Positions 1 to 64,000 of a DNA stretch of 64,000 nucleotides are shown in pieces. Location: contig OZ260665.1 of the NCBI GenBank assembly GCA_965285935.1, positions 5,394,001 to 5,458,000 on the forward strand. The letters run 5' to 3'. The translations under genes were made by a program, and so were the position numbers. Under the pieces are notes generated by a model. It was not told where the DNA came from. It was given only the letters and a program-made list of their open reading frames with translations, and made no database searches. Each line of letters opens with the position of its first letter. Positions within the stretch are counted from its first letter, which is position 1. The stretch comes from Ophelia neglecta. Taxonomy: Eukaryota.

Positions 1-364
1 TATCTTAAATTGAAAAGATGTAGTTATTCAATTGAGGGAGCCAAACATCTTACTTACCTAAGAATTAGGCTTTACTTTATTGAGAAGTCATATTATTGCT
101 TTCAAGTATCATATTGTAAAATGGTATGGGGGAAAATGATGGGGTGCTTATAATGTGCTTCCATAAAATGTATTTGTATCAATAAAATAATTATTAACAT
201 TCTATGTTATTTTATTCTAATACATATTGGTTTACATATGTTAAGTGCATTATCTTATTGCAGAAGTCATTCGAACCATTCACATTGCAATGATCGAGGT
301 CTTAAAGCTGAACTACAGACTTAAAATTTGTGAAAATATGTTGCCAAAGTCAGCCGGCCTGCCT

Positions 365-600
365 AGGGGAGATGCATGAAAGTAACATCCACATTATGAC
401 GAAGGCCAGGTTATCACACCGCAACCTACATTGCTTTCCTATACGGGTTGGGTTGGCCCTATACAGGGAACACGATTAGTCTGTATGTTTCAGGCAGTCG
501 CTGCGAAAAGGACAGAGTTCAGTGGGGTACATACTGACCTCAACTTCATGGCATACACCCATGCGATCTGATAACCTGGCTGTTACTTTCATGCACCCCC
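365..600. mobile_element. Small MITE-like element with imperfect terminal inverted repeats (intronic)
   Basis: The left tgcatgaaagtaaca...gccaggttatca is mirrored by the right tgataacctggc-tgttactttcatgca; the left arm carries a 17-bp insertion. Confidence 0.5.
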
Positions 601-717
601 CCCCCCCCCCCCCCGCCCAAGGACGGCCAGAAGATATTGGTAACAAATTGTTACTATTTTTAGTCAGTAGTTCAGTTACAAGTTGCCATATATTTCAACG
701 TATATGTATGCACTTAC

Positions 718-758
718 CCGTTATGAAATTTTCTCCTGTAGCATTCCATAAATCATGC
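718..758 (-). CDS. M12B protease short exon (catalytic domain)
   Basis: ttgaag|...G|gtaagt; (K)HDLWNATGENFIT; phase 2 in, phase 1 out. Confidence 0.8.
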
Positions 759-3700
759 CTTCAAAAGGAAAACAACTAAGCTTTATAAAAAGTATTTACA
801 TCGCATAAAAGTAGTCTAGAAATATTGTATTAGAATTAACATTTAATGTAAAGGTTTTTCTCAACCAAATGAAAATTTGATATACAACGTTTTCATATTG
901 GGTGAATGTAAACATGTCACATCAAAGTGGACATGTTATGCTATTAAAACTGACTTAGTCCATAGTATGGCCAGATCCGGGTCCGCCCAGGTCCAGTTGA
1001 CTGGCGAGTTGTGCCCTCTCCAATAACTGAAGGATACCAGGGCGTCTTCCGCGATCACCTTGGTAGAGTTCCCGCCGTCTATATTGTCTGATGTCCAATA
1101 CGACTCTGATCGTGTCTGCAATCAGGAACACACCATTATACACTAATGACATAACGCAATACCCGCCCGGACTAGGCTACTTAAGTCCGCGGGGACATTT
1201 TATTTTACTATTTGTTCTGTTTGTGCGCACCTCCCTAATGAAGCTACTAACCCTAGCGATCCTGATTTCCTTCAGCCACACTGATATACTGAATCCAAGG
1301 GTGGCGACATCTACACCGTTGAATATCATATCCATCTATAAAATATATGTATGTATATTTAATCAATATCCAATTTATCAATTTCCAAGTTATTAAACAA
1401 AAATAAATACAAGTAGATTAAGAATCTAGGACAGATATGGAATGTTGATGGTTTTTTATGGACTTGAGCTCATATGACAACACGTGGGCTATGCAGAACC
1501 AGACAGATAGGCCATACGGCATCTATGCTGTGCTTTTCACGGACCGGAGTCCAAATCTTAGTAGTGTTAATGTGTATGCAGTCTTGATAGAAATCTGTTT
1601 GAACTCAAGGATGGACAAACGGGTGGATGAAAGGAAAAGACGAATCATCAATCAAGATTATTAAATCGGTTGGAAAGCATCGGGAAGCGCCATCTGCTGA
1701 CCCACAAACCGCAGTCCGCAGCCCCGCATCAGAAAGCATCAGGAAGCGCCATCTGCTGGCCCACGAACCCAATCCGCAGGTCCGCATCAGAAAGCATCAG
1801 GAAGCGCAATCTACAGGCCCACTAACCGCAGTCCGCAGCCCCGCATCAGAAAGCATCGGGAAGCGCCATCTGCCGGCCCACGAACCGCAGTCCGCAGGTC
1901 CGCATCAGAAAGCATCAGGAAGCGCCATCTACAGGCCCACGAACCGCAGTCACCAGCTCCGCATCAGAAAGCATCAGGAAGCGCCATCTACAGGCCCACG
2001 AACCGCAGTCCGCAGCTCCGCATCAGAAAGCATCGGGAAGCGCCATCTACAGGCCCACGAACCGCAGTCCGCAGCTCCGCATCAGAAAGCATCAGGAAGC
2101 GCCATCTACAGGCCCACGAACCGCAGTCCGCAGCTCCGCATCAGAAAGCATCAGGAAGCGCCATCTGCAGGCCCACGAACCGCAGTCCGCAGCTCCGCAT
2201 CAGATAGCATCAGGAAGCGCCATCTACAGGCCCACGAACCGCAGTCCGCAGCTCCGCATCAGAAAGCATCAGGAAGCGCCATCTGCTGGCCCACGAAACG
2301 CAGTCCGCAGCCGCACAGCAGAAGGTAGGCTTATAAATAATGATACCAATAATCCAACAGTAACATTGATGTCAGTTGCACTGAGAAGCAGATTTCCATT
2401 ATGTCAGTCAGTTTGGGTTGGTTGGTTGTTTGGGGTTTTACGTGGCTTTCAACACTTATCTGGTCATATCGCCACGGCGCCTACTTGTGACAGTGGGCTC
2501 AATGCCCTTTTTAGAGTTCTGCCTCACTGGAGTACCTGCCGTAGATACCATGATGTCAGTCAGGCCACAAATCAAACGAGTAAGTGGTCAACGAAGAGTG
2601 TTACATGGTAACGGGCAAAGGTGTGCATTACCATTTCAGAACAAATACCCTTGGATTGCACGTGGCAGGTCCTCGTTTCAGTAAATGAAGACTTCAGTTC
2701 ATTCATAAGCTGTCGTCAATCTAAATTTGACTTTCACCTTTGAACTTAGGTACATTGTGGTTCAACTTGTATTACAGTTAATTAGCCAAAGGACCTCTGG
2801 TTAAGTTTGAACAAAACACCATGTTACTATCAAGAGTAAACAAATGCATGGAATGAGTTTCTCTTCTACGCTTGCATGGTTTGGCCTGCCATCATCCAAG
2901 CTATAGCATGTCATCATATCAGCTGTTTTGTCTATCACGGGATTAGTTCGCATTTTTCCTCCCTCCTCTTCACCAAATAGAAACGTTGATGCTGGTTGTA
3001 AAGGCAGTTGGAGCTTTCTAAATGGTGTGATCAGGGAAACGTACCATGTGAGTCACAAAGTTTATGTAAAATGGTGTAACTTTGTTTTGTCCTTGCTTCG
3101 GAATGTATTAATCTATATTTAGAAGAAGAAAAAATTTTGACATTTGTCAGTGTATTGCTTGGCTACAACTGATATTGACAGCTGTCAGTAACACCAGCAA
3201 GTCATGTTCACAGCCTTTTCCCACGTTATTTTAGCGGATTAATGTAGTTTTAGCCACCAAATTAACTTTATTACTATCCCTGTGAATATGCAGCCCAATA
3301 GAACAACCATACAGGGGTTCTGATTTCAGCGGAAACATTAAAGACTAAAAAAATCGATTTTTACAGCATATGTGTTCGAATTAACTGGTGCTATCTATAG
3401 TCTCTATCAAAAAATATACAAAAATGTTATATAACTCTTACAGATTAACAAACAACCAGGCAAACAATACCTCACATTTGGCATTTTTCTTGACAAAATG
3501 CCAAAATTTGACTTCGTGGTTATCGGTAGATGTTAGTTTCGTCACTTGTGTAAAACAAGGTGCATTTTTAAGATGGCGGTGCCCTGCCCCCCCCCCCTCC
3601 TAGACCCCCCCCCCCCCCACACACACACACACAGGAAAGCAAGTAATAGAGCGTCCGCAAACAGATACGGCAATATTGATTAGCTGTGACGTAATCATGC

Positions 3701-6512
3701 ATAAGCATTAGATATATATCAGAACGTATAATGTGAACCGTATATTGATTTATTTCATTTATAAAATTCTATGAAGCTCACTTGATTTTATAGTAATTGA
3801 ATTGGCCAACACGGATCCAGGCATCTTACAAACGCATTAAGAAAATAACAATCAGAAAATACCTTACCTTAACGCATTTATTTAACACTTAAGCACGACT
3901 AATTTCAGCTTACCCCGTTCACTTGGTAGACAAAATACATTTTAAGCAATGAGGTCGCCTTGGTTACATTGTTCGATGCCGCAGCTAGCCAACTGAAAAG
4001 TCGTATTCAAACATATTTATACCAGTTGTTCATAACTTAAGCGTTCTCTAAACAATAAAAATAGCGTAATGAAATAAATGTTTAGGCAGCTGTATATCTC
4101 TAATAAGATTTTTGACTTACAACTCCCATTCTGTGTAATCCACTACAAAGGATAATTCCACGTGAGTATATTTGAAATCTCCAACGGGCCGTTTGGACAT
4201 TGTTTTCGAATTATATTCGTGAGGGCTGCTGTCACCACTAATAGTCATATCATGCCCTGACGTCATTGAATCGATTGTGGCATCTACAATCAATACGCGA
4301 AGTTGTTATAATACTGTCAAGAAAAGAAAGACCACAGAGATTCAGACCGCAACTAGGTCAGTGTGTGCAATTTTTTTAGTCCACCTCAATGTAGAGGGAT
4401 TGTCATACAACTCATTGTCTTTGTTAAAATCAGAGCAATGGACGTGTCGTTATACGATAGCTCACCTGTATTATTTTTCTGTTTCAGTCTCCGCAGCTGG
4501 TATATATTATGTCTGTTTAAGCTTTTTGCATCGGACTTTTCTTGTGTAGGGTTATTGGACGGCAGCAGTTCATAACGGCCGCTGGCATGGTTAAAAGTGC
4601 CCTCCTAAAGCGGTAACAAGACAAAAAAAGAAACATACCAAAAACATTTTCAATTGAGCCAGTGATGGAGTCCGTTCAAAAATGACACGCATTGTAGGGA
4701 GGGGATTAGACACCGGTCGAACAGTGGGTCATATCTACTGGTCAGATAAATTGAACTATAAGCATGAAAAGGGTTACCTCGACGCCAGGAAACGTACGCA
4801 AATCAGAACATTTACCTGCATAAATGCATCATAAAATGCGTAGCGGCCGGCATGTAAATTGTGTGTTGTGTAATGCAGTAGAAGAAGCGGTTATTAACAG
4901 TATCATTTAAAATTGGCCTTGAACAAAGAGAACAGGATCAGCATTAAGAAAAAACAGCTGGTTCTGAAATATGTTAGAAATAAACCAACCTCTTCCCTTA
5001 TTTTAATGTAATGCATTTCTCGAACAAAAAATAATATAGATAATAAATTTTCAAATACGTTTTCATCTTTGGCCCTTGGGTTGTTTACATAACGGGCACA
5101 AAGTCGGTCTGCGGCTCATCAAATTATTGAGATGAGACATGCACTTACATATTTTCTATATACTCCTCCTTCATCCTTGATTACCTTGGCAGTTAAAACA
5201 GCACCGTTAGATGAATCCTGGTAAAAGCCTACATCCTAAAGATAGGAAGTTCTTAGACAGCATATTTTTCATTAATATGACAGCAGCCCAAGAGAAATTA
5301 GGACAAAATGTAGAAGATTTAGATGGAGGAAATATCTAGACATAGTAGAGAACCTACCTGCAACGGAGGAACCCAGTGAGGCTCGGCTGGTGAATCCATG
5401 AAATAGATAGGCACGTCCAAGTTGAGTTTTCGGTTTCTGTGTAAAGTAAGATTGACGGTATTCGTTCCAGAGAATGTAACGTTTAGTGAGATTTCGGAAG
5501 GCAAGCCACCGTCTTCCGCATCCGGTCCATTTGCTCCGTTATAATCGTCCTCTAAGGTGATATGCTGGACAGTCTCATCTGTATTAAATATACGATAAGC
5601 ACACCTCTTTGTATAATTTTAAAATAATACTATGTATTGATTTTTTAGTGGGAGCATTAACATTAAAAATGTAACAGCGGAAATATCTAAGTGAACATGT
5701 ATACCAAAAGACATTTTCATAACTGCAAGATTTTCTTCTCATTATATAACGAGTTTTTGTATAATAAGATTATTATCAATCTCGGTGGACGTAAGAGCAT
5801 ATTGTATTTACTGTTTCATTCAATTTGGTGTAGAATTCGTATTGTTGTTATGGAACTTGTGATTGGTGTAATGTTCTGCCTGCAGGTGTCAGTGTTTGAC
5901 GCTTTGATCATGGTATATTGTATATTCGTATTCGATTAGCTTGACGCGTCTGCGGTGAATCAATTTCCTTTTTTGGTCAGTCAATTCTAATATAGTATTG
6001 GCGGGCATAATAATTAGGGTCCTGTATAATAAATATAAAAGTAATGATACTATTTGTGTAGCGATCAGTATTCTAGGCTTGCTGAGTTCACAGGCGCTTT
6101 ACATCAAGATAATGCCCGAACATGTGTACAGTGTGGATCTAATAAAGGGATTGCGGAATTTAAACACACAATTCAAAGAGACCTCCATCAGATGTTTAGA
6201 GGGAAAGAATATGATGTGCAGTTGATGATAATAAATAGATGAAATAATACTGTAGCTACTACTTGCGACCACTAATATTTCAGTCCTTTGCTGTTCATTC
6301 TTGATCCTTGTCTTACACACATATTGTATGCTATATGCAAGCAGGGAACTAAATGGTAAAAAGAACGCATCACGGATGTTTTCCTTAGAGCGAAAGGACA
6401 AGATTATTTTTATAGTATACAAACCTTCTAAATGTACTCCAAAGGCTGGTGACAATCGTAAGGAAGACAAACCAAAAGCAATCCAGGTCAGCCGGCTACA
6501 GAACTTAGCCAT
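718..6512 (-). CDS. Secreted reprolysin-family (peptidase M12B, ADAM/ADAMTS-like) metalloprotease, 5' part; the gene continues beyond the left edge
   Basis: Nine exons with GT-AG boundaries and consistent phases: 6512-6425, 5578-5358, 5235-5149, 4604-4466, 4283-4121, 3992-3914, 1335-1252, 1115-955, 758-718 (1063 nt). The translation gives a signal peptide (MAKFCSRLTWIAFGLSSLRLSPAFG), a prodomain (LPSEISLNVTF..VNLTLHRN; FYQD..GA), then the catalytic-domain start (HVELSFVVDY; YQVNGMDMIF; ALVSFSYW; DLAILWTKHDL). The HEXXH motif is not in the window. Confidence 0.85.
955..1115 (-). CDS. M12B protease exon (catalytic domain)
   Basis: tgcag|...AA|gtcagt; TRSESYWT...AEDALVSFSYW...DPDLAILWT; overlaps track ORF 936..1121. 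Confidence 0.85.
1252..1335 (-). CDS. M12B protease exon (catalytic domain)
   Basis: tatag|...|gttagt; MDMIFNGVDVATLGFSISVWLKEIRIAR. Confidence 0.85.
1673..2315. repeat. 59-bp minisatellite, about 11 copies, inside an intron of the protease gene
   Basis: Unit gcatcagaaagcatcaggaagcgccatctacaggcccacgaaccgcagtccgcagctcc; copies at 1961 and 2020 give the period. Confidence 0.95.
2412..2560 (-). mobile_element. SINE-like interspersed repeat, 3' part with (AACC)n tail
   Basis: Near-identical to 51646-51738 (gtttggggttttacgtggctttcaacacttat...gggctcaatgc); a diverged tail in the opposite orientation lies at 29284-29331. Confidence 0.6.
3914..3992 (-). CDS. M12B protease exon (catalytic domain)
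   Basis: ttcag|...|gtaagc; WLAAASNNVTKATSLLKMYFVYQVNG. Confidence 0.85.
4121..4283 (-). CDS. M12B protease exon (prodomain/catalytic junction)
   Basis: tgtag|...|gtaagt; ...MSKRPVGDFKYTHVELSFVVDYTEWE. Confidence 0.85.
4466..4604 (-). CDS. M12B protease exon (prodomain)
   Basis: tttag|...G|gtgagc; EGTFNHASGRYELLP...RRLKQKNNT. Confidence 0.85.
5149..5235 (-). CDS. M12B protease exon (prodomain)
   Basis: tttag|...|gtaagt; DVGFYQDSSNGAVLTAKVIKDEGGVYRKY. Confidence 0.85.
5358..5578 (-). CDS. M12B protease exon (prodomain)
   Basis: tacag|...CAG|gtaggt; DETVQHITLE...LPSEISLNVTFSGTNTVNLTLHRNRKLNLDVPIYF...PPLQ. Confidence 0.85.
6425..6512 (-). CDS. M12B protease first coding exon (signal peptide)
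   Basis: cag|ATG...GAA G|gtttgt; MAKFCSRLTWIAFGLSSLRLSPAFGVHLE; phase 1 matches the next exon. Confidence 0.75.
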
Positions 6513-6604
6513 CTGAATGAAAGCAATAAGCAACATCTTCAGCAGAAGTTCTCACAGCTTCAAAACAATATGTTGGTTTCGACAGCATATAATAGTACAT
6601 AGAT

Positions 6605-7048
6605 TCGTTATGTTCCCTGTTAGCGGACACTTATATATTGATATATTAATGACGTTCTTCATATCCTCATATTTTATGATAGAGGCGAGCAGTATTGCAC
6701 TCATTATAACCAAGATTGAATTTGTTTAGGTAAATTAGCTTTTTCATTTGAACGCGGCTTTAGAACATAGCTAGAACAGATACAATGATAATAATTCAGA
6801 GTAACAAGTCGTCTTTATATGTATACCCTTACAGAACACAGGGGATGCACTGTCCCCAAAACATAAATTCGCTATGTTCCCTATGAGCGGTCACTAATAT
6901 ATGAAAGAGACGAGTAGTATTGCACGGAAATGAAATGACATATAATTAGTATAGGTATAACGAGAACAGAAACAATGATTATTATTCAGAGTAACAAGTC
7001 GTCTTTATATAAGCCCTCACAGAACACAGGGGATGCACTGTCCCCAAA
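6605..7048. repeat. Local direct duplication (two copies, about 180-260 bp)
   Basis: tatgttccct...ttcagagtaacaagtcgtctttatat...cagaacacaggggatgcactgtccccaaa occurs twice. Confidence 0.8.
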
Positions 7049-8787
7049 GCTCAACACAAGTCACAAATCCCTACGCTTAAGAGGGGTGGCTACTAACGAT
7101 GGGAGAGGGAACGCTAATCTTGTCATTGGTGGAGGGGGAAGGGTCTTTAAAAAGGGATTACCCAAGAATTGATATAGTATAAATATATTAAAGAACTTTT
7201 TTTAATGTGACACGTTTCTTATGAATTGGAAATTGAACATTAGCATTTCAACAGTGTCTATTTGCATTAGTAGGTTTGATTTACGAAGGAGAGGTAATTT
7301 ACTTTCAACAACAATAAAAACGTTAAGAAACATAAATCCCCCCCCCCCCCCCCCATTCAAGGCAACAAAAAACATGTTTGACGGACAACTGACCACTGAC
7401 AAATATGGCTCCAATTGCACACACATACGTTTTCAAGATCTTGTTAATGAAAATCCCATACAAGTTTCCTGGACCTATATACTATATCTGTGGCTTATAC
7501 ATTCGGCGTGCAACAACCAAAACAAAATGTTTTGGTGGAAGAGGTGTCCTCCCCCTCCATTGTTGTCTCCAATAAAAGTTGTCGGCAGTAAATCGGAGGT
7601 TTACATGGACGAAATTTACCATCCGATTAAATTAATAAAGACCCATGTCACTGCACATGACAAAACACAAAGATGGACCTAATACTGCAAAAGAATATCG
7701 TAGGACTAAGAAGTGAGTGGTGAGTCATTAAAAGATCAGACATGACACGCCTATGTTGACGTTATTGGCGTCTTTTATAGAGAAGAACCTCTGTATGATA
7801 GTAAACTATATATTTTTGTACACCAAAATGATACAGAGAAAATATACTGTTATCTTGACTACTACTTTTTAATATGAGTTTTTATCCATGTAATTGGTCT
7901 ACTTAAGGGTTCAGGTCAAAATTCCCAGCTTATTTGGTGCCTACTTATTTGCAAATTCATGAAAATAGAATAAGACAGAGATGAAATAAGTCCCAAGAAA
8001 GACAAAGATGGTGTAAGCTCTCTCATAACATTTAGAATCTAGATGAAGATGTCTCAGTAAACACTAGACCTAAGATTGGTATACAAGGTACCTGAATACT
8101 TAGCAGGAAAATAGCATAAATCTCCTCGATAGCAGTATATTGCTATTTAAAGTGAGCCAGTCACGCTTTTATTTTAACAGAGCACGTGCTTCTCCTTCAT
8201 ATATAATATCAATTATAAGCGGAATTGAGCCCTCAAGCCATTGAAGATTTTTACTGCGTTGGTGTAAACACAATGGCAACTAGAACCTGCGCAGTCTAAA
8301 GGAGAGTCAGCCATCTGAGTTGGACTCTCTTCACGCCTGATGAAATCCGTAATCCGATTCCATAAATCTTCAACGCAAGTGTTATGATTAGTAATTTTGG
8401 TGTAATATTTATACGTGTATTTGAGAAATGCACTTTATAGCCTGCATATTTCGTATCCCTTGGTCAGTAATTTTGATACCAGGTTTACGTGTCTCCCGTT
8501 AAAATTAGGTAGAAAAAAAACACAAGTATTTACAAATGCCACAGGTCTCGAAGTTCACCCAATCTGCTTGAGAAAAGCGAATATTGTCATGGTTTATTCT
8601 TATAGGGTGTATCTTAAGACAGCCATTGCTTTTATCCAAACAACGTGTCTAAAACTTCAGAGCGAGTGTTTCTTAGTTTTGCGTTGAACCATAACAAACA
8701 CACATGATTGTAAGTTCAATACCTGATGGTAATTAACTTAACTTGACGATAATTAAAACACCTGATTATTACATAGACACCTTTCGG

Positions 8788-8789
<2 letters not shown>

Positions 8790-8856
<67 letters not shown>
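8790..8856. repeat. (TA)n microsatellite
   Basis: About 33 perfect TA units. Confidence 0.98.
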
Positions 8857-8864
<8 letters not shown>

Positions 8865-11800
8865 TATGTACATTTGTAATTTGTGACTGAAGAAATGCAG
8901 TAGCAATGAAATATATTTGACACTATAGCCAACGTGGTACTGGTTTTTAATTTTACTTGCATATATTTATTTTCCACACAAAGGTTTGTACGTGGTTTAA
9001 TTTTTGTATAAATACACCATTGGTAACTCAACTTGATGCATCAAGAAGCCATAGCGATTAATAATACCCACGATGCATTACAACTTAAACACGTACTACA
9101 AAAATGCATGACAAATTTAACTACTATTTTGTCAGAGGTCAGTGCACGATTGCTACTAAAAGATTTTAACTGCAACATTATGACCGACTGCATTGATACA
9201 AATATGCTTAGAAATTCTGCACCACCTTTATAATTTGCTTCACGCTTGGCAGACTTAAACATAGCGAAATAAAAACATTACAAGTACTGTTGTGCCTAGA
9301 TAAAGAGAGAGTGCTTTGCATACAAATTGCATGCATGGATATAATGTATTTGCAAATTCAACATATATAAATCTGGCTATCTGTCAACAAGTAATCACAC
9401 CGTGAATAGTACACTTTGCGTCTTAAAATGAAGGTAGATATCTCGGATAAGAAAGACAAGCAGCAATGAGGATTAACATACAAGTGAATCTTAAGGGGAC
9501 TCTGCAATGGCATAAAAGCTAATCCTTAATTTTGGCAGAGGTCAGTCGGGTTGGGGTGAGAGTGAGGGACAATGTCGTGGTTTGTAATGTTAGTATGATT
9601 TGTGTATGGGTGGATGGGCATGTGTGTTTGAGGAAAGCTACGTTAACTTATGACATGGCGTTTTGTGTGTGGAAGATGGCAGGAGGGGGGGGGGGGGGAG
9701 GGCTGTTTGCTTATGCAGAGGTACACGCATTAGTTTATGTTGTGGGCGTGCCTGCGTGCGTTTTTGTTGGGGGAAGGGCGCTATGTCAGGAGGGGAGGGC
9801 TGTTTGAAGACTGGTAACTGTTGATAAGCTATGTGAGTGATATGGATACGAAAGGTGGAGGAGGTAGACGGGCCACGGTTAGAGAGTCTATGTTTGTGGA
9901 CACGTGTTTACTGGCGAACTTTACAGCTATCAATGGAGTACATATTAATGCTTGTCGTATCTAAGTTATGTGTAAAACACTACTCCATGGCGACATTCTT
10001 TGCCAAAAGACGGAAGAGTGTGGTCGAGGGAGGTGGAAGAAGTAAAAATGGGGGGGGGGGTAAGGTGGGGGGGGGGGTAGGATGTGGAACAATGATAATA
10101 TACTATAAAGAATATATAATATATATGGTTTGTAGTAACGCTAATAATGATAGTAGACATACGATGACGGTCCTAATTTCGTTTCATTTTGCCGCTTAGC
10201 CAGATTGGCCTTTTCCTTTGGTTCAAAGTGGACCGTCAGTAACCCCCAACTGATATCACATGCAAAAGTAATCAGTTTTCCATGATTGATTCGTGTCAAA
10301 CCACAAAACAGACGAGTCGGGGTCAACGTAGGATAAAGGGAGGGAGGTCCAAACCACACCAGTTGACCCAACTCTTAGGTATGTGCAGGGCAATGAAACT
10401 ATCCAGACCACCAAACCACAGCCGCCCCTTCATTGAAAATAATCATGGGAGGGGAGTGAGCTAGCAGGTCCAAGCTTAGGATGGGGAGTGTGGACATTAT
10501 GTGGAAATCCCGTACTTTTATATTTCAACTCAAATTCGGGCATAACCGTACTACGCCTTTACACCAAACCATTTAGAGCCGCCCCTGAAATGGACTTATA
10601 ATAGAGCGCGTGTTGGAGAGGGATGAGGAATCTATATATCTTCCATGAGCCGACACTCTGTTTTACAACTAAAACGAAGTCCCAAAACTGAACGAATATA
10701 TTCTGCCTGCAGAGGGAAGTGGGTTAGAGAATGGGGTGGGGTTGGGTTACGAGTGGTGCGCACTTTTTGGCCTTATTGCCCTAAAGCCTAAACGCGCATC
10801 TATATTATAAAATAGTTATGACAGTTTGATGATGTAATTCACTAAACATAAGGAGTGGTCATTTGGTTAACTTAAAGAAAAAAATTTAAAATGGCCAGGC
10901 TTGATGAGCACCCTCCTTCGTCCCACTGACTGCCTCGATTTCTTATCATGAGATTGTTATTAGTTTGAAATGGTTTGTTATTGCGTTACGAGTAACATTG
11001 GGTCGCTAAAAAGTGTTTTTTTTTCTATAATTTAATTTTAAATAAAAAACGGCTATGAAGCCTAATATGATGATCCTAGGGCCCACAAACAATTTAAACC
11101 GTAATTTCTACGGCAATAATGTTGACATCAACATAGAGTCATGAAAGAGCTATATTGGTGGCAGTTTCAACCAAAGCCTATTGAAAAAAATAGGTTTTTC
11201 TATAGTATTACTATTTATTCAGTTGGGGAGTGAGAGCAACCACCCCCCCCCTCCACCCCCATTGTACCACACCCGTCCACCAGCCGCACAACGAGTCCGC
11301 GAATGCGCCCCGGATCGGCATGGGTGGCGTCCTGTGCCTCCCAATGAACATATATGATTAAGGATCACAAACAATTGAAAATAGATATTACTTTTGAATA
11401 GCAAATAAGGCTGGATCACATATTATCATACTGTTTACATCAACACCTTATAAGGCGCGTATATATAAATTCACAAACGTTTTACATGTATGGGTAAGCG
11501 AAATAATGTGCGTATACAATATAGTCAAGGATCCATATGTTATTTGTTAGTAATCTCTATAAAAGTCAGGGGAACCCTTGCTATAACCGCTGAACAAGGA
11601 AGTTTCAGCTACGTCAGGGGTATATTTAGCCCCACAGCACACATTATTCATGATACAAGTAATACATACCGACCATATATTATACACCACTGCGTTGCGC
11701 TGGGAAATTGTTGGAATTCGTTTTGTAAATTTAATATTTCAATTTATGACTAAAGAGATTTCTATGCAAATGTTCCTTTTAACACATAACATATTTGCTT

Positions 11801-14081
11801 CCCAATATGGGAATAATGTATATATAAATTATAATAGCTAACCTACCTATAGTCTATTGTGACTCGTGGACTAAGCATGTACACAACGCTTGCTGCCTCC
11901 AGCCTGTAAACACGCTGCCTCCAGTTTGAACAACGGAGAACTGAATAAACACTTGACGCACATAACGCCGCTACCGAACCCAGTCACTCAATACAATGGG
12001 TCATAGGCAGATTTACTGGCTTGGATGTAATGGTTCAGTACGCCCAGACACACGTTCGAGAATTGCTAGTTATCTTACCACTAGGAAGTTTCATCGCGAA
12101 GTAATTTGATGAAAACATTGCTTTCAGATAAATTTTCTACAGAGCGTATTATAGAAAACGTTTGATATTACAGGGTGTTCACTATAAGAATAAAACAGTT
12201 TATATTTGAATTGTTAGTGGTGTGCAACTATTATTTCACTTGTCGCATGCTTGATTTATTGTGGTATATACATACATCAATTATTTAAGTTTCAGGAGGT
12301 CCAAGGGGGCACCCAGTAAGTAGCTCATTTGTCCGCACACAGATCCTCTCATGAACCTGACCTCCTTTTGTCGTAACGTGTGAGGGTCCTGGCTGCAAAG
12401 TCTACTGAACCGCTCTAATTATGACTCATCAGATCAGCTCCAATATTTCAGTGGATTGATAATAATAGGCCGCAATATCACATCAAAGTATGTTAGCCTC
12501 GTATATAAATCCAGGGGTACTGATAGTTGACTTTGCTTTGTCTGCCCGGTGTTCACCCCTGTTATTCTTCATTATCTCGCCCTTGTCATAACACGAGGAA
12601 AATGACCGGAATCGAAGCCTAATGAAAACCAAAAAAAAAACTATTTAGCCATACATTTTCTATAGTTGAATATAAACTAGGGAGATGTGTTCTTCCTGTT
12701 TACCACACACGGGCAAGTGGTAATGGCCAAACTTCATAGGCAGGCCATGAGAAAACTGTGGAGTTTATTTTATTTGCATTTTCTGACTAAGGACATGGCC
12801 GAGTATTTTACACATACGTCACCAACATTAACAATGCGGCATAGACAAGAGTTAGTCCTAGCCATCAACATGTTTCAACAAAAATAACTGTTTAATAAGC
12901 AATTACAATCCATCTTGTCATATATATGTATGTTTATATTCAATTCAATTCAAAAAAGATTTAATATGTAATATTACATCGCTATTGTATTAAATACATT
13001 GCAAACAAGAAATACAATGGCAAAGGGAGTTATATACTCCTACTGGAGTACGTACTCCATCATGTCACACTCATTAATTAATTATAACAGAAAATTACCA
13101 AACCGTGCCAAAAAATGTGCAAGTACATGTATATGATCAGAAATGATTCGCAATATATTATATATAAGTATAGGGCATTCCTGCATGTTTTATTAACTTG
13201 CTTTGAACTCGTCCCTTTGATTGCCGTCTATACACAGATCTTGCCTATCATATACGACATATCATGGCATAAATCAAAAGAAACAGAAATACAACCAACC
13301 GCTGTTTCAATTATGAAACAGATATTTATATATATTTAATGATAATCTGATTTTTTTATAATTGTCAACTGACAAAAACATGGCCTAAATCTCAGTAGCA
13401 ATAAACTCGGCCCTTTGCCTTTTAGTTGCCCTGACCTTAACAAGTTCCGTGCACAACTATGTGGAGTAATACCGGGCAATATTGTCATATTCAACATTGT
13501 AAGGTTGCGATTCTGTCCCTGTGATATACTGTGAAGGTAACAGGGGAAAGACATAAACAGTATATCTCTAAAGTTAGATAAAATCTAGGTTTGTGCGTTG
13601 CGGCTTTATAACTGGATGTAAATAAAATTCTTTATCGGCGGGATGAATTACAAGATACATAATTGTGATGCCTTTTAATCATATATCACGTTAAGACAAA
13701 AGTGACTGTATTCGGCACTGTAGCGCTGCACTGTACATTCGGAGCTGCTGCTGTGGTTCTAATACTGGGAGCGGGTGCCACGTTAGTGAAGGTAGGGTTA
13801 GTGCATTGTTCCCTAGCAGCGCAACGCCAAACCGCGCAGCGCTGAATACAAGGAGCCAAAGGGACCGTGAATTACCTTAGCGATACAGGATACATGTGAT
13901 TAATATAAGCATATGCTAAACAGAAAACTAATGCGGTCTGCGTTTTCTCTGCTTTATCTTATTCAATGATTTCACAGCGGGTGTATACACTGTTAGTTCA
14001 TCAACTGCATGCATCAAGAAGCAATAGAGACTATTTAATCCTGCGATGCAATGCAAGGTACAAAACGTGCCAGATGGTCAT

Positions 14082-14205
14082 AATGGGTCAGAGGAGCATT
14101 AAATACACACGTGCCATGTGGGATAAGAGGTCAGTATGGGTCAGAGGAACATTTAATACAAACGTGCCAGGTGGGTTAAGAGGTCAGTATGGGTCAGAAG
14201 AACAT
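14082..14205. repeat. 53-bp tandem repeat, about 2.3 copies
   Basis: atgggtcagagga...acgtgcca..tggg.taagaggtcagt is repeated. Confidence 0.8.
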
Positions 14206-15499
14206 GGTTGCGATGATATGTATCTCAGCGCAAATTACGACAGAATGCATTTATCCAAAACAGCATAGATACTTTAAATGTATGCATAACTTTAACGTTC
14301 GTAACTTTTGATATGATGTTCGTGTGTGTGTGGGGGGGGGGGGTGTTTGGGGAGCTATGGAAATAGTTCATAACTCTTGATATGGCGTGTTTGTGTGGTG
14401 AAGGAAGGGGGGAAGTGGTGGTGTGTAGTTATATTTATTTGTATACGCTGTGTGAGGGGGGGGGGGGGTAGGTTCTATTTCAAGAAGTGGTGAGTAATTT
14501 TGCCTTATAATGGTGTAAATATGTGTATCCTTCCGAATGGTTGGATGGATGAAGGGGCAATGAGAAGAGGGGCTATGTGAAAGGTAGCAGCATGCACTAT
14601 GCGGGGAGAGCATAATGTGGAGGGTGGAGGGATGGGCCTTTGCTAGGGGACAGAGTTAATAATATGCTAAGGATACGTCATTTTGTTTTAATCATTAGTG
14701 AATAAGCATACGAAATATGCCTTATAGTAGAAGAATATAGGTTCCTCACTAATATATCGTATGGAACGCTCAGTATGATAGCACACCTAAGAAGGTAGTT
14801 CCAATATCGTACACCAAGTCGACTGCTTGCCGAAGTATGTTTATATTATTGCTATGGCCCAAAGCTGACCGTCAGGACCACCCACCTACCGTAGAGCAGA
14901 TCATATCAAAACATGCCATGCATATTTCCTCTAACATGCCTCTCTGTGTACATAACAACCCTTTGTTTCAAAATCCTGGATCCTACCAGATTTTGGTGGC
15001 AACTAAATAGCATTATATATTTTCCCACGCAAAATACACCAGCCATTCATTTTAAATAAAACCTTGCAAGTCGCTGTGTGAGAGTTCACTGCACATATAT
15101 AAATAGGTTTAATATAGCCAGGTACTGTGGCAGTGCACACTACTTGATTGTCAATACAGTTAAGGTAGACTCTAACTGTTGGCATGATGCAAGCTATATA
15201 CACAACACATGCATGCGTATATTTGAATACCTATAACCACACAGATTAGCAAAACAAGCCCAATGCACACTGATTTGTCACTGAGCGACCCTCAATAGTC
15301 TTGACAAAGACTATTACAAACCCAGAGATGTTCGCGAAATATTCGTTGCCCAGTATTGCTAGATGATTTCCTCTGGGAATTTTCGGCTTAATAAGGAAGT
15401 AGGGAGAACAGGACTTTTCCGGATTAGGCTTTTGGCACGCCTCTCATGAAAATGTCGATCTCTCAAAAATGTTTCGTTTACAGTAGTCATCTCATGTCG

Positions 15500-15961
15500 C
15501 CAGTATCGGTGCTGCCCTGTATCGGGGCCACCCTGTCGACGCTGGCTGTATCGGCGCTGACTGTATCGGCGCTGGCTGTATCGGCGCTGCCTGTATCGGC
15601 GCTTGCTGTATCGGCGCTGGCTGTATCGGCGCTGCCTGTATCGGCGCTGGCTGTATCGGCGCTGACTGTATCGGCGCTGACTGTATCGGCGCTGGCTGTA
15701 TCGGCGCTGCCTGTATCGGCGCTGGCTGTATCGGCGCTGACTGTATCGGCGCCGCCTGTATCGGCGCTGCCTGTATCGGCGCTGCATGTATCGGCGCTGC
15801 CTGTATCAGCCCTGCCTGTATCGGCGCTGCCTGTATCGGCGCTGCCTGCATCGGCGCTGCCTGTATCGGCGCCGCCTGTATCGGCGCCGCCTGTATCGGC
15901 GCTGGCTGTATCGGCGCTGCCCTGTGGGCGCTGCCGTATCGGCGACGCCTGTATCGGCGCT
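15500..15961. repeat. 15-bp minisatellite (ctgtatcggcgctgN), about 30 copies
   Basis: Directly visible; explains the overlapping low-complexity ORFs in the track. Confidence 0.97.
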
Positions 15962-16580
15962 AATATCAAGACCGTCGATCTTAATATACTAGTGTTCGTG
16001 GCCTTGGTTGTGGTTCGGTATAGTAGCCTGTACGGTAGTTGTTAGGGAAGAGGGTGCCGTGTCAGGTGTCAGAGTGGAGGTTGTATCGGATAAATAGTCT
16101 TTGGTGATTTCACTGGATGAAAAACAATTCATGTCTGCGGACTGTTGCATTGGCGCTGAAAACAAGCCAATTATTTATATGTTGACATGACCAATGTATT
16201 CGTGACAATGAAACAATCTGCATTTCACGCGCAAATCCAAGTTCTGTTCTATCGTTGACGGTACGTTGATTAGTCGCAATATGGTCTATCTTGTCAATAA
16301 GAAACTGAAGATGTTCTTTGGTTGACTGTTTCAACTCATCCATATTAATGGCGGACTCGTGAGTGAAAATGCATTACACAAAAGACGCAGATACCCTGAT
16401 GGTAAAACAAACATACGGATCATGACTACAATCATACTAGAAGAATTGTTGTCCATTCTTCTTCCGCCATCGATCAGCCAACATATAAAACTAATCGTTT
16501 AAAATATACTTCTCTATTTTGATAAACATTGCAATATGCTTGTGTATGAAGACGTCGTGACAAGATTAATGAAACTTACC

Positions 16581-17944
16581 TTACACACACATAGGCGGTT
16601 TGTGCAGGGGTACGAAGAAGTCGAACAGTTCGTTAGGTGTAAGTGTTGAATTGACTGAGGCGCTGAAGGTACACTTAAATGGAGAGACGCCGGGCTTGGT
16701 AATACTGGCACCAAGACACGTTATGGTGACCGCGCACGAGGCTAGACAGCTTGATTTCGTCGTCTGCGGCTGCTCACAACCCACGGGGTCAATTAGGTCA
16801 TGCACGGTAGTAAAGATGCACTGTCCTGTAATATATCAATGTGTGTATATTCTTGCAACGCTCTGAGTGAATTTTAAGTTTCCGCCCTAATTGGTCAACA
16901 GCATTGACGTAAATCAGAGAATATCCCTGATTACAATATAGCCTCTCTGGCCTACCTCCTTCACAACCCTACCTCCATAGACATAGGAAATACTGACAGA
17001 ATTAACCCAAACAGAATGTCAAACTACCAACTTTTGACAGACCGTATCAGACAAATGACAAGTGCTAGCTGAAGTAGGATTTCCTTTAAAACATATTCCA
17101 TGGCTCTGAAAAAGTAAAATGCGTGCTATACTCGCGTGAAAATAAGACAGCATGGGCCTTACCTCCCAAATAAATCATAATGTATAAACTGGTAAAAGTA
17201 TTCTCGTTACTCTAAAATTTGGGTTGGGATATTTTACACTAATGGAGTACGCAATGATAATTTGGCAGAAACAAAGGAAGCTAAAAAATACCGTATTTAC
17301 TCGTCATTGTATACAATATTCTGAATGTTGAATTACGTGCAGTTTGAATTAACTATTTTGAAATCAATATGCAGTAGCACCAATCCATTTAAATTGTTGT
17401 ACATAATGTAACTACCATTATCTGGAATTCTTGCTACAATTCTAATTTTGTTTTTTTGTAATCCATATTTCATGTTCATATATTTTTGTATTCATCGAAC
17501 TTCATTTTGTCTTATATTACCAGTGATACCAGAGCTTTAAGTGGTGAAATTGGTCAAAGTATGGAGAAGACTAGTTTTAAATTAAGTATAAGTAGTGTTT
17601 GATTCATACAATAATCATTAGTGAAGGCAAAAAGGTATAACTTGAGATACAATAGCCTGGGACCAATTTGACCTAGTACGAATTGACCTTGCCGTGGCAT
17701 CAAAATGCATTGTTATAATTTACCTTATATTCAGTTTATACTAAAATATGTGTTATTGAATATGTTGATGCTTGCATTCGGCGCAATTAGGCAACCCAGA
17801 AACTAGTCAAGTCCAAGATTCCCATTGCCCGATTTAAGGCTAGCTCGATATGAGGCTCTTCGTGTTCATAATATTGGGACAAGTCTATTGTTTGGAAATA
17901 AAAAGCATTATGTGGTGGCAGGCTCACCTTATTAAACCGTCCAT
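16581..17944 (-). CDS. Small secreted Cys-rich protein with a PAN/apple-like domain (about 111 aa, three exons)
   Basis: Exons 17944-17928 (MDGLI, AG|gtgagc), 17105-17032 (ttcag|; AMEYVLKEILLQLALVICLIRSVK, hydrophobic leader, weak gttggt donor) and 16825-16580 (tacag|; QCIF...GC...SCLASCAVTITCLG...FKCTFS...MCV*, then G|gtaagt). Phases are consistent, and the C-x3-C-x5-C spacing is PAN-like. Confidence 0.6.
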
Positions 17945-19437
17945 GGTCGCTGTCTGCTTATTGTTCTGTTTTTTTTGTCAGTAAAAATGTCCTTGTCTTA
18001 CAGGGCTTTCGCCGAAAATTGTAATCCTCTTTACACTGTGGTTGTGGTCGAGGTATTACGCATTATAAATTCTTGACGTAATATTGCCATGAGACAATTG
18101 ACCCACTGTGCACGCCAACAGCCAGGAGCGAAGCGTTTTGTTTAGGCTTTGCACACACCGGATTGAGGGAAAGTCACGTGTCATGATATTTACCTCGCAT
18201 TCACATATATAAGAGGTAATAAAAATCGACACTTAATTCTATGTATCACAACTTGTGTAAACGTTAGGTGTTTTTGCAATATTTGCAAAGAGAACCTGCA
18301 TAGCGCGTGACATGAATTACCAGCTACAGAGTGATAAACTACACACGGCTTAGACTAACCTATGTTAAGTAACAGACAACATATGGGTGCTATCATTAGC
18401 ATTATGAAACATGAACAGCAAATTCGTAAGTACATGTATCATGAATATTGACCAGACCTTGAACGTGTATCCTATGTCCCTAGTCAGAAGCCTTCACGTC
18501 GCCAGTGTTCACCATGCAGGGAAACACTCGTGTATTTAACAGACAGGAGCCAACCTAAGAGTGGGACACTTCCCTCTTCCTTTACCATCTCCTTCATCCC
18601 TACGTACATCCCTTCCTCGCTCCCATAAACTATGATCCAGGGCCAGAAGAGCCAAATATATATATAGACCCCCCGCCCAACCCCGTCGTAAATATTCACC
18701 GCCTGCCTTTAGATTTCGTAACTATTACACTTGCTAACGGTATCAGCCAAGTGTCTTGGCCAGATGCCAACTACTAAAGTAGCTAATTGAAGGTTATCAA
18801 AGTCGGCACCGTGTTCACATGCGGAAGAGCTGCTGTGTACATATTAGCATTATTCCCCAGGGAAAAATATACCTATTACAGAACATTATGTACTGAGCTA
18901 GTTATACATATTTTTACATTTATATATGAAGCAAAGTTGTTTTTGGATTCTGCGTCAAGGATCTTCAAAGCCTCGAGTGATTCTTGCCATCAAGATTTGT
19001 GCTCAATTAGCATTTTGTCCAATCTGGAACATGAGCGGCTTTTAAATAAATCAAATAGACTCACCACTACATAAGGAATAAAATTGAAAATTGAAACGTT
19101 ACAACTAGCTCAGACATTGATCCAGTTGTGCCCTCCTTCAAAGCCAGCGAGAGTCGGGGAAAATAAGCCGCAAGAAACTGTGGGGAGGCTGCTCCAGGAA
19201 CTGTAGCCCACAGGCAGAAAGGGATGGGGTTCTTGTACTACCATTTAGTTTTATGAGCTGTGATTAGTTACTTATCACAATGTTGTGTAAATTGTCAAAT
19301 AAATAATTGGTCAGCTTATTGAACATGGGCAATGATGTGATATTTCCGTTTTCTCTTAAGACCAGCCAGACAGTTTTTCGTCAGGAAGATGTCTGTTCCA
19401 TCTTGGTTTATTCTATTATTTAAATAAAAATATCACC

Positions 19438-20925
19438 TTTCATTTATTCATTTATTCATTTTACCTCCGCTTTCCGGAGAGTACAGAGAATAGGAAAAAA
19501 TAAGATCTATTAATAATAATATAAACTAAATCAAAAATTATTAGCGAACAAGAACAAATATATTATTCATAGAAACAAAAAATGCAAGTGCGCCCACTCC
19601 CCACTAGTCTCATCACTAACACGGGTATCTAGGTTTTCTCTTATTACGGAGGGAGTAAGTGTGGCCAATGACTGACAGGATAAGCTCTGTGCCCCGTTTG
19701 CCCGACATGGCCTCAGTGAGAGTCGCCCTAGTCAGCGCGTCCGCTCCAAGGCTTGTGTCGTGTCCCTTGTCACTGAGGCATCTTAGTAATAAGCCTGTGT
19801 ATGTGATGGTTGCTGGGCAGAACCACAACATGTGTGCTAGCGTGTCTGGATGACAACAACACGAGGGACATATATCAAATGCTGCGCAGTCTGATTGCCT
19901 AATGGAGTGTTCATACAGGTTGGACGTTTTGGTGACGAGTTTAATTACCGTTTGCGCGCCACTAAGTTGGGTCATAGACTTTGCATTCCTCCACATTTCC
20001 GACAGTTTATAATCTATGCAAACCTCCCTGTACAGGTTTAGGCTAGAGTAGGTGAGACATTCCTGTTTCCATACGGAGAACTGCCGCATCCCCACTATCT
20101 TAGCGGAGTGACTTTTCCAGGCACTTTTACTAGCTGATACGCCTCTGTGGAGCCAGGAGCGAAGGGTTTCCTCTGTGCCATATTTCACAAAAGCGTCAAC
20201 CATTATTGCTGTTGGGCTCCCCACAGGAAGGGTCCCGGTTAGGTCCCACTCAGTCAATGTGTGCACGAAGAGCTGTCTATATAAGGATTTGATTGATAGT
20301 GCCATTATGTCCCTCATCAGTCTGAGTCGTCTCAAGTCCAGCAGATGTTCTATTGACCACCATCCCAACTGTGCCATGGCAGCCGGGTTGGCAGTGTGTA
20401 CGGGGAGACCCTGGATCCTCTTAGCATGTTGTCTGTGTTGAATTTCCAGGTCAGCCATTTGCTTCGGTGAAAGATGCAATGTTTCTAGGCCGTAAACTAT
20501 GCTAGGGATAACAATTGACCAATATAATTTAGATAAGACAAGGGTATTATATTTCCCGGCCGCGGACCCGATACCAAGCACGCTGTTCATTGCTCTCTTC
20601 CCACGGCTCAGTCGCGCCTGGACTGCATAAGACAGGTCGCTCGGTAAGGGGCAGAGGGGTACTCCAAGGTGCGTGGTCTGTTCTTTATGCGGAATGTGTT
20701 CTGGTCCTAGACTGACATGGAGCTGATCTTCCTTGTTTTCCGCGAAGGTGATAATTTCACATTTGGAGACATTGAATGTCATTCTCCATGTCTTCCCATA
20801 GTCGTCGGCGATCTGACACATTTTCTGGAGTGACTTCTCATGCAGCGCAAGTAAAGTTATGTCGTCTGCATATCCGGGACAGGCGGAGTATAAACTATAG
20901 GCTACACATCCCAGGCCGCTGGGAA
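19438..20925 (-). mobile_element. 5'-truncated non-LTR retrotransposon (LINE; CR1/L2-superfamily-like), RT C-terminal half
   Basis: The frame of ORF 19616..20821 extends upstream through CPGYADDITLL (YADD at about 20862-20873) and includes FNVSKC, HLGV and a C-terminal CxxC-x7-H-x4-C motif. The 3' tail is (TGAATAAA)n at about 19438-19460. Confidence 0.9.
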
Positions 20926-21699
20926 AGAGCTAGGCCTGTTTCCAACCCTTTGGTTCTCGATCGTAAATGTATACATTCACTGACGTCCCGACACGCTCTG
21001 AATTGTAATTCCTCGTACAGCGACCCACTTTAAATTTCATGTTCAAGTGAGTCGTGATATCACTGCTGTGATCAGGGCATAAACTAACAGTTGTATTTTG
21101 TCATAGCCTAGCGTGTGTGGTCAGAGTTGTCATGACATAGGTACATTATTAAGAAAAGCTTACAATCCCCGGTTCGGGGTAGGTTTTTTGGTTTTTCCTA
21201 TAACTCACCCTCTTAAGTCTTACACTAACCACTCATTGATCTTTTTGTATGAATAGCTAAACGCCATAATAACATAACCTATTTGCGTGCCTGACCCTTG
21301 GACTAGTACTCTTGTTACAAGCTTACCTTTGACCCAGTACAGTGACCAAGTCAGCTCAGGTTATGAGCTGACCTTTAAGGTTATACAAGGACCACAAGTC
21401 TGGATAAAAGAAACCCTAGATTTATTTGAATCACTTAAAGGGCAAACGTTGTCTTAAGTACTTCATTTATTTATAGCCTCTCAGGTCGTGGCTATAACTG
21501 GCAGCAAATGTAAGGAAGGAAATTGGTTTATGAACAAGAGACACTTGGCCGTATCCGGCACCCAGTGTATAAGAGACACTTAAATTATAGATGCTGCCCA
21601 CATTCACTGGTGTATGTCACAAACTGAAAAGAATCAATGCTTCATAATCTGGTAAAACTAGTACGTTTCGCCCTCTTCAGCCATTAGACCAGCCTTATT

Positions 21700-21745
21700 T
21701 TAATACTACTAAGGGTGCGTCCTTAATACTACTAAGGGTGCGTCC
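21700..21745. repeat. Perfect 23-bp tandem duplication
   Basis: ttaatactactaagggtgcgtcc x2. Confidence 0.9.
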
Positions 21746-22304
21746 TTTATTAGATATGTTTGTTGACTTGGTAAATGAAACGTAAACAGCAATGGTCCAA
21801 TTTCGAGGGAGGGAGGGAGGGAGGGCAGTAGTAAAAGGGATAGGTCAGGATTTGGAGGAGAGAGGGAAGGAGTAGAAAAGAGGAGACAGTTTAAGATGGC
21901 TATGTTTGCAAATTTAGGATGGAAACAAAAGCTAGAACTATTCTGTGCCTTGGGTGGTTCTTACACTACACTTACTAGGATGGCAGCGGCCCAAATATGC
22001 TATAAATTAAGGAGCTGTCATTGAACTAGCTATAAAAGAAGATTTCCAAATGTGCCTAAGTGACATCATCCAGATTCTGAATCAGCACAGAGAGTAGGAA
22101 ATTTCGTAAAAAAATCATTGACCATAATGCATGATTCAGCCAAAAACCCTACTTGGTATCTAGATATACAAAATTCTCCTCCGTTTTCTCAGCTGCTGAA
22201 CATGAGAGGCAAAGGTTCGCACGGGCAGTCAGTCCCACTGCCCTGATAATCGACCAAGCTCTGCTGCAAGGCTCACAGTTCTAATTTCGTCGACCTCTGG
22301 GAAT

Positions 22305-22825
22305 GGGCTGTCCCAGAGCACCGTAATGAACTCAGCTCTGTCTCGGAGCTCTGTAATGGAACCAGCTCTGGCCAGAGTGGTGGAAACAAAAGAGTGCCAG
22401 CTCTGTACCGGAGCATTATAATGTGCCCAGCTCTGTCCCATATGTTTGGAAACGGGCCCATCTCTGTCCCGGAGAGCTGAAATGGGCACACCTCTGTCCC
22501 AGAGCGCTGTAATGGCATGGGCTGTGTTCCAGAGAGCTGGTAATTGGCCAAGCTCTGTCCTTGTGGGCTAGAAGCATGCCCAGTTTAGTCCTAGAGGGCT
22601 GTTAACGGGCCCATCTCTGTTCCAGAAAGCTGGTAACGGGCTCAGCTCTGTCACAGGGGGCTTGTTACAGGCCCCGCTATATCCCGGAAGGCTGGCAATG
22701 AACTCAGCTTTGTCCAAGCAGCTTGGTAATAGGCCCAATCCTGCCCCAAAGGGTTGGAAACAGGCCTAGCTCTATCCCGGAAGGCTGGTAATGGGCCCAG
22801 ATCTGTCCCAGGGCGCTGATAAAGG
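22305..22825. repeat. Diverged 30-31-bp minisatellite, about 17 copies
   Basis: Consensus approximately cccagctctgtcccagagagctggtaatggg; related remnants at 23880-23960. Confidence 0.85.
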
Positions 22826-23959
22826 ACTGGACCAAGCTGGTACCCATTGAATCATTGTCATGGGTGAGTCAATAACTGGTTTCACGTCATCATATGCCAT
22901 CAATTTGACTTCACAAACTGAACCATGAAGCGCAAGCTAGCTGCAATTGCTAAGCACACCAATGGCTAGACTAACAAGAACAACTGGCTCAATCATCTCT
23001 CATAACTGTCTGAAAAGTAGTGTAGTTCTAGGCTCTAGCTCTAGATGACAAAACAAAGCTATGATTACGCAGACATTAAGATTTATATGATAAGACCTTG
23101 AAATGGGACAACAAGGTCAGAATTGGTAACTCGAAAAAACGCCCTCAATATGTTTCCCTATAGGCCTCCAGTATCAATCTAGCTGCTAGTTATTAAATTT
23201 AAGTAAAAGATGGTGAAAATAGACACCAAGATCAAACTCAATCTGACGTGCAAAATATGATTTTCTATGAGCATCTGCTGTTGATCTTGCGTCTTTCACT
23301 TGTAAGTAAACCGAAATCTTACTTTTATTGATTTAACCTTGAAAATATATGCCACGGTCAAACCTGAAGACTACTAAATTTGCAGCATTTACTTTTCTAT
23401 ACTCACTCAAAAGTACTTGTGAGCACAAGTATCATCCCAGGGGAATTAAACTGCATAAACATTCAGATATTTTTGTACTGAAGTTGCCAAGGCACCTAAA
23501 TAAGCTCGAACGTTACTGGTAAACAATCATGGGCTTAATTATGTCCTATTCTAGCTGCCCAAACAGACATAATTAAAAAAAAACTACAAGCATTTTATTC
23601 AATATTCCATAAGGAAGACCGATTTCAAGCCATTATTGCTTTTTGAATGCCGCTCAAATCACTGCCATACCTGATTTTGGCATATTCAACGCCAAAAGAA
23701 AACAGGAAGAATAGCTGCAGCATTTTTTTATAGCACGACAAAGAATTTGAACACCGGTAGCAAGCTTCCACCGGATGACATGTACAATTAACAAAAATCA
23801 ATATGTCCCACCTACTAGGTATATAAGTTGTATTAATAGGCCAAACTGCACCACAAGGTCATGGTAAAGTAAAGGGCCAAGGTAATATCCCAAGCTGCAC
23901 CAAAAAGCCCTGGTAATGAACCCAGCTGCATCACAGTGGTCTGGTAATGTGCCAAGCAA

Positions 23960-24420
23960 CAGCCATCTAGAATTGAAAATTATGATTATTGATTGGAACT
24001 TTCTCCCTGGCATTTATTTCCTGCCAACCTATTTATCGGGCTGAGGGCAATACTGCTCTGTTGCTAGAACCGCATTGCGCTCACCCCTCGATTTATATAT
24101 ATAACAACAGCCACCTAGAATTGAAATATATAAATAGGGAGTGGAGTGTCCTTACTGCGCTTTCCTGTGTGTCTGCCTCTGCTATCTAAACAAGGTGGGC
24201 TGAGGGCATTACTTTTTTACCGTTATGCTACAGGAGACAGAGCAGTATTGCGCTAACCCCTCGAATTATGCACATACAACGCCCCACTCGTTGTGATTAC
24301 CAGAACCCTGAAAATCTGCTGCCTAGAATTTAAGTATTTAATTAGGAAGTGTGACGTCCGCCCCGTCGTGGGTTTTCCATTGCTAGAACCGCATTGCCCT
24401 AACCGCTCGATTTATGTATT
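23960..24420. repeat. Diverged tandem module (about three partial copies)
   Basis: Recurring cagcca.ctagaattgaaa, gctagaaccgcattgc...ctcgatttat and gggctgagggca. Confidence 0.65.
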
Positions 24421-24530
24421 ATACCCCTTACCTGAACTCTTTTTGTCTTATATTCCCCTAACTCAAGTGGCTATCTCCTAACTGACACTTTGTATAGTCA
24501 CCTTTGATTGAGTTCAAGCCATATTCATGT

Positions 24531-24600
24531 CTTCCTGCTTGGCTTCCTGGCTTCCTGCTTAGCTTCCTGCTTGGCTTCCTGCTTGGCTTCCTGCTTGGCC
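24531..24600. repeat. 12-bp repeat (cttcctgcttgg), about 6 copies
   Basis: Directly visible. Confidence 0.9.
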
Positions 24601-26099
24601 TCAAGAGTTCAGCAGCCGGGAAGTGGCTACATAGGACAACTGCAGGAAATGTAGACTAAAAAATGGTGAGATGACAACATAGAACAATATTTATCGGACA
24701 AATATCCATGAAAAATCTAAAAAAAAAAACAAGAAAGCATTTGTATGTTCTTGAGTGTAAAACGTCTGCAAATACGCGTGAAATGTGCGATCGCGATCGG
24801 AAAAAACGCCTGAAAACAACTGTGGAATAGGCGAATTTGAATCAGGAACTCAACGTCAACAAAGTGCGTGGAACGTTCTGAAAATGCGCGTGAAATGTGC
24901 GACGAAGAATTGGAAAAATCGGTAATTAAAAGACCGGAAATACGCGTGAAATATGAGAATATGAAGCGGAAATAAAATGTCCGAAAATACCGAATGCGAA
25001 TCGCGAATATATTCCATATACAACAACGACCCCTTGTTATATTCCGAATCAAAGTTAATTAACACAAAAACCGAGACATTAGTTTTGCGACAAAACTGTA
25101 GTTCTAAAATATAGTAGCAGTGATTTTAGAAATCTTTTGTTTCTGTTAGTGTTTTGCCCACACAAAAATGTACAAGGAAACTAGAGGCCGGGTTAGGGCT
25201 TGGGTAAGGAATCAGGCTTTAGGTATCGGGGGCCACGGTATTAGGTACCAGGGGCATTGAGATGAAATATCACACTTCCTGTATGAATGGAATAAGTGGA
25301 AGGGTAGATGGGGGTTCTCCCTTACTCTTCCATAGCAAATGTAGGCTGAGAAAACTGGGAACCTTTCACAGATTAAAAGTATAAGAAAATACACCTATAA
25401 TAGACACGTATAATACCTAGAAATCCGAAAATGCACCCATACACAGATTAACCACATAAATAAGCTGAAAATAAATAATACATAATATAACAATTCTGGG
25501 TGTTTAACACTATATATACTTTGTTCACAAGATATTCGTTTGGTTCTTTATATATATATTATTACAATTGTTTAGTATTACATTCTTCTAGTTCTTTATA
25601 AATATTAATCATATATAGTGGACAAAGTTCATATAGTGTTAAACACTCAGCACTAAGTCGTAATGTCTGATGCGGAGATTACATACACCAATTCGGTGTC
25701 CTTCTCCTTCTGTCATGCAATGTATTAATTGCGTCAGTACTGTACAAGATTGTATCTAATATCATTGGGATGAAATTGTTAAATGGCAATAAAACTTAAC
25801 AACATCAATTCTCAGTATCCAAGTTAGCACTTTTTCAGGCTCTTAAAGGCGGTGATGGCTGTCCGACGGCGGTTCTGAGGTTACCAGAGTCGACCACTAT
25901 GCGAAGTTGTGCTGGCCTGTCTATAGTAGGCCTATCAGAGACATATACAGTTAGCCTATATGCAAACACATAAATAATGTTGTAAATTTATGCGATATTT
26001 AACCATGACTAATTGATGTTTGTTTAAAGATAGCGTGCGAACTGCAAAAATGAGGCAGTCACACTTTCGATACAATATGGAGGCATTCCAGTACAGACA

Positions 26100-26248
26100 T
26101 GTCAAATCGAAAAAGTCAGTTAATCAAAAAGGTAAATTAATCGGGAAGGTCAAATCGAAAAGGTCTATTAATCCAGAAGATCAATTAATCCAGCAATTAA
26201 CCCAGAAGGTCATTTATTCGAGAAGGTCAATTAATCCAGAAGGTCAAG
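26100..26248. repeat. Short diverged repeats (gaaggtcaattaatcca), likely subterminal repeats of a DNA element
   Basis: Several copies of ggtcaattaatc variants. Confidence 0.55.
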
Positions 26249-29019
26249 CTATCGTGAGTTTGCGTGACACTCAGAAGGGTGTAAAGTTTAAGAGCCCCTG
26301 AGCGATTAATAAAAGGACAACACAAGAAAAGATTTTGAAATCAAAGGTGGTTATTTTTCCCGTTTACTTTCCTTTGCCACTTTACCTGCGAAGCACACAT
26401 AAAGCTTACCAAATATGGCCTTTGACACCATTGTACGGTGTTAAACAGTGCAGTGATGGCAGACCGAGTGGTCGACAAGGAAGTTCGAAAAATCAAGTAT
26501 TATAGGCGCATATTACTAATTTGAGGTAACTTGCATAAGGAGAATACAGCAACAAAATATACAAAATTAATTAACAATAAAATCTATAAATAAATTAAAA
26601 GTCTTAACTACCTGAAATAAAAAGGGCTCAGCACTGTAAACGTGATATTGTCATTACTGTATGCGACATATGTTTAACTTTTGTCTTGAAACAAATATAC
26701 AAACAGTATAATTAAAGACAACTAAACGTAAGTCTAATTCACTTTGTATTAAATCAAAAAGTAATATATCCGCATTCAACAATTATTTTCAAACTATACA
26801 ACATATTCATGAATCAAAAAGACTGTGCCCACGTTTTTCTTTTCCATGAATTTGCTGCTTGTTTACAGTACATGAACCCCCTGAAACATACTATTTAGTT
26901 AGTACAATTAGGGTTGGGGGTGGAGAAGAAGGGGGTTCCCTATAGCCTATTCGATCATTTCAGTAAATTCAAACCAGGGAGTGACCGACAGATAAGACAG
27001 TATAACAGCACACGACATCGTGTGGCTAACATGCGTTATATACATACCTAAAACACCTATAATCGGTCCCAGAACATTCATAACGGGTAATTTTCCTAAT
27101 ATACCTAACTATTAATGCTACCGAAGGAAGACCATGCCTATGTACGATGACTGGTTAGTAAAAAAATACATTAAACAACATTCAGTGACAAAAGTCATCG
27201 TAATATATGTAACTTGCTTCCTGACTATCTGATATCTAGCTAAGGGACAAGAACTATATAGAAGTCCACGGACATTGTGCTCAGCTTGTAATTATGGATG
27301 AGAAACCCAGCCTTTGCATGCGGACCTTAAGCCCTTTTCATATTTAACTACCATAGTGTGATAGTTTATCCCTATTAGTTGCCAATTCCTGTACAAAATG
27401 GGTTCAAATGGTGAAAACGTAAAATTCAAGGTCACAAAAAACCAGCTGGAACTCTATATTCTATTGGTTGTTCATACATTTGATGGGTATATCTTCCACG
27501 GTTAAAACACTGGAAGATGGTGAATGAAACTGTATTTCAATATAATTGAAACAGAAATACAAGGTCAAATTTAAGGTCAGTGGTATACGCACGTTTTAAA
27601 TGTGATTCCCTTGTGGTGGTGAATTCGCTAGAAACATTTATCTTGCATTTTTAGGTCATCAGAAGGTCACTAAAGGGGTGCATTTCGTTAGGGCTCTGAC
27701 AATAAGGAAGGTCATTTGGACTGTAAAGATATCGGAAGGCCATAATAATAATGCATTGCCTCATTAACCTTGTATTCTTAAACCATAAGAAGGTCAAGTA
27801 TGCAGTGCATTGTCCTCGTTAAGTCCTCAGAAGATCATGTATGCGGTGCATGTTATTGTTACGTCATCAAACCTTCACGTAAGCTGTGCATTGACACATT
27901 TACCTTGCTTTTTTATGATATGAAGTAGCTTAAGGCTGTTGGATTTCAATTGTGGTGAACAGATGGATAGACCGAGTATTGAATGTAGCAACGTCCAGGC
28001 GGGCGCCAACATGATTAGATGAGCTTGGCTTGCCAAGCAAACTGAGCTCATTATGGAAAATATAATGAAGGAAAACAATAAAATTGGGCACAAAATGTGT
28101 GCCTCTACACATGAAAATCCATGAAAATTTAAGAAAACTACGAGCTAATGGGACTGTGTGAATATTTGATATTTAAATTCCGAGAGGCGGGATCAGCAAA
28201 TTATTAATTACACATTTACCCATGCGATATGGATATTTACCTATATCAAAATCATGAAAGAATATATTCTCCTGTCAAACTTTATACACAACTTAGACAT
28301 AACAAAAATAGAATTAACATGACCAATTGAAAATTCGAAAAGGTCACATTGATATTTAAGATTAAACTAAGGTAACCCTAAGTCTAATCATATAAACGGA
28401 AAATAAATGTTAAAATCACTCGTTCGTCGGTTGGAGGTACATGTATTGCATTAAAACGATCAGCCGGCCGCCACAACATAAAAAAAGGAAACAAGAGATT
28501 AATGAAAATACGTTTGGCAGTGTGCCATGTATTCAAAGTAAACAGGTTTTCATTCAGAAATGAATAAATGGTAACCGAATTTAAAAGTCACTATCAATAA
28601 TCCAGAAATGACAATATCCTCACAAAATGTCGTCAAAATTGAATCAACAGCGCCGAGGTCAAAATTGGCGGTGTGCTATATAATATCAATTCTTCCAAAG
28701 TGTTCTAAACCTCTAGGAATAAACCAGACTAACAAACTTTCAGCACACCTATGTAACAGCTCGGGGGTGAAGGGGGGGGGGTTACTACCCCTTGCCATTG
28801 GTTGCTGTGCTTCACCCAAGTGAATATGGGTCCAATAAAGACCTGAATCTATAGAAAAATAGAGTCAAATAGACTCAAATAGAGCTGAAAATACTGGTCA
28901 AAATTAGCTGTCTCGTTAACAAAGGTCAAAAGATTCGTTTTTCGAATAAAAGGGTCAAAAAGGGATGTAGAGGCACACATTTTAAAATAAAAAGCAGTTA
29001 CCTCTTTTCCCAGACAGCT

Positions 29020-29265
29020 CCTTTGTATCCACTTACCGGCTGTTCCATGCAGCATTGAGCTGCCGTACATCAGGGCATGGTACTGCAAGTAGGTCCTCAG
29101 CGAAAATGGTAAGCTGTGGTCCAAACTGCTTGGGTTATTTTATCCGATCCACGCAGCATTGTGCTACCCTACATCATTGCATGGTGCTGCCAGAAAGTTC
29201 TCGGGTGAAATGGTAACCTGAGGTTCAAACTGCTAAGGTTATTTTATCCGATCCACGCAGCTTGG
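29020..29265. repeat. Diverged tandem repeat of about 103 bp (about 2.3 copies)
   Basis: aaatggtaa...caaactgct..ggttattttatccgatccacgcagc is repeated. Confidence 0.7.
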
Positions 29266-30398
29266 GGTGCCAATACGACCAGCTAAATGTTGACAGCCAA
29301 GTAATAACCCCCAAACAACCAACCAACCAAACTCCTTGTGTTGTTCTAAGCCTGAAATCAAAAAGCAATATAATTACTAATCAATAATCAATATTCACAT
29401 TATCACATTAAGTGAGCCTGTGTACAGTGTACCGCTTTGCAATTACGTACAGTGGGCTAAAATGCATGTTAAGCAAAAATAATTCAGTCACGTGACTGAA
29501 AATTACTAGTTCAGTTCATTGCTTCAATAATTTATCAGTTACGTTTGGTTATTGCCTGTGCACTGTACGCTCCCATGCTTTGATTATAAACAACATTAGA
29601 TATATACATAGAGAAAGCGACAAGAAGAGAACACGCGGACGTATGCGGAAACAAATAGTAAATTTTGAACTGGATAGTAATGTACTAGGACTAAAACTTT
29701 TGAACTATGGATTGGTGAATGGACAAAGATTAGCTGGAAGTTATCTTTATCTGAAATTATGGCTGCGCTCAATGGTAAATATTGATTCTTTTGGATTAAT
29801 CTACAAAATTTGGATACCGCTGACATGCATTCACACTTTGGCAAGCTCTCGAGTCACTGATGCCAATTACGACTATTCATGCCGTACTCACTATGCCCTA
29901 TGCTAATTGCCATTAAAACATCATGCAATAGCGCGCCAGGATAAACTAAGAATTGTACAAATGTCTACTGCCAACGCTAAGAGGAAATCCGAAAATATAT
30001 CTCCTGTTTCCGAGACAACAGAAGGCAAGCGCCTCAACACGTCAAACCCCCCCCCCCCCCCGCCTCCATTAAAAATAGACATGTCTGAAGCAAAGGACAC
30101 TGCTAGCTTAAACGGAGATGAGACGATGGACTGCCTACGGGAGTAAGGAATAGTGTCGCTCTCATACCAACTCTCGTTACTGATATCACAGAACTCAAAA
30201 GGTCGGTGATCTTCCTTAGTGAAAAATATGAGGAACATCTGAAGAAAATCTCCAGCCTCAAAGCTAGCAATGCTAAGCTCACACAATCAGTCAGCACATT
30301 GGAACACGATAATAATATACTACGAATCAAAGTTCTAGACCTTGAACAATACTCAAGAAAAAACAATGTGGAAATCAGAGGGATGCCGGAAAACAACA

Positions 30399-31860
30399 GG
30401 TGTATACCTTCGTGATCCCATCCCATATAAGATAGGTGTATACATTTGTGATTCCATCCCATATAAGATAGCCGTATACATTCGTGATTTCATCCCATTC
30501 GTGATTCCATCCCATATAAGATAGCTGTATACATTCGTGATTCCATCCCATATAAGATAGGAGTATACATTCGTGATTTCTTCCCATATAAGATAGCTGT
30601 ATACATTCGTGATTCCATCACATTCGTGATTCCATCCCATATAAGATAGCTGTATACATTCGTGATTCCATCCCATTCGTGATTCCATCCCATATAAGAT
30701 AGCTGTATACATTCGTGATTCCATCCCATATAAGATAGGAGTATACATTCGTGATTTCTTCCCATATAAGATAGCTGTATACATTCGTGATTCCATCCCA
30801 TATAAGATAGGTGTATACATTCGTGATTCCATTCCATATAAGATAGCTGTATACATTCGTGGTTCCATTCCATATAAGATAGCTGTATACATTCGTGATT
30901 CCATCCCATATCAGATAGCTGTATACATTCGTGATTCCATCCCATTCGTGATTCCATCCCATATAAGATAGGTGTATACATTCGTGATTCCATTCCATAT
31001 AAGATAGGTGTATACATTCGTGATTCCATTCCATATAAGATAGCTGTATACATTCGTGATTCCATGCCATATAAGATAGGTGTATACATTCGTGATTCCA
31101 TCCCATATAAGATAGGTGTATACATTCGTGATTCCATTCCATATAAGATAGCTGTATACATTCGTGATTCCATCCCATATCAGATAGCTGTATACATTTC
31201 GTGAGATTCCATCCCATATATGATAGGAGTATACATTCGTGATTCCATCCCATATAAGATAGCTGTATACTTTTGTGATTCCATTCCATCTAAGATAGGT
31301 GTATATATTCCTGATTCCATCCCATATAAGATAGGAGTATACATTCGTGATTCCATCCCATATAAGATAGCTGTATACATTTCGTGAGATTCTATCCCAT
31401 ATAAGATAGGAGTATACATTCGTGATTCCATTCCATATAAGATAGCTGTATACATTCGTGATTCCATCCCATATAAGATAGCTGTATACATTCGTGATTC
31501 CATCCCATTCGTGATTCCATCCCATATAAGATAGGTGTATACATTCGTGATTCCATTCCATATAAGATAGCTGTATACATTCGTGATTCCATCCCATATA
31601 AGATAGCTGTATACATTTCGTGAGATTCTATCCCATATAAGATAGCTGTATACTTTTGTGATTCCATTCCATATAAGATAGGTGTATATATTCCTGATTC
31701 CATCCCATATAAGATAGGTGTATACATTCGTGATTCAATCCGATATAAGATAGGTGTATACATTCCTGATTCCATCCCATATAAGATAGCTGTATACATT
31801 TGTGATTCCATCCCATATAAGATAGGTGTATACATTTGTGATTCCATCCGATATAAGATA
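30399..31860. repeat. 36-bp satellite (about 42 units) inside the LINE
   Basis: Unit (gg/gc/ga)tgtatacattcgtgattccatcccatataagata, with occasional shortened 17-bp and +2-bp variants. Confidence 0.98.
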
Positions 31861-34426
31861 AGAGAAGATTTAAATCTTAGTCCCACCCTGACAATTATTT
31901 TGACTGTTTGTTTGTTGAAATACCTCCTGTCTGTAATACGAAACCAGTAGTCATTGGGACAACATATAGGTCTCCAAGTAAAATAACAATTCTGATCTAA
32001 CTACTTCCATTGAAGAAAGAATTAACCTAATCGATAGAGAACACAAAAGCTGTATACTCTGTGCGGACATGAACGTTGACCTATTGAATAGCACTACAAA
32101 CACAGAGACTGGATTGTATCTTGACATGCTCATTTCAAACAGTTTTGTTCCGCTGATCACTCTCCGCACCAGTGTAACCACAACTTCCGCCGCACTTATT
32201 GACCATTTATTTCTTAAACACGATTCTTCCGCCAAATACACCGCGGGAACATTGCTCACAAAATTCTCTGACCATTATACTAACTTTTTATTCGTCCATG
32301 AAATGAAATCGAGCGAGTCACGGGCCCCAAAGTTTGTTAAGTACAGACCAATAACTGAGGCTACCGTAGCCTTGTTTAACGATGGATTAGGGGAAGTGGA
32401 ATGGAATTTAGTCCTGGGCAAGGCCCTCGATGACCAAAACAAAGCCTATGATATTTTTCTTGGAACTTTTGATTCAATATTAAATGACACTATACCAGAG
32501 AAAGTCAACCGGTTTAATAAATGTAAGCATAAATTGAATGAGTGGATTATTTATGGCATACTCAGATCTACACATATCAGAGATAATTTAGCCCGACAAC
32601 GTGTAAAAAGAAAGGATTCCCCTGATTTTCCTAAAATTAATATTAAATTTCTCAACTACAGAAAAATACTCAATGAAAACTGGCCAAAGTTCCTATTGGG
32701 GGTCAAAATTTGAGAGTGTGAAAGATAATATAAAGAAAACATGGAACAATATACGGCTTGTCAAATTACATTCAAACAATTTTCTTTGACGCGAATGGTA
32801 ACAAAATCACCAAGACGGAGGATATTGCGCAAAACTTTAACATTTTTTTCACAAACATTGGTCCAACATTAGCCGAGAGTATCACCTCAACTAAGAATCA
32901 TAATGTATATCTTAAAAACCCTTCAGTTAACAGTATATTTATGTCGAAAACTAACCGTGAAGAAATTATAAAAATTGTTGATAGAATAAAAGCAAAAACG
33001 AGCTGCGGATTTGACAACATCTCGCCTAAGTTACTATAGATGGAGATTCACCCTATTTGTGATGCATTGGCAAATATTTTTAACCGTATGTTGACATAAG
33101 GTGTCTTTCCGAAGTCTGCAAAAATAGCACGGGTATTACCCATATCTAAGGGGGAGGACAATTCTTTGTTCTCCAACTACAGGCCAATTTCATTACGACC
33201 ATCCATATCTAAGGTCTTCGAGCGCCTAACCTACAAGAGGATTGTTAATTATCTAAATAAAAAACAAATTACTTCACGCCTCCCAATATGGCTTCCGTGC
33301 TAATCATTCAACGGACCATGCTGCCATCGAGCTGGTAGACTTTGTGGCCGAAGGCCCTGACAAAAAGGGCTTTGTCTCTAGTATTTTCATTGACTTATCA
33401 AAACCTTTTGATACTCTTGACCACCCTATACTGCTGAATAAGTTTCAATATTATGGAATAAGAGGGAATTGCAGGAAACTTATTTGCAGCTACCTATCAG
33501 ATCGTTTCCAGTACGTATATTTTAATGGAGTAAGCTCAGAGTACTTGCCTCTAAGATGCGGTGTAACCCAGGGGTCTATCTTGGGCCTTCTTATTTGCGG
33601 ATTACACCAGCTTAATGTTTGTTAATGAAGACTAAATAGATCTATATTATCAAATGAACACAGAGTTGGAAACGATATATCAATGGATGATGGCGAACAA
33701 ACTTTCACTGAATATTAAGAAAACAAAGCACATGCTCTTCCAATTTGCGAATAAACCTTTGCCTTTTATCATGACACTTTGACACTTATTTTGGACGGAC
33801 GACTTGTGGAGCAGGTCTCCGAGTTTGAATTCTTGGGAACCTAACACGACGAGAATCACAGCTGGAAGACTAATACTGATATAAAATGTAAAAAAGTAGC
33901 CCAAGTGAATGGGGTGTTAAATAGAATAAAATTCAAATTACCCATTTATGTTCTAAAGCAAATCTACTTTGCTCTCGTACATTCACAATTAACATACGGC
34001 ATGATAATCTGGAACAACGAATGCTGTAAACAAAACCTCAATCGTTTATCTTTGTTGCAAAAACGTTCTGTAAGGACTATTGCAAAGATAACTTACCTAG
34101 CACACACTGAACCCATTTTTAAAACTTATGGCATCCTTAAAATAGAAGATTTGTTTCTCCTCATGGGTATGCGTTTGTATACTAAAGCCACATAAAATCG
34201 AACGCCTGATTATATTACTGAAACACTGTGCGCTAACACCACAAATCACCCACCCAATACGTGCTTTAAAAGTTCTATTAAACCATACAAAATGAGGACT
34301 AATATTATAAAACAAACCATTGCCTATAAAATACACCACATAATCAACTTCCTAAAAAATAACTTTCCTATTGACACAAACCGCTGCTACAATATAAAGA
34401 GCACATTGCTCGGCCGATATAGTAAT

Positions 34427-34850
34427 AGGTGTGTCAAAAAACGATGTTATGTATGTCAACGGTAGCACACTCTGTATAGTGAGATCTGTGTGTGGGTGTG
34501 TGTGCAACGCTTGTACAATATTGTGAATATATATATGAGTGTCAAAAAACAATGTTATGTATGTGAACGGTAGCACACTCTGTATGGTGAGATCTGTGTG
34601 TGGGGATGTGTGTAACGCGTGTACAATATTATGAATGTATATATGTGTGTGTCAAAAAAACAATGCTATGTATGTGAACGGTAGCACACTCTGTATGGTG
34701 AGATCTGTATGTGGGGGTGTATGTAACGCGTGCACAATATTATGTACATATATTGGTGTGTGTCAAAAAAACAATGCTATGTCTGTGAACGGTAGCACAC
34801 TCTGTATGGTGGGATCTGTGTGTGGGGGTGTGTGTAACGCGTGCACAATA
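34427..34850. repeat. Tandem repeat of about 110 bp x4 spanning the LINE ORF2 stop and 3' UTR
   Basis: gtgtcaaaaaac..tg.tatgtatgt.aacggtagcacactctgtat at 34431, 34539, 34649 and 34760. Confidence 0.92.
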
Positions 34851-35843
34851 CGGTAACTGTGTATATATTGTATGTATTTTTCGTGTGTGAGTGACGGTTA
34901 GAGACGTGTAAAGTTATAAGTGAAAATGCTGCGTGGCTCTGATGTGTGGGAGTGATCATGCGTAAGCGCGGGAGTGCATTTAATTATGTGTGAATGTGTG
35001 GATATATGATATGGCTGTCAATGTGATACTTTGCAGGCTGTAGAATGTGGTTACGCACAAACTATGAATGTTTATATTCTCACCATGAGCTTACTTATCA
35101 AGCAAGTATATATTTGTCAATCCAGTGTAATCCTCAAATGTGACACTCGAATTAAATGAACATTATTTGTCCTAGCTGTAGAATTATATCATAATAAAAA
35201 TACCAGTCGATTACAATTTAACTTAACCCAAATGAATATATATGTTAATTCCTATATACAATAAACATAATAATGCTTCCTTGTTGCTAAGTCCTATTGT
35301 GGACTGTTTATTAATCGTTTATTTCTCTCAATTTCTGTTGTAGCTAATATTTATTAGTGCCTACAATTCATATGTGTAAGGGCGTATAGTACCAAACGGC
35401 TATGCTATAGCTGGCGTCCTGCAGCACACGGTATGTCTAGCTGTTTATCTTTTTACCTCTGTGTATTTGTTTCATGTCTTGCAAATAAAAGACCTACTAC
35501 TACTAACATTCACATTAAATATACGCTTTACAAATAGCCTTTCTTCAAGGCATAACCTCGCGCCACTCCCGCCCCCTAGCTAGGTTATGTCCTGGTCTGG
35601 CGGAGGTGGCGGGGGGCGGGGGGGGGGGGGTTACTCCTGTACTTTGCTGCACATTGCTGTATTCACAACAGTGGCATGTGGTCTTAATATACAGGTGGTA
35701 TTTAAGGCAGGTTTCACTATACCAGTAGGTTTTGTTGTGTAATCCCCCCCCCCCCCTCCCCGAGGATAACCTCCCTAGAGAAAGGTTCATTTACAAATTT
35801 CGTATCAGCAAGCACTGCTAGTACATTCAGGGTTGTTGTTCAC

Positions 35844-37896
35844 TTTCTAATGAATTGATTGATTTGGGCAAGCTATTGTACTACTTTTTGACAATGGATG
35901 GCTGCTATTGATTGATACAGGGCCTCTAGAGAGAATAAGTCCCGTTTAAAAGTGTATTATTTTCATTGTATACATGTTCAATCATCGCTTGCGACTCAGA
36001 GAAAGTCACTCGAGGGCGAGCAGAAGCAATATATAATCAGTTTGGCTTTACCCCTCGCCTACTTCACTCAGCCAAACACGATGATAACAATGTAAACACC
36101 GGTAGCCTACGCCTACCCCGCTTATCAGTACATATTTCTATGTAACCGAGAAATGCTTACTGGAATTCGCTCTTAAAAGTGCTTCCAGGTTATAATTACA
36201 AACAAAATATTTGCCTACCATGTATTAAGGGAAAGCTCCGCTATTTAGTCAAGTAGCTGCCTTGATCAGGGTGAGCGTATTTCGCAATATGTCTCCTGGG
36301 GTAGCGAGTCAGTATCAGGTTTGGTCGGCGAGACTGTATGGCCTCGCTGGCTGTAGTGCAGCAGCACTCGTTATACAATGCCGATTGTGTATGCTTCATT
36401 TCATTGATTAAGGGGGGGGGGGAGATTTCCAGGTGCCGGCACTCTAGATAAAAAAAAGGATATGATAGTTCCCATATTTGTAAAGTACCCATTTTCACAT
36501 GATTTCAGGTAAAAATTATCCTTTTTCTAATGAATTAATTGATTTGGGCAAGCTATTGTACTACTTTTTGACAATGTATGGCTGCTATTGATTGATACAG
36601 GGCCTCTAGAGAGAATAAGTCCCGTTTAAAAGTGTATTATTTTCATTGTATACATGTTCAATCATCGCTTGCGACTCAGAGAAAGTTACTCGAGGGCGAG
36701 CAGAAGCAATATATAATCAGTTTGGCTTTACCCCTCGCCTACTTCACTCAGCCAAACACGATGATAACAATGTAAACACCGGTAGCCTACGCCTACCCCG
36801 CCTATCAGTACATATATCTATGTAACCGAGAAATGCTTACTGGAATTCGCTCTTAAAAGTGCTTCCAGGTTATAATTACAAACAAAATATTTGCCTACCA
36901 TGTATTAAGGGAAAGCTCCGCTATTTAGTCAAGTAGCTGCCTTGATCAGTGTGAGCGTATTTCGCAATATGTCTCCTGGGGTAGCGAGTCAGTATCAGGT
37001 TTGGTCGGCGAGACTGTATGGCCTCGCTGGCTGTAGTGCAGCAGCACTCGTTATACAATGCCGATTGTGTATGCTTCATTTCATTGATTAAGGGGGGGGG
37101 GGGAGATTTCCAGGTGCCGGCACTCTAGATAATAAAAAAGGATATGATAGTTCCCATATTTGTAAAGTACCCATTTTCACATGATTTCAGGTAAAAATTA
37201 TCCTTTTTCTAATGAATTAATTGATTTGGGCAAGCTATTGTACTACTTTTTGACAATGTATGGCTGCTATTGATTGATACAGGGCCTCTAGAGAGAATAA
37301 GTCCCGTTTAAAAGTGTATTATTTTCATTGTATACATGTTCAATCATCGCTTGCGACTCAGAGAAAGTCACTCGAGGGCGAGCAGAAGCAATATATAATC
37401 AGTTTGGCTTTACCCCTCGCCTACTTCACTCAGCCAAACACGATGATAACAATGTAAACACCGGTAGCCTACGCCTACCCCGCCTATCAGTACATATATC
37501 TATGTAACTGAGAAATGCTTACTGGAATACGCTCTTAAAAGTGCTTCCAGGCTATATTTACAAACAAAATATTTGCCTACCATGTATTAAGGGAAAGCTC
37601 CGCTATTTAGTCAAGTAGCTGCCTTGATCAGGGTGAGCGTATTTCGCAATATGTCTCCTGGGGTAGCGAGTCAGTATCAGGTTTGGTCTGCGAGACTGTA
37701 TGGCCTCGCTGGCTGTAGTGCAGCAGCACTCGTTATACAATGCCGATTATGTATGCTTCATTTCATTGATTAAGGGGGGGGGGGGGGGGGGACATTTCCA
37801 GGTGCCGGCACTCTAGATAAAATAAAGATATGATAGTTCCCATATTTGTAAAGTACCAATTTTCACATGATTTCAGGTATAAATTATCCTTTTTCT
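35844..37896. repeat. Near-identical tandem triplication of a unit of about 680 bp
   Basis: Periods of 680, 682 and 686 bp; few substitutions; the internal G-run is 11, 12 and 18 nt; tttct is shared at all junctions. Confidence 0.97.
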
Positions 37897-38044
37897 TCCG
37901 GAAAACGCTTATTTTTCATTGTAAAAAAACACAATTTTCCATAAAAAAATAATCAGTGGAAATTGTATGACCCCCCCCCCCCCCCACCCCCTGTCAGAGG
38001 CCGATCCAATTCTCTGATCCCTTATCCGCTGATGCTTTGACCAC

Positions 38045-38556
38045 CCCCCCCCCCCCCCGCCCGCCAAATCTTCTCTACCGGATTAAATTTCATAAATGCA
38101 TATTACCTTTTAACCCTTCCATTTATTATGCACTTTTAATATAAAAAATGGAGAATTAAAATCTGTAGGGATGTTTCATTTGGTTTATAGCTCAAAACCA
38201 CTACTCGTTATATTGAAAACAACACTGTCTATAAAAACAGAAATGGTACAAAATTATTACATAATGTGAATCATCACTGGGTAATATCCCTAATGACATT
38301 TAATCAAAGTTAAATCTATATTTTACTACCAACGGGCTTCAACCGAGAACAATTTTTCTCTAAAAGCAATATTTAAGAAGTTTTATGATTAATTAAAAAA
38401 CTTCACCCTAGTGATGATACACATTATACAATATTTGTCTTTCCATTTTCAGAATGTCCCTTGATCCAGGTAAGGAGCATGATAAGTGGAAGGGTTTAGA
38501 GGTAATATAAATTTATGAATTTAACCCGGTAGAGAGGATTGGGCTGTGAGGGGGGT
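38045..38556. mobile_element. Foldback/MITE with long imperfect inverted arms
   Basis: ctctaccggattaaatttcataaat..atattacctttta-acccttcca (38073 onward) is mirrored at 38473-38545; the inner ataatgtgaatcatcactgggt pairs with accctagtgatgatacacattat. Confidence 0.75.
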
Positions 38557-40592
38557 TTAGCTGGGTATAGTAGTCAGGGCACATACCCTAAACTGACAAG
38601 GAACCTGAATCTCGTATCTTTTATAATATTATCAATCGTACATTCGTTAATAAAACAGATGAATCGGAAGTAGCTCTGCTCAATATATCAGGTATTTATT
38701 CATTTAACTTATCAAAATTGGTGTCAGGTCTGTAAATAACTCCAATGATAGCGCCACTCTGAGTATGAACACTTTCTTTTCTCAGTTCAATGAAACAACC
38801 TTCAGTTGTGTGGAAGCCATTGGAAGTTACCAGTTTGCCCGTATTCGGGGCTGCAACTTCTTGTCGGTTTGCTTATCCATGTGTCGGTTTTGTACATCAG
38901 ATAATTCTTAAACTTTGCTATTGGGGATGTCATTAGGGTCTCTCAGGTGTAAAATGGTGGATAAATCTAACATAATGTCTGAAGTATTTTTTTAATTATC
39001 CATATGTAAATATATTTAGGTTTAAATGAGCAGCAAGAAGTGTGATCGATACGGAAGACATCTTTGTACAGGACAGGGACAAGTACATTCGAAATAAGAC
39101 ACAAAACCAACTCCTGTTTATGCAGAAATAATAAGTTTATTCATTTATTTATAAAACTAGTAAATCTAGGTATTCATAGAGGCGAATGTTAACGCCACAT
39201 GGACCACACAGTCTATAGAACAGTCCATAGTAGAGTCTTGGCTATGACACCGGTCTATTAGGTTAAACCGTGTGGTATTAGGAAAATACGGAACGGCAGT
39301 GGCAGTCTAGACCATACATAAGAAAACATCTTGTCCCGTTGTGTAACAATATTAAAAGCCGGTTATTGATTTAAAAAGGGGAGGTGCGAGAGGGTATGCG
39401 GAGGCATTTCTGAATGGCATGGAAGAAAACAATCGTCATCAAGGCTGGAGCTAGTCTTTGGGTTAATTTTAGGGTACGGGAAAGGGTTGGGGCAGGGTAA
39501 TATGGTTGTAGTGTACTGTCATAATCTCGCTTTTAATCAAAAGTCTCTTAGTGTATAAAGCATATTGTATATGGAATTGTACTAAATGATCAAGCCATAC
39601 CTCTGATATGCGCAGAGGTACTTGTATCAGGATGGATATACGAAAAACACAAAGCAAAATAATTTTAAATATAATATATTTTAGGGTGGGGGTGGTCGTG
39701 AATGATATCCGGTGACCTAAGACGTAGATTTGTCCAAGTACGTGAAATATTAGAGGGAAACTATGGGAGATTTGTTTTTAGGACCTCCCTAGGAAGGTGT
39801 CACAAATTTGTGACAGCCCCCTCCCCTCTTATGGTAAATGCTAGTGCCATCAGCCGAGATACGGAAAATCGCGTTTCAGTCTTGGATAATTTGGAAGGTA
39901 AGAAAATTAGGCGGCCATCATCCCCGCAGCCACGGTCATATGTCTCCGTCTATCTCTGCGAAATTTAGAGGGCATGCATGCTTTGTCCTGGGATGTGATA
40001 AGTAACCATGCCTATCGTAAATTTTACGTTTCCATTTAACTATTTAATTTGTGATTTAAAAGGATTTTACAAAGCCTCTAATTTTAAAGATGATAGTAAA
40101 ATTCATAACATCCTGTTTTGGATGACCTTTTTGGTTCGGATGACTTTTTTGGTTCGTGAGGAAATGAGAAAGCTCGGAAGGATGATAAACGCCATTTTCC
40201 GAATAGTGTCAGCCGTAATTAATATCTGCATTCATTTAACACATCACTTGACAACCAGCTGTATGCCAAAAGAAAAACAAATTGAGGTCATTGTCTTAAT
40301 TGACCTACATTCAGTTTTCTTAAGAAATATATTCCGGCTGAACTATCGAGATTTTTCTTGAACTTTTTAATATTTTTGGTCTAAGTTGGATTGCTTTGCA
40401 TTATAAATGATAATTTTACTGTGTATTGCAAGAAATATAAGTTTATAATTGTCAAACTAAAAAAGAATGTTCCTCGGATGACTTTTATAGTTTTCGGGAG
40501 GAAATTAGAAAAGCTTGGGAGGAAATGAAAAACTTCTGTCCCTTAATATTATCACCTGGATTTAACGCCAACATAAATTAAATAAATTACGT

Positions 40593-40887
40593 GGGCCAAG
40601 TTTCTGGAAGCGGTCTTAACTATAATCTCGAATTAAATCACGATTAAAAATCTAATCAGTCCTTACTTGCTAATCTGGGCCAAGTTTCTGGAAGTGTTTG
40701 GATTAGATTAGCCTATTACCGATTGGCTGAGGCTGCGTTGATCGGTGTTTCCATTGACCAGGATTAGGTTTAAGACCAAAATGGCTAGGTTTAATACCAA
40801 ATCCAGCTTCCAGAAACCCCGATTAAGCACTTTAATCCTGATTTTAATCCAAGTTAAGACTTAACCCCGCTTCCGGAAACCGGGCCC
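40593..40887. mobile_element. PIF/Harbinger-like MITE; a related fragment lies at 53370-53570
   Basis: Termini gggccaagtttctggaagcgg and ccgcttccggaaaccgggccc. The internal taagaccaa..tggctaggtttaataccaaa is shared in reverse with 53455-53505. Confidence 0.65.
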
Positions 40888-41606
40888 TGGGGTTCTGGTA
40901 GCAGGGCTTGGTCTTAAACCTAGCCATTTTGGTCTTTAACTTAATTTTCCCAGAATCAATATCTAATCCGTGGCATATGTCAATTGCCTCCAATCGACAC
41001 TTCTGACACAACCCTTATCTTTTCATAGCAAGCCAATATACAACTTGACATAATCTAGTCCTCAAACAATTTACTATGTAGTACAACCTGGCGTTATCCA
41101 ATCACAGCCACATACTACTGTCTGGTACTACTGTCTGGTAAACTTAGATCCTTGGTGGGCTTACCTTTACCATTAAACAGCTGTGGATATGGACATATTT
41201 GCTTGAAAAAGAAAATCAAACATAACTCCTGATCTGACAAAACCATATTTGTTGGGACAATCACAATAGCGACCTTTATTATATAAAATTATTTATAAAA
41301 ATAATGATACATCTTTTGACAAAACTTTCTCGGCTATCACAATTGGTTCAACCTTCTTGTTTAGTATTTGATAATCTAGTTTTATTGGTAATAACATAGT
41401 TTTAAGCATTGTGTTGGAAGGTCTAGTACTATTCATAGACATCGTTCCGTGGCTGCATTAATTTGTAATTTTGTCTTTAATAAATGACCTAATACCGACG
41501 TATTGCTGCTCTGACATTCAAACGCCTGACAAAGCATAACGGTTTTATGTCTATCATTGTTAGAAAAGCTTCACTTTCTATTTCTATCATGTGTTTTTAT
41601 GTAGTT

Positions 41607-42848
41607 TTATTCCAGCTTCACATATCCATCATTTCCAACCATTTCTGTGGAGCCTTCCACTTCCGTAGGTTTAGAGCGCCACCACTCGAGAAAGGGTCTC
41701 ATAATATTTCCCAGAACGAGCAATGATATGCCCACGAATTCCATCCAGTTCCGATGCCCTGGCTGGATGTGGTTAAGTATTGTATACTGCAGTATACCCT
41801 GCACTACTAACTGCAGACTTAGAATCAAAGACGCTGCAAACACCGATATGCGTTGTAAGGAGTAGTTGAAAGGTATGGATGCTAAACCTAAACACAGGCT
41901 GTGAGCAGAAAGAAGTCCCCAACATCCGGCATTGGACGGGAGAATTGGGAACTCTAGGACAAACATTAGGACCATTGAAACACCCGTAGAAAACACTCCC
42001 GTCCAAAACGAAATCACAGTGTAATTTATTTCGGTTAGACGAACATTAACTGTTACGTCGCAAATAAAACGAAATACGCTAAAGACAACTATTAGGATAT
42101 ATCCTCGAGTTACACCGGAAAGTCCTGTATCGTGGTGTTCAGTCCTATCTAACATCGGTTTATCCTTCCACTTAACACTGATGTCCATTGTAACATTACT
42201 AGAGGGTTCATTATCGCCATTGTGGTCAACACATATTGGGTTGTGAGTCTCAGAGAATTCCAAGTTTGAGTAATTCAGACTATGGTTTTGTGCTATACTC
42301 GGCTGCGTCGAAAGTTCTAGACTAATGTTGCCTAAGGTATATGGTGTTAATAAACTGAATTTGGATATTTGTTGCGTGCTCTTTGATGCGGGGAAGCCCA
42401 AGAAGGAGGGCTGTGTTGTCAGTAGTATCCCGGCTGTACAAATTAGTAAGGAAGTAGCGGTACTGGAATAGCAGGTTTTATATCTGACTGCCTCGAAAAC
42501 TGCGCTGTATAGCAAAACCAAGGCAAACCCTACTCCAACAACAACCGTCAGGGGGAGCAGTGGTGCAGCCGCATATAGTGCAAAGTTATTTATACATGCG
42601 GTGGCACATACCAATACCATCCAGCCTATCAGTCTTCTATCCACAGTCGGGACCTGCCGTGTTACACACAGAGCTATGGCGCTTATCAGCGATGTGGCGA
42701 TAAATCTGGCCACGTTCAGCTCCCAGTCTCCAAGGACGCCCTCTATCGCCTGAGCAGAGGCCGTGCTGGTTGAGATTAGCAGCGCCACAGCTAAGGCGGC
42801 AAGGCTCCCTTTGACAAAGTCAAGTGACTGCTCCTTGATGACACACAT
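41607..42848 (-). CDS. SLC35G-like / EamA (DMT superfamily) multi-pass membrane transporter, 413 aa, single coding exon
   Basis: About ten hydrophobic segments in two halves (QAIEG...WELNVARF; YAAAPLLPL; GILLTTQPSFLG; QLVVQGILQYT..PGHRNWMEFVG). Splice acceptor at 42889-42890 and an in-frame stop upstream of the ATG. Clear paralog of 57023-58279. Confidence 0.88.
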   Translation of the reverse strand: MCVIKEQSLDFVKGSLAALAVALLISTSTASAQAIEGVLGDWELNVARFIATSLISAIALCVTRQVPTVDRRLIGWMVLVCATACINNFALYAAAPLLPLTVVVGVGFALVLLYSAVFEAVRYKTCYSSTATSLLICTAGILLTTQPSFLGFPASKSTQQISKFSLLTPYTLGNISLELSTQPSIAQNHSLNYSNLEFSETHNPICVDHNGDNEPSSNVTMDISVKWKDKPMLDRTEHHDTGLSGVTRGYILIVVFSVFRFICDVTVNVRLTEINYTVISFWTGVFSTGVSMVLMFVLEFPILPSNAGCWGLLSAHSLCLGLASIPFNYSLQRISVFAASLILSLQLVVQGILQYTILNHIQPGHRNWMEFVGISLLVLGNIMRPFLEWWRSKPTEVEGSTEMVGNDGYVKLE

Positions 42849-44024
42849 GTCGCGGAACGTTTTCTAGAGAAGAATCTTTGGATGGAACCTGAATGGAAGT
42901 ATTCAAAGTGTAAACAGCCTGTGTCCTGCCACGCGAGCAGGTCGAATTCCTATTAGGTAGGTTAGCGACGTCTATGAGCCATTTACAGGCAACTCTAATG
43001 GAAGGGTAGGTAGGTATGTTATGTGTCAGGGTTTCACCGTTCACTAACGTTATGCCTCTCCGTGATGGCAAACTTGACAAGGCAAGTTTTATAGAACCGA
43101 GTCTTCCGATGGAACCTTAGAGAGAAAAACACTTAGTATGAGCAGGTAAGACATGCTATAGATGGAAATATATACAGGATAATATCTAATTTGTTTAGCT
43201 GTCTATAGCAGTCAGGGCACATACCCTAAACTGACAAGGAACCTGAATCTCGTATCTTTTATAATATTATCAATCATACATTCGTTAATAATACAGATGA
43301 ATCGGAAGTAGCTCTGCTCAATATATCAGATATTTATTCATTTAACTGATCAAAATTGGTGTGAGGACGTCTGTAAATGACACCAATGATAGCGTCCCTG
43401 TGAGTATGAATACTTTCTTTTCTCAGTTCAATTAAACAACCTTCAATTGTATTGTTAATAGTATCTAAATCCTGTCTACTACTGTGAAGAATATCATTTT
43501 CATATCAATAGATACACACAGTATGAATGATGTAACACTCCGCAAACATATATTACAATTATAAACATCCACATTGGATATTTGTGGAATACCTGTTCAA
43601 AATTGCATTAACATCTGGCATACAAAGAATGCAATATAAATTCAGTTGTTAAGTTAATATAAATTCACACATAAAAAACACGATATATACACACACATGA
43701 AAACCAGTAAATGGTATCACGAATAAAGACAGAACAGCGGCCGCATTACTTAATAGTAAGAATGCTTAATTTATAAGTTAATGCCCGTTATAACACACCA
43801 CGTGACACTTGAAGTTGAAGATGGCAAGGGATGGGGTCTACAAGTGAAGGTGGGGGTACCAGGGAAGAGGGAGATCAGGGGGGCGGGGGTGGGGGGTGGG
43901 GGGGCGTGGATTGTAATGCTGTTGGAGAGATGGAGAAAGCACACAGAATTTACCAAGGTATCCCGAAAATGTGTATAGGTTAATTTTACGGTTGACACAT
44001 GAGCAACAAATTCGTCTGTGTGTG

Positions 44025-44272
44025 TGTTGTATCACCATAATTGGTCTAGGTTATTATCAGGCTGACACGACAACACACTCTCCTCTGGGCAATGCTTATA
44101 CCAGCTAGAGTGTTTGTTGTAACACCATAATGGGTCTAGGTTATTATCAGGCTGACACGACAACACACTCTCCTCTGGGCAATGCTTATACCAGCTAGAG
44201 TGTTTGTTGTATCACCATAATGGGTCTAGGTTATTATATGGCTGACACGACAACACACTCTCCTCTGGGCAT
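44025..44272. repeat. 90-bp tandem repeat, about 2.8 copies
   Basis: tgttgtatcaccataatgggtctaggttattatcaggctgacacgacaacacactctcctctgggc at 44025, 44115 and 44205. Confidence 0.95.
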
Positions 44273-44673
44273 TGTTTATTATATCAAAGCTGTGTATATG
44301 TTATTGGAAGCCGCATTGGTTGATTCATTGTCGAACGGCCACTAGATATAAAACATTATTTCGCTTTAGGAAGCAAACAGGAGTAACGAGTGTTAGCAAA
44401 AAAATGAGAAAAAGCAAGTTATCTAAATTTCGAATGGATTTTAAAATGCAAATATAGGTTGGCAATAGGGTGTTGACAGGAAATTATTATTCTACTTTAA
44501 ATCATTAGGCACCGACGGGGAAAAACTATAAGGGAAGCGTATGGTGTTAGGTCCTGGGTCCTCCAATACAATCCTCTTACTATAACTCCCCACGGACAAA
44601 TGATCCATTAAACTATGGGTACTCCGCTTTGGATGCATGTGTTTTTTTGGTTAACGAGAATTAATAGTATTAC

Positions 44674-44780
44674 CTATTTTGTGGATTTCTTGAATTCTGC
44701 TTCACGATGTTGTCATCGGGACCATCAATATCTGTGTGTGCCGGCGCCGCCGCCTGTTGACTAAATATCGAGATATTGAA
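44674..44780 (-). other. Putative non-coding 5' UTR exon of the 41.6-kb transporter; paralogous copy at 51083-51190
   Basis: A conserved block ends ATAG|gtaa in both copies. Splicing to the 42888 acceptor meets an in-frame TAG before the ATG. Confidence 0.45.
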
Positions 44781-46301
44781 CCGGGCTTCATAACCATAAT
44801 ATTCCCTCTGATTGAACCCCAATGATGATATAACTTACAAGAGCACGAACAGACATTCATTTATGTCGCTGGGGCCACGGTTCAGTTCGCTTCAGCGCCT
44901 CCAACAAGAGCCAAAGGCAAGCTCCCGCTGTCGAAAGGTTGTGGTGACATGCATCATAAGTGTTATTTTTACCCGCTATTCATATAAGGGAAGGAGGGGG
45001 GGGGGGACCAGGAAAGCGGTGATCAGGGAGGGTGGTGAGTCGAAGGGAAAGGGAAATTCAGACTTGCTGATTAGTTTAAAACCAGAGATTTCTGTTTCGT
45101 TATTGATCGTATGGCCTGTTTCTGTGTGGCCAACTGATGTCTGTAAAATATATTATTTGTTTACACGGTAAAGCAATTAGAAATTCGAATAACTCAGCGC
45201 AATTATATATATGAACACCGTATAACGGAGCACTTCTGTCTTTCCTGGGTGACTTCGAAGATCGCACCTGCCAGTGATGTACGTATATACCTGCAGCTGT
45301 CCCTCGTAATAAGGCAGGTTGACCGGTACATCATTGATAAAGTATTGTTGATAGACGATGGAAATTTTGGAGGAAAGGCGGAGGGGGGGGGGGTTGGGGA
45401 ATGGGGGTGGTACAGTTGCCAGGTGGTTACTGAGTACTTAAAAATAAGCAATATCAATTTTATCATCTGATTATTAGCCATCAGTGGAAGAACCTGTGAT
45501 GTATCATACGTGGTAGGAAAGGGTTAGGAGAAAGTATCCAATTACTGTGAGGGGGAAGGGTTCAGGACATAGAACCCCATAACTATACAGTGCTATATGG
45601 TGGAAAGGGATGGGCAACAGCCAATAGGGCCAGTCGGATATGTTTCATACTGCTGACCAACAACCACTTTTCTCACCTCCAAAGCTGATTGCAATTAAAA
45701 GGCAGTGGTAAGGCTGGGATAAGTGGGGCTACTTTCAGCTGTTCATATGAGAATTTAACATGGGGATGATGTTTTAAAAGCCCTTACTTAGTTGCTTGTT
45801 GAAGTAATCAAAACAAAACTTTCAGGGATGATTAACATTTTAGAGGGCTTTCCATTCAGGTAAATTTCACATTTGTGTGATAGCTACAGGTTTCGCAATG
45901 AACATGGAACCGCTGCAAATCTGTAGTCTAGCCCCACATTCAAGTGCATACTATTGGCATGCAGTGCTGTCACCTCCTTGCTAGCAGGCTGAACTAGAAT
46001 TATTACATCATCCCCGACTGACCCTATTGCTGTTTATGCGTAGGGTAAGCGTGAAGTGTCCATTTATTTGTGCGGGTATAGGAATCTTGAGAACACTCGC
46101 CATTTGTTGAGGGGCACACATCCAATCAATAGTAAAATCCACATGAAAGTTTAACGTCGGCTTGGACGTTTTGAGGCGTATAAATTTAAAATGTATAGGT
46201 TGTATGATAGCAGGTCAAATAACCCCAGTTGTTAACTCTATATAATTTACATTATTGTATATACTTAGCGTTCAGAAAACCAATTTAATACTTAATAAAC
46301 A

Positions 46302-47434
46302 TTACAGCCCTTCTATGTCTCATTGAGAATGCCAGCACCTTTCGTTTCTCGCGGGGAATCACGTCGCGAAGTGCATGACCTTTCATTGGCTGAAAGGGGA
46401 CACACCTCCAAATGCTGGTCTCTGATTGGCGGAGACTCTGTGCTTGCACAATGTGAATGTCCGAACATGGCGATTGCAGCAACAGGAGAGACAAGTGCCA
46501 TTACCACGGTTAACGATCTGACCACTAACCATACTAAACATATTCCAGTTGTGCCGCCAGTTTTACTGCGAAACGCGGTATTATACATTGATTTGACAAA
46601 CAAGAACCGACCAAGGGGAGCACCCAACCAACAAATATTGGACTTCGCATCACTAGATGCTCTAAGGAGTTCGGTGAAAGCAGCACTCCAGTTGCGTTTA
46701 GGGCTGCCAGATGTCAATGTTCAAAGCCTGTTCTACTTTGCCCCCCCACCCCACCCCCACCCCTTCCCAACACACACACACATGTATACCATGCTAGGTA
46801 TAGGTGTAACCTGTCAACTCAGTAAACATACTTTTGATGGTCCTTGTTTTGATGTGGGGACGCCATTCATTATAGTATTGCATTACATAGACTAGTAAAG
46901 TGTATAGTACAAGCGTACAGTATAAGCTGTAAGCCTACCGGTACATTGCTTCCTGATAGCCTACATTTAAATATCTAGGTCACTCTACAGTGTGATCAGC
47001 TGATAATGGCTATTCACAGTTTCTACCCATATTACCTATGTATGTTGGATAAATACGACTGTTGAGTAAAAATCTAACGTGAATGTTCAGGAATGAGGGA
47101 TGCTATTGTCCTTATACGTCGTTATATACCAGTTGAGATCTAGTTTTCGGTAACTTTACCAGTTTACTTGGTACTAACGTTTAGTTGGTGATGGTAAATA
47201 ATCCGCCATCGTAAATCCTCGCTGAACGGCTTCATAACTGTGAGCTACGTCTGCTCGCCGGCTTCTTGTTTACAATGTGCACTAAATCAGAGAGGCACTA
47301 TTCTGACCAATCAGAGTCCAGCATTTGGAGGTGTGTCCCCTCTCAGCCAATGAAAGGTCATGCACTTCGCAACGTGATTCCCCGCTAGAAACGAAAGCTG
47401 CTGGCTTTCTCAATGAGACATGGAAGGGCTGTAA
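46302..47434. mobile_element. Non-autonomous DNA transposon with TIRs of about 128 bp
   Basis: 46302-46430 (ttacagcccttctatgtctcattgagaa...ctctgattgg) is the reverse complement of 47307-47434 with few mismatches. Confidence 0.88.
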
Positions 47435-48039
47435 ACTAACCTGTGTGACGTTAAAGAGGAGGTCAGAGACGTCACATGCCTGTAGATTCACATATATACC
47501 TGCAGTTATCCTAAGATAGGCCGCCTTTCGACCTGTACACCTTTTATCATTCATTGTTGATAGACTGGGAAGTCGACCGTGTCGAGACTGACCGGCAATA
47601 AATGTTCTAGCTACAGTATTTGTACCTGTGTACGTGGTTGGTCGTTACCGAGCGTAAACACAGAGCGATGTGATCGAAGGCCTCCTGTCTAAATCTTTGT
47701 ACACTACTACAACAAGGTGAAAAGAGGTGGGAGGGAGGAGGGGGAAGGATGGACATAATTTCTAGGTCGGAAAAGATGATCCGGGACAGGGGATTACTGT
47801 AACGGAGCGCAGGGCGTGGCGGGGATAATATGGGAGAGGGGGTGGGGAGACGGCCCCCATTGTCAACCGACGGAGAGACCTGTTTTCTCCCAGAGTAGGG
47901 CGTTCCTTATATGGAGAACACGCCTATCCCCAACCCCCGATGGTAGGTTCCACGTGCTCTTTTCTGAACCCCCATAATAATCTCTAGACCCCATAGTACG
48001 CCTGGCTGACTTTAATACAGCAGCGAAGTATGGATAACC

Positions 48040-48600
48040 CTCTTCCCTTGGACCCCCAGCCTCCTTGACCACCCCCTTCCCATGGAACCCCACCCTCCTT
48101 GACCACCCCCTTCCCTTGGACCCCCACCCTCCTTGACCAGCCCCTTCCCTTGGACCCCCAGCCTCCTTGACCACCCCCTTCCCTTGGACCCCCAGCCGCC
48201 TTGACCAACACCCTTCCCATGGAACCCCACCCTCCTTGACCACCCCCTTCCCTTGGACCCCCAGCCTCCTTGACCACCCCCTTCCCTTGGACCCCCAGCC
48301 TCCTTGACCACCCCCTTCCCTTGGACCCCCAGCCTCCTTGACCACCCCCTTCCCATGGAACCCCACCCTCCTTGACCACCCCCTTCCCTTGGACCCCCAG
48401 CCTCCTTGACCACCCCCTTCCCTTGGACCCCCAGCCTCCTTGACCACCCCCTTCCCATGGAACCCCACCCTCCTTGACCACCCCCTTCCCTTGGACCCCC
48501 AGCCTCCTTGAACCCCCCCCCCCCTCCTCTTCCCATGGAACCCCATCCTCCTTGACCGGCCCCCCCCCTCCTGTCCATGGACCCCACCCTCCTTGACCAC
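48040..48600. repeat. 34-bp C-rich minisatellite (about 16 copies, two unit variants)
   Basis: ccttggacccccagcctccttgaccacccccttc and ccatggaaccccaccctccttgaccacccccttc. Confidence 0.96.
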
Positions 48601-49058
48601 TTCTTACAACAGCCTTCCCTGCGAACACCCCTTTCCTTCCAGCCTTTTTATTTAGAATCCCCCCCCCCTTCCATCCTTATCTCTTTCTTCCCTTGGATCC
48701 CCCCCCCCACCCACCCTTTCCCCCTCCCCTCCACCTTTTCCCCCTCCCCTCCGCTCCCCTCCCCTCCCCTCCACCCTTTCCCCCTCCCTTGGATTCCCTC
48801 CCACCCACCCTTTCCCCCTCCCCTCCCCTCCCACCCACACTTTCCCCCCTCCCCTCCCCTCCACCCTTCCCCCCCATTACTACCCTCTTCACTTGGGCTC
48901 CCCTACTCTTCCCTTGACCCCCCCCCCCCCTCCTTTACCACCCTCCTCCCTTCGACACCCCCCTTCCCTTACCACCCTCTTCCTTTCCCAACAGCCCTCT
49001 CTTATCACCCTTTCCACTTGAGTCTAGACTCCGGACCACACCGCCCCCCCCCCCCCCG
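48600..49058. repeat. Polypyrimidine C-rich low-complexity tract
   Basis: Runs of ccctc/ccctt; the minus strand is dense in G-runs. Confidence 0.9.
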
Positions 49059-50869
49059 GTTATTATAGCAGCGGTACCATGGTCGATGAAGAAGTGTACC
49101 ATTCACACTATCACCAGTGTCTATACACTGAGGTTGCTTTGTGTATCTCTTTGTGACTCGTTATATAGAATTAGCCGCGGGCTGATATGTAAAAGGGGTC
49201 CATTGAGTTGTCTTCTCGCCTCACGATCTAGCATTCATCTTAATGTCCCCAGGTAAGAAGTTGCTCTGCGGGTGGCTTAATATGCTGTTGTTCATATATA
49301 CAATGTGTTAAAATGTTCATGTAGTATAGTCTATACAAAGCTGTTTTAGTATACATGTTATACGGTCCATACAAGACTGACATATTGTCACCACCCAATT
49401 GTATAGGTATATAGATATATAGGTAGTGGAGGCATGACAACGGCAGATAAATACGTTGTGTACAATGGAAGATAAATACGTGGTGTAGACATATCTATAC
49501 GCTAACAAAGATGCCAAACGGTAGATGATATTTGACCTTTGACCTATCAACCAATAACTCGGATGCCGGTTGTATTCAGTCAATGGCATGTGCCGCGTCG
49601 CCCAGCTGCGAGAGTTGTTTATACTAGTAATTATGTTGTCGTTTCAAGACTAGTGAGAGCATTGAATACAAGTTAGCGAAAGGCTTCTTAAATTTATAAA
49701 GTTTTATACAACCACAGATGGGGAAAATGAATTTATAAAGCAGGGATACAAAACAAATAAATAGATAAATAAAATCCTAGATAGACTACATAAAAGCAGA
49801 AATGTATGAAGTTTGTGTTCGACTAGAGATGCTATCAAAGATGCCAACCTTCACACGCAGACAAGTTAACCGGTGAAGACAGACGTTTACTGATGTTACG
49901 CACACTGTACTGGTTTAACCGACCAATTCACAATACAGCACATTACAATACTGGACGCTAAGATACGCTAAAATTACCGAGACGAACAAGTGACACGTAA
50001 ACATTTATCTATAATATATAACACCTAATAGAAGTATTTACAACGGTGGGCATGGGTAGTTTCAACAGATAACACATAGGATGGTAAAGCTCTTGTATCG
50101 GTCGATTCTGACAGACAAGTAGCAAGACCGCACCGGAAAGTTATATATGCGCAATCGCAACACACAACCACGTCATATGTACTGATGTTACAGCAAAGTT
50201 CGATAACACCCGGGTAGCACACGAAGTATTCGCTAAACCTACTTCGATGGTTTGTGTACTGTATTATTTGCAACGAATAGGGGTTTACAATTAACAGTTA
50301 CCTTGAACTTTTTATAGTTTTCACGGTTGTATGATTCAGCATTGAGTGCTGTCTTGTTTATTGTGTGTGTGGTGTCAGTTTACAAGAAAATGCTGCCAAC
50401 GTTTGGTAAAATGCTGCGACCTCTGCAACATTAACGAATATACCTGCCAGTCACCACTAAGTTTCCGTTAAACTAAACTCACAGAGTATTGCATTTTTGC
50501 ATGCATTATCTATTCCTTTGCCACTGCTGACATGTCATGGTGTGCTTTGAATTAAGTAAACGCGTCTTAATATCATATAAATTTGAAACAGGCATACATT
50601 AACACCCAGAGATACGCGGGCCACATATGAAGTCAGCAACAAACATCCAAATGAAATTGATCCAAACTTCGAATGGATTTTAATAATCATGTAACAATTG
50701 GTAAAATGGAGTTGACACGAACGTATTAGTTTTATTAAGGTCAATATGCGGCGCGTTGGCAGAAATATAAGAGAAACTAATTGTCATAGGTCCTGGGTCC
50801 TCGAGAACCATCTTAGAAACACTCCTCATGGATAAAGCATCATACTACTAACATTCCGTTAAGGATGTC

Positions 50870-51044
50870 CAGTAAAACCTGGCCTTAATGACGCCTCACA
50901 ATTAGGGACACACTGACTATTTATGACATTGTTTTTAGAACATTTGTAATACTTTTAATGTAAAGTAACCTGCTAAATAAGGACAAGTTAAAAGAGAACC
51001 GATTTCCCAGTCCCTTGGCTGTACCTCATTGTCAGGTTTCACTG
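50870..51044. mobile_element. Tc1/pogo-type MITE
   Basis: cagtaaaacctg...caggtttcactg|ta; absent at the paralogous site near 44635. Confidence 0.75.
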
Positions 51045-51645
51045 TATGTATTTTTCAGTTAAAGAGTATTAATATTATTTACCTATTCTATGGATTCCTT
51101 GAATTCTACTTCACGATGTTGTCACCGGGTCCATCAATGGCGGTATGTGTTTGCGCCGCCGTCCTCAGACTTGATATCGAGATATGACGGCAGCAAGTAA
51201 CGTTGCTGGGTGGATTCTGGGTGAGAACAAATGTCTATACCCTCCTTAGGGTAGTAGCCAATGTTCCGTTTCTCACGATGTGCTGGACAGTGCGCATTTC
51301 ACTCTACACGAATGTACCAGGCTCCACGCCCGGGCTCCGAACAGGCTCTGGTGAAGAGCTTACCGGGATTTGTAACCAAACATCTCCTCTCTGATTGTCA
51401 CGATTCTAGATAACAAAAAGTCACATAAATAAGAAAAAACATCCATTTTTGTTGGTGGGGCTACGGATCAATACACTTCAGCGCCTCCCATAAGAGGCCG
51501 AGGCTGTCTCGCTGTCTAAAGGTTGTGGTGATATACGGCATAAGTGACTTTTTTCCGTTTATTCCTTAAGGCAACCCTATTAAGGCCTACACTATTCATA
51601 TGCTCGAGTTATTAGGTAGGGGTGAACAAGGGAAGAGGGTTGTTA

Positions 51646-51738
51646 GGTTGTTGTTGTTGTTGTTTGGGGTTTTACGTGGCTTTCAACACTTATCGGTCAT
51701 ATCGCCACTGTGCCTACTTGTGACAGTGGGCTCAATGC
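51646..51738 (-). mobile_element. SINE-like repeat 3' fragment with (AAC)n tail
   Basis: Matches the 2412-2560 copy. Confidence 0.6.
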
Positions 51739-51971
51739 AGAGGGTTGTTAGGGAGGGGGGGATCCAAGGGAATTGGGAGGTAAGGAAGGGGAGTGTCTTA
51801 GAGAAGAGGATGGTAGAGGGGAAGGGTACAAGGGAAGAGGGTGGTGAGTGGTAAGAGGGTGATCAGCCCGGGCGTACCCTTACCCTTCCTCTGGTGTATT
51901 CTTCCTATGGCGAATGGGAAGTGGCCTTGTGTGAAATAGGGGAGATAATCTTATGTCTACTTGTGCGGTAT

Positions 51972-52554
51972 TAGTCTAACTCCACCAGCCTAAATGTATA
52001 ATCCGCGAGCTACCTATCATTTAGTCTGATAACACTGCCTGCAGCCAAGTGCCCCACTGAAATGGCCGGGAGATGGCGCAGCAAAGCCTAGCGTTTACGG
52101 TCAAAGCGAGGCTGTGAACTCTGACCTGCGTTCGGCATCCTTCGGGATTTCCCAGATCAGCTGTTCGATCCAACATGGCAGCTCACGTCTTCCCAGGGTC
52201 AATATATTTGGAATAGGCCTATGTATCGTACGAATTAAGTTCAAATCTTGCACAAAGTCTGCTTGAGGCTTTTCCTGAGCTAGCACCGGATGTAAACAGG
52301 TTCAAATTTCCGAAGATTGCCGAGCCCGATTCAATTGCGAGCGCACCGACAGCAATGTTGCTTGACACAGATAGCGTGACCGCGTGTCCAATCACACCGC
52401 GCTGGGTGACCCGGTTTAGTGGACTGGCCGCTGATAGGCAGGACACGGATTCTGTGTCTGGAGGGCACTTGGCCAGAGGCAGTTTTACAAGACCCTACGG
52501 CGGTACATCAGTATCTAAAAATACCGCGCGGAGGGGATGTGTGGCACAAGACTA
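51972..52554. mobile_element. Non-autonomous Academ (AcademH-like) DNA transposon
   Basis: Termini TAGTCT...AGACTA, flanked by a perfect 9-bp direct repeat GTGCGGTAT (51963-51971 and 52555-52563). Confidence 0.8.
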
Positions 52555-55500
52555 GTGCGGTATATTATTATAAATTTTATTTAATAAGTTGGTGTGATGT
52601 ATGCATGCGAATTGATTTTCCATGAATTACTATCAAAAAAAAATTGTGTACGGTTTTTTGTTATTTGCAGTACTCACATATACATTCATATTATGGTGGC
52701 TCACACACTAGCGATTACTTTAATCTTAGTGAGGGTCTCCATGATCATAATTATAATTTGAACTTACCATCAGTCATTGTACATTTTCATTTAGCTATGG
52801 TCGAATAAAATAAGTATCTGAATCTGAATCTGAGAAGTAAAGACTATATATACTACAACCCCGCTTCATGTCTAGGGCAGTGTTATATTCAATATTTAAG
52901 TGCCCGCTAAATTTTCATCAGAAGAATCAGTGAATGACATATAGAGGTATGCTAGTTTTGTATGAATTTCTCATTAACTGTCAGTAGGTAAAGGGTTCTT
53001 GAACTATAGAAATAAAAGCCGGAAATTGCGACAAAACCAACAGAAAAAAGTTCGACATTTCTTTGCCAATCACATTTTATTTGCATTGCTATGGCAGTTA
53101 ATTATATTCGGATGACCACCAAAAGTTAATCAGGTCAAGTGAGGCCCAAACCGCTCCTCATTACGTAATCATGTTGGCGAGCTTTGATCACCATGTTGCT
53201 CAGGAGAATTACTATAGGCAGTATGGTGGCGCCACTTATCTCCATCGATTTTCCCAGGCTAAATTTACTACAGCTAAGGAATAAAGATGATGTGGCCCTA
53301 ACGTTTGGGGAGTTACGGTCAAAAGACTGACGGTGGCGGCACAAGAAAGTCTGACTGATTTTAAGCATTTTCTTAAGTCATAACTTAAGCGGTCTTAAGT
53401 CTTTATCGGATTAAAATTAGAAGTAAAGTGCTTATTCGGTTTTAACTTGCTAATCGGGGTTTCTGGGAGCTGGCTTTGGTATTAAACCTAGCCAGCTTGG
53501 TCTTATACTTGCTCCTTGTCAATGCAAACAACGATTTAGTAGGTCAGAAATAATCAGTTATAGGCTAATTAAATCTGTAAACTTAAGTTACTTATAATTG
53601 TTTGTTAAATTCAAGGTACAAAGCTGCTTGCTGTATTTGGTATTAAATACTACTTCAATATGAAATAAATTACGATTTAGGACTATAAGTAAGGAGCATT
53701 ATTCCTATATCATATCAAGATGTCTACGGAGGCAACTTGTGTTTCTGGCATAGTGTGCGAACTTCCAACTATATTATGTGTTGTACCAGACGTGAGAACT
53801 AAAAATAAAATAAACTGCCAATAAAGCAGTTTGCATATTAGCCAAAATTATCCTATGACATAAGGTGCTCTTCCACTTGTTACCGGAGGGGCCATATACG
53901 ACTGACGATCTGTGTGCTGAATATGTTGTGGGTGTTCATTTATTTTGACATAGTGCAAGTTTTGTATATGTTTTTAAAAATGTAAAGTGATATATGATGA
54001 ATAAATTATTATTACAATTATCATAACAACCACCATATATTTATATGGATATGTAGCTCTTACAGGATAATGACGTCCTTTATCGCATCACGATTTGTGA
54101 GGCGCCCTGCCTTCCCGCTGACCCGCCTTGTCTGCAAGCCACAAGCAGTTTAATTTCCTGTTGTTGCATGACGATGTATATGACGCTAATGCTTTCTCTC
54201 AACCCAGCTTCCTCTGTCACGGACCATACTTTAGGACAACTCCCCCTTATTCCACCAAGGAGCCTTCCGCTGCACGCCACTTTTGTAGTCTATACAGTCT
54301 GATATCATTCCACATGTTGCCCAATCCGATGAAACCATCTCAAGCAATAGGGAGGAATATCCCCTCAAATAGTCTATCACAAAGGCGCAAACAGAAGTAG
54401 TAAATTGAGAACCATCCTTGTTATATTGAAGAAACGACCATTACGATGATTGCTAAAGTATTGTTACAATTTACAAGGGTACATGTTCAAAGCACGACCT
54501 ACGTTTAGCTAGTTGTGATAATTTCACAATTTCATGCATTACGTTGTAGGCATACATCTGAAAGGAGGCAGGCAACTGATAGCTCTGTGTGTGGTCGTTA
54601 TGTACTTATGTAGGTAGTCGAGGCATGACGGTGGCTGATAAATACGTACTGAAGATATATCTATACGAACACACCGATGAAATACAGTCAAACGGTAGGT
54701 GATAGTTAGTGTTTACATATGACTCCCACTCTCTGATGTTTAAAGCAGCTATATACACTACATGCGCTATAACCTGATCGTTGTACTGATTTAAACTGCT
54801 TATAATATGCACATTGGAAAGGTTCGGCTTTTATAGTAAAAATAGTCAGTTTACAGTATAAAGCTGCCAATCTCTTTGACAGTATACTAGTCTTCGATCA
54901 ATTAAATTAAAACTCAGTTACGGGTTTTATTCAGTCAACGGCAGGTGCCGAGTCGTGCGAGAGTTTTTTCTATTAATCATTATTTTTGCCGTCGTTTCAG
55001 GCTAGGGAGAGCATTGAATTCAAGCTAGGGTTATGCTTCTTAAATTCATATATTTTGTTAAACAACCACAGATAGGGAGACAACATGTATAAAGCAGGGA
55101 TGCAAAACAACCACAAATAGTACGACTACATATAAGCAGTACTATAAAGTTAGTGTTCGACTAGAGATGCGACTAGAGATGCAGGTGTCGTTGACACACA
55201 GGGCCGCTTGTTATGCCATATACCATCTTAAATTTTTCTAGTTTTCATGATTGTATGGTTCAGCATTGTGTGCTGTCATTTGTAATATGTGTGTGCTGTC
55301 AGTTTACATAAAATGTTGCCAATCTCTGGAAAAATGCTGCGACCTCAGAACACCTAACGAACAAAGTCAATCACTACTTAGTATTCTATAAAATAAATTC
55401 CGAGTTGTGCATTTTTGTTTGCATTATTCATTAGTTTTGTCATTGCTGGCATGCGCTCGTGTGCTTTGAATACTAATTAAGTACACCGTCTTAAAATCAC

Positions 55501-57022
55501 ATAAATTGTGACACAGGCATGCATAAACAGAGATGTGCAGGCCACATCTATTCAGTGCGTAATTGCCCATGTTCCTTTAGATGTGTATTCTACTATCCGT
55601 TCTTCGCAAAACAAAAATGGAGGTGAAAGGCTAATGGTTCATAATAAACCCAATGTATTTACATGCATACAACCTGCAATCAGGCAGGCTAGTTCTGCCT
55701 TAAGGGTGCCGCGGATATAAAAAGGTTATGGTTCTATTCCTCATGTATCATTGAAGAGTAAACTCTCTCGCGATTATAATTTACAGCCCCCCCCCCCATC
55801 ATGGCAAATCATGACTTTGTCCTCGATTTACTAGAAACTCGAACCCAAATCTTCTTTGGGATCTAGTTGGCAAGGGGGCGGTCAAAAGCAACTCGACTTA
55901 TGATTCGTCGGTATACGATGCCCCGTTTGCTTGATACAAATAGAAAAAGTATGATCTAAGATGTTTGTGCTTGAGCAATCGAAGCTAAAACATAGCTAGC
56001 TTGCTACCTTAAAGTAGCTTTTTAAGAGCTTCAAATGGGGAGTTTCATTATTATTTATAATAATAAATCCTTTGTTTATTCTTTGGTTAGTCAATCATTA
56101 TAATATATAGTCATTCATTATTTTATATTCATTTATTCTGGGTATCAATACAACGTTCACAGCTGATAATGTAACAACTTTATGATTTAGTTCCGCGTCT
56201 ATAAGTACTATTTATAATAATTTTAATTCTATGAAATTTTTAGGCCGGTATTGGTATATTTAGAGAACAAATACGTATATTTTTACCATCCACCTTGACT
56301 GGGAAAGAAGCAACTAAGCGAAAGAATAGAAAAACACTAAGAACTTACTAAGCCCAGGAATGATTTGGCATATCTTAATCTTCACTCAAATATCCGGGCA
56401 CCCGGAGATGTAACAACTGGGACGGCTTAGCGGATTTTGTGTATAAATGGTGATAAGTCGACAAATTTAATAATTAACAAAATAATTATTTAGGGGTTAT
56501 CTGTATAACAAGTAGCAAATATTGAGGATCATAAGTTATTTTCTATATTCTGGAAAATCCCTTGATGATAATAAATTGTTATTTGTTATTTCTGGTACAA
56601 AGCTGCTCACACCGCGGCCATACTTAATGATACTTAATACAGCAATTAGAGTGAATAATTAATGACCTAAAATTAATAGTGAGGACCTTAATGCCTTTTA
56701 AAAAAGCTTTTAAAAAATCTTGTTTGAACACTTCTGACTATATGTTGTACTGACTTGATACAAACGGCCATGTTACGTGCCAGACTGACCTGGATTTTTG
56801 TGGGGTTTTGTTTTTACCTTGGAGTACTCACACAAGGTTTGTATACATTAACAAAGTAAATATATCTTAACTCTAACAACCATGGAACATAGTGTTAAGT
56901 GTTGCATTTAGTTCACTTTGTGGAAGGATACAATTTATTGATAAGTGTGGTCAATTAGTTCAATGAAGACAATAATTAAAGTCTTGTTACAGATATTGAA
57001 AAGTTACGATATATATTTCTCG

Positions 57023-58279
57023 TTATTTCAGCTCCATATAACCGTCAGTTCCATCCGTTTGTTCCGAGCTTTCCTCGATTTTTGGTTCAGATCGCCACCA
57101 ATCGATAAGAGGCCTTAGGATATTTCCTGTGGTTATCAGTGAGACGCCAAGGATCTCCATCCAGTTCCGGTGTCCAGGCTGGATGTGCCTCAGGATTGTA
57201 TATTGCAATATGACAAGCAGGACTAACTGTAGGCTATTGATTACAGACAAGGCGAACACATTGATGCGTTGTGCGGCATAGTAGAAAAGCAAGGCTGCTA
57301 TTGCAAGAGAAAGACTGTGAGCAGAAAATAGTCCCCAGCATCCGGGGTTCGATGGAAGTACTGGAACCTCAAGAGTTAACATCGGTATCAGAGAAACACA
57401 TGTGGAGAAAGCTGCCGGCCAAAAAAAAAGTACAATGGCACTCAAGTTATTCAGTCGACTGTTAATTGTGGCATCTGTTATGAAAATACACGTGCCCGCT
57501 ATAACTATCAAGATATATCCTCGAGTGACTTCAGAAAGTCCTACATCTTGGCGTTTCGACCCATTAGATATTGCAGTATAATTCCAATTTACATCCACAG
57601 TCATATTTTTGTGCGAACTGCCTCCATCCTTGAACACGCATATTGGTGTGCGCCTCGGTGAGTATGTCATGTTTTTCTCCAAGAAATCCGGCCAATAGTT
57701 GTATGCTGAGTTTTTTTGTGGCGAAATGCCCAAGGAGACAGGTGATGCTGAGCTGTTTGGCGCCGATATGCCCAAGAAGGAGGCTGTCAGTGAGCTGCTA
57801 GGCGCCGAAAAGCCCATGAACGTTGGCTGCACTATAAGTAGTATTCCGACTGTACAGAGTAAAAGTGTAGGGACTACACTTGGGGAACATGTTCTCTGTC
57901 TAACAGCCTCGTATACTGCGCTGTACAAATACGACAAGACAAGTGGTAATCCGGCAAGAACCGCCAGAGGGAGCAGCGGTGCTGCAGCGTAAGTGGTAAA
58001 GGTAAGTCCACAAGCGGCGAAACACAACACAATGACCCACCCTATCAGCTTCTTCTCCACGGTCGGTACTGTCCGTGTTATACCCAGCGCTAGAACGGAC
58101 ATCACCAACTGGACGGTGAACCGGGACATATTCAGCTGCCAATCTCCAAGAGCGCCCTCTATCGCCTGAGCAGAAGCCTTGCTAGTGGAGTATAACGCGA
58201 CCGCGCCCAAGCCAGCCAAGCTGCCCTTGACAGAGTCACGTAATTCCTCATTAATACCTCTCATGTTACTCTTGGCCAT
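57023..58279 (-). CDS. SLC35G-like / EamA (DMT superfamily) transporter paralog, 418 aa, single coding exon
   Basis: Same motifs as the 41.6-kb gene (KGSLA; SAQAIEG.LGDW; YAAAPLLPL; LPSN.GCWGL.SAHSL; QPGHRNWME). The true start is probably the ATG at 58279 (MAKSNM), because a tttctttacag acceptor at 58297-58298 interrupts the longer track ORF. Confidence 0.9.
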   Translation of the reverse strand: MAKSNMRGINEELRDSVKGSLAGLGAVALYSTSKASAQAIEGALGDWQLNMSRFTVQLVMSVLALGITRTVPTVEKKLIGWVIVLCFAACGLTFTTYAAAPLLPLAVLAGLPLVLSYLYSAVYEAVRQRTCSPSVVPTLLLCTVGILLIVQPTFMGFSAPSSSLTASFLGISAPNSSASPVSLGISPQKNSAYNYWPDFLEKNMTYSPRRTPICVFKDGGSSHKNMTVDVNWNYTAISNGSKRQDVGLSEVTRGYILIVIAGTCIFITDATINSRLNNLSAIVLFFWPAAFSTCVSLIPMLTLEVPVLPSNPGCWGLFSAHSLSLAIAALLFYYAAQRINVFALSVINSLQLVLLVILQYTILRHIQPGHRNWMEILGVSLITTGNILRPLIDWWRSEPKIEESSEQTDGTDGYMELK

Positions 58280-58989
58280 GACACATCCAATGGAGACTGT
58301 AAAGAAAACAGCAAGTGTGTATTCATGCTGGCACACATATACATCTTAAGCTTATAGAAGGATGATAAATTATATTGTTAAAGTTTGTATTAATTGTCAG
58401 GTATGTTTGTGTTTATTGTCGAGTGTATTTGTAGATGGCATCGTTGTATCGAACAACATTGTGTCGAAGTAAGAGTTTATAAAATAGTAATTTATGATAT
58501 ATTAAGAATGGCTCAGAACATTAGATTAATGTTAATATTTTAATTTGTCCTCAATAGCAATAATTTGACCAACAATTTTTGCACTTCTAATAGGTTTTAT
58601 TTTCCAGTTCTAATGCCCTTCTCAGCTTGTCCCTCGAAATATAAATTGTTCATTTGTTCAATATTTATATCACGCTTTTTTAACCGTTAAGAAGAACCGG
58701 TTCGTGCTGGGAACATATAATTATAGTGGAAAAGGGGAATAATGCTTTATTGAGAACTCACTTGAATATTTTTGTGATTTTGCGAGAATTATTTTTGTAG
58801 CTGGCTAACTGTTTAGGGTTTTTTTGGATGTGTACACTATGATGTTTTGTGAAATCACACAATAGAGCCATTTCGAAATTTACTTTTTTTTCTAGAGAAA
58901 TTAGGAAAATATAACATTTAACAACGGGTTTGGTAATTAAGTCGGTCACTTAACAGCTAACCTGCTTTAAGAATATCCCGGGCTCTTCA

Positions 58990-61400
58990 GTATATATATA
59001 ATCTTTATTTCCTCCTCACGGAGAGAACGAATCGGCTATACAATTAAATTTCAAACATAAGACATATTGATTAGTACTAAATGAAATTTTTTTTTAATAA
59101 AAAGGTGTTACGAAGGTTGTTCTGTGAAGCAATGTCAAGCTAAAGTTACTACTTATTCAGTAAGTGCTGGTATTAAACGTGCTTGCAAGAATCACAATGT
59201 GTTAGGCCAACTTGCCCCACGACGATTCACAGAGTAGCACATAATCCTTGCGCATGTGAACTAATTGCTCAGGTAGATCGGCGCCCAACCTTGATAGGGT
59301 CAAGTCGGGTGATTCCAGATTGTTTAAATGAAATAGAAATGACTCAGGGAATTGATTGGAAGCAACTGTCCAGAACATATCTCGGTCACTCTGAAAGTGT
59401 TCGCATTTAGTCAACTAGTGTTCGACCAATTCCTGAAATTGCTCGTTACAATGGTTGCACGACAGTCTCGCCAGCAAACTGGGAATAGCAACCAGTTGGA
59501 CAAGACCGGCAATTTGATTGGTGGCCCAAGGTGAGATGCGAGCAAAAATCCAGAGGAAATTTGACATGTATAAGCACCCTGTTGGAAGCATTTTTATACG
59601 AGTCGATTATCATAAGCATCTGAATGATTTCGTCAGTTACGGACGGATATACGTATTCAACCGACCTGGTGTTCATTCCACTAGGACTGAGAGTTACAGG
59701 CGATGCATCCTTGTCACGGCCCAAAATCTGCAGAATTTACTAGCCAGCCTGCGCGCCACAGGGAGTCCATTGATATCTTTATTCCAATAAGCTTGCTTGG
59801 TTTTAAAGATTCAAGTACCAATGTGTGGTAGTGTAGAATTGCCGCCTTTTTTAGGTCTAGCAAGCACCGCTGTATTATCTAGCGCCCTAGGGCTATTTTC
59901 TTATTGGCCGACGCAGTCATGCATAACAGGCGGTAATTTCAGTCTTAACCGCTACCTTTGCCGGCATTCTGCCGTTAGCTTTCCTTGTGCAAGGAGGCCT
60001 CATCAAACCTAGCCATTAATCTAGTTCCTTGGACAAAGTCCAGTTCCTTACTGGGTAAGTGACTATGCAGTATTTCCTATGTTAATTCTTAATCTATATC
60101 ACGCAATGGAACTGATTACCTCCGTGAATCTTATACTTTAGCTACAAGGAAAGCTGCTATATGTAAAGCCTTTAATTGTAAATATCCTTTAAACCGCTTT
60201 GGTAATTTGATCTTTAAGTATATGAAACGTTGCTCGAGTTATCGAACGTATCTACAAATTGTATTTTATTATGTTCCAGATTAATAATTGTTATATCAGA
60301 CAGAGCTACTAAAATAAACTTTGCCTACGTACAATAAACTATATTACATAGACCCATCCTGAGGATTTGTGATTTCTCGAATACCACAAATGCTCATCTC
60401 TGTCGCCAGGGTGACTTTATGCTAGATGGACCGCACCTGGACTACGTGCCGGTTCTATCACAAAGGGGCAATGTGATCACGTTGCTCATACAAGAGATCT
60501 CTTTGAGTTTGTCTAGTAAGTTACCATTATACGAGAGCTTATAAACATCCCAAAACCACCACCACTTGATTTAGTAGGATCGGTCCTGTCTTTACCAACT
60601 CAGGTTGGCAGCCTGGCGACTGGATGCAAATCAGTTCGGTTTGTCTCTATAAGACAAAGCAAATCGTAGCCTTGTCTTAGCATTATATCAAAGGCCTGTA
60701 CTTGTGTAGCTATACCGAAACCCTGAACATTGCCGAAAGCAAATTTTGTGTTGGTAAGGGGTTTGTAAATTGACGGGGTCCCACGTCAGCTACGGCTATT
60801 GTCGAGGAGGTGGAGTTTCTTTTAGCATTTTAAACATTTAGCTGTAAATGGGAATTTATCTTTAGGGAATTTGCTAGCTCGTAGTCTTGCGGATACTGAG
60901 CTCTGTTTCACGCAGGGAGATTTAAGAATGGCATCATGTCCACATTGTCATTCATCTGCCGCCGACTGCGTTATTGCCTTTACTGTCGAGGTGGTGGAGT
61001 TTCTTTTAGTATTTTTAACATTTAGCTGTAGATGTGTGTTTGTTCGAAATATCTTATGGGACGTTAAGATCCTTCACTTAAAATTTGCAGTTTTCTTGGT
61101 TGCAAATAAGTCAGACTTCCATCTGTAAAAGTGTTATTCAAACTGTAGGCACTGTGTCTGAGAGCTAATAGATGACATAACGGTGTTGGGATGGCGATCC
61201 TTGAGAAGCCACGCAATCGAAACATTGAGTGTCCGGCAATATCATTCCGCTGGATGCCTATCAGACATCATGTCCTGGAGAGAGGGCGACCCCCTGCTGA
61301 AATTCAGTCGAGGCCCTAATTCTTTGATCGCCTGCGTTGGAGTTTGAGTGACCGCGTTAGTCGAGCTAACCCATTAAAGGGCAGCTTAGCCGTATATGCT
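58990..61400 (-). mobile_element. Highly degraded, internally deleted LINE (CR1/L2-like)
   Basis: RT N-terminal-like remnant in track ORF 59446..59724 (DEIIQML..IDS.K.....IHVKF...TGCY), and aataaa plus a TA-rich tail near 58990-59010. The 5' boundary is uncertain. Confidence 0.5.
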
Positions 61401-63326
61401 GTAACCTTTAGGTGCTTTCCGGGGCTATATGTCTTCTCCGAATCGCTGTGGTCAGTTCCCGATCTCGGCGATAGAGGTGTTAACGCCCCCTGTGAACGGC
61501 TCTATCGAAATAGTACATATCAGCCACCGTACTTATTATTTGACAGCGCCTTCACCCACTCGAATATTCACCACAAACAGGTTGATGGCACCAAATAACA
61601 CAAACCGTGTTCGATTTTGTTATACCAATACCTAATGTTTTTTGATCCGAGATATAAGCACATATAAAAATCTAACTACGATTCAGAATTTTGGAAACCA
61701 GTTAATATGTTAAGCGTGCTGTAGGTTTTATGATCGCAGGCAAAGTGACCAGTTGGTAAATATATTTACTTTACATTAGCGTATAGACCAAGCATTCAGG
61801 AAGATGATACCAGCTTAATGCTTACCAATAATCAATAAAGTTACCTGTATGTCGATAAAGATGTCACCTGCCGGTATACACATATATGTACATGCAATTC
61901 ATACATATACGTACCTGCAATTCATCTTGGTTTAGATATTCGGTCAACCTGTACACATTATATTAAGTGTGTTTGATGGACTGAGGACGCGACCGTCTGA
62001 CCTAGAGTAGGCAGTTAGCTATATTAGTTTTACCTGTAAACTTGGCTGACCGTCACGCGGCGTGAACACTGGGCCCTGAAACCTGCGGTCACCTGGCTGT
62101 TTTCTCTGTGTAGTCTATGTAAACTAAGATTATCATCAGCCGAATGTTGTGATAGTATGATGACGGTATTCATAGACACGCAACTTGGTGCCGGAATTCT
62201 AAGAGGTCAAGGCAAAGGTACCAGTCAGTATGTGTCTGAACTGATCCGATCACAGAAGTAGATCATAGACTAACAGTATCTCCATCAGTTACCGTCTTGG
62301 GTCTACCTCTTTTCACCGTTATTGGATCTGAAAGCCGCTGGTAAATACCTGTCATCCCTCCACGTTCACGCAAAGTTAATGAGGCATGGACTTCTAACCC
62401 CCCCCCCCCCCGCCACCACCACTACCACCATCACCACCACAACCATCACGATCTTTACCCTTCAGTACATTCATTATACCTGCCCGCCGACGCGCAGAAA
62501 TATAAGCCTCATCTATCCTTTCTGTCTTCGCGCTGTGTTCTGAATAGAGACAGCGTACTATAGAAACTGATGACAGGAGACGCGGGATGTAGACTCATCT
62601 TTGTAAGCACGGACGACCATATAAACTCCAGTTAGGTACGTTCTACTGGGTATGTAGTTGTTCTGTATTGGTTCATATGAAGGGTTCATATATTCTACAT
62701 TGGGTCATATGACCGGATTGTATGTCCCACAATGAGTCATATAACGGCCTTTATCGCTGCTCTTTTCGGTCCTACATGACAAACATATGCCTATGGAAGG
62801 TCAAACGTGGCTTTATCCAATATTGGGATAATGTGGACTAAGGTGAATGGACACATCGGTGCCATATGTTGACTTAGGCAAAGGAAGGCTTACTGAAACT
62901 TAAGGTATATACCTGATATGTGGCGGAGCGTGCCCCGGATTTTTTGTAGCGTGCCGGGGGTGGCATTATAACAGAGATCGCGCATATTGCCGCCAAAAGC
63001 TTTGCACAAATGAAAATTCCGCCAAGTAACACTTGGGCTAAGCTTCAGTATTCATCGTCATACCACTGAAACGCTGAATATTTCAAAATTAATGTTTATG
63101 TTATAAATAATATTTTTTCTTGTTGAGTTCTCAGGTACGAAGACCTGATTTCACGGAAAGAGACTTCTTGGATTAGCGAAGTTGATTTACTCAAATAAAG
63201 TAGAGAGATGTAGGCAAACTGCTATTTATTGGATGTAGGTCGCTTAAGGTTGTAGGTAAGCAACCGTAAATACAAAATATATAAACATGAAACCATGAAC
63301 TGAATAGGCCGAAATGTGTCGTAGTA

Positions 63327-63505
63327 CAGTGAAACCTGTGTTTGTGGTCACCTGTGTAATAAGGTCACCTGGCCACTAAGGTCACTCAATAATAGACCCA
63401 TCCCCATTTATGCCTATGTTAACTTACTTGCTTATTATGGTCACCTACATAATGTAGTCAGTTCTTTCTAGTCCCTTTATAAACCTGATTGGACAGGTTT
63501 CACTG
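63327..63505. mobile_element. Tc1/pogo-type MITE
   Basis: TIRs ta|cagtgaaacctgt and acaggtttcactg; a related terminal fragment lies at 35678-35720. Confidence 0.8.
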
Positions 63506-63877
63506 TTAGTTAAGCAAACAATGGCGTCGAAGGAGGCCTATAAGACGAACCCGAAGACCATCTTTTCCATAATTAATTAGTGCGTCGAATATTTGTCAAA
63601 AGTAGTCGCTCAAGCGTCGGCACAGGTATAAAGATATGGGTTTAGAAATGACTAATATAGAGACTTTTTGAGTGGACCTGTTAGAAAAATCACCGTGCCT
63701 TTGACAATATCCAAGGCCTCTTGAGACTTTTCTCTTAATGCACTTCATGCGATCTTTCCCAGAACACCAGAGACCAGCTGTTGTAAAGCAATTTGGTGCA
63801 TTTCATGTGTTTTCTTACATTCAGTGTTAGGTTAGTTGACATTCAGTCGGTAATTCTAGTCATCTCCACACTTAAAG

Positions 63878-64000
63878 TAAATGAATGAATGAATCTTTTT
63901 ATTCGGCAATTATACATTTCAAAGTACAGATATAATATCATAAGAGATACAAAATTTGTACAATTGCCAGGACGCTAGCGATCGCCGAAGCTGTGAATTG
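63878..64000 (-). mobile_element. Probable LINE 3' end extending past the window
   Basis: On the minus strand, aataaa is followed by an (attc)n tail, the same style as the other LINE tails here. Confidence 0.35.

Follow-up and report, generated by a model that had tools for sequence, protein, structure and literature searches.

A minisatellite that very probably grew in situ from twelve endonuclease codons inside a decayed LINE copy

We found that a tandem array of a 36-bp unit in Ophelia neglecta is very probably a transposon-derived minisatellite, grown in situ inside one decayed and internally deleted LINE copy. The array lies in the window, the whole stretch of 64,000 nucleotides that was analysed (G000:C8:5394001-5458000 of a 762-Mb assembly). 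TRF reported an array of 36-bp period at 30496-31860 (36.8 copies, 80% matches, score 1585) and, in a separate stretch at 30398-30498, 2.8 more copies of the unit. When the array was cut at every unit start, positions 30399-31860 gave 38 monomers, 30 of them of 36 bp, five of 53 bp and three of 39 bp; as assembled, the array measures 1,462 bp, or 40.6 unit lengths, close to the roughly 42-fold amplification estimated in an earlier reading made from the letters of this DNA (the sequence-only reading). All five 53-bp monomers are the 36-mer with an internal 17-bp duplication (CATTCGTGATTCCATCC). With its unit within the range of ~10-100 bp, repeated in tandem as 38 monomers, the array belongs to the minisatellites.

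The consensus unit, GGTGTATACATTCGTGATTCCATCCCATATAAGATA, translates in frame 1 of the plus strand to GVYIRDSIPYKI. The in-frame reading proposed earlier holds for this single unit but not for the whole array, where 53-bp monomers throw the reading out of frame and stop codons interrupt it from the third unit on. On the left, the array stands directly 3' of a plus-strand coiled-coil ORF1 fragment ending ...NNVEIRGMPENN; on the right, the last unit runs into REDLNLSP, then, after a 1-base frameshift, into DNYFDCLFVEIPPVCNTKPVVIGTTYRSPS. TRF, the decomposition and translation thus bear out the arrangement seen in the sequence-only reading, a plus-strand 36-bp array with ORF1 (GMPENN) to its left and endonuclease (REDLNLS) to its right.

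The LINE copy around the array consists of a 5' UTR, a truncated ORF1, the array, a broken ORF2 and a 3' UTR with a (CTA)n tail. Its features are the following (C12a, C12b, C12c and C1 are sister copies described below, and ^ marks a joint or border here and throughout):

29610-35503, plus strand: degenerate low-copy APE-type LINE (non-LTR retrotransposon) copy, bounded where homology ends on both sides
30164-30398, plus strand: remaining part of ORF1, a coiled coil up to ..NNVEIRGMPENN, from translation and weak coiled-coil Pfam matches
30394-30402, plus strand: deletion joint (..AACAG^GTGTATAC..), from alignment of the left joint with C12b, C12c and C1
30399-31860, plus strand: minisatellite array of 38 monomers, from 12 endonuclease codons (GVYIRDSIPYKI), by unit-start decomposition
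31861-34465, plus strand: rest of ORF2, with the endonuclease from REDLNLS, the reverse transcriptase (RT) and a C-terminal CYVC motif, at 85-87% identity to sister copies
34429-34850, plus strand: second tandem amplification in the same LINE copy, 3.9 copies of a 111-bp 3'-end unit, by TRF

The 5' start of the copy (..AAGCGACAAGAAGAG..) is common to the C12a and C1 copies, and its 3' end (..AATAAAAGACCTACTACTACTA) is common to four sister copies, with similarity ceasing there. All copies of the LINE end in ..AATAAAAGA(A/C)CTACTACTA.., a short tail that resembles a microsatellite and is not poly(A). Such a tail fits CR1/L2, and is not diagnostic, since other clades have such tails as well. A search for a target-site duplication gave as its best flank pair ACATTAGATATA / ACATTAAATATA, which was not significant (6% of shuffles match it).

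The ORF2 remainder is disrupted by frameshifts and stops, and the RVT_1 and Exo_endo_phos matches of the window copy and of the sister fragments both fall under the Pfam curated cut-offs. The reading frames of a related LINE family, at ~66% DNA identity, are intact (C15:480731-484525 and C9:5684223-5688017). The ORF2 of this family matches Exo_endo_phos (2.4e-09) and RVT_1 (3.9e-34) above the cut-offs, and in its ORF1 a coiled coil precedes PF25298, which is domain two of the baculovirus FP protein. The features of an APE-type LINE are all present: an ORF2 with N-terminal Exo_endo_phos and with RVT_1, an ORF1 upstream of it, and no LTRs. The closest solved structures are human L1 ORF2p (1e-20) and R2 proteins (2e-17). 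As those two structures are at roughly equal distance from it, the host element is a non-LTR retrotransposon of APE type outside both L1 and R2. Pfam, the solved structures and two database searches, one of them a word-based protein search, gave no clade label; what the comparisons show is the architecture, an APE endonuclease with an RT, and the CR1/L2-type membership put forward in the sequence-only reading is a candidate placement.

About one copy of the 111-bp unit in C12a aligns to all four copies in the window, and TRF found no 111-bp array in C12a or in the copy at C8:74.38 Mb. The window contains at least five tandem arrays besides the 36-bp one, that of the 111-bp LINE 3' end included.

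The origin of the unit was read from sister elements, compared copy by copy. The low-copy subfamily of the window element includes three copies on C12 (a, b and c), one at C8:74.38 Mb, a 5' fragment at C1:135.6 Mb and one at C9:30.2 Mb. The C12 copies are spaced by ~30.6 kb; because they have the same 3' flank, they are a single insertion, segmentally duplicated later. The two independent insertions are therefore that on C12, now in three copies, and that at C8:74.38 Mb, plus the 71%-identical copy at C9:30.2 Mb. Every sister that reaches the endonuclease has the 36-mer exactly once, as ...GGTGGTGGCATA^GGTGTATACATTCGTGAT(C/T)CCATCCCATATAAGATA^AGAGAAGATCTAAACCTTAGT..., translated GGGIGVYIRDSIPYKIREDLNLS; in five sister copies the single unit sits between GGGI and REDLNLS. 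The right flank of the array is colinear with sister ORF2 past the unit, and the array consensus differs from the single sister units at one (C12 copies) to three positions (C8:74.38 Mb).

The same holds at greater distance. The intact related ORF2 has GGGIGVYIRDGIPFKIRDDLN once, followed by FVEL and IGSTYRSPS, and the motif order GGG[VL]x[IL][FY][VI]...D[LI], then LF[VI]E[IV], then IG..YR.P is found once in the intact related ORF2s and in more distant database homologues. The unit is thus native to the LINE endonuclease and was amplified in situ, because the sisters hold exactly one copy at the homologous position; both its origin and its position are direct observations. This is what the sequence-only reading had proposed when it described the array as an in-situ amplification of 12 ORF2 codons and not an inserted foreign satellite, and the 36-mer does occur at the endonuclease position of the family. 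An array unit placed at a homologous position in the transposon, with other copies of the transposon holding it unamplified, is what marks a TE-derived minisatellite.

The left side of the array adjoins a deletion, which is seen directly by comparison with the sisters. C12b and C12c have ~845 bp between the GMPE breakpoint and the unit, comprising what remains of ORF1, a spacer and the N-terminal part of the endonuclease, and this segment is gone from the window copy; all ORF1 sequence downstream of 30398 is missing, and the sisters go on with GMPEKQGENVEALV... there. In C12b and C12c, ORF1 continues from GMPEKQGENVEALV... to its stop (...DDLKLIC*), a short spacer comes next, and the endonuclease N-terminus (...LLNFNAQSLVKKF...VVETWLSSDLKQLVQIPGY...KKEGGGI) precedes the unit. 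In the other two, the alignment takes a different course: C12a has its own, different ORF1 deletion, and the C1 copy diverges to unrelated sequence partway through ORF1. The loss of the ORF1 remainder and of the endonuclease N-terminus, suspected earlier from the window, is therefore real.

At the joint, ..GGAAAACAACAG is fused to GTGTATACC... The sisters read ..AAACAGG^GTGAAAA.. on the ORF1 side and ..GGCATAGG^TGTATAC.. on the endonuclease side, and the joint falls in a 3-5-bp microhomology, AGG(G)TG, formed by AGG(G)TG in ORF1 and TAGGTG in the endonuclease. The sequence-only reading held that expansion coincided with or followed the deletion, a view which the joint does not support: the order of the two cannot be told because each unit joint recreates ATAGGTG, usable by a later deletion. 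A microhomology-mediated deletion could have fallen in this phase before the birth of the array or after it, in the latter case with removal of some units.

The ~845 bp might instead have been lost from the LINE RNA by splicing, or by RT template switching, before or during insertion; the copy would then have arrived already deleted, as spliced integrated L1 copies do, and only the array would have grown in the genome. We consider this unlikely. AG^GT-like text does flank the missing segment (..ACAGG^GTGAAA.. and ..GCATAG^GTGTAT..), and a progenitor with one G fewer would give a missing piece of the form GT...AG, but with the CAGGGTG actually present in the sisters the removed piece is not a clean GT...AG. 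The 30 bases preceding the putative acceptor are purine-rich (AAGAAAGAAGGTGGTGGCATAG), without a pyrimidine tract. The window copy retains its 5' UTR and 3' end and so is otherwise full length, as the splicing or template-switching account would have it, yet no second copy in the assembly has the same fusion.

Each unit joint of the array has the motif AG^GT, and so have the two edges of the 845-bp loss. The array could then be one product of an unknown process by which DNA, or RNA-templated DNA, is duplicated or deleted at AGGT motifs that resemble splice sites, here within a LINE; this account, which draws on the coincidence of the motif, is in our judgement very unlikely.

A 3-bp direct repeat, ATA, lies at both borders of the founding unit (CATA^GGTG... 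/ ...GATA^AGAG), with a 5/6 match in C12c (ATAGGT / ATAGGA). Such a repeat would be compatible with slippage or unequal exchange; its 3 bp weigh little in favour of any one initiation mechanism. Slippage driven by hairpins was rejected as a candidate, as single-stranded DNA folding of four units equalled that of shuffles (z = -0.03).

The order of monomer variants along the array, with one letter per variant, is IJKADLCADABMECBBNOBEPFQGFHRACBAHSGTUVW. Blocks of variants visibly recur, the series of a 53-mer, A and D twice and that of a 39-mer through Q or S to G also twice, and the array contains exact self-matches of 129 bp at offset 178 and of 95 bp at offset 563. Much of the growth therefore proceeded by multi-unit duplication, as unequal exchange predicts; from these blocks we infer slippage or unequal exchange as the molecular mechanism. 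The monomers at the two ends of the array are variants that occur once each; the first keeps GATCCC like the C12 copies, and the last keeps CCGATAT like the copy at C8:74.38 Mb. This is the usual picture, in which the edges of an array escape homogenisation.

Units of the array have 92% pairwise identity and 95% identity to the consensus (4.8% difference); outside the array, measured against two sisters, private divergence of the element is 3.8%. Set beside that value, a unit divergence of 4.8% gives no clear sign of a recent array, and the growth history of the array may span much of the residence time of the element. CpG is retained in 25 of the 30 36-bp units (83%), and 29 of 33 ancestral CpGs (88%) are retained in the rest of the element. 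With both private divergence and CpG retention similar in array and element, these values do not date the array.

In the assembly, the array is confined to this locus. The 34-base core of the unit, allowing three mismatches or fewer, had 33 matches in the 762 Mb, of which 29 were in the array and four were in sister LINEs, each as a single copy; the control search with the pattern reversed had 0 matches. A 401-bp array query matched the array locus and single sister copies only. The uniqueness of the array among assembled sequences is thus an observation, and the possibility envisaged earlier, that the array might occur mainly outside this LINE family, was not borne out by the search. These unit counts are lower bounds, as unassembled arrays could be missing from them.

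Satellites are under-represented in assemblies, and the 36-mer could in principle be a true satellite with large arrays left out of this one, the locus being its visible tip. We regard this as highly improbable, because every match outside the locus is a single copy inside a LINE and because the depth of sequencing reads speaks against it. The reads (three runs of one sample from one study, 35-44% of sampled words) were available as short unitigs, possibly of the assembled sample. Summed unitig depth reached at most ~290 in bins of the array, against 10-47 in the unique flanks; flanks shared with sister LINEs reached up to 180. Depth from contigs is a poor measure of copy number, and at that resolution it fits tens of unit copies, not thousands.

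It is extremely improbable that the array, or its length, is an artefact of assembly. The length does rest on the assembly, as short unitigs cannot span the whole array, but the unitigs include several array variants, and two of them (31820-31918 and 31807-31918) bridge the right joint without mismatch. Moreover, the variants follow an ordered, non-degenerate pattern in which the edge units stand apart, and this does not resemble an array that assembly has collapsed or inflated. At the left joint, loose ends of unitigs at 30393 continue into sister ORF1 (ACAGGGTGAAAA...), as expected from paralogues, and no piece documenting that joint was found among the short unitigs of this one sample.

That the array encodes a repeat protein on the minus strand, which is open in all three frames (ORFs of 164-228 aa, 30353-31886), is hardly conceivable, since a unit that lacks stops in all reverse frames is enough to give such openness, neither a promoter nor a homologue nor RNA supports it, and the stretch occurs in no RNA run.

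The LINE copy is intergenic and the array locus is euchromatic. An Rfam scan of 26000-40000 gave no matches. Two open reading frames lie further along the window:

41607-42848, minus strand: intronless EamA-like transporter ORF
57023-58336, minus strand: intronless EamA-like transporter ORF

We propose the following history for the preferred reading, in-situ growth of a minisatellite. A LINE that encoded an APE-type endonuclease and a reverse transcriptase would have inserted at this locus and then decayed. In this one copy, the 36-bp segment of ORF2 that encodes a conserved endonuclease strand, GVYIRDSIPYKI, after the GGG motif would have been duplicated in tandem. Replication slippage, unequal exchange or both would then have expanded the array, partly in multi-unit blocks, until it comprised 38 monomers (1.46 kb). 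The copy would also have lost ~845 bp, from mid-ORF1 to the start of the unit, with the joint in the 3-5-bp microhomology; the placing of this loss relative to the expansion is something that we infer. The array as a whole would represent neutral local repeat turnover, without demonstrable function.

Transposable elements give rise to at least 23% of human minisatellites and satellites, which expand via local duplication (Ahmed & Liang 2012, PMC3389668). LINE-derived satellites include chicken centromeric repeats from CR1-C and PROsat from LINE-1 (Paco et al. 2019, PMC6947457), and a 2025 review places LINE untranslated regions among the known sources of satellites (PMC12628747). The array resembles TE-derived minisatellites (PMC3389668, PMC6947457) in that a short internal segment of the transposon was duplicated in a resident copy and expanded locally, and in having short direct repeats on either side of the founding unit, which slippage and Haber-Louis models also have. 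It differs from them in coming from a segment that codes for the LINE endonuclease, and in that its flanking repeat, 3 bp (5/6 in one sister), is under the 5-20 bp class of PMC3389668. With LINE- and other TE-derived satellites (PMC6947457, PMC12628747) it shares a unit traceable to retrotransposon sequence. Those satellites, however, are long and often multi-locus or centromeric (PMC6947457), whereas the present array, 1.46 kb long, occupies one intergenic locus and shows no sign of having spread; and the LINE source in PMC12628747 is untranslated regions, whereas here it is ORF2 coding sequence.

The terms 'satellite DNA' and 'TE-to-satellite transition', used in the sequence-only reading, therefore overstate a single 1,462-bp array at one locus in 762 Mb, which is a minisatellite. 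The long arrays, high copy number and several loci of a satellite are not seen in the assembly, unassembled arrays being possible. The array is an ordinary single-locus case of a well-known process, and its endonuclease-coding unit is a small variation on it. For minisatellite birth from transposon coding sequence, the array changes no current view, because TE-derived tandem repeats are common and the array has neither spread nor reached satellite size. Because its founding unit, the single-copy state in its sisters, its edge units and its growth in blocks are all directly legible, it can serve as a teaching or benchmark case.

Within the host LINE copy, a second local amplification besides the 36-mer array lies in the 3' end of the element:

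Window 34429-34850: 111-bp tandem repeat, 3.9 copies, 90% matches.

All four window copies of the 111-bp unit align to approximately one copy in the sister element C12a, and TRF, run on both C12a and the C8:74.38 Mb sister, found no array of this unit in either. The C12 insertion is present three times at a spacing of ~30.6 kb, and shares one 3' flank (assembly G000:C12:42413800-42477100, stretches L021-L023); the three copies are a tandem segmental duplication of one insertion, and each has its own internal deletions. In the C8:74.38 Mb sister, a (CT)n-rich microsatellite of ~0.9 kb stands in place of most of ORF1 (L025:3770-4735 = G000:C8:74375770-74376735), beyond which the sequence picks up at the ORF1 end (..ETSKVLRIQSEDDLKLIC*).

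Minisatellites are generally abundant in the region of the window, which also contains the following tandem arrays:

1673-2311: 59 bp x 10.8.
15499-15961: 15 bp x 31.
44020-44279: 90 bp x 2.9.
48037-48520: 34 bp x 14.2.

Directly downstream of the host LINE, a 59-aa mechanical ORF occurs three times in identical form at 680-bp spacing (window 35966-37507; starts at 35966, 36646 and 37328), and therefore indicates a tandem repeat of ~680 bp, a period that exceeds the 500-bp limit of TRF.

Mechanical ORFs also arise from the 36-mer array, since the unit's reverse complement is stop-free in all three frames:

Window 30353-31886, minus strand: mechanical ORFs of 164-228 aa (MESRMYTAILYG..., SYMGWNHECIQL..., YLIWDGITNVYS...).

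These ORFs persist through the 53-bp monomers, which shift the frame, and nothing suggests that they are genes. Two other ORFs, both intronless and with an EamA-like transporter domain, are probably paralogous host genes beside the repeat-rich stretch:

41607-42848, minus strand: 413 aa, 23.9 bits.
57023-58336, minus strand: 437 aa, 30.9 bits.

The curated Pfam cut-off for the EamA-like domain is 28.2, so that the 437-aa ORF scores above it and the 413-aa ORF below.

In this LINE lineage, as seen in related families, ORF1 consists of a coiled coil and, behind it, a domain that matches PF25298 (in Pfam, domain 2 of the baculovirus FP protein):

L008:1261-2124 (C8:0.99 Mb): PF25298 match, E 3.6e-17.
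L020:2882-3793 (C9:5.68 Mb): PF25298 match, E 1.4e-13.

This match connects a baculovirus protein family with the C-terminal domain of a LINE ORF1.
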